From: Harriotta raleighana
Taxonomy: Eukaryota
Reading direction: 5' to 3'
Length of the DNA stretch: 64,000 nucleotides
Assembly (NCBI GenBank): GCA_050575255.1
Contig: JBNZDD010013717.1
Coordinates: 2,683,351-2,747,350 of the forward strand
Part shown: positions 1 through 64,000 of the stretch, piece by piece
Numbering within the stretch: position 1 is the first letter of the stretch
How the letters are laid out: every line of letters begins with the position of its first letter
Notes under the pieces: generated by a model
Databases searched by the model: none
Told to the model about the DNA's origin: nothing
What the model saw: the letters and a program-made list of their open reading frames with translations, nothing else
Position numbers and translations under genes: made by a program

Positions 1-540
1 AAATAAAAATGACAGTAGTTCCTTTGGGGAAAGAACTGGGAAACAAATCAGAATACAGCACAAAGATTTATAGAGTATATAATGCCTTTAGAAAAATGAG
101 TGTTTGACTCCTAATTGACCTTTGAATATACATAATAGACTCATAATTCAGTTACCTGTATAAGATAGTATATCTGTTACATGAGAATATTTTTTTTTAA
201 TATGTTAAGCCTTTTTAAAAAAAAACTTTTCTGTTTCTTGATTTTCCTACCCATGAATTGTACCCCACATTACCTTGTGGAAGTATGCAGGTAAAAAAAA
301 ATGCAGGTAACTGACTGCCAAGTATCTGTTTATCAGAAGCAGTCACTGTGCACCCATTTATCATTATCAGGGTAAAAAACTAGCAGAGGTCTGCCAAGGT
401 TTGAACAGTTGTGGACAAAATTTTAAAAGTGATAAACAATTTTTCTAAACAGTGCAAAGGAAGCACAAAATAATTATCAAAGCCAAAATACCAACAGCCA
501 GACTGACAATGAGGATTATTAGGACTATGATAAAGATTAG
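1..540 (+). pseudogene. NEPN: Nephrocan (NEPN)-like pseudogene, 3' part (last LRRs, LRRCT cap, acidic tail)
   Basis: 311-445 reads LTAKYLFIRSSHCAPIYHYQGKKLAEVCQGLNSCGQNF. This aligns without gaps to the mouse nephrocan C-terminus as I recall it (LKAKGTDVKGGQCAAPAERQGESWMSSKKILRQCEHHL). Upstream is LFLD..P(W)NCT at about 231-264 (cf. LYLDGNPWNCTC). Downstream is the acidic tail DNEDY*DYDKD* ending at 540. Stops and frameshifts are present. Position just upstream of NUS1 fits the Nepn/NEPNP locus. The 5' boundary is uncertain. Confidence 0.7.
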
Positions 541-1169
541 GAATGACCAAAATTTGAATGGCTTTAAAATACTAATTGCACGTGTGGTGTGACCCATAAC
601 CAAAGGGCTAGATAAAAGTAAACTAAGATATACTTTTCCAAAGTTGGTATTCAGGCTTGTAAGCTTTCCCAGGCTCACTCATTGCTGGAGTCCATCCAAC
701 CCAGCAGTGTGTTCAGCCCCCACCTGTGACCATATGACTGACCTCTATTAAACACACAGCATCGCAGAGCTAAGAATTACAATGGGTGGAAAATTACTGA
801 TTAATCACATGAATGCTTTACAACTGGCTCACATACAAATTGACAAAGTAACTAACACTTGTTTTGAAGTAAAACAAACAATTGTGGTTTCAAAGTAAAC
901 AAACTGTAAGGTCTAAAAAGGAAGAACACTCATTCAGAGGGCATGCTCCCACTTCATAAGCAATAGTCTAGACTGACATTGGTTTTAAACAATTGTGTAG
1001 GTTTTGAATTGCCAACAGCGAGTTAAAGTTTTACTGTACACATTCATATTTATTCGATTCTGATACCCAACTCAGGAATGGGGCTTAAATCCAACAGTTG
1101 AGACTTGTACAATAAGAATACCTCAGTTGGTTTTGATGCATCATTGGTGTGCAAGCATTCAGGCATTCT

Positions 1170-1400
1170 GCCCCCAACCTCTGAATTCCATCCCACATTC
1201 CTCTGCCTCGCCCCATACCTAGTGTCCTTCAAGTCCAGCTTCAAAACCTCCCCTTCAACGGTGCCATCAGTCACCCTACTTCCCCTCCCTTCCCTCCATG
1301 ATCCAGACCCCAGCTCGGTTCTGAAACTTTGACTGTCCAGCACTTTGGGATGTCCTCCTGATGCGAAATGTGCTATACAAATGTAATTTTGTTGTTGATG
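1170..1400 (+). mobile_element. L2 LINE 3' fragment
   Basis: Contains ctgcccccaacctctgaattccatccc and the family tail ctgtccagcactttgggatgtcctcctgatgcgaaatgtgctatacaaatgtaattttgttgttg, which recurs across the window. Confidence 0.75.
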
Positions 1401-1517
1401 CAGAAACTAAATTGTGCCTAGACTTGCAGTACAGCCCAATTCTGTTGAAAGGTGATATCATGTGTGCTTACAGTGTGGGTAGGCTGTGGGCTCATATGCC
1501 AAAAGTGTAGTAGTATA

Positions 1518-1712
1518 TCATAGAATTATATGGAACAGAAGAAAGCCATTCGGACTATCATGCCTGTGCCTGTTCTTTGAAAAGAGTTGTCCAAATCAAT
1601 CCCACTCCCCCGGTCTCTCCCCATTAGCCCAACAAACTTGTCCTCCTCCAGCGTCTTGGGACGTCCTCCCGACGTAAAAGGCGCTCTATAAATGTAATAT
1701 TGTTGTTGTTAT
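1518..1712. mobile_element. CR1 3' end (minus, about 1518-1630) followed by an L2 tail (plus, about 1645-1712)
   Basis: catagaattatatggaacagaagaaagccattcggactatc matches the CR1 end at 35497 and 51401. cagcgtcttgggacgtcctcccgacgtaaaaggcgctctataaatgtaatattgttgttg is the L2 tail. Confidence 0.7.
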
Positions 1713-1735
1713 TAACTTGCCAGCTAACTTAGCAT

Positions 1736-1915
1736 GTGAGTCAATGTTTTGAGTCCACGATCCTTCGTCAGAACTGGGTCCAGTTCTGATGAAGGGTCAT
1801 GGACCCGAAACGTTAACTCACTTTTTCTTTATAGGTGCTGGAGGACTTGATGAGTGTTCCCAGTGATTTCTGTTTTTTTCAGATTTCCTGCATCTTCAGT
1901 ATTTTGCATTTTTGC
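1736..1915 (+). mobile_element. Penelope-like element terminal remnant with inverted duplication
   Basis: 42-bp inverted arms (1736-1777 and 1780-1821) carrying the hammerhead motif, followed by a pLTR-like tail (gtgctggaggacttgatgagtgttcccagtgatttctgttt...cagatttcctgcatcttcagtattttgc). Confidence 0.7.
1782..1818 (+). ncRNA. Minimal type I hammerhead ribozyme motif (Penelope-associated)
   Basis: AGUU (stem I) - CUGAUGA - A - GGGUC aug GACCC (stem II) - GAAA - CG - UU - AACU (stem I partner). Stem III is reduced to the palindromic ACGU. Activity is untested. Confidence 0.7.
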
Positions 1916-2097
1916 TTAACTTATCTCATGGTCTTCTCACAGCAAGACAACCAGTCAAAACTGGAGCTGACAACAGCAATAACATGACAACACAGAAGTG
2001 GGACCAGTGAACATTTTTATTCCAAACAATTATACATACTGTTGTAATCGGTTGAAACTGTATACTCCACATTCACCAAAAATTATCAACTTGAATA

Positions 2098-2440
2098 AAT
2101 AATAATTCTTGCATTTGATATAGCGCCTTATCACATCTTCTAGATGTCTCAAAGTGCTTCACAGAATATACTGTAAAGTGCATTGACTGTATATTTTGTG
2201 CGCAAACCACAGCAGCCAGTATCCCCAAAACAGTCGTGGATTGAACTGACCAATTTTTTTTNCTGTAAAGTGCATTGACTGTATATTTTGTGCGCAAACC
2301 ACAGCAGCCAGTGTCCCAAAAACAGTCGTGGATTGAACTGACCAATTTTTTTTGACGCATTATTATCAGGGGCGTGGAGCAAGGAAATTTGCCCAAGGTT
2401 TCACTCTGCCAGGAATTGAAATGAATTCTCTCACTTGTAA
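2098..2440 (-). mobile_element. tRNA-derived SINE (short family); internal duplication at n2262 is likely artefactual
   Basis: Reverse complement of the SINE at 44245-44560, with (AAT)n tail and ttgcatttgatatagcgcc. Confidence 0.8.
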
Positions 2441-2899
2441 GATTTATACTTAGGAGTAAGATTTATAATCAAGAATCCACTTAAAAAAAACTTCTCATGC
2501 TTTGCCCCCCCATCGAGTATGTATTAAACTATTAGAATCACTAATATTAGATTCCATTGTCAGGATTGAGTCGCTGGATGAGGTGAGAAAAGTTCTGCTC
2601 TCAAGTCCCAATGCAACTTCTTCACTTGCTTCCATCCCACATTCAAAACCATCTTTTTACCCCAAATTCAGCCATTGTTGTTCAACGCTTTCACCCAGCA
2701 CCTTGACTTCTCAACCCCCACCCACGATACCCCAATCCACACCATCGATTGACCGCACTACTCAGTTCCTCCACTCCCCACCCTCGGTTCTCCCCCCCAC
2801 AACTCCCCACCCTCAGCTCCTCTTCCCACCCTCAGCTCCTCTCCTCACTCCTCAGCTCTTCCCCCACCCCCACAGCTCTATTCCACCCGCCCCCCCCCC

Positions 2900-3120
2900 C
2901 AACAAGGTTTGTGACGTCACTTGAGTGTGACGTGTCAGACACAGACCATCCGGAATCACAGACCACGTGATTCCGGACTCAGCCCTGGGGGGGGGGGGGG
3001 CGGGGCCTGTGACGCGGCGCGAACGAGAACCAATCGCCTGGCTCCATGTCTTGTGGCCGGGGTCATGGGGTCACAGCGAGGAGAAGATGGCGGCCGGCGT
3101 GTTGAGGAGTTGGCAGTGAC
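2900..3120 (+). promoter_or_regulatory. NUS1 promoter at the 5' edge of the CpG island
   Basis: CRE palindrome GTGACGTCAC 2911-2920; TGACGTGT 2928-2935; E-box CACGTG 2964-2969; GC box near 2995-3006; CCAAT 3030-3034; YY1-type AAGATGGCGGC 3084-3094. CpG-rich sequence extends to about 4140. Confidence 0.7.
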
Positions 3121-3319
3121 TGACTGAGAGGAGTGTAACTCCTGAGCTCACCACCCTCCCCACCCCCGCCTCCACACCCCTTCTTCCCGCTCCAAATGAA
3201 AACATTTTTCTTTTATAAAAAAAATAGGGGTAAAAATAGTCATTTCGACTCTTTCCTCCCACCTTTTCCCGTCCTGAGGGGGTGAGTGAATGTGAGACAC
3301 ATTAGTGCCTGGGTAGTAC

Positions 3320-3680
3320 TTTTCGAGGGAGATAGTGGGAGAGAGAGACAGTGAGAGAGACAGCGAGAGAGATAGTAGGGAAGACAGAGAGGGAGAGAGA
3401 TAGTTGGGGGGAAAAAACTAACAGAGATATTGGCGGAGAGGGAAAGAGAGAGGGAGAGGGGGGGAGAGAGAGGGAGAGGGGGGGAGAGAGAGAGAGGGGG
3501 GGGGGGNNNNNNNNNNNNNNNGAGAGGGGGGGGGGTGGGTGTGTGGGGGGGCTGGATTGCTACTCCTGACGGGCAGATAATATAAGATAAGAACAAGCGT
3601 GCGAGAGATAGCGAGTGCACTAGTGACTGAGAGGGAGATTTGACAGTGTGAGTGAGTGGAGGGAGGGAGGGAGGGAGTGA
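3320..3680 (+). repeat. GA-rich low-complexity tract with a small gap
   Basis: (GA)n, (GGGAGA)n and (GGGA)n runs are directly visible. Confidence 0.85.
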
Positions 3681-3710
3681 GGCAGTCCCATGTCTCAGTG
3701 AGGCCCGGCC

Positions 3711-4032
3711 ATGCCTGTGCTGGAGCTGCTGTGGCGGGCTCTGCACGCCCTGCTGGCGCTCCGCAGGGCGGCGGCCTCGTGGCTGCGCGGTGGAATGCGG
3801 GCCTGGGAGCGATGGAACTCGGCCCTGGCGCTGGCGTTCCAGGGCGCGCGGAGGAACAAGCGGAGGAGCCAGGCCGCGCGCTGCCGCTCGGACTCGCGCC
3901 GCCTCAGGAAGCTGCCGCTGCACCTGGGTGTGTTGGTGGCCGACGAGGAGCCCAGCTACACCGACATCGCCAGCCTGGTGGTCTGGTGCATGGCCATGGG
4001 CATCTCCTATGTCAGCGTCTATGACAGCCAAG
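3711..4032 (+). CDS. NUS1: NUS1 (NgBR, dehydrodolichyl diphosphate synthase complex subunit) exon 1
   Basis: MPVLELLWRALHALL...[41 protein letters not shown](G) matches the NUS1 N-terminus (human ...KLPVHMGLV...[29 protein letters not shown]). Start context gccATGc; donor AAG|GTAAGG, phase 1. Confidence 0.96.
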
Positions 4033-4047
4033 GTAAGGGGCTGCTGC

Positions 4048-4440
4048 CCGACCGAAAGGGGTGGACCCGAAACGTTTGACTCGGCTCTTCCCGCGGGTCT
4101 CCGCGGAGGCTGCCGGACTTGCTGAGTTTCCCCCCAGCGACTTCTCTTGTCTCTCTGGGTTGTGTGTGTCTGTGNNNNNNNNNNNNNNNNNNNNNNNNNN
4201 NNNNNNNNNNNNNNNNNNNNNNNNNNNNNNNNNNNNNNNNNNNNNNNNNNNNNNNNNNNNNNNNNNNNNNNNNNNNNNNNNNNNNNNNNNNNNNNNNNNN
4301 NNNNNNNNNNNNNNNNNNNNNNNNNNNNNNNNNNNNNNNNNNNNNNNNNNNNNNNNNNNNNNNNNNNNNNTGGTGTGTGTCTTGTGTGTGTGTGTGTTTT
4401 TGTCAGATTCCCGACATCTGTAGTATTTTGTGTTTTTTTT
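4048..4440 (+). mobile_element. Degenerate Penelope/hammerhead remnant at the start of NUS1 intron 1, interrupted by (TG)n and a gap
   Basis: tggacccgaaacgtt (4062-4076) is identical to 1800-1814. ggacttgctgagtttccccccagcgacttct and tcagattcccgacatctgtagtattttg parallel 1844-1907. Confidence 0.65.
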
Positions 4441-4959
4441 ATATATAAAAAGGAAGTGGCCTTGCTACGGGCAGAGCAGAGTGTGCAATGGGTTGCACAG
4501 ATTTATTTATTTAAGATTGTTTTATTCCCAGCCTACTCCAATCTGGAGGAATAATCATCATTGGCGCAAGTGATCGCCCCATCCTATAGTGAACTTTAGG
4601 GTGTTCAGGACTTATTTAAGTCCAGAGTTTCAATGTGACAAGATTTGCTGGACTATAAACGAACGCTTTTGCGTCCGATTTTCAAATTTGTGAGTTCAGC
4701 TTTGAAGTCTTGAAAAATCTCAGTTGGGAATTATCCCGTGGGAGCACATTCAAAGGGGCTGGGATGTCTTGAAAGAGAAAGATGGCTTAATCCTTTGGGT
4801 GTGACTCTTTTCACCCGAAATGCCACAAATGCATTTTTCTTATTGCTTTAAAAGAGGGATGATTGTAGGGCAATTACACGATTTATACCTCATAGAATTT
4901 GGTTCTAAAGAAGGATCAGCAAGGCCTTAGGGAATTTCATCATATGACTTCCATTGTAC

Positions 4960-5290
4960 TATGTTCTATCGGGTGTTTGATGGACACCAGGGCCTGGATG
5001 ATTGCAAATTTTCTGCAGCTCAATGTCGCAAGACGGAAACCATACTGTTTGACTCTCGCCAATGTCTCCCCTATAGGTCTGAACTCCTCAATCTCCCTGG
5101 CCTCTCCCTTAGACTCACTGAACATGTGCACAACTTGGGCATTAGGTTCGATCCCCAGCTTTCCTTTCCATCATATATTCGTTCCCTCCCTACCTGCTTT
5201 GCTTCCCCCCTCATTCCTCCACCGCTGGCTCCAGCCTCCTGTTCATCCATCGTCCCCTCCGGTCCACCATCAGTGGCCGTGCCTTATCAT
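4960..5290 (+). mobile_element. L2 LINE ORF2 fragment (degenerate)
   Basis: WMIANFLQLN, then KTETILF and VHNLGIRFDPQLSFPSYI in shifted frames, typical of the region C-terminal to the L2 RT. Confidence 0.8.
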
Positions 5291-6637
5291 ATCTTCGAGA
5301 CGTCTCAAAGCGCATCACAGAATACCTGTATATTGTAAAGTGAAGTCACTGTGTCTTGGTTTAATGTCTCATTGACAATGCAGCACATTAGATCAAAATT
5401 ATAGTTTGCATACATTCAAATTTGAAAAGAAACACCATCTAAACATTTCTTAGATTTTTCAAAAAAAGATATAGTTTCTTTGTACATTTTTTTTTACTGG
5501 TTTGCTGAAAAGGCGGCTATAATGGGCTCTGCAGATCTATGGGGCCAAAACTCTCCCGACCTCCAAGTATTATGTAAATTGGAGAAATATGTAGATTATG
5601 GATTCTGTCACCTTTGAGGTGAAATTTAATTAAAGCTGAAAACTCAATATCGAGTACATTGCATTGACAGAATAATTACAATTGACACCCCCTACTGTTT
5701 ATCAGTAAAACTAAAATTATTTCTTGAACCTGCCCTTTTTATGTCCCTGGAGTTCTTCTAGGAAAGGTTGAGCATTTTAGTGGGACTGATATAATGGCAA
5801 TATAATAATAATCCTTGCGTTTGAAATAGTGTTTTATCATGTCTTCAAGACGTCTCAAAGCGCGTTGCAGAATATCTTGTAAAGCAAATTGACTATTTTG
5901 TGGGTGAAACTACAATATAATAAACGGGTTGAAAAGTGGGTTTATTAATGCTACATAACAATGGTCCGTTGTGTATTTATACAATGAGGGAATCTGTCCA
6001 GTCTAATCTCAGGTTATTTGTTTGTTCTTAGTGTTTATTTAACTCTGGTAACTTGCACAATCTACCAGTGTGACAGAAATATAAGTGACTGAAAGTAGGT
6101 TAAGAATATAGAGCAATTGTAGACTGGCCTACTTTATTTTCATTCTGCAATATGCTATTTTTTCTTATTTTGCTAAGTACTGAAAATGTTCTTTCTTTGG
6201 TCAATATTTAAGCACAATTTGCATTTCTGAAGATCTGTGTGTGTACAGAAAATCACAGCTGCTGCACAACTGGAAATTCAATCAGTAGTTTCTATAGTAT
6301 ATTCAGCAAAGACTTTGGATACTTTATTTAAGGCGCCTGAATAAATCACTGGTAGTTTAGCCTATCTGAAAGTAATCCAGTAGAAATGTTTTGTGTGTGT
6401 CTGCTTGTTTATTTTACCCTTTTGTGGGATTGGGTAAAGATAGTTTTTTTTTAAACGATTCAAAATACAATCTGCTTTTTCCTTTTTATATAGTATTTTA
6501 AAAGTATACTGGTAAATGATTGACATCACAGTCCTAATTCCTCAATCTGCTGCAGTTGGAGGTTCAATTTCAAATTCACTGACGTATTATGCTCTGAGTA
6601 ATTGTTTCTCTTTGGCCCCAACATCTATAATATAATA

Positions 6638-7307
6638 CAGTAAAACCTCTTTTATCCGTGACTCGATGAAGCGGAAAACCCGTTGGACCGGAACCTCGGG
6701 GAAAAAAAGTCCTGATTCGATAAACCGGAAGTTATCCTGCAAAATAGTGAAGACACATTTAATGAATCGATTGTGGCACGCGAGTACTGGCGCAGATACT
6801 CGGTTGGCCACTCGTCGCGTCTAAATTTGAAATATCTGCCGTTTTTTAAAAAAAGTTGCCGTTTTGATTTCTCCTCAATGCTGCGAAGTTAAGTATAGAT
6901 AATAAAGTACTAATATAATCTGTTATTATAGTATCTTATTAGTGCATTTAGTCTATTATTTATGTAGTATTAACATTTATAATAAAATAGCCATACAATA
7001 TTCTGTTATTACAGTATCTGTCATTACTATATTTACTCTATTACTTATATGGTACAGTGTACAACATTTATAATAAATACCCATAATATTGTTATTATCT
7101 GTTATTATTTAGTCTGTTATGAATATGGTATGATTTAATAATTTTTATTTAATTAAAAAAAATAATNTAATATTGTTATTATCTGTTATTATTTAGTCTG
7201 TTATTAATATGGTATGATTTAATAATTTTTATTTAATTTTTTTAAAAAAAAATCTGTTCAACCGGAAAACCAGGTCCTGTGGGTGCCGGATAAACGGGGT
7301 TTTATTG
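6638..7307 (+). mobile_element. pogo/Tigger-like (Tc1-mariner) non-autonomous DNA transposon (MITE), copy A
   Basis: TA + CAGTAAAACCTCTTTTATCCG ... CCGGATAAACGGGGTTTTATTG imperfect TIRs around an AT-rich interior. Confidence 0.75.
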
Positions 7308-7733
7308 GAATCCTTGCATTTGATATAGCACTTTTCACGTCTTCCAGATAACTCAAAGCGCTTCATGGAATATACTGTAAAGTGAGTTGATTGTATATGT
7401 GGGCGAAAACTTTAGTTTTCTTAAACTCCCAACTTACCCCAAACTCCTATACTAAACTCCACACATCCATTACCCTAGTCCTTACCTGGCTCTCTTTCCT
7501 AGTGGAATGATTTTGCCCTCTCCTATAGTCTTTTCATGACCTAGCACTTTGGTATCTCTCCAATCTCCCGTTTTTCCAATCAGAATTAATATACACTGGT
7601 CACTGTGGGTCAAAAGGAAGGTTAGCTTCAGTACAATTGTATCAGATACTGTATTAAAAGGGATGGCATTTCTTAATACATAATATCCGGTAATTAAGTT
7701 TCCTTTTGGTTTCCTACCAGTGGAAATACCATA

Positions 7734-8587
7734 CAATAAAACCTCATTTATCTGGCACCCACGGGACTGGTTAAACAGATTTCTGGTTGAACGTGATTTT
7801 AATTTTTTTTTAAAATATGATTTTTAAAACAAACTAAAAATTATTTTAACACATGCAATATTAATAACAGACTAAATGATAACAGAATATTGTATTAATA
7901 CTTTATTATTTATACTTAACTTTGCAACGGCAGCACTGATTCGACGGAGGTAAAACAAAATGCGACTTTTAAAAGGAGCAGCAGCAAGTTTAGACCTGAC
8001 TAGTGCCCAGCAGACACGCGCACACAGACACGCGCGCACACGGACACGCGCGGATACGCACGCACACGGACGCGCGCGCGCGCAGTCACATGCGCACAGA
8101 CACACACGAGCACACCCCCAAAGATATTCATTCTGAATCCATCATAAATTCTGTCCACAACCCTGACCTCTCACCCCACCTCTCCCTTTCCTCTCTCTCT
8201 ACATCAACCTGTCTGCATCACTCTCTCTCTCTCCATTATACTTTCCCCCATCTCTCTCTCCCTTACCTCCACCTCTCCATTTCCCTCCCCACCTCTCCCT
8301 CTCCCTCTCTCTCTCTGTTTCCCCCCTCCCTCCCCCCCTCTCTCTCTGGCTGCTCCTACAGCAGTATTTATTATGTATACTTAACTTCGCAATGGCAGCA
8401 CTCATCCGAACGAGGTTAAAAAAAAGCGACTTTTAAAAGGAGCAGGAACGAGTTTGGACCCGACATTAAACGCGTCATCACTATTTACCAGATAACTTCC
8501 GGTTCATCGAATCGGGACTTTTTTTTTGAGGTGGAGGTTCAACGGGTTTTCCGGTTCATCGAGTCATGGATAAACAAGGTTTTACTG
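7734..8587 (-). mobile_element. Same MITE family, copy B, inverted relative to copy A
   Basis: TA-CAATAAAACCTCATTTATCTGGCACCCACGGGAC ... GAGTCATGGATAAACAAGGTTTTACTG-TA. Its ends are reverse complements of copy A's ends. An internal duplication of about 100 bp (about 7900-8000 and 8365-8465) flanks CA/CG and CT microsatellites. Confidence 0.75.
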
Positions 8588-8621
8588 TATAAGGTTTTAT
8601 TCTCTTGTTGCAGCTGTTAGC

Positions 8622-8915
8622 TAATAATAATCCTTGCATTTGATATAGCGCTTTCATGTCTTCTAGATGTCCCAAAGCGCTTCACAAAATATACTTTAAA
8701 GTGAATTAACTGTATATTGTGAGTGAAACGCAGCAGTCAATTGCGAATACCATTGACCCACAAATAGTTGTGGATTGAAATTACAATTTTTTTTTGAGGG
8801 ATTATTATTCGGTGTGGAGTAAGTGAATTTGCCCAAGGTTTCGCCCTGCCAGGAATCGAACCCAAGTCTCTCGCTTGTAAGGCGAATGCTCTAACTACTG
8901 AACTACAGGATGCCA
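8622..8915 (-). mobile_element. Full-length tRNA-derived SINE (short family)
   Basis: Minus strand: tcctgtagttcagtagttagagca (A box), gggttcgattcc (B box), Deu-like 3' part, (ATT)n tail. Confidence 0.88.
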
Positions 8916-9115
8916 CGTTTCAGAAAGTAGGTTTGAACTGAAAGACTTCTGCCTGAGATTTCACAAATTTTTAAAATTAAGTTTCTAATTAAATCCAGAT
9001 CACATTATGTGTAATCTGTTCTGCCCTTTTCGCAACATCACTTGCCATTTTTGAATTCATTCTATATAAGATTTGATTACTTGTCATTTCTAACCTTCAG
9101 TTACGATTTCAGAAA

Positions 9116-9310
9116 ATAGTAAAACCTTGGTTATCTGGCACCCACGGGACCTGGCCAGTGGCGGTTAACAGACTAAATAATAACATAATAACAGTATTGT
9201 ATGGGTATTTATTGTAAATGTTGTACCAGGCGAACCAATTCACTCCCACCCTCTNATAATAACATAATAACAGTATTGTATGGGTATTTATTGTAAATGT
9301 TGTACATTGT
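9116..9310 (-). mobile_element. Truncated third copy of the MITE family
   Basis: tagtaaaaccttggttatctggcacccacgggacc matches the start of copy B. Confidence 0.6.
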
Positions 9311-9329
9311 TGTACACATTTTCTCTCCC

Positions 9330-9785
9330 GCACCAGGCTCCGCGAACCAATTCACTCCCACCCTCTCCCATCCCCCAGAGGATCGAATTCAAGATCCTCA
9401 TCCTCACCTTCCAGGTCATTCACGGTCTTGCCCCTGCCTATCTCTCTGACCTGCTGACTCCCTATCACCCTCCACTTCCCCTCCGTTCAGCAGACTCTGG
9501 CCTGATTCATGTCCACCGCCCTACCATTGTTGGCTGGGCTTTCAGCTTCTCTGGTCCCACACTATGGAACTCCTTTCGCCTCCTCCCTTTCCTCCTTCAA
9601 AGCCGGTCTCAAGACCTTCCTCTTCAACTGTGCCTTCTGCTCCCCTCCTAACTCTTCCCCCTCTCCTTCCCCTTCCTGCTACTCTAACCCCCCATCCTGC
9701 TCTGGTCCCGACCTAATTGTTCAGCGCCTTGGGACGTCCTCCCGACATGAAAGGCCCTCTATAAATGTAATTTTGTTGTTGTTGT
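9330..9785 (+). mobile_element. L2 LINE 3' fragment
   Basis: PIPQRIEFKILILTFQVIHGLAPAYLSDLLTPYHPPLPLRSADSGL (L2 ORF2 C-terminus) plus the tail ending (TTG)n. Confidence 0.9.
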
Positions 9786-9989
9786 ATTCCACATTTACTA
9801 TTTGTTAATCGTGAAGTTCTAGGAAACTACAACTTCAATGACTTAGTGTAATTTTGTAATCTGATAATTTCTTGTTTGTCTGTAAGATATGAACATACAC
9901 TAAAACATGTTTACACCATTCTCACTCTTCCTGATTTTAAGAAAATATCTGGTAGCTGTGATTTTAGCCACGATTACCTAAATCTGTGA

Positions 9990-10240
9990 AACTCCTGAAA
10001 AGGTGGTGAAGGTCGATTCGATAACAACTTTTAAAAGAGAGGTAGACATTTATTTGGGGAGGATGGGTTCGCGAGGTTATGGAGAGAGAGCTGGGAGTGG
10101 GATTAAATTGCTCTTTTTAAAGAGCCAGCACAGATTCGATAGGCGAATGGTNGAGTGGGATTAAATTGCTCTTTTTAAAGAGCCAGCACAGACTCGATAG
10201 GCGAATGGTCTCCTTTTGTGCTGTAAAATTCTAGGTTACT
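9990..10240 (+). mobile_element. CR1 LINE 3' end
   Basis: EKVVKVDSITTFKREVDIYLGRMGSRGYGERAG; same family as 35497-36450. Confidence 0.8.
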
Positions 10241-10974
10241 ATAATTCCTTGCCTCCTCTTTGTCCATCTTCAATCACACTTGAAGACTTTCCTCTTCAAC
10301 TGTGCCTTCAGTCACCTCCCTTTCTGACTTGGCAATCCACTGTTAAGTGCTCCCAAGACGCTACGTGAGGGAATCGTGCAAGTTGTTGGTTGAATTTAGT
10401 AATCAATTTGATTCTGAGTTGGCAGCTTTGTGTCTGCCACAGGGTTGACTTATCAGTGAAGAGGTCAGAATTGCAACTTTCAAAGGCAAAGTTCAACTCA
10501 GAAATAATACATCAGTAAATTGCATGGCAAGTGAAAATGATGCAATTTAGATGATATTGCTAAATGAATGGTAAATCATCTTTTGTTATCCAGTGATTTG
10601 GTCTTCTACCGTTTAGAAATTGTGCTCTGCTTCCACCTCCTATACAATTTCACTTCAGGTTCACTCCAGCTGCTAGTAGTAAAAAGCCAATATGATCTGA
10701 TGTGCTTGCAGTTTTACTTCTCTTAGAACAAATATTTGATATCCATTCTGGTTCTTCCCTTTAGCTTCAAATATGATTGACAATTTATGCATCAGAGCCT
10801 ATATACTCCTAACAGATGCAAAATGGCATTTTAGTTTTTGTGTGCAGACTAGAAGGACTTGGCATTGGGACTTTGTTCTAAAGTATTAAAAGGATTCTTA
10901 ACAAACTGCTGGCAGGTTCACAAGATAAGCTGCATGATTCTCCTTCAGGTTTCAGTTTTCTCAGTTGGGATTCC

Positions 10975-11270
10975 GTCTAGCTCAGTTGGTAACACTGAGT
11001 CTATTGGGTTGTGCAATCCATACATCAATACATTCATAATTTAGGCTGACACTAAGGGGAAGAGAACTGCATTGTTGGAGGTGCAGTCCTTGAGAAGATG
11101 TTAAACTGCAATCCCATCTGTCTGTTGAGATGGACATTTAGTTCTCTGAAACTTTCCAAACATGTAGAGTTTCTCCCAGTCCTGGGCAACAATCCTTCAG
11201 ATAAAACTGGTCGTTCATTTTATGGTTGTTGTGCAACGATTAATGCAGTGTGCAAATTGCCTGCCAACGT
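10975..11270 (+). mobile_element. Old long DeuSINE (SacSINE1-like)
   Basis: gctcagttggtaacact head, then taggctgacact...gcattgttggaggtgcagtccttgagaagatgttaaac Deu-domain-like sequence. Confidence 0.65.
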
Positions 11271-11785
11271 TTTCTGAGTTTTCTTTAATGTAAATAACCA
11301 AAGAATTTTCTTTTCTCATCAGCAGTGAACATAAAAAACGAGAGCATGATCAGTTAAGCCTGTTTCAACACCAAGTAAATATATGTATTTGTGGACTTTA
11401 CCCCAATATTCTCTGATTTCCACCCCCCTTCAAATATTTAACCAAGGAAAAAGTACAAAATATTTCCAACCTTCCCCCTCACTTCTTTCTTCTACCTAGC
11501 CTGAGCACACAGAAATAAACCCTTTGAGTATAGGCTCACTTCAGTTTGCACCACTCCCTCTATACCTGAAATCCTGCTTTATGTCTAATGTTTAACCAGT
11601 TCTTGAATGAGGTAATTAATTTAGCGTTAACTGCCATTATTGACATCCACCACTTTTCAAATTATCTGCTGTGGGAAGGGAAATTGTCTAATCTGTTTGA
11701 GGCTTTTTAAAATAGACATTTTTCAAAAATTTAGGAAAATGGTCATACCAGGAGAGAGCAAAAGGCTTGAAAAAAAATAATAGTA

Positions 11786-12291
11786 CAGTAAAAGCCCACG
11801 TATCCGGCACCCTCGGGACCAGCCTGATGACGATTAGTTGAATTCGCCGGATATTCGGATGGCAGACTGTCGAAAATCCTACACAAAAAAAAACTTTTTT
11901 TTAACGTACCATATTAATAATAGACTAAATAATAACAGAATATTGTATGGATACCAATCAAGCAATAGATATTGATTACAGTCTATAAACACAGCACACA
12001 ATCACAAAGCAAACTTCTGCAATGGCGGACGGTAGTGGCTTAAAGTAGCACTGTTGGTTTTTCCTCTTAAATTGCTACTTGAAGAGGAAAAATCGACAGT
12101 GCCTTTAAGCCACTACCAGCAACATTCAGAACTACTCGTACTGTACTCTCGTGAGACAACTGACTCACTAAATGCACCACTGAGAGTGTGCCGGATGGCT
12201 TTGGTTGCTTGAATGGGAAATTGTATTGGGAGGAAATTGTATTGGTTGAGTGTTCCAGTTGGATGGGTGCTGCATACGTGGGCTTTTACTG
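11786..12291. mobile_element. pogo/Tigger-like MITE with perfect TIRs and TA target duplication
   Basis: TA-CAGTAAAAGCCCACGTAT ... ATACGTGGGCTTTTACTG-TA (18-bp perfect TIR). Confidence 0.88.
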
Positions 12292-12719
12292 TAGTATAAT
12301 AGTAACTATACCTTATGAATGAATTTTTGTTGTTGTGGTTTTTATCTCCACACTACCTGTCTCTATTCCCTTGTATTTTCCTTCTGTGTCTCCCTGTGTG
12401 CTTGTTCTGTTAGTGGTGAGTGAGAGCAATGAGGACCAACTGAGATATGTTGAAGTAAGAGTACATTAACTTGAGTTTTTTCTTCTTTGTGTGTATGGTT
12501 AGAGAATGTTTTTTTTAAGAAAACATTGGAGACAATCAACAACAACAAAATTACACTTTTCATGTCAGGACATCCAAAGGTGCTGGACAGTCATTGTTTC
12601 AGACCAATTAGATTAATTACTGCAATTCTTTAAGGATTAGAATGTGTACAACCTGGGGGCCGGGCACTGTGCAGTTCTTAACTTTATGCAAGTTGATATT
12701 TTTCCACCTTTATTAGACC

Positions 12720-12985
12720 TATCATCCTTTGGATGATATATTAAATTAAGATCCCGTTTACCTGTTTAGTTCTGATGTTAAAGATCTCACTGCACTATTT
12801 GAAAGCAAGAAGAATTTGTCAACAGCCAACACTCTTCCAGATATAATTCATCATGCACTTTTAAGGTTTTTTGTGGTACATTGCTGTGTGCACGTGCTGT
12901 TTTCTCAAATAATCGGTACATTTTTCAGCAAATGTCTGAAACAATTTAAGATGCTTGATTGTTATAGTTGCTATATCAAATGAAT
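12720..12985 (+). mobile_element. Old DeuSINE 3' half, ending just upstream of NUS1 exon 2
   Basis: catcctttggatgatatattaaa...gatgttaaagatctcactgcactatttgaa...ttgtggtacattgctgtgtgca...gctatatcaaatg parallels the Deu domain and tail of the copy at 63605-63940. Confidence 0.6.
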
Positions 12986-13014
12986 AGCATGTCCTGTTTT
13001 TTTTCCTCTTTCAG

Positions 13015-13143
13015 GTATTTTCAAGAGAAACAACTCTAGGCTAATGGAAGAAATCTTAAAACAGCAGCAAGAATTGCTGGGTCTAGGCTGTTCCAAGTAC
13101 CCTGTTGAATTTTTAAATAACAGTAACAGCAAAGTAGACCAAG
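13015..13143 (+). CDS. NUS1: NUS1 exon 2
   Basis: Acceptor ttttcctctttcAG; (G)[42 protein letters not shown]; donor AAG|GTGGGT; 129 nt, phase 1/1. Confidence 0.96.
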
Positions 13144-13927
13144 GTGGGTGACTGTTATTTTTCAATGAGAAGTTTATCTTAAGTTTCTTAAAAAGGAAAC
13201 CCTGGTACAGTATATTGCTGGCTTGATTACAATGTTGGTCTCCAGTACACTCATTACTAATCAAAGGTATAGTTTGGAACTAAAAGATTTGTGGTTTTTA
13301 TCTCCACAATTGTTTTAAAAATCTTAAAAGCATAATGTGGTTCAGATACAATTGTGCTGGATTGTAGAGTTGTTGACACAATGGCAGCATTTTTCCTGAA
13401 GTAGATTCTATTTGGATGGGAAACTGCTTAGAAAACTCCCATTAGAAGCATGGGTTGGTATAATTTGTTCATGCTGGGTGTGGAGATGGGATTGGTTTAT
13501 GCTGATACAATTTGAGCGAAAGCTTGAGATTCTAAATTTAAATGGCAGGTAACAAACCTGCATCTATTCACAGCACATGGGGCTTGACTGTGTTGCCTTG
13601 CTATGTATATTGTAAAAGCCTGAGTTAATGTATGCATAGATTTTAATTTGTTTATGGATCCTATAGAGTTGCTTATTGTAGCCATTCTTTTCTTCCTTTG
13701 GACTGAATCTTGACGCAAGTGAATGAGGTGGGTGGCTTACTCTCAGATCATTGTCAGATTGGGTCACAGATGCACGAGCACATTGGTGCGATTTCCATAA
13801 GCAATATAGGGTTTTTGTCTCTCCCTCTTTCTTAAGTTGAAAATTTGGTTGTAAGATCTTTTTTCTCTAGCACTTGTAGATTTGAGTTTATGCGTTGAAG
13901 ACCCAAGTTGGATTCTTTTAATTCACT

Positions 13928-14266
13928 GCCTTGGCTGATACTGCAATACAGCACTGCAGTGTGTCAGAGAAGCCGGCCTTTGGTTGAGATGTTAAACCAA
14001 AGTCCTGTCTGTGCCTGTTCCAGTGTTCATCAACGTAGCAATATTTTAAAAGATAGGGGAGTTTTGACCTGGTCAACATACTCCCAGATAAAGTGTCATT
14101 CTCTTCATGGCTGTTTGTTGGACATTGATGTGTACAACAGTGCCTACCACGTCTGCTTACAAAATATGCAGTCATTACACTTTGCAGTTAATACTTTGAA
14201 GTGCTTTGGACAAAGTCCTGATCTGAAAGATGCTACTGTATATCAAATGCAAGGATTATTAATAAT
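13928..14266 (+). mobile_element. Old DeuSINE, ending immediately before the NUS1 exon 3 acceptor
   Basis: ggctgatactgcaatacagcactg...tgagatgttaaaccaaagtcctgtctg...gctgtttgttggacattg...tatatcaaatgcaaggattattaataat. Confidence 0.72.
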
Positions 14267-14280
14267 TTACCTTTTTTTAG

Positions 14281-14433
14281 TTTTAACTTGTCCGACTACA
14301 GTTAAAGTACTATCACCCGATGACGGGAAAGAAGATATAGTGAAAGCTGCCAAGACGTATTGTCAATTAGTTGCTCAACACCAACGGAGGTCCAATGATC
14401 TAGATGTGAATGTTTTGGATAGTTTACTTAGAG
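14281..14433 (+). CDS. NUS1: NUS1 exon 3
   Basis: Acceptor ctttttttAG; (V)[50 protein letters not shown]; donor GAG|GTAAGT; 153 nt, phase 1/1. Confidence 0.96.
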
Positions 14434-15197
14434 GTAAGTTGTATCTCTCATTCAGTAGGAATAACACTTCAAAGTGCTTAACCAATTATAAAACTCGAGA
14501 ATGTATTTAATGAAACAAAAGAGGTCATTTCCAGAGTAAACCCATGAATAGGATGGTTTAGTTCCCTGAGGGTCACATCAGTTGTAAAATAAAGCTCAAG
14601 AAAATGAGGCTATCACTGACTACTTCCTGTGTGATGAGCAGCAAACTCACTTGATGTTGCATCTAATTACATTTTTTTTAAAAAGCCATTGACATAACAT
14701 TGTGCAGTGACATCAGCAGCACCTTATGTGCACAACGTGTGTATAACATTGTCAGTTGTGACCTGATGACTGTTTAGTGTGGGAAGCTGGCTGGTCAGTG
14801 CTGGAAGCCAGGTGGCCACCTCTGTAGTGTACACCCTCACTGTAAACGGACCCACGCTAAATCAGGACACTATAACTGCGATGTGCTATTGTATTCTATA
14901 GAGATTGATTAAAGAATCATTGTCAATGTTTTGAGTGATACTTGATGACATGTGAAAACTTGGAAGTAAGCCCATTTACCTGTGATCCACAAGCCCAGTA
15001 AGTCCAACTTTTTCAAATGCCATCATTTAATATTGTGGTCTTTACAAATCTGTGGATTCCACCCGCCCACTAACTCTTGAGTGAATGTTATGAATACACA
15101 CAAGAATGTCAGAATATTTATCCATCTTTGGTCTTCCTTCGATATGCATTTATCTTGCTCCTCAAATGGCACTGATGTTATGTGGAATGGAATATTA

Positions 15198-15503
15198 GTG
15201 GGGTCCTGTAGATCAGTGTTTAGAGTACTCACCTTACAAATGAGAGACCTGGATTTAATTCCAGGCAGGGCAAAACCTTGGGCAAGTTTCCTTACTCCAC
15301 ATGCCTAATAATATTCCCACACACAAAAAAAACTTGGTCATTTCAATCCACAACTGTTTGTGGCACACTGATGTGCTCAATTGGCTGCTATGTTTTGCCC
15401 ACAAAATATACAGTGAATTCACTTTACGGTATATTCTGTGAAGCTCTTTGAAACGTCTAGAAAATGTGAAAAGCGCTATATCGAATTCAAGGATTATTAT
15501 TAT
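15198..15503 (+). mobile_element. Full-length tRNA-derived SINE (short family)
   Basis: gggtcctgtagatcagtgtttagagtactcaccttacaa head ... gcgctatatcgaattcaaggattattattat tail. Confidence 0.85.
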
Positions 15504-16717
15504 CTGCCCACACTCTCTGTAACTCCATTCGGAATCCCATTGACGGCCTCAAGACATTCTTCTTTGACGGCCCTTTCGGCCATCCTTCCAATCCTCCCCC
15601 CTCTCCCCACCCCTTGGCTCCCACCTCCAGCTGAGTTATAAACAGACAGTCCAGCATTAAAGGCACTATCTAAATGTAAATAATTTTATTGTGGGCAGAT
15701 AATCTTATTTCGCGTATCCACCGACTATGGGTGGAGGTCTGTGAGTTGACTTCCTATCTGGTAATTATTTTAAAAGAAATTCAGCAGTTGGAACACTCTT
15801 GTTTTTAATTTCTAAATTCCCTTGCAATTTCTCTTAATGATTTGAAACAATGGATTTAAACAAATGCCATGCAGTTTCATACTTGTTTGACTCGAGGAGA
15901 ATGCAACAGTTTCATGTGTGCTCACAACTTCAGTAACAAACCTGTTGAGACTCAGTGATTCAAAACGGTGTAGGTTGCTCTCTCAAGCGGGAACTTTGAT
16001 CAAAGTGACATTCTTCAACCACAATTTACTCAATTTAACATCAGGACCACTGCAATCTACTACTGCTTTGTTTTTGGGTACCTTTGATTGCTCCAGTAAT
16101 GAATCAGCTGGATTGCCAAAGAATACCAGTAACAGGGTCAGCAGGAATTTACGTTGTTTTGGCCACAGTGAGAAAGTTTGGAAAATTATACTCCAGACCT
16201 ACCTGAAAAATTACCCACACACACACTGAGCCTGGATATACTAAGGCAATTCCTCCTCTAGTCCTCGTATGCATCAGTGAATTATCGGCAATACCCAAAT
16301 TAGTTCTCCAAGTGGATATTGTGGAATCTATATTGAGCTCAATAAAAGAAAACTTCACATTGGAAGAAAATTATAGCCAGGAGCCTCAAATCTCCTAAAC
16401 TTACTTGTTTAAATTGAACCCACAAATTCACAATGATAACTAGTGCTTACTCCATGGCTGCTTCTATACGCGTAAATATGCGTGCTACTCTGCTCATGAG
16501 TAATCAATGCTTTGTATTTAAGTCATTACCTCTATTTAAATTATTGTTTTGTACTTTCCAACAAAAGACCAACCCGGTCTTGTGGACTATATTAAAATAA
16601 TTAATCAAATTTGCTACAGCTTAGACATCTTTGTTTTACCAGGAGATTACCCCCCCACCAACACCATGCTGATATTTCCAAATTCTCCAGCCCACTTCTT
16701 TGCAATTTTTAATGTGA

Positions 16718-16921
<204 letters not shown>

Positions 16922-17969
16922 TAAATGACTTTTGGCATTTTTTTTCCTGAAAGTAAATTGAGATTGTGTGGCATGTTTAAAGGAGAAAGTTGTTTGTTTT
17001 TATTAGTCTTTAATAAAAAACCTTTCATTGTTTAGGACACTCCCAACTGCATTTTCCCAAACTGTGTTTTAATTTTTATTAATGAGTGTTCCCGAAATCA
17101 ACATTTGCAAGTCTCGTGACAAGTTGAAATTCATTTGTCCTGGATATTAAATCACAGAGACATGCAATTTCTCACAAGGGGTTAGTTTTAAGGTGTGCCT
17201 TTGGAGGGAAGAGGCTTAGAAATGCTGAGGGAAAAAGTGCTTTATGGCATCCTCCTGAAGTAAAGTGAAAGCTTTCTATAAATGTAAATTAATTTGTGTT
17301 TCTTTTGTGTGATCAACCAGGCATCTGACTTGACTGGAACTCAAATCAACAAAAACGTTCATTAGTTTAATGTGAACACAGGCATAGTTGTATTTGAAAT
17401 TTACACTCTGTGTCAGTCCTTGTTTGTCATGTTGAGGATGAGGACATAAATCTCGATTTACAATTCCAGAGCAGAAGGACATATTCCATCCGCTTAGTTG
17501 TACATAGATTTTAAAGCTTATTTTTTGTAGGGATAACTCTAGATGTTGGTAGAGTAAGTGATACACTAAATAGGTTTTGAAAAGCTCGGTTTGCTAATTA
17601 GTCGATCAGGACAAAGGTACCAGGAATTGTAAGATGCAGGTGTGAGAGTTCAGACTCTCCTGTAGAATAACGTGACCATAGAAACTATAAGTGCTTTGAG
17701 AAATAGTTGTCTGGGATAATGGGCAAGGAAGGATAACCCTAGATTAATTACAGTCTCCTGGCTGGCTCACCAATTTAAGAGATTCGGATGGGGATGACCA
17801 ATACGGTGGTGTAATAATCCAAAGTTTTTTTTAAGTAAAGCAAACAGCTTAATTTAGTCTTAAAACTGAGACCATAGATACAGTAAAATCGATTTTGATT
17901 CCATTGGGAAGTGCACTGACCCTCTACAGAACCCCCAACTAGTTGAAAGTTACATCTTTCTTTGAATTC

Positions 17970-18155
17970 CTTTTCAATTCAAGATCCTCAGCTTTAAACC
18001 ACTCCATGGGCTTGACCAACCCTATAACTGCAACCTCCTAATTACCCTCCCTTCCCTCCACGATTCTGATCCCAGCTCGGGGTCACTGACTGTCCAGCAC
18101 CAAGGGACATCCTTTCGATGTGAAAGGCTGTATAAATGTCATTTTGTTGTTGTTA
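17970..18155 (+). mobile_element. L2 3' fragment (internally deleted)
   Basis: aattcaagatcctca...ccactccatgggcttg...ctgtccagcaccaagggacatcc...ttttgttgttgtt. Confidence 0.7.
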
Positions 18156-19397
18156 TGTTTCTAACCCTACCTCTCCTTGTCACAGAGATAGTCCATACCC
18201 TTACAGGCTGCTAGTGATCTTTGAGCAGGCTCTTTTCGTATGGGAAAATAATTGATAAGGAGAAAGATAATGGCCACCTAATTGGGAGGATTTGTTTCTT
18301 GAGACTGTGTTTCCTGTTCCTTGAGACTGTGTTTCTCGCTCTGAGATTCCTTGTTTTCACATCTGTGCTCTGGGACATGATTACTCAATTCTTAGATGGG
18401 AGGATGACAATGGGACCCAGACACCGAGCAAGGGAAAGTTATCAGAACCTGACCTCAGCCGTGGTTAAGCCAATATATCTTATCGTTTGCTAACACTAAT
18501 TGTACATTTGCCCTCACAGAAACCTCAGTTAGTTATTAAAACTACACGGCCTTATCCATGTCATAATAGCTAAGGAATGCTTTACTAAACAAGTTATCAG
18601 TGTTTGGTTTTATTTTAAAAGTATACTAATGAAACATCTTAAACACTAAGCATCATAAATATGATGTTATACAGTATCCTGTGGAACACTTCAGACTGGT
18701 CATTTGGTTGCTTTACTCCCTTAGTTGTTTTCATTGTAGCACTAGATGGCAGTGTGTACCTGTTGTGTTTCCTGTATTCACATCCACCATGTGTCTTGAA
18801 ACTTGAATATAACAGAATATAGAAAAGCAAACATAACGACTCTTAAATTACATATTCTGGTCATTTTAAGGCCATTAATACTAATTACTTAAAATGTGGC
18901 TGACTGTTGCAGGTAACTCTCAATTCCATCCAATATGAATTGATTAGTCTTACAGAAATTGTTAAGCATGTCCTATGTTCTTATTTGGATGCAAGTAGCC
19001 TGATGCTTTTGTTTTGTGTGTGCGCGAGCATGTGCGTAGTTTTGTGCTGCTATATACACCATTCTAAACTGAGCATTATTGTAGTCTTGATGGAAAAACG
19101 AATGTAACATTAGGAAATGAATTCCATGTTTTAATTATATAGATTTACGGTCATGTACTGTAATATTGATCCAAGTATTTATGTCCTTTGAGTTGAGGAA
19201 GGTTTCGTTAGCTGTTAAGTGTCCCTGACCAAGCTGCTGGATGCAATGCCATTAAGTAACCACTTGCATTTTTATAAAACATTCTTGAGCAATAGCCAGG
19301 TTGAGGAAGGAAAAACACTTGCTGAAAAATGATGGTTGCACATATAAACTTTGATTAGGGATAATGTGGGATACCATGCAATCTTTGATGGAAGAAA

Positions 19398-19645
19398 TTA
19401 ATAATGATAATAATCTTTGCATTTGATATAGTGCTTTTCACATCTTCTAGATGTCTCAAAGCACTTCACAGATTATACTGTGAAGTGAATTGACTGTAGA
19501 TGTTTTGAGCAAAACGCAGCAGCCAGTTGCGCACAGCGGTGTTCCACAAACATTCGTGGATTGAAGAGACCAAATTATTTTCTTGAGGGATTATTATCAG
19601 GTGTGTGGAATAAGGAAAGTTGCCCAAGGTTTTGCCCTGGCCGGG
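19398..19645 (-). mobile_element. tRNA-derived SINE (short family), 5' truncated
   Basis: (AAT)n, ctttgcatttgatatagtgc ... ttgcccaaggttttgccctgg. Confidence 0.8.
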
Positions 19646-20312
19646 AATAATCGTAAAAAGTTTGAGAGTAATCCTAAAAATAATCCTAGAATAAATAAGG
19701 AGCCCCTTATCATATAGTTGAGCCATCTCAAAGAGCTTCACAGGATTGAAACTGGATTTTGCATTTGCGGGCGATAGCTAATTACTCAGGGACACTACCC
19801 TGCGTGAGGGGTGCTAGATAAACGCACATTGTTGTTGTTGGGTGGGTTGGGGGCAGAAGAGGCATAGGGAAAGTGTGATAATGACCACCTTATGGTACTC
19901 CCTAATGCCATCTCACTACTGTAGATGTTTTCGGCAAAGAAGGAGGAGGCCATTCGAACATATAAATAAAATGATCTGACATGGTCATTAACCAAAGTTA
20001 ATGTTTAATAGTGCTCTGAGAGATTGACACAAATATCCTGCAGTAACACTACATTTCTTTAAACTAGGTGTGGGAGAGAAGATAATTTACAATATTATGT
20101 TACATTTTTCAGTAAAATGGTATGAGCTTTCCTATTGAATAGTGTGGAACTTTATTTGAATGACTTAGAAGTTTTAATCATCGTGTAAAATCTGACCAAC
20201 ATAGTCATTTGTTTATATTACAAGATAAGATTTTTTAATACAAATTAATTGATATGTATTTAATGTTGTAAATGTGCAATTTCAAACCACTCCTGTACTT
20301 CTGTTCCCACAG

Positions 20313-20403
20313 ATCTTTGCCTTCTCACATCAATCTAAGTTATGAATGCTTTTTTTCTGCCATCCAACGCTTTGCAGTCTGTGAGCAACGTATGGGAAAA
20401 TGA
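20313..20403 (+). CDS. NUS1: NUS1 exon 5 (terminal coding exon)
   Basis: Acceptor ctgttcccacAG; [29 protein letters not shown], with the C-terminal RxG motif. The spliced CDS is 322+129+153+100+91 = 795 nt (264 aa). Confidence 0.97.
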
Positions 20404-22740
20404 CCAGATGACATGGAATCAATTCCAGGCTTCAGTCAAAGGGACCCAATGTTTACAAGCACATGTGAACCATTGAAGCCCAGTTCAGTGTCTATTTATC
20501 AATTGAAGATATGAAACATTCTTCTCTGTCCAGATGTTCTTCTGTAAGTGTCTGTGAGGGTCAATCTGTGTAACAGTGAGCAAATCTGGGCTTGACAGCA
20601 GTAGTTTGGCATTTCCAAATGGGACCTGTTTTTGAAAACAACTATACGTCCAAAAGGTCTCAGTACTGTACGTCATTGGACTCTTCTTCCCAGGGTGATA
20701 TCGACAAACAATCTTTCTACAATGCCTTGCACTAAATGTGTGTTCAATAGATGTATTTAGCTATTGCAATTTATAAAATATGATTTCAACATAACCTGCA
20801 GTTTTAATTGGCTGGAATTTAGCCTTAAACTAAAGTCTACACCAGGGATATATGGTCATATTCAGGAAAATACTACTAAAAGATTTCAAGGCAGCTAAAT
20901 TTGTATTTGTTTACAAAGCTTTATCAGTATGGAAATTGGATTCTGTGAAAGTAAGCAACTGCACTATTCCATTCTAGCATTGTGATCTGCTCTGTTTGTA
21001 CTTTGCTTTATGTGGTGCAGTTGCGCAATGTGCTCGTCGGTGCCCTATACATGGGGGTTGTAGACCAATGTGTGATTCTATATTAGCTGCAGAATAAATT
21101 TGACTACAACTTGAGGCTTGAAATGCTTTTGTTGCTCCCATTTCCAGTGATTATAATTGCTCTTCAATAATTTTGTTTGTTTCTGTGGGGTGGATCTATT
21201 GAAAATTAGTGATACGTGAGGGGTTATGTTTGAATTCAAGCACATAAAAAACAAGGGATGTCTAGGGAAGCATTGCAAGGGATTGCAATAATACAATTTT
21301 AAGGGTTCAGATTGCATAAACAGTGATGCTCAATTGGGTTATAATCAGAATATTAATATGGATTACTGATTTTAATTGCCTATGAAGTATTTATTTATAT
21401 AATGCAGCATATAAAAATGCAATATTTTTTGTACCTTCAGAAATCCAGAGGACTTAATCTCTGAGCTCCATGAGTTTGTTCCACAATGCAGATGCTCTGA
21501 TGTGTAACTTCATTAACATTTGTGACCTGAGCAGATGTATGGGTACATGTGTCTGTATAGCATTGTTATAGTTTCGCAGTGTTCTGGAATAGCAAGCGTA
21601 TTGTTGTGTAAAAGATAATGCTTTGAGTATAATTGTCAAATTGCAACAGATTACAGAATGTAAATCCGTTTATCTGTGTCAGTGGCAGATGTGATGATAT
21701 GATGGCATGATCTTGATATGATGGTGTCACATTGTCACCTATCAATGTAGGGAAGAGGAGCTTGTGAATCCGGTGATGTATGTGTTATTTTGGTTGATGC
21801 CAAACCCTTATTTTCTTCAGTAATTAACCTGGAATGAGTAAATGTATCATCACTAATTGGAAATGCTAAATATATTGGGAAAAGGGAGGGTTGCGTTCCT
21901 GTTGAGAACTGAGATAAATAACTAGTATTCAATGCATATGACATTGGCCTGGCATGTGTACGTATAATTCAAATAATTGAATTAAAATGTTTTTATGATT
22001 TAAAAATAAATGGAACACATCTACTACTTGTATGAGAAGATACAGATCCAAGATGTATAGTCTCATTGTGCAAAATTAAAAGTGTTTCTTTTGTCATGGC
22101 AAGTAAGATGGCAAAAGTAATTTCTGTTTATCAGAGCATCAAATTCTTATTGGATACACATGGTTATTAATCAAAATGTTTCAAGTGCTGCTTAGGGAAG
22201 AGCAGTTTATTATTGGCACTGTGACATTTTCAGTTTGTAATTGATGATAAAATTCTGCAGCTATAAAGTGAAAATGGTGTGAATGTGGATGGATGGCTAG
22301 TTTCTTTTTGATTACAATTCTTTTGCACAGGTCACTAGTGTTATCTCCTTATATTACACGTTTCAGTCCAGTTCTTTTTGAATTAACTATCCGTGTAATG
22401 TAGCATTACAGATATTTTCATAACCATTTGGTTAAATTCACTCATTTTGGGAAGAGGAGAAAGAGAGCAAACTATTCTTTGAAACAGTGCCAAATACACT
22501 GTGAAATCCAGATGATGTGCTGTGAATGTACAATTGACTTGAGCATTTTTCTAATGCCCTACTATTAAAATTGGACACTGCAATGATATATAGATCAAAC
22601 TTAGCTTCTACATTTCACAAAGTTTGTAGCCGCTGGCTACTTGTACATAAACTGTAAAACCAGTTTTTACAAATTAGAAAATGTCTTGAATTTTATTATA
22701 AATGGGATATACTGTGTACCTGTATAATGACAGATGAACA

Positions 22741-22746
22741 AATAAA
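22741..22746 (+). terminator. Candidate NUS1 polyadenylation signal
   Basis: AATAAA preceded by TGTA motifs and followed by a GU/U-rich stretch, at the end of a stretch of about 2.3 kb with no recognisable repeats. Alternative AATAAA sites lie near 21093 and 22005. Confidence 0.5.
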
Positions 22747-24494
22747 ATTTCCATCTTGCATTCTGTTGATGTTAATGTGTAAAGTTAGAAAACCGTTTTG
22801 TATTCTTCACTTGAATATCCAACATGTTAAAACATTTTATCAGTTTAATTTTATTTTCCTTTCCCCAAGAATGCCTAACATAGTATTTACCATCTCATCC
22901 CTCTTCTCTATATTGCAATAGTTTGAAATGTATCATTTTCAGCACCTGTAGCTAGATTGAAAGATAATCCTTGCATTTATATATAATATTTTACATCAGG
23001 AGGATACCTCAAAGTTCTCTGCATTCTTTTACTATGAAATGTAGAGTCTATGGAATTGGAGGCAAACAAGGTACAGTACTGCAAACAGCCAGGGTAAATG
23101 ACAAATTTTCTTTTGGGGAGAGGAATTGTTTCCAAGGTACCAGGGGAAAATTATCTTTTTGAGTATTGTCAAAAATTAGATTGGAAATGAGATTACATTT
23201 CATTTGAGTTGTTACCAATCTAGATTAATCAAAACCTGCATTGATAAAATAGTGAGAATTGCCACCAACTGTATGAAACCCTTTATATTAAATATTTATT
23301 AGCACAGATGAACAATGTGAATACAATTTTGTTTCAAGGAAATTTAAAGTTCTCTGGTCTTATAAATGTAGGTGCTGTTATTGATAAATGTCTTTGAATA
23401 TTTGCACTCCTTATTGTGATTCAATGACACCACAAAATCTGCGTAGATGATTGGAGAAGTGAGGTTTGGCTCTAGTACTTAATTAATTCACTATGGATAT
23501 GGTGAAGAGATAGAAAACGGAATTTAAAAAATCTGCCTTGATCTAAGAAAGTTGTGAAATTCATAAGAAGCTTATTCGTGCCTGTTAATTTGAACAGTTC
23601 CCACGATCACTATCTAAACTCTTACGAGAAGAATAGACACTTGGATAAAGTCATATTTATGGAGCATGTAGAATAATTTCCAGTTATTGTCTCATGTGGA
23701 ATCTTCTGAAAATAAAATTAATAACTGCTGTAATTAAGTATTACCTAAGGTGTTCAGAAACTATCCTGTGTGTGCTGACTTGACTCATTCAAAATTGCCA
23801 TTTGACTAACTAAATGTATAAAGTGCACACACTTCTCTCAATAAAATTAAGATCTTGGGGGGTATGTTAACTTTAAGTCTTCTCATTTAGGTTTAATCCT
23901 CAAAGGGTTAATTTTACTTGATGCGTTTTCAGGAATCTTCCCCCAAGGTGGAGACTCAGCACATCAAATAAATGGGGTGGGGGAGTCTTTATCATGTAAA
24001 AGCCTGAGAAAAAGCACAATTTTTTTTTAACAAGAGCTGCATAAAAATGAGTGCTGAAGGAATTGCTATGCATAACTAAAATAGACCTAAGTGGAATAAA
24101 TTACTTCCAAAAAGAAATCCAATAACTTTTTTAAAAATCCTTAACTCATGCATGGTTGATTTATGTTGCGTTGATATAGACCTACACCCTTCAGAATGCT
24201 CTACTGATAGCTAATCATAGTCCTTTAGTCCTTTCAAATGGCCTGAGTGACCTTTTCTCAGAATGCACTGTACCTGGTCTGTTCACTCAAAATATTGGAT
24301 TTTTTAAAGAATTATTGTCCATATTTTCTCAATCATGGAGTTGGTTTCATGTCAGACTATGCTACAATGGAATTCAATGAGATTCCTATCCTGACATTGG
24401 ATGTTTGTATGCACATTTTTCTTGTATTCCGAAGCTATGGACTTCTGTTTCGTTGATTGAATATAATGACAAAGCACTCTTATACAGGGGACAT

Positions 24495-24700
24495 AAATAA
24501 TAATCCCTCAAAAAAAACACAATAAGAAAATTGGTCATTTCAATCCACAACTGTTTGTGGGACACTGCCGTGCGTAATTGGCTGCCGTGTTTTGCCCATA
24601 AATACAGTCAATTCACTTTACAGTATATTCTATGAAGTGCCTCTAGAAGATGTGAAAAGTGCTGTATCAAATTCAAGGATGATTATACAGTATTATGATA
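24495..24700 (+). mobile_element. tRNA-derived SINE, 5' truncated
   Basis: aataataatccctcaaaaa...gtttgtgggacactgccgtgcgtaattggctgccg...aaggatgatta. Confidence 0.8.
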
Positions 24701-26079
24701 AGGCAAGGTAACTCTTGAGATATTTTATCAAGATTGAAGAGCCCCATCTTGTCTAATTGTTGCCAGCAAATGTAACTGGCATTGGTTTGCAAATCCAAGT
24801 AATTAATGTTTACAAGCTGTTTGAATGCACCCCCTGAGCTACCCCACTTAATACCTATCCCAATTTTGATCTACAGCTAGGTTCTGCTTCCTTTTTATCC
24901 ACTCCGAATCCATGTCTACATCTTTCCCTTGATGGGCAATGATATCAGGTTATTTTTCATAAAGTACGAGACATTGTACCATATGAGATACGAGATACCT
25001 TCAAGGACATTCCCCTAAAAATGTCTTCATACCCTCACAACTCCCTATCTCTGATTTTCTCTTACCCCATTTCTCTACTCACCACTTCTGTTTGGCTAAC
25101 CTGTTCTTGTAGGAAGTCCATGCCGCCTCTGCCCCTATAGTTCTATAACGTTTTCCCTCCACCTTTGCTTTAAAAACCTGCAATTTCGACTAACTACGTT
25201 CATCTCTTCCCATCTCACCCACATACTGTGATAGTTTGGCATCTCACCCAAAGTGTTCCAAGTCATTAATTTACATAAAGAGCACTATATTCCTTGCATT
25301 TGACATTTGTCTTAAGTTATTGTTATCTAAACGCGTTTTGGATGACTAGGTATGCTGCTATCTAGCTTCCCATTGTCAATTCAAAATGTCATCTAAACAA
25401 AATTAGTGAGGTTGGTCAGAAACCATCTACTGCCCCCTTGTCAGAGATCGCTGTAGATTTAGAGATAAAACGAGGAGAATTAAAATCCCAAAGTTGGGTA
25501 TGTTTTATGATGCAGGTGTTAAACATCTCAAAAAAAATCATCCAATACTTAACAGTTTGAAAATTGCTCACAAACACATAAAAGTTGGTTGCAGAGGTTT
25601 GCAAAGCAATCTGGAAAATCAGGTTTTTAAGATTGTGAAACTAAATATAGAAAATAATTGAAAACTTGAAGTTTAAAAATATACGTTGTTAAAATGAAGC
25701 GCAGGTGTTAATTGATCATTCTTGTCATGTTGAACAAAATTCCAACTTCTCTATAAATAGAAACTAGGAAAGGACGTGTGTAAATCTAACCTATCATTAC
25801 TGTGCCTTTTCAATCATCTTCCTAGTTAAGAATGTCAATTCTGTATAAAATTTGGTTGCGCCTTGCTATGATTAAATGGAATTCTACTTTATTTTTATCA
25901 TGTGACTGGTCTTTCAATTAAAAGTGATTGCTGTCTTAATAAGTATGGAATAACAACAATTTGCACCTGTAGTGGCACATACAATAATGTCTCAGAGCGC
26001 TGAATCAGAGTGGACTTGATATTCTTAAAACGATTCAGGCATTAATGAAACTTTCACCCACACATTTGTCAAATCAAGC

Positions 26080-26790
26080 CTTGACTGGAAACTCCCTCCT
26101 CGTCGGCCTTCATAAGATGCAGATCATCCAAAACTCTGCAGCTCGTGTCATCTCCTGCACCAGGCTCCGCGACCCCATCACTCCTACCCTCGCCCGGCTC
26201 CATTGGCTGCCCATCCACCAGAGGATCAAATTCAAGATCCTCGTCCGCACTTTCAAAGCCATCAACAGCCTTGCACCTTTCTATCTCTCCGAACCTGCTG
26301 ACTCCCTAGGAACCTGCCCGCCCCGTCCATTCAGCAGGCTTTGGTATGCTCCATGTCTCCTGCCCTACCATCGGTGGCCAGGCTTTTGGCCTCTCAGCCC
26401 CCACATTCTGGAACTCTATCCCAACATCCCTTTGACTCTCTTCCTCCTTTGCCTCCTTCAAGGCCGGTCTCAAGACCCTCCGTTTTTCGATCATGCCTTC
26501 TGCCACCCTCCCCCCTAACCCTCCCTGTGCTCAGATCATGACCCCTGACTGTCCAGCCTTGGGATGTCCTCCTGACGTGAAAGATGCTCCATAAATGTCA
26601 TTTTGTTGTTGTAATGATAATTTCTCAAAAACAATTGATTTCAATCCGCAAATGTTTGTGGGACACTGCTGTCTGTGTGCAATTGGCTGCTGTGTTTCGC
26701 CCATATATATATATGCAGTCAATCCACTTCACAGTATATTCTGTTAAGTTCTTTGAGATGTCAAATGCAAGGATTATTATTATAATGATG
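26080..26790 (+). mobile_element. L2 3' fragment (to about 26612) directly followed by a 5'-truncated SINE
   Basis: LHKMQIIQNSAARVISCTRLRDPITPTLARLHWLPIHQRIKFKIL (L2 ORF2), (TTG)n tail, then SINE body with (ATT)n tail. Confidence 0.88.
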
Positions 26791-29419
26791 TACTGTACAG
26801 TATTAAGTGTTTGCACCACATCTCAGTTGGTGTTTCATATTAGACAGAATGTTTCAATTGCTTCCTCATTTCAGGAAAGAGAAGTATTTCTGTCATTTGA
26901 GATGCTGAATTCATTGATTACTTTTTCATCTGTTGAATGCTACATTGTATTCAATTTTCAAACTTCTCACGTGTGTATCAGTAATATTTGAATGGTCATT
27001 TATTGTTATTAATGCAATTTTTATCCTGGTTTATGACCAAAAAATAGTTTATTGATTCTGCAAAACATTTAACAATACAATGTTTATGAACCGGGTTACA
27101 GTATTATACTGACTTGTATCAAATGTAGAAATCAGAACCTCCTTGTATCTATTTTATTTTTAAAAGATCTGTTTTCTAGTGCTTTACTTTCTACCACCGC
27201 CATGTAAATAACAATCTTTGTGTTTGAAACAGTATTTGCAGCAAAACCGATGGTTCAGAGTAGGAGAGCTCACTTTTGTGAAGAAAAAATATAAAGGAAT
27301 TATTTTCCCACATATCTTAGTATAAAGTACTGGCTGAGATGTATGAAGCTTATCCAGTTGATGTGTATGGAAAATCTATCACGACACCCACAAATTATAG
27401 CATAATATGTATTGATTATTGGTTTAGTTCAGATCTCATTCTATTTAATTACTGACTCGAGATATATCTGATTGACCCTTTGATTCCCATTCCTATCTTG
27501 GGTTCCCAACCAAATAGTATCAAGCATTTTGAGATTTCATCCTGACATAAAAGGAGCTGTAAAATGTAAATTGTATTGTTATTCCATTATATGATCCTAT
27601 GAATCTTGTTGAATTTCCAAATGTTGACAATATTTTCATATAGGTCACATGTAGAAATTACACAAATTTTTATCTGAGAACAAATTCAATTCTTTGTTCA
27701 GTGCGTGCCACTGAAACTTGAAATCACTGTTTCACACTTCTCCAAAGCTTCATTTTTTTCTCCATTCTCTCCAATTTCCATTCCTACTCTCTTAACACTG
27801 CTAACATGCTGGATACATTACCATGGGTGCTTAAGGAAGCTTTGCCTTGTGGCTATTTTTCATGTGTGTTACATATTATTTGTCAGCAGGCTATTGGAGG
27901 GGATGGGGTGGGTTAGGGGTGGTGGGGGAGGAGAAAGACCAATAATTTTTGAGCCTCAGCCTGGCTTTGACCTCTACCTGCACAACTTAAGTTTTACATT
28001 CTTCCACAAAACATAGTCACTATACTTTACAGAATATCTGGTAATGCACTTTACGATACCCTCCAGACATTTTTGAAATCAGCTGGTGTCTGATACATGC
28101 TGAAACCCACCACCATTTTTAAGACCAAACAGAATTCCATGCTTCTCATCCGCAGATATTTGTTGGAATGGAGTACACAATCTACCTTGGAGGGATGACA
28201 CATCCTGCTAACCTAATTGCAAAAAAAAGTATTAAGAGAAGGTTGGCTGAGGTAAGAATCAGGAGAAGAACCATGGTTGGGGACACCAGAGTGTGCATTG
28301 GGTCCTCTTGAATAAAGAGCTAAAGCTGTATAGCTTGCCATGGATAGCACTGTCTGGCAAGCTTTCCGCTCCCTATCCTGCTAATGAAATGTGTATAACA
28401 AATGTAAAGCTGATTATTATTGTTATAGACTTTCCAACAGGGATAGCTATCAAGAATGGAAATAAGAATTGACATTTGCTTTCCATGTGCTCAACCCAAT
28501 TGTTCGTGCAACACTACAGCCCTGATCAATCCTCTCCACCATCAGTCATCACTAGCCCTCTGGAGCATCATTCCAGAGTCTTTCCCCTTTCCATTCCTTA
28601 ACCTGCCCAGCTAGGTTCTCCAGTCAGTTGACAGAAGCGATATATGTAAATGAAAATTGTTTTTCACATAGGAAATAATCTCAAAGAGCCTCTTTGATGA
28701 GGAGTGGTGGCCTGGGTGAGAGGCAAGGAATGGTTAGGAGGCAATGGTAGTCAAAGGCACAAAGAGATTTTAGATGATATTAGATGGCTTTTGATAGCAG
28801 AAGAAGAGATGCAAAGTAAATGATTAAGGGAGACAATTACAGAGCCTAGTTTCAATTCAATATAAAAAGGTTTTGACTACTTTCAAACTCATACATTTAA
28901 GAAACAACTGACTTTTTTTTCACCTTCCAAATTTGGGCTAACATTGCCTGTCAATGTTATTAACAACAACAAAATTACATTTGTTAGTGCCTTTCACGTC
29001 GGGAGGACATCCTAAGGCGCTGAAATTAATGTGTATAGAGACATAATTGATCTAGGAATATGTGGTTGGAAGGATCAATGTTTGATATAGTGCAGCTGGA
29101 CATAGTTACCCCACCAGAAAGATGCCTAACATATTTCCTGCTGCTCTAAATAATTTTTGAGCAGCTGATGAAACAGATAAGAATTCACTTGAGTTCCAAC
29201 ACAAACAGGTACCAGACTGGGATCTTCCAAGCAATTGCTTGTTTTCTATTCAAAACAAATCCTTTATGCAAATCCTTTGGTGGCCAGTTGGGTGTTTGAT
29301 CCACAAGAAATACAGCATGGTGCTTCATCAATTGAGTTTAGATCCCCAGATGGGTAAATGGTGCTCTGGTCTACAGTACTGGTCAGCGTGACATAAGGAA
29401 GCTGTCCCTAGCCCAAGAT

Positions 29420-30060
29420 GTACTGAGGAAGAGAACAATGGGGGTGACCTCAGCGTTGGAGGAATGAGCTTTGATCCATTGATTAGACACCCTAAGGCTC
29501 TTTGGTTTTGAAAGAAGACCACCTAGAAGAAAGAGATCTGTATAAAATTTAGAAGTCAAACTTTAGAGGTGTGTACGATTTTAAATGGGTTTGAAAAAGT
29601 AAACCCAGAATAATACTTTAGGACCCAGCATGACTGTAGAACATGAGGACATACATTTAGAGTTGCAAACGGTAATTTCAGGAAAAAAAACAGGAAATTT
29701 ATTTTCATGCAGAGTATAATTAATGACTGGTAAAGTTCGTCAGGAATGTTGGTTGAAGCCAGGACACATGCTTTACGTCCCCCACCTCGCCCGACCTACC
29801 ATTGGTGGGTGGTACTTCAACCTCACTGCTCCCACCCTCTGGAACTCCATCCCACAGTCCCTCATCTTCGCTCCCTCCATTACTTCTTTCAAAACCCATC
29901 TCAAGACCTCTTCTCCTCGATCACCCTCCTAAACCTACCTTCCCTCCCCTTCACCCCTTCTGATCCCAACCACCAGCTCGGGTGTAGATCCCTAACCATA
30001 TAGCACATTATGACGTCCTCTTGGCATGAAAGGCTATACAAATGTGATTGTTATTGAGTT
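29420..30060 (+). mobile_element. Old CR1 fragment (about 29420-29740) followed by an L2 3' fragment (about 29770-30060)
   Basis: CR1-like gagatctgtataaa...gtgtacgattttaaatgggtttgaaaaagtaaac; L2 RPTIGGWYFNLTAPTLWNSIPQSL. Confidence 0.65.
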
Positions 30061-30457
30061 TTTTATAAAGATTGATATTCTACAAGATGGTTTTTTGCTT
30101 TGACCTTAGAAAGTCATTTTCAGGATTTATACAAAGTCATATTGGTATTATTGATAGCTACACGTACTGAAAATTCTCAGGAACAACACTTTATTCTTTA
30201 TCTTGCTCACTATGTCATATATAGTATAGATCTTCACTTTTTCATTTTTATAATTCTGGACTTACCTTTACTCTCCAAAAACACAATGAGACATCCAGCA
30301 AATCTTATTGTTTGATTTCTGTTTGTTGAGAAAATGGATTTCATTCTGTAGTGCCAACTTATGCTGCATATGTGGACAAAAAGCTACATTTTGATCCTTT
30401 TGATTTTGTTGCTGATTTTGTTCATTTTGATGCTGTCTTGTCAGTGTTTTAGAAATA

Positions 30458-31813
30458 CAGTTAACCCTTGTCGATCGCGGGGGTTACGTTCCTGGAAAAC
30501 TGAGCACTCAATAAAATCTCGTTGGGTAAGCTTAACAAGTAATGGGAAAAGGTGGTTATGGGGAATCCAGTTGCAGGCCACCCACCTCAAGCGTCCAGGC
30601 ATATCCGACGAATGTAAGGNGAAAACTGAGCACTCAATAAAATCTCGTTGGGTAAGCTTAACAAGTAATGCAAAAAGGTGGTTTAGGGGAATCCAGTTGC
30701 AGGCCACCCACCTCAAGCGTCCAGGCACATCCGACGAATGTAAGATACGTACTGAGGCGGGCTACAGGCTGGCCCGCACCTCGTTCTGCTCCCCTTCTCC
30801 CCTCTCCTGTTGCTCTCCCCCCCCGCCACCTCCTGCTCTCGTCTCCTCTGCCACCCGGGAAGTGGAGAAATCAGGGGAAGCCCGGGAGGGAGGCAGAGAG
30901 AAACCAGGGGAGGGGCGGGGAGAGCAGAGAGCCGCTCAGGGGTGGGTTGGGGGCAAAGAGCCGCTCGGGGGCAGGTGAGGTGCAAAGAGCCACAGGAGGT
31001 CGGGACGGGAGACGGGTTGGCTGGCCAGCTCTGGCTTTGTTGTCGCTTTATTGCTATGAAACGATAACAAAGCAATAAAGCAATAATNCGCACCTCGTTC
31101 TGCTCCCCTTCTCCCCTCTCCTGTTGCTCTCCCCCCCCCCCCCCTCCTGCTCTCGTCTCCTCTGCCACCCGGGAAGTGGAGAAATCAGGGGAAGCCCGGG
31201 AGGGAGGCAGAGAGAAACCAGGGGAGGGGCGGGGAGAGCAGAGAGCCGCTCAGGGGTGGGTTGGGGGCAAAGAGCCGCTCGGGGGCAGGTGAGGTGCAAA
31301 GAGCCACAGGAGGTCGGGACGGGAGACGGGTTGGCTGGCCAGCTCTGGCTTTGTTGTCGCTTTATTGCTATGAAACGATAACAAAGCAATAAAGCAATAA
31401 TAAAAAGCAATAAAGCAATAAAACCACAGCTAGGCTAAATTACTGTAGGAGACTCTCTCTCTCTGTCTCTTCTGTTTACCATGCAATGCCATCAAGATGC
31501 TCCGAGGCCGAAGAGTTATCAAAAACTTATCCAAGGATGCATTGCACGTGGGGCAAGCCAGCGGAGGCATCATCGGCTTTTGTCGGCATCTGCCGGCCTC
31601 ATCAAAAGTACGCATGCATGTGGGTCCAGCCAGCTGAGGAATCATCGGATTTAGTCGGGGTCTGTCGGCGTCTTCACACGTGTGCATGTGCGCGGGACCA
31701 GCCAGCGTGTATACACAAGTTTTACATGTGCTGCATAAAAAAGTAATGCTTTTGTTTCATTGCATATACTTGAATTCACAATCGATAAAGTCGCGTTCGA
31801 CAAGGGTTAACTG
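30458..31813. mobile_element. pogo/Tigger-like DNA transposon derivative with GC-rich interior
   Basis: TA-CAGTTAACCCTTGTCGA ... TCGACAAGGGTTAACTG (17-bp perfect TIR; right flank is TG). Internal duplications at n30620 and n31088 are probably assembly overlaps. No transposase recognised. Confidence 0.8.
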
Positions 31814-32092
31814 TGTTACAAACCATTCCGTTCTCTCTAAAGTCAGACAAGAAATTTAGGAAATCTTCAGGTTTGAAACATTATGGGTAGCTGAAAATTA
31901 CTTTTCATCTTAGAACATATTAAACACCAAACTGATGTGTTTCACTTAATCCTGAAGATTTTTTTTACGCATCTTCTGTCAATTATACATCATGCCAAGT
32001 TATCCCAAGGATCCAATATCTACAATCAGCACATGTATTTTTCCCTTTGCATTTCACAGAAAATAGATACATTCATTCCTTTTTTGAACTAT

Positions 32093-32414
32093 TAATAACA
32101 ATAATAATCCTTACATTTCCTTTGGAACCTTTCATGTCTTCTAGACATCTCAAAGCTCTTCACAGAATATACTGGAAAGTGAATTGACTGTATATCTGTG
32201 GGTATAATGCGGCAGCTATTTACGCACACCACAATAAACAATCATGGATTGAAATGACCAATTTATTATAGGTTTTTTTTTGGACGGGTTATTATTAGGT
32301 GTGTGGAGTAAGGAAACATGCTCACTTGAGTAAGGTTTCACCCTGCCTGGTTTCGAAACACAGGTCTCACATATATAAGGCGACTGCTCTAACCAGTGCG
32401 CTATAAGATTCCAC
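32093..32414 (-). mobile_element. Full-length tRNA-derived SINE (short family)
   Basis: Reverse copy, with head ...ctctaaccagtgcgctataagattcca and (AAT)n tail. Confidence 0.85.
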
Positions 32415-35400
32415 AAATAATATCAATGTTCTTCTGCAACACTTTAGATTATAATAACTACAGTAATGTTAATAAATCGGGAGTGAAGTTAAAATGATAC
32501 AGAGGTTTGATTTTTGAACACCGCTTCATTGTCAACTGTGTGAAAATTATAGTTCAATTATTGTGAGCTCACAATACATAGTGATTGGCTTTCATTTAAA
32601 TGAAGGAAAATTGTAAAAAAAAAACACAGTTTACCACTTGAACTTCATACTTTATTGTTCATTTTATTGGAAGCCCTGCCGTGCTGTAATATAAAATGTG
32701 AGTGTTCTTTAGTGTTACAATCTGCCATTAGATGGAGGAGAAAGAAGCAGTTGATGAGCTATTGGTACGTGAATAAATCACTTTTAAAGTAGATCACAGA
32801 GAGTCAGCAGTGCTCATCAAACATTTTGTTTGGGAGTGGTGGGTGTGGATGGGAAGAAAGGTGACCAAAAGCACGGTCAAAAAGGAAGATATTAAGACAA
32901 ATGGGAAGGAACATACTAATAACAGTTGTTTTATATCCATTTCCTACTGCTCTTAATAAGATTATTTTGCAGTATAATCCAGTTTGATACATGTGCTAAT
33001 GTATTGCCTGTGGTGATTATATTATTTCAATAAATTCTTTGCTTTTGATGGAGAACTTACTTAATCACCAATTTCACTTCCTGGAATAAATTTACCTAAT
33101 AAATAACATTAGAAATTATTTACTTTGCCCAGATTTGCAAAACAGCCCCAACTAAAATGAGTTATAAAACTTGCCTGAACATTTTCAATTAATTCAGTAA
33201 TGTCTTGTGATCTTTAACTTTGTTAGTTTTCAGTTGGTATCAGAATTTGGCCCTGTTACTGAATTCACTGAGAATGGCTATTCCAATGGAATATGGAAAA
33301 AAAGGTCAGCAATGGGACCAAATGCAACAACAATTTATAGATATATTCAGTATGTGGGCTTAGGGTCTTTCATGCTTTATAGTACAATCTATTATGATTG
33401 AATAAAATAGTAGCTGCTCAATGATATGAATGTCTTCCACTGTTCAGCACCTTGGGACAGTGCTCCTGATGTGAAAGCCACTCTACAAATGTAATTTAGT
33501 GTTGTTGTTTTGATAATCTTCATGGAGAATAGTTTGTCTCTGACAGTATACCTTACTTGCTTAGTCTATTCTGCAGAACCTTCTGGGTCCTGAGGTAGTA
33601 CAATCTCATTCCTGACTCTGAGAAAACGTATTCCTCTAAGAATGAGTCTGGGATTACCATCACCTCTGAGTGAGATTGGGAGCTAAAGATTTCATGGTCC
33701 ATCCAAGATCTCACTCCTTGCACCAGATATATTGCTCTGGGAAAACATAAGACAATGTGGCTGAATGTGAAAGAATATTCTAGCACCAGTACAGATAGGA
33801 ACAGCTGAACAGCCTCCTTCTATGATGAAAACATTCTATGCAATGATTTGTAATAACTTAATAATTGCCTTTCTGGGAAGATCCACTCCAAAATTCTAAC
33901 CCAATTGTCCCTTAAAGCTATTGACAAAGGTGTATGATATTAATGTTAGAGTTAGTTCGGTAAATGTGAATCCAAAAAATCACTTCTTCAACGCAGAGGG
34001 AAATGAGAACACAGAATGCACTTCCCTGGAGGGTTATAGATGTGGAAATCTATCAAGGTATTTAGGATGAAGATAAATACTTGGGAAGTAACACAGGAAA
34101 TGTTTGTAGAAAACACATAGAAATAGGGTTAGAAAGGTAAAGAGCTACCAGACTTTAACAAAATAGAGTAGAAGGCGTAATAGAATGCATGACCTTTTTG
34201 TCATAAGTGTCATTAATTGGCCGAGGCATGTTCACTGCTGTACATCCTTATAAGCCCTTACCATATCATGGAAACATAATGCACAATGATTTAATCTCTT
34301 TTGTATATGTAAATTGATGCTTTTACAAATTATTACTCCTTTCTGTACTTTTGTGAGGAACCATTGATGGAATGCAATGAAAACAGTTTGGAGCCCTCAA
34401 TATCATTGCATTGCTGCACTGGCATTGCCAGGAACATTGAATTTCAATTCATTGTAAAGGCAGTTGTTTGTCATGTTTGTATTAAAAAGACATTTTCACG
34501 ACAGTAGAGCATTTTAAGGCAGCCTAAAACAATTGATGCATAACCTTTCTCAAAATACTTCCATTTTAACTCCGTCGTGTTCCTAACATGTCACAATATA
34601 TCACAGATGGTTATAAAGAACAGCTCTTACTCCCACTGATGAACAACAGACATTACTGCTGGTCAGTGACTGTGTTAAAAGATATGATTGGATTTCCGCA
34701 CATACACTCACACACCTCCAAAATGCATCCCCATTGATTTATGTTCCACATATAATCTAAATGTCATCTCCTCGAAAAATTATACAATATTCTAAAAAAT
34801 ATGCCAAATTATTTGTATGAAATATTGCACCCTTAAAACCAACAAGATTGTGACTTCAAGGGCGAGACCACTAAAATTGGCAATAACAGTAACCCAATTG
34901 TGGCTCTAAATCTAGAAATGTATGATTCCATTATACAAGTTTTGCTTCACCAATTGCAGCTTCCCCAAGCTCACTCATTTATCTGAACTGTATGCAAGTT
35001 CGCAGGAGGCTGAGAGGTGACATGTGATCAATCAGATGACCTTTATTGAACATCAATGAACTGGTGTCTGTAATTTCATGCACTTTGAGGTTTCTGCACA
35101 AAAGTTGCTTAACAGTCAGAATAGTGATTCAGGTCTTCACAAAACACATTCATTAATACATTGATCTTATGTTCATGGTCAGCTTGGTCGATAACACACT
35201 TTTATCAATGACTGCATGACAATACACTTTGAAAAAAAATCTGCCAAGATAAATAGGCAAGTCAAATATTTACCTAATGGATTATCTAACCAGAAGTTCA
35301 ATACTAAATAGAGTGTAGATCAACAGAGTGTGCATCGATGTCCATCAAACAGGTATAGTACTATGTCATGACCCTAAAAGAAAATGATTAGAATGGCATA

Positions 35401-35496
35401 TATGCATGATTAACTACAGCACTGAAGAAGAAAGGATTAAAATTTCACATTGTCCCTTTGAATTTTTACATGGCTATTGTAAAGGTGTCAGGCAAC

Positions 35497-36450
35497 CATA
35501 GAATCACAGAATCTTATGGCACAAAAGGAGGTCATTCAGCCCATCGAGTCTGTGCCAGCTTTTCAAAAAGAGCAATTTAATCCCACTCTCCAGCTCTCTT
35601 GCCATAACCTCGCAAACCCGTCCTCCCCAAATAAAGGTCCACCTCCCTTTTAAAAGTTGTAATCGAATTGACCTCCACCACCTTTTCAGACAATCCATTC
35701 CAGATCCAAACAACTCGCTGAGTGAAAACATTTCTCCTCACCTCCACTCTGCTTCTTTTTGAAACTATTTTAAATCTGTGACCTCGGGTCACTGATACAC
35801 CCACCAGTGGAAACAGTTTTTCTCTGTCAAATCCCCTCATGACCTTAAAAACCTTTATTAGATCTCCTTGCAACCTTCTCTGTTCCAATGAGAATAAACC
35901 TAGCCTCTCTAGCCTTTCTTCATAGCTGTAGTCCCTCAATCCAGGTACCAGCCTTGTAAATCTCCTCTGCACCCTTTCCAATGCCTTAACATCCTTCCTA
36001 AAGTGTGGTGAGCAGAATGTTACACAGTATTCTAGCTGAAGCCTAACCAAAGTTTATAGGGTTTAGTCAGGAAATCATGACTTTTGTACTCTATGACCCT
36101 ATTGATAAAGCCGAGTATCCCATATCTTTTTTGACAGCCTTGTCTATCTTGTCCTGTCACTTTCAAAGAATCACTCACACAAACCCCCAGGTCTCTCTGT
36201 TCCTTCACACCCCTTAAAATTGTATTACCTAGCCTATATTGCCTCCCCTCATTTCTACTCCCAAAATGCATCAACTCACATTTCTCTACATTAAACTTTA
36301 TCTGCCACGTGTCTTCCCATTTTACTATTTGGACTATATCTTGCAGATGACTACTATCCTCCTCACTAATTACTATTTTTCCTAACTTTGTGTCACCTGC
36401 AAACTTCGAAATGGTACTCCCTATACCCAAATCCAGTTTATTAATATAAA
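35497..36450 (-). mobile_element. CR1 LINE, 5'-truncated (RT C-terminal region and 3' end)
   Basis: ISKFAGDTKLG (FADD-like), WQIKFNVEKC, LEYCVTFCSPHFRKDVKALERVQRRFTRLVPGLRDYSYEERLERLGLFSLEQRRLQGDLI; ATTCTRTG-type tail; frameshifted. Confidence 0.95.
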
Positions 36451-36456
36451 TCGATC

Positions 36457-49765: not shown

Positions 49766-49939
49766 AACAAGAGCCTTGGCTCTTCTAAAGCTTTGAGTAA
49801 CACTCTCCAAATGTGATTCTATTGCAGACACAGACATTTCAATGTGTTGGTGGCATACATATATGGAACTCTCAGTATGGTTTTGATCCGGTTCAGCATG
49901 GTTTCCACATCAGTCAGACCAAAATCAGACAGCATACTT

Positions 49940-50310
49940 CACCTTCAAAGCTCTCCATGACCCTGTGCCCTCCCCTACCTCTGTAACCTCCTAACTCCCT
50001 ACCAACCTGTCCGCTCCCTCCGCTCAGCAGGCTCTGGTCCACTCCATGTTCCACACCCCACCATTTGGGGGTGACCCTCCAGCCACTCTGCCCCCCACCC
50101 TTTGTAATACCATCCCACAATCCCTCCGGTTGCTCCCCACCTCAACCCCACCCCTTAGCCTCCTTTGAGTCCTGCCTCAAGACCCTCCTCTTCGAGAGAA
50201 CCTTCTCTGGTCCCAACCCCAGCTCAGATCCGAAACACGAACCGTCCATCACCTTGGGACGTCTTCCCTACATGAATGGCGATATACAAATGTAATATGG
50301 TTGTTATTGG
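49940..50310 (+). mobile_element. L2 3' fragment
   Basis: caccttcaaagctctccatg...ccttgggacgtcttccctacatgaatggcgatatacaaatgtaat. Confidence 0.75.
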
Positions 50311-51400
50311 GGGTTAGGATAGCATAGGATATACAAAGAACAAAAGGAACAAAAATGTAGAAGAGCAATGTCCATAATACTGGTAAAAAGTGCAGAAAGA
50401 CACAAATAATTGCAATCCAAGCAGGTTTTTGTATCTAAAGGTAAGAAAAGTTCAAGATCCTTCAGTCAGATCTTTGCTTCAACTGCAACATTGAGCCAAT
50501 TAAAAGTAATCAATGCTATTTTATTTGATTGTGACTAGTGCTTGATGTTCCTTCTCATCTTTAATATCTTTGTTGCATTTCACACCACTGTATTCTCTGC
50601 CTCAGCATCATTGCTATTTTGTCTGGCTTCAAGACATCCAGTCCTTTCCGCAGGCGAATATCTTGATGGCTGAAGCTATTTTATTTAGCTCTAACCAGTA
50701 TCTTTGTATCCCTAGCACTGATTCAAGCAACCTTTCTGATTGCTAAACCCATCTGAAATAGATAGTATGTTTGACCCTGATCAGATTTTCAAATTCTAAG
50801 TCTGGTTTATCGAAAAGAATCGGATCTATACTACACACAAATACAGTCACTACATTGATTCACAATAATATAATTACATAAATATTGTGAAGCACTTTGA
50901 ACCATCCCGATGACCAGATACAGTATATCAAATGCAATAATTATTATTAATAACAATGCACTGTTCTTACTCAGAATACTTGGTTGTCACCCTCTGCTTC
51001 CTTACCCANCGAAAAGAATCGGATCTATACTACACACAAATACAGTCACTACATTGATTCACAATAATATAATTACATAAATATTGTGAAGCACTTTGAA
51101 CCATCCTGATGACCAGATACAGTATATCAAATGCAATAATTATTATTAATAATAATGCACTGTTCTTACTCAGAATACTTGGTTGTCACCCTCTGCTTCC
51201 TTACCCGGTGATTTCTTCTGCAAAGTTTGAACAACATTATTACACCTCATCCTTTTTAAAAATAATGTTATTTGTAAAACAGTGTAATCCATGATTTCAT
51301 AGAATCATAGAAGTNTTCTTCTGCAAAGTTTGAACAACATTATTACACCTCATCCTTTTTAAAAAGAATGTTATTTGTAAAACAGTGTAATCCGTGATTT

Positions 51401-51950
51401 CATAGAATCATAGAAGTTTATGGCACAGAAGGAGGCCATTCGGCCCATCGAGTCTGTGCCGGCTCTTTGACAGAGCAATGTCACTTTTATTAACCCCAAT
51501 CACCAGCTTTCTCCCCATAACCCTGCAAACCCNNNNNNNNNNNNNNNNNNNNNNNNNNNNNNNNNNNNNNNNNNNNNNNNNNNNNNNNNNNNNNNNNNNN
51601 NNNNNNNNNNNNNNNNNNNNNNNNNNNNNNNNNNNNNNNNNNNNNNNNNNNNNNNNNNNNNNNNNNNNNNNNNNNNNNNNNNNNNNNNNNNNNNNNAACT
51701 TCCCTACTCTTAAACTCTATGCCCCTACTAATAAAGTTCAGTACACCAAATGCCTTTTTTTGCTGCCTTATCTACCTGCCCTGCTACCTTTAATGATTNG
51801 TTTGCAGTTGGTTACAATCCTCCTCACTATTTACTACCCTACCTAACTTTGTATCATCTGCAAACTTGGAAATAGTGCTCTGTATGCCCAAATCCAGATA
51901 ATTAATATATACTAAAAAGAGCAGTGATCCCAATACTGATCCCTGTGGTC
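51401..51950 (-). mobile_element. CR1 3' fragment spanning a gap
   Basis: catagaatcatagaagtttatggcacagaaggaggccattcggccc end; tttgtatcatctgcaaacttgga reads SKFADDTK on the minus strand. Confidence 0.85.
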
Positions 51951-51989
51951 AGGTATTTGAGAATAATCACATTTTCATAATCACGGGTG

Positions 51990-52635
51990 TACTTCGCTCC
52001 ATGGCCTCGCCCTACCCTACCGTTGTGACCTCCTAACCCCCGACCACCCTCCGCTCAACAGCTCTGACCATCGGCGGGCGAGCNCGTTGTGACCTCCTAA
52101 CCCCCGACCACCCTCCGCTCAACAGCTCTGACCAACCTGCCCCACCATCGGCGGGCGAGTCTTCAGTCACTCTGCTCCCACACTCTGGAACTGCATCTCA
52201 CAATCCCTTCACCTCGCTTCCTCCATTTTCTTNACCATCGGCGGGCGAGCCTTCAGTCACTCTGCTCCCACACTCTGGAACTGCATCTCACAATCCCTTC
52301 ACCTCGCTTCCTCCATTTTCTTCTTCAAGGCAGATCTCAAGACCTCCCTCTTCGACCGTGCCTTCTGCTGCCCTCCGAACTCTCCGCCTATCCTCCTCTC
52401 CTTCCCCCCGCCCCTACCCCAACCCTTTCCCCCCACTCCCCCGTTTGGGTCCCGATCTAACTGCCGAGCCTTGGGACGTCCTCCCAACGTGAAAGGCACT
52501 CTATGAATGTAATTTTGTTGTTGTTATTGATGATCCCGACCCCAGCTCGGGGCTGAAACACTGACTGTCCAATGCCTTGGGACATTCTCCCGACGTGAAA
52601 GGCCCTAAACAAATGCAATTTTGATGTTGTTGTTA
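51990..52635 (+). mobile_element. L2 3' fragment with two tandem tails
   Basis: accatcggcgggcgagccttcag...ccttgggacgtcctcccaacgtgaaaggcactctatgaatgtaattttgttg; second tail at about 52530-52635. Confidence 0.8.
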
Positions 52636-53529
52636 TTGTACATCAAAAAGACTAACTGCCCAAATGGGATTATTAAGTCACCAAAAGTAGTAAGCTTTAG
52701 ATCACAGTGGAAATATATGAAAATTTAAATCAAATGATTTGGAAAGCAATGTAAATAGGAATTATCATCCATCATATTAAAGAAGTTCAAAAAACGCTTC
52801 CAATATTGGTATTTTTATGATGACAGTCTGAGAAAATATCAGTTTACGGAAATTAAAATGTATGAAAAAGCTTCAGTATCTCAAAATGGAATCTTGCTTT
52901 GATGTGAAGTAAATTCAAAGTAAATATTCCAGCTTTATTTGCAGGCAAAATGCTGCGACTTTCCCCAAGCAGTAAAGGTTTTGCGTCTTTTAGGAGACAA
53001 TAATTGTTTTAGAAATTGTATTGACTGTATTTCAAATCCGCTATGACATCTGCAGTACTTTGCCTTTTGTATTTCAGTTGAAATTCACACCTTATCCACT
53101 CTGACAGTCAACTTCTTGAACATCCTGTGTAGCTAATCTGAAGCCACATTCATTTTGTTCTGATATACTCAAAATTAATTACCTGTGAAATGATAATGCT
53201 TAGTGAATACAATTTTCCAGTGTTATCTTGTTGTAATTTGATATGGTAAAAAATGTCCATTAAAGTGGAATTATGGTGCTGATGTGTAAGACTTTTAACA
53301 AAGTTGTTACTGTAAATGAGGAATTGGAATATTGCACCACATTTCTTGTTGAATCTCTTGTCGAACTGCTCTGCCGTAGATTATTGCAGAGAGAATATGA
53401 TGGGTACTATTCACTATCACTATAAGGCCACAGGTACATCTCACTCAGAAATTAATTGCAGGGTTTGTGATTGCCTCCCTTGTGATCTAGTGTACAGAAA
53501 TTCTGCCTCTATTGGTATCATTTGTTGTT

Positions 53530-54060
53530 TGTTTGATCCTCAACTATCCTTTCTACTCTACATCCATGCCATGTCCAGCTCTGCCATCCCCCATAGTCGC
53601 AACATCGCCCAGCTCCACTGCTGTCTCACAGCTCAGGCCACCATACACATATTAATATCATCCAGGCTTGACTAGGCAAACTCCCTGCTTTCAGCCTCCC
53701 CAACTTCTCCCTCCATAGGTTGCAGATCATCCAGAACTCTGCAGCCCATGCACCAGACTCCATGACCCTATCACTCACATCCTTGCCCGACACCACTAGC
53801 TTTCCATCACTGGCTTTCTGGTCCTCAAAGCCCTCCATGGTATCACTCCCCTAACCTTTTAATTCCCGACCAACCAGCTTGCCCCTCGTCTCAGCTGGCT
53901 CTGGCCTTCTTTACATCCCCCTCCCCCCCCACCATTGATGCCACTCTGCCCCACCCTCTGCAACTCCATCCTTCAATCCTTTCACTTCACCCCCATCCCT
54001 TGCCTCCTTCAAGATCTATCTCAAGAGCCTCCTCTTTGACCGTGCCTTCAGCCACCCTCC
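53530..54060 (+). mobile_element. L2 ORF2 3' fragment
   Basis: LFDPQLSFLLYIH...RNIAQL...IHILISSRLD, followed by gttgcagatcatccagaactctgcagccc. Confidence 0.8.
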
Positions 54061-56957
54061 TTGCATTTGGTACAGTGCCTTATCATGTGGTTGAGATGTC
54101 TTAAAGTACTTCACATAACACATTGTGAAGAAAATTTACTGTACATTGTGTGGGTGAAATATACAAGACAAAATAATAAGATCCTCTTGCATTTTGGATA
54201 CTTGATCGTAACTTTTCTATCTTTATTTATTTCAAATTTAAAACATGCAGTTTTTGTTTCAATTCTCTCCCCTCACACTTCACCTCATTAAATAGTAGTA
54301 TTATAGTGAAGCAAGCTTCTACTGTAACCTAAATAGGAGATGACGTTAAGCCTTTTTTATGCCCTTAAAAACAATGATCTTTCTTCATACTAGCATAAAG
54401 CTGTCTGGTTAAAATTTACCATGTGGATAAATGAAGTGCAGCTGTGAAAGAAAGTCTCCCCTTCTCCTTGTGATTCCATTTTATGATGTTTCAAGACATG
54501 ATAAGGCTCTATATGAAATGCAAGACTTATTATTATTAACTGACCATTTGCAATGGGGAATCGATATAAATTAAGAGTGGTTTGTTTATTTGTGGTCCTC
54601 GCTGTTGCTCTTTAACTCTGGTGTTGGACAGGAACGAAGTGGGGACAAAGGATAGAGGTTCGCGTTTCAAGTGCACAGGCTGCATCGTAAGCAGAATCAA
54701 TTGGCCTTGCAAAAAGAAAATACATTTGAAAATTGATTGCAGCCAAGGATACTTACCACCAGATAGGGCTTGTTAGCTCATGCTTTATCAGCATGTGTGT
54801 TGGAAAGGGAGGGGGTTGGGTCGAGGATGTAATTATGGACCTCTGTGACTTTAAATTCTGGCTTTGATTGCAAATTACTGGACCGCCAGATTTAAAAATT
54901 TAATTGTGATGTATATTGTGACATTTTCCAATGATTTTGTTGAGCAGTATGTACACAATACAAGAGCTTGAATGTGAACTGATCGCCTTCCTCCCTTGTG
55001 CCCAGTTCATAGCAGCACCAAATGTAGCTAAATACCTATTGATTTCGAATTGGTCATTGATGTTCTAACAGAGGAGGATATATGCCTGTCCAGCACACCA
55101 TCAAGTCACCCAATTTGCCATTTTAATTGTATTTAGTGGCTTAGCGTAGAGTAATGCAGAAACCAAAGAGAAAATCATTCCTTGCAGTGTACTCACCAAA
55201 ACGCCTTGCACTTATGCCCTAGTCTAATGTATGTGTGTGTGTTTTTACACATCCTGTGTTGGAGGGTTATGACAAAACTAAACCTGGGAGTGAGCCAGTG
55301 CCTAGTTAGCAAAGCGTGCGAAGGGTGAATGGCAGAGTTGCCCCTTCACATATCAATTTAATCAGGGATCCCTGCTATGTGACGGCTAGGAATGCAGGCG
55401 AGTGAAAGGAGCAGTAAAAGTGCAGCTGCGGTTGAATGTTGCTTGTGCAGCGACTGCCAGCTGGCGGCCTCGTTTCATGCTGCTTTCTGTCCGTTGCAGA
55501 GCCATCTGCTGCACTTTTAATGAATGAACCTTTTTTTGTGCAGAACAATAGCTCCAGCGATGTGAGCTGCATTCTAATACACCACTTCTCTCTTTGGGGG
55601 ACACAGCATTTCACCTTTATTGTTAAAGTTACAAGGGGGGGTGTTGGGAGGGGGGGAAAGACTTTTTTTGTGTGAAGTTGTTGCAAGTCCTACTCTTCCT
55701 GTTGCTTCAGGTTTCTGGGTCACATGGAGCCACTCTTACAGCTCAAAATTGTTTTGAAATATTTTTGTTTTACATTAAAAAAACATTGAAAGTGAAACCA
55801 AATATTTTTTAGCTGGANTCTTCTCCTTTGTGTCGTGAATAGCGTATTTGAAGTTCTTTTTGATTATTTGTAAACTGTGATTTAATCCTGAAGGAGCACC
55901 TCTTCGCTAAGCAACGACCTAACAATGCTTGGAATTTACTCAATTCATTGACAAAAAGAAGAGGAACTAAAGCAATGGTTGCTGTGTATAGTACTCTCTC
56001 CAGGATCGTTCAGAAAGATGCTGTGGACTCTTCCAGATATTTCAATTCCATTTTAATTTCCTTATCGTAATTCTGCAGTTATGGTCGGTGCTCATAAAAC
56101 TGCCTCCTAATGCTTTTCTTTCCCGATAAAGCACTTATTGGCTGCTTGAATGTCTGTTCTGGCCATCAGTGGCCACGCCTTCAGCTCCCACCCTGTCTCT
56201 TCCCACTCTCCTTCTCCCCCCCCCCCCGACGCCCCCCCATCCTTCCCCCCCCGCTCGGGTCCCGACCTAACTGTTCAGCACTTTAGGACGTCCTCCTGAC
56301 GTGAAAGGCACTATACAAGTGTAATTTTGTTGTTGTTGTTGTATCAGTGTGGCTCCTATAGACACAGATAAAAGGTTTTCTTTCGATTACGTACTATAAC
56401 CCTATGGGCAAAAGGAATATTGTAATATGGTGAATTATTAAACGATCCTTTCCAATGGTATGATCATTTTGGAATATCATGATGTATCAATAGTCAGTGT
56501 GATAGAACTATGTAGTTTTAGTCATTTACTATTTTCCTTTTATTGTCCTAAATTTTGTTGTTGTTGCGGTTCTAATAACTCCCTTCCTGTTTTATATCAG
56601 TATTACTACGATTACCAGACAGATTTTACATATCTTGATAGAAGCGACTAGCTTGGTACAGCCTCATCCCCAGTGTGGAATGTGTTTACAGTGTTTGAAT
56701 ACACTTGTGCTTCCTATATGGGAGAAAGTGCAAGAACGTATCATGCAAAGGATTCTGTAATTAGTTTTCTGCTTTATAACAATCTAGAGATTACAGTAAA
56801 TTGGCAAATAGTTAAGAGGCCAGCTCCTGTGTGAATAGGAATAATGAATGAATTCTTGCACTTGATATAGCACCTTTCACATCGGGGGGGGGGGGGGGGG
56901 GGNNNNNNNNNNNNNNNNNNNNNNNNNNNNNNNNNNNNNNNNNNNNNNNNNNNNNNN

Positions 56958-57052
<95 letters not shown>

Positions 57053-58199
57053 GAAGGTTGCTCAGAGCATTTCATAGGAGTTGCTGTAAAGTGTAGACTT
57101 TTCCAATGAAGCCTGACTAGGATAGTGACCTCACAAGATTGTTGCTTCCTTCACTTGAAGTGACAGATGTGTTGCCGCTGATGAAGTTCAGTTGTTCCTT
57201 GTTTGATACAACAGTGGCCATTTATATAGCACCTTCACGTGGAATAGCATTTCGGCACACTGCACAGTGGAGGGGTTGGATACTGAGCAAGGAAGAAAGG
57301 GCATGGAGAGGTGACCATAAATATGAATGAATAGGATGTTTAAAATAGCTAGATGAAGAGGGAGTGAAGATAATAGCTGGATAAAGAGTGAAGATGGTAA
57401 GCTTCATAAATTTATCTCTGTGTATTTATAAGCAACTCTACAAGGAGTTAAAAATATGTAATATGGAGGTCCACAGGGACAAATCTGCAAAATGTACAGC
57501 ATGGTGGAGAATAACACTTAGTGGTGTACACCAGCAAAAACACAGCATGGAACTCGTGAAGTAGATTATCCGCAGTTATATTTTGAAGCTGACTGAGCAC
57601 AAATGGAACAAACTTTGTTAGCACCATGTTACTTACTGCCTGTGTTTGTCTGTGCCTTCAGCTGCTGTCCTACCTCTCTGCCTTCCCTCATCCCAACCTT
57701 GCCTCCCACCATGCTCAGGTCCTAACTCTTGACTGCAAGGTGCCTTGGAATGTCCTCCCGACATGAAGGGCGCTCTAGAAATGTAATTTTGTTGTTACTG
57801 TCATTCACTGCACTTGACAATAAATCCTGTGAAGTGCTATGGGATATCCTCCAGACCTGAAAGGCGCTGTACCAAATGTAACAATTATTATTATTTAATC
57901 CATAGAGAATATACACTGAATTTCACTGGGATACATTTAAGAACATAAGAAGTAGGAACAGGAGTAGGCCATTCGGCCTTTCGAGTCTGCCCCGCCATTC
58001 AATCATGGCTCATGAATGATCTCTAATTGAATAATGTACAAGTGATAAATATTCAGTGAAATCTAACGTGTGTTTGTACAATTCTTATTAATTTTTAAAG
58101 GATAGGGTAAAGTTCCTGGTGATAGTCTTGTAGGTAAGGGCACTATTTTTCATTACACGGAGCCCCAAGCACAGAAAAGCTGTATTTAGTTAACTGTCC

Positions 58200-58650
58200 T
58201 CAACCAACAACAACAACAACAACAAAATTACATTTATAGAGCGCGTTTCACGTCAGGAGGACGTCCCAAGGCGCTGGACAGATGATTTAAGACCCGAGCA
58301 GGGGGAAATGTTCAGGGCGAGGGGGGAGGGGGAGGGTGGGAGCAAGGAGGAGGTAGAGAGTCGAGAGGGGAGCTGAAGGCACGGTCGAAGAGAAAGGTCT
58401 TGAGACCGGCCTTGAAAGAGGAAAGGGAGGGAGCAAGGCGAAGGCACTGGGGGATGGAGTTCCAGAGCCTGGGGGCTGAGCAGCTGAAAGCCCGGCCGCC
58501 AATGGTAGGGCGGTTAGGGCAGGGGATGTGGAGCAGACCAGAGCCAGAGGAACGGAGGGTACGGGCAGGTAGATAGGGGGATATTAGGTCGGAGAGGTAG
58601 GAGGGAGCAAGGCCATGAATGGCCTTGTAGGTGAGGAAACCAGGAGCTCA
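58200..58650 (-). mobile_element. L2 3' fragment, comparatively young (CpG-rich)
   Basis: (CAA)n, aaattacatttatagagcgcgtttcacgtcaggaggacgtcccaaggcgctggacag; near consensus. Confidence 0.88.
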
Positions 58651-59222
58651 ATTATTGGCTTGAGTACCCCCAGAATAGGAAAAGGTTATTCAAATCAACT
58701 AGAGCCCACTATTCACAAGATTGGTTTGGTTGATGAAGATCTTTCATCCATACAAAATATTCACCCTAATGTTGTCCCATCACAGCATCAAGGTGTTTGT
58801 GTAAGATGATCACTATCATTATACATAGAGCAGATTAATCTCAACAATGAACTATTTCATGCAAGCTTGATTTTGAAAGATCAATATTATATATGGAGCC
58901 AATATATACAGAATAATCTCTAAATATCTGCTGAACAAATACAGTGCAGTATTCAGTGAATCCTAATGGAAAGTGTGTATGTATGAGTAAGAACTAGATT
59001 TAGCTCTTCAGTGATGAGTAGCATGGTTGACTAGCCTGAGGGCAGTCCCTCTCTAATCTTGTAAATAAAGAATGGCTTGGTACCAGAAGCCTCCTGGCAT
59101 TTGTGCAATTGTGCAAAGCTTAGAAAGAGCTGATTTCTTCAGCAAGAACAGAGGAGAGAATATTGTCAAAGTAGGAATGGCCTCTCAAGATAAATCGTCA
59201 ACCGAAAACAATTCCACAGTGT

Positions 59223-59513
59223 ATAATAATCCTTGCATTTGATATAGCGCTTTTCACGTCTTCTAGATGTCTCAAAGGGCTTCATGGACGATACTGTAAA
59301 GATAATTGACTGTATATTTGTAGGCAAAATGCGGCAGCCAATTGCGCACACGAACAGTCGTGGACTGAAATGACCAATTTTTTTTGGTGAGGGAATATTA
59401 TATTATCAGGTGTATGGAGTAAAGAAACTTGTCCATGGTTTCACCCAGCCTGGATTCACCCAGGTCTCTCGGTTGCGAGGCAAGTGATCTAACCACTGAG
59501 CTATAGGACTCCA
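59223..59513 (-). mobile_element. Full-length tRNA-derived SINE (short family)
   Basis: (AAT)n tail through ctaaccactgagctataggactcca head. Confidence 0.87.
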
Positions 59514-61269
59514 CATTCTGTTCTCACTCTGCTTGCGTTGCCTACACTGTTACAGAAAGTTGACAGCTTTGTGAGATGTTGTAGTTTCACTGTTGCTTTG
59601 TTTTGTGGACAAGAAAAAAGATAGGTTAGAGCAAGAATAAAGTAGGAATAAAATCTCCTTTACCCAAGCACATGTATCTTTGAGGTATTTCCCACTCCCA
59701 TTCCCTTTCCCCCTCACACTTAGTCAAGCTTTCTCAACACAATATTAATTCCCAAATTACATGACCAATCTAAGTGAACATTTGTTATGTGGAGAATGGA
59801 AATTTGTCCCCAATGTCCTCTGATCACATGTGGGAAATTTCACATGTCTGGCTAATAAATTGAACTGTGTAGCACATAGGAATACTTTCCTATATTTTCC
59901 AATTGACAGAATAAACATTTCCTCCGTGTCTCTTCATGATAAAGTTCGTAAAGCTATTTAATCAGTATGGGATCAAATGTGTGTGAGGCCACACATTTCC
60001 ATCACTACATTAGGGTATTTATCAGTGGGGGTATAAGTATATCCAGAGCCAGAGAGGAGTAATCCATCCCCTGTATTTTATCCACCCTGTATCTGATCCA
60101 TTGGAAGCTAAAAGTTGGAAAATTTTCGCAGAAAATGCCAATAGAAATATTGACACAAAAAGGTTATCTTAAGACAAAGGGAATTTTCTTGGTAGTGGTT
60201 TTGTGGGAGGGGTTGAACTGTTAAAAGTTTGCCTGATACTGCAATTTCCTGATTGTAAAATACAAACTCATTCCTTTTCCACTGCACAATACTTCTCTGT
60301 TCCATTCTGGAAATGGACAATTTGTAGATAATGGACCTAGACATTTATAGTGATTGCATTACTGAGCCAGATCAAACAAATGCCCAAGACAACAAACATT
60401 TGCAAGCCATTACATGAAAGGGTCTCACCTTGTAGGGCTTATTGTTTCATTTTTAAGTTGATGAGCAGATTTCCCCCCCTTCCCCCGTCCACATACCCGC
60501 TTAACAATCAGTATAATAGTATAAAATAATTATGATAAGTGACCAGCTATCAAGCATAAGCTTTTTAAAAAAAATAAACTGGATGGTTTTGTGCGTGTGT
60601 GAGCTTTCACCTCTGAGACCTGGCTTTGAATCTCTCCAAACAGATGGGATGAAAGGTTCCTCTCTCCAACAGTTGTTCATAATCCAAAGTGAAAATTAGA
60701 TTGGATAGCCTCGATCCATTTCCCAGAAACCCTCTCCTCCGCCCCACCCCCTCAAAAAAATCACAGTTTCGACACAGACACAAAAATATGTCATTCGAAC
60801 GAACAAACAAAGCAACTAACAATGAAACAAACACAAACAAGTATGTGAGGAGATACAATATGTCAGATCATCTCTAGAAACAAGAAGAGATTTCCCTGTC
60901 TGTCAGTAGCTTTGAATGTCTGTAGATGGCTCGATGCCATGATTCATTTCTGGCCAAATAACAAATGATGATTTGTTCGTCTATGAAGCCTGTCTTTGCA
61001 GAACTGCAGACACATCTGTACTTCATGTAGCCATTCATGTGAGGAGATTCACACGAGCTGTTTATTGCAATGAAATCGAGAATGGACGAAGGCAGCTGGA
61101 GAAGGCTGTATCAGGCTCATTTCCAAAGTTTCCTGGGTACCAGGAACGATAAATAAATATACATCAGTTACAACTGTATTATACTTCAAATGGCTCCTGT
61201 TATCTACAGAACTTAACACCACTAACATTCCCAATGATTAATGTGAAGTGGATCAACGCACTAACCATT

Positions 61270-62255
61270 TACAGAATCATAGAATTAAAAATTTACAGCA
61301 CGGAAGAAGGCCATTCAGCCCATCGTGTTTGTGCTGGTTTCTTTAAGAGCCATCTTTTCAGTCCTATTCTCCTGCCCTAACAACAACAACAACTTTAATT
61401 TATATAGCGCCCTCCACGCCGGATGGCATCTCAGAGCGCTTCACAATAGCGGATCCTGGGACCGAGCCAGGGGCAGGCGCAGAGAGATGACCAAAAGTGC
61501 GGTCGAAGACAAAGGTCTTCAGCTGTGAGCTGAAGCTGGGAAGAGAGGGGGCGAGGTGAAGAGTGAGGAAGGGAGTTCCAGAGCCTCGGGACGTAGTGGC
61601 TGAAGGCACAGCTGCCGAGGGTGGGGCGGAGGATTCGGGCAACATGGAGGAGTCCAGACCCAGAGGAGCGAAGGCAGCGGGTGCTGGTTTGGGGAGAGAG
61701 GAGATCAGAGAGATAGGGGGGTGCAGAGGAGTGGAGGGATTTGAAAACAAGGGTAACACCACAACCCTGCCGCTAACGCATGCAAAGGTATTAATATAAT
61801 TCCCTTTTGAAGTTTCCTTACTCCACATGCCTCATAATAATCCCCCCCCAAAGTAAAAATTGGTCATTTCAATCCACGACTGTTTATGGATCACTGCTGT
61901 GCGAAATTGGCTGTCGGTTTTGTGGCAGCCAAAATATACAGTCAATTCACTTTACAGTATATTCCATGAAGCGTTTTGAGATATCTAGAAGATGTGAAAA
62001 GCAGCTTATCAAATGAAAGGATTATTATTATTATTATTATTATTGAAAGCAAGTATAGATTCTGCGTCAATCACAGCAGCTAGCTGGACCCCCGAAGTAC
62101 TCTGTGTGAACAGAATTCTGCAAGCCTCCCCAACATCAAAAATGGGGAAAAACAATCTTTGGCTGTGTGCGTTTGTGTGTGTGTGCAGCGCCTTGGGATG
62201 TTGTCCCGACGTGAAAGGCGCTATACAAATGTAATTTTGTTGTTGTTGTTATTGT
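61270..62255. mobile_element. Cluster: CR1 end (minus), L2 of another subfamily (minus, 61380-61760), SINE (plus, 61810-62045), L2 tail (plus, 62185-62255)
   Basis: Family-diagnostic tails as elsewhere in the window. Confidence 0.75.
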
Positions 62256-63382
62256 TGGGTAGACTCCTGCCAGCCCGAATCTTATAGTGCACAGCAATGC
62301 TGTACTGAGCCTCCTTTGCTGGCCTTTACAGTGTCCAGGGATATCTGCTTTGACACAAATTGTTTAGATTCAAACAGTTACAGTGCTAGTCCTTGCATTT
62401 ACTGTCATTTTTGAAAATTGAGAAAGGCATTGTAATTACACTTATCCATGAATTCTGGCTGCTCGCCCCACCCCACCCTACCCCCTTTTAGTCCAGCCAA
62501 TCCAATGATACGAGTTTTCCTGATATTTGGTTATCCTAATAAAATAAATGCTTGGGATCTATTGACTGTTACACTAGTAGAAGCATTCAAAATCATCTTA
62601 AAATTATATCTTAAACCAGTTGGACGTGAGATCAGATAATATTTTTTCATGCACAAGGGGTTTGTGAAAAGAATGCATCTGCCTTAGAAGTCTATACATA
62701 CAGGATCAATCAGACATTTAATTTTTCTTTGTCCACCCTGGTGTCGTTTCAAGCAAGAATGTTTAAAGGGTACGTGGATAGTTCGATTGTAGGTATACTG
62801 TAAGTGATATGGAGAAAAGGTAAGAAATGGGATTAAAAGATTTGAGGTGATTTAATAAAATGTCAGGATAAACTGAATGGGCTTTTTGTATTCCTATGTG
62901 CCCCTGTTTGATTTAGGTGTATTTTTAGAGTTCTATTTCTGATCTCTGAGCATGTGATTAAGATGGCTCAGTAATAAGGCCAGTTGGCTGTAAATGATTG
63001 TTGGTTCTTGTATCACTTGAGTTTGTGTATTAGCAGGATGTAAGTCGATCCCATGGGCATCACATGACTTTAAATCAGGAGGTTTGGAACCACAAAGGGT
63101 ATAGTGTGACTGCTGTACTTTTTAACTATCAGCATAATGCCAGTGGATCCCATTGTGAAACATTATCAAACTACTGAAAAATCAGTCGTTGTAACATGTA
63201 CATGGAAACAGCAGTCCCATGTCTTAACCATTTGGTAGTCTCTCTGTCTTGTCAGTATTTCATTCCAGCAATAATTCTACTTTGCCTAAATCCAAACAAA
63301 CCTACAGTTTATAACATTCTCATTCAGTAGCTTACAGTTCTGTCAACAGAAGAACATAAATGGCAAAGAAAGAGGGCTGTAG

Positions 63383-63940
63383 GCAGCACTCTCACCTCTG
63401 AGACAGAAGGTTGTGAGTTTTAGATCCATATCAGAACTAGTGAGGAACTAGTTTTGGAACTAGTGTTGTTAATAATAATAATAATCCTTACCTTTGATTT
63501 AGTGTTTTTCATATCTTCTAGAATATGCTGTAAAGTGAATTGACTGTATATTTGTGGGCTAAATGCGACAGCCAATTGCGCACAGCAGTGTCCCACAAAC
63601 AAACTTATCTGAGCTGATACTCCAATGCAGTGGTGGGGTATGCTGCATCACTGTAGGTGCATTCTTCAGAGGAGACTTTAAACTGAAGCCCCGTCTGCCC
63701 TTCAGGTAGTTGTTAAAGATCCCATGATGCTATTCAAAAAGAGAAGGGAGTATCTCCCTGTGTCTTGGCCACCATTCCCCAAATAAATGTGGTCATTTAC
63801 TCTGTGGTTGTTTGTGGGACGTTGTTATGTGCAAATTGGTTGAGGCATTCACCTACAAAACACACAGTAAAATCTTGTGAAGTGTTTGAGTTATTGTCCT
63901 GATGTAAAAGCTGTGATATGAAATGCAGGGATTATTATTC
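63383..63940 (+). mobile_element. Old long DeuSINE (SacSINE1-like) with a nested antisense SINE fragment (about 63470-63602)
   Basis: Head gcactctcacctctgagacagaaggttgtgag; Deu domain gctgatactccaatgcag...ttaaactgaagccccgtctgccc...taaagatcccatg; tail aaatgcagggattattatt. Confidence 0.78.
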
Positions 63941-64000
63941 CATTATCATGGAAATCTGCTTCGACATTGTTGACATGATGGAAGTAAAATTGTTATCAGA

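Follow-up and report, generated by a model that had tools for sequence, protein, structure and literature searches.

The palindrome and its surroundings

The window, that is, the whole 64-kb stretch of DNA analysed here, contains the first coding exon of NUS1 and, upstream of it, a palindrome with an intact hammerhead core that lies on the NUS1 sense strand (Table 1). The two arms match as reverse complements at 35 of 42 positions (1736-1777 against 1780-1821), and all seven differences are transitions, just as an earlier note on this DNA had reported. In the direct comparison of the arms, four of the seven fall in CpG sites, and the plus-strand fold of both arms contains four G-U wobbles and three A-C mismatches; this pattern, in which the arms differ mostly at CpG and so leave wobbles and A-C mismatches, counts in favour of a decayed inverted copy. 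The 42-bp arms are not the limit of the feature as had been supposed, since the right arm extends to about 1914. Both arms begin at position 1 of the repeat family described below, which is the family's common 5' boundary, and the tail is present on the right arm only. The outer flanks may retain a decayed target-site duplication, but the gapped score of this flank pair, with its 7-nt core, is matched by 6-8% of random flank pairs; because the duplication is not significant, a later deletion of the outer part of the left arm is possible.

Table 1. Features of the palindrome and of the neighbouring part of NUS1, in window coordinates.
Feature	Position	Strand	Basis or remark
Possible decayed target-site duplication	1722..1735 with about 1914-1929	+	7-nt exact core
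Left (inverted) arm	1736..1777	-	Family positions 1-42; dead hammerhead copy, no tail
Head-to-head join, 2-nt junction	1778..1779	.	Direct sequence
Right arm, 5'-truncated Penelope-like pLTR end with ~36-bp tail	1780..1914	+	Aligns to family positions 1-141
Minimal type I hammerhead motif	1782..1818	+	Sequence, descriptor, folding; activity predicted only
Stem I	1782-1785 paired with 1815-1818	+	Sequence
Core CUGAUGA	1786-1792	+	Sequence
Single unpaired A	1793	+	Sequence
Stem II	1794-1798 paired with 1802-1806	+	Sequence
GAAAC	1807-1811	+	Sequence
ACGU palindrome	1810-1813	+	Sequence
GUU	1812-1814	+	Sequence
NUS1 exon 1, coding part (neighbour, outside element)	3711..4032	+	PDB NUS1 chains, E 3e-17
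Splice donor of NUS1 exon 1	4033	+	Read from sequence
Second, more decayed copy of ribozyme unit	4048-4148 and 4395-4438	NUS1 sense strand	NUS1 intron 1

The plus-strand arm does carry a complete minimal type I hammerhead core, as had been claimed from its sequence. In the standard hammerhead numbering, the right arm has the full minimal set (C3-A9, G12-A14, A15.1-U16.1, H17, and helices I and II), and in addition a palindromic 15.2-16.2, an unpaired base before helix II and G10.1-C11.1. The layout of the motif would place the cut after 1814, the position that had been predicted. The left arm, judged by the same minimal type I set that the right arm passes, is not a hammerhead. Its damage had been described as a change of GAAA to AAAA together with a weakened stem II, which is right (the change removes G12) but incomplete; G16.2 is lost as well, so that the ACGU palindrome for dimer pairing is gone from this arm. 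A minimal-hammerhead descriptor finds only the 1782-1818 site in the real 64-kb window, and gives one match in 300 simulated windows. An Rfam scan of window positions 1-6000 returns no hammerhead family match at E values up to 1. A match to the MIR7723 microRNA precursor (28.9 bits, against an Rfam gathering score of 200) was rejected as a generic hairpin match.

The distance of about 1.1 kb to the NUS1 promoter given in the earlier note is plausible, as GC and CpG contents climb from about 2500-3000 onward, but the promoter is placed from this composition only. The copy of the ribozyme unit in NUS1 intron 1 starts roughly 15 bases past the splice donor, and its halves are split by a TG-rich stretch; it is the only other family copy found in the 64-kb window. 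Its core is broken (U4 is changed, there is an extra core base, the stem II loop has 2 nt, and an extra U is present at the cut site), and the broken core and extra base at the cut site would make it a poor dimer partner. With tblastn, no match to an RT or endonuclease remnant was found in the 64-kb window. Between run X1 and the window there are 19 mismatched positions in NUS1 exon 1, so that X1 looks like a related species; its contigs on the palindrome locus are family-level repeat contigs only, which are uninformative on expression, and X1 contig depth is very high at 1586-1771 and 2051-2422. The surroundings also contain a 92-bp tandem duplication (98% identity) around a single N at 2171-2353, possibly an assembly overlap artefact, and pieces of further short repeats of very high abundance, which are likely the ends of SINEs or LINEs, at 1336-1397, 1647-1708, 2098-2200, 5279-5327 and 5804-5894. 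Repeat sequence suggests a cartilaginous fish as the host.

The repeat family, its coding links and its ends

The right arm is a dispersed repeat, as the genome-wide motif count suggested in the earlier note shows. An internal 30-nt motif has at least 1374 exact matches, exact intact-ribozyme motifs number at least 508, and exact head-to-head joins (within 20 bases) at least 72; these exact-pattern counts are all lower bounds, and the reversed-pattern control is 0 for each. Among 40 scored of 4781 first-look DNA-search candidates, the best full-length other copies are 83-87% identical to the right arm (1780-1914).

In some copies the sequence upstream is pyrimidine-rich and then gives way to a fragment of a GIY-YIG endonuclease. 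In a genome search with this fragment, a ribozyme unit lies at most 900 bp downstream on the same strand at 27 of 30 endonuclease loci (the 30 were retrieved from 150 scored matches, and one of the 27 is the source locus of the query). At one locus, L167, the order is RT, endonuclease, ribozyme unit. Its upstream part has a 260-aa open RT stretch, and the locus matches the full-length homolog P0010 over amino acids 341-897, across RT and endonuclease (tblastn, E 5e-99). Homologs of the L167 RT stretch (457-1058 aa) contain RVT_1 in nine cases out of ten and GIY-YIG in two. A CX2-5CxxC linker, as CX4CxxC, is located between RT and endonuclease in translated copies (e.g., L044 and L167), and is present in all five long homologs examined of the 10 returned. 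According to PMC8557442 this linker marks the Neptune and Nematis clades, and the CX4CxxC form in our translations points to Neptune or Nematis without separating them. Pfam scores the family's own decayed RT at E 0.016 and endonuclease homologs at E 5e-4 or weaker, all below the curated cut-offs; it returned no match for the endonuclease query or for two read-through frames of L049, and a PDB search with the RT stretch returned none. The 7 larger loci examined include no full-length copy whose 5' end is intact. The Penelope origin and inverted terminal duplication that had been proposed are upheld by direct tests, namely the endonuclease linkage, the RT of L167, the joins and the inverted arms, and the flanks do show the likeness to Penelope pLTRs on which that proposal depended, the right arm being a ribozyme-bearing pLTR end.

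Several observations concern individual loci. L167:1396-5056 is a large inverted pair, one arm of which has RT, endonuclease and ribozyme but no tail, and the other endonuclease, ribozyme and tail; it is basically a kilobase-scale version of the window palindrome. Near-identical tandem pairs in L166, L168 and L170 (98.7-100%), which resemble the 92-bp duplication in the window, may be assembly duplications, and were excluded as partial-tandem evidence. There are at least two subfamilies (L044, L036, L037, L040, L050, L059 and L060 versus L005, L006, L010 and L023), which diverge just upstream of the ribozyme and have the ribozyme start in common. In L006, an ATG from family position 60 onward begins a stop-free frame of 27 codons through the tail, a candidate ORF start; this resembles other Penelope pLTR-plus-tail units.

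The ends of the family were mapped in the 90 copies that head the list of 1374 matches, less one at a contig edge and three duplicates, which leaves a sample (n=86) that is biased to copies with the 30-mer exactly preserved. The 3' ends are bimodal, with 40 at family positions 94-112, 38 at 132 or beyond, 7 between and 1 below, and the ~36-bp tail is the gap between the two preferred ends. An adjacent inverted arm (within 40 bases) is found in 32 of the 86 copies. Both outer ends are canonical in 21 pairs, for which the short-end class was widened to family positions 94-121; the tail is on one arm only in 18 and on both in none (p=7e-4), and three pairs have two short ends. In 11 of the 32, the inverted arm ends elsewhere, as at the window locus. 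The combination of a short arm and a tailed arm, also as at the window locus, recurs at L061, L062, L066 and L074. Target duplications of at least 8 nt accompany 14 of 84 copies, compared with 1.0% of mismatched pairs.

At the other end, 16 of the 86 copies begin upstream of position 1, 22 at positions 1-5, 32 at 6-30, 4 at 31-38 and 12 at 39-59. The pile-up at positions 1-5 has p=4e-8 relative to a uniform distribution over 1-59, for a test interval that was picked after seeing the data. With 10 added reference copies, 21 of 86 still begin at 1-5, which disfavours a reference artefact, and the starts in the 21 upstream bases increase from 3 to 7. Upstream of the ribozyme the family has a pyrimidine tract and CAG, and the intron of Drosophila Penelope ends at helix I (PMC4209133). 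A spliced-RNA origin of the pile-up is disfavoured, as 16 non-inverted copies that begin at the pile-up share no upstream exon (one unrelated 18-nt match). Cleaved RNA as a template was likewise rejected, because starts do not accumulate at the cut site; only 2 of 70 copies start at positions 34-38, versus 5.9 if starts were uniform. The accumulation of 5' ends at the ribozyme's first bases, and not at the cut site, suggests that uncut RNA was copied as far as its start.

Predicted RNA behaviour and origin of the palindrome

The earlier note held that a transcript crossing both arms would fold into a hairpin that masks the ribozyme, and folding agrees with this. Both arms together are predicted at -57.0 kcal/mol on the plus strand (-53.1 on the minus strand), versus -8.4 for the ribozyme fold, so that the ribozyme would be masked in any such RNA. 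For the right-arm ribozyme, nearest-neighbour energies, which like the other folding energies ignore tertiary contacts, put the active dimer at -14.9 kcal/mol, two monomers at -16.8 and the best dimer fold at -24.9. By these values the active dimer is not favoured, and cleavage of an RNA that has only the right arm would likely be poor. Penelope minimal hammerheads in the literature show weak cleavage even in dimeric form (PMC4209133), and for the Anolis element PMC11167929 describes ribozyme cleavage only with the element's protein.

We consider it very probable that the window feature is a 5'-truncated, head-to-head inverted copy of the ribozyme end of an endonuclease-positive Penelope-like element, likely made in one insertion and likely in neutral decay since. 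Direct support comes from family membership, the link to endonuclease and RT, how often the inverted form occurs, the two preferred outer ends and the pile-up of 5' starts. In the proposed mechanism, the element's protein would nick the target and begin reverse transcription inside the element RNA at the tail end (family position ~141), and uncut RNA would be copied back to its 5' end, where the ribozyme begins, to yield the tailed right arm. The shorter inverted left arm would be added next, with the new DNA folding back to prime its own extension or with the other nicked strand as primer. Neutral decay would follow, with the ribozyme locked in a hairpin in any RNA that crosses both arms. According to PMC3846280 and PMC8557442, Penelope insertions are truncated at the 5' end, and many have a neighbouring inverted copy and a tail on one side. 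In Anolis, the element's protein both cuts and extends the two strands of the target, and reverse transcription in that system uses uncut RNA and begins from two internal sites bounding the tail (PMC11167929).

Three other explanations can be weighed against this one. An exapted regulatory ribozyme or hairpin would have kept an internal promoter, so that an RNA on the NUS1 sense strand begins between the arms, undergoes cleavage in a dimer or with the help of protein, and affects NUS1. The core is indeed intact and on the NUS1 sense strand, and the right arm begins at the family's 5' pile-up, at what we take, by the initiator consensus, to be an initiator-like sequence. The intact core is kept in 5 of 42 sampled family copies anyway, the active dimer is energetically unfavoured, and the only other copy found in the window is the poor partner in intron 1. 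In addition, set against the family majority, the right arm has differences at 3 of 41 positions in the ribozyme part and at 12 of 71 beyond it, which is no significant excess conservation of the ribozyme (Fisher p=0.25). An internal promoter is described for Drosophila Penelope (PMC2377424), but on balance we regard exaptation as very unlikely. The significance that the earlier note implied for the palindrome is not supported, since the arrangement is common in the family and the window copy shows no sign of selection. We infer that the right arm kept its core by chance, and the window copy, likely an inert scar merely near NUS1, is predicted to have no effect on that gene.

It is just as hard to credit an independently spreading, non-autonomous palindromic element or retrozyme that is copied as a preformed hairpin unit. 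Short units and palindromes are both numerous, and animal retrozymes have been proposed to derive from Penelope pLTRs (bioRxiv 10.64898/2026.07.22.740005), but the junction sequence varies by locus among the listed joins and arm lengths vary too, so that each palindrome looks built anew. The copies also grade continuously into longer 5'-truncated elements with endonuclease, and retrozymes are tandem direct repeats, whereas the window locus is a single inverted pair. A left arm of separate origin, by later local inverted duplication or by a second independent insertion, is scarcely more probable. This arm ends at family position 42, which is not a canonical end, and the gapped score of its possible target duplication is reached by random flank pairs at the rate given above. 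Both arms, however, start at the same family base and have diverged similarly from the family (4 of 41 positions in the left arm, beside the 3 of 41 in the right), and the adjacent inverted arms in 32 of 86 copies, 11 of them ending off canonical sites, make such a pair unexceptional.

The window palindrome is thus real and was correctly recognised as Penelope-derived, but it is ordinary, and its structure is already published; as one of at least 72 such joins, the locus itself has little weight beyond cautioning against taking intact ribozyme cores near genes as regulatory. Only the family-level end statistics merit follow-up. The family is a large natural data set for studying the way in which reverse transcription starts and stops in Penelope-like elements; it also bears on whether cut RNA is ever used, a question that PMC11167929 and PMC8557442 treat as open. 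Tentatively, the stumps could be read as a fossil record of the Penelope cycle, that is, as run-off cDNAs from two internal sites (~105 and ~141) on uncut RNA that starts at the first base of the hammerhead. The arms of a pair would then stem from different start sites, which fits a single event with asymmetric priming of the two target strands, and the ribozyme would serve to remove templates or to gate translation and not to prepare the template. If true, the run-off reading would account for the many solo minimal hammerheads in animal genomes. In a literature search that covered few subscription journals, we found no paper devoted to this family or to a 5' pile-up at the ribozyme start.

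Comparison with known systems

The motif closely resembles the metazoan Penelope minimal hammerheads of PMC4209133. Both have the full core, one base between 9 and 10.1, G10.1-C11.1, a palindromic 15.2-16.2, a 4-bp helix I and no loop 3, and both occur mostly as dispersed single copies. Helix II has 5 bp in the window motif versus 7-8 bp in the Schistosoma families, and the cut triplet here is GUU, with activity only predicted.

At the level of the element, the family is similar to the Poseidon element PAc of Anolis (PMC11167929) in that the ribozyme sits at the pLTR-ORF junction, the two preferred 3' ends are one tail-length apart, and there is no sign of cleaved RNA as template. It differs from PAc in having the Neptune/Nematis linker, CX2-5CxxC, and in a candidate start codon that would lie at family position 60 and not at stem II. 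Animal non-LTR retrozymes (bioRxiv 10.64898/2026.07.22.740005) are likewise short, non-coding, pLTR-derived type I hammerhead units, but they consist of direct repeats in tandem and contain two or more complete ribozymes. The window locus is one inverted pair with one intact core, and was not classed as a non-LTR retrozyme for lack of tandem repeats.

A close counterpart in overall form is Adineta Pen2a, which has an inverted pLTR, a one-sided 30-40-bp tail and a target duplication (PMC3846280). The window copy is a ~180-bp stump without RT or endonuclease, and its own target duplication is only possible. The family and Pen2a are alike in family-level target duplications and strong 5' truncation, and the head-to-head inverted 5' copy with its one-sided tail is that of Pen2a and of the general scheme (PMC3846280, PMC8557442). 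Three features of endonuclease-positive Penelope-like elements are found, with the coding part absent from the window copy: the RT-endonuclease-ribozyme order at L167, a hammerhead in the pLTR downstream of the endonuclease, and an adjacent inverted, 5'-truncated copy with a 30-40-bp tail at one end.
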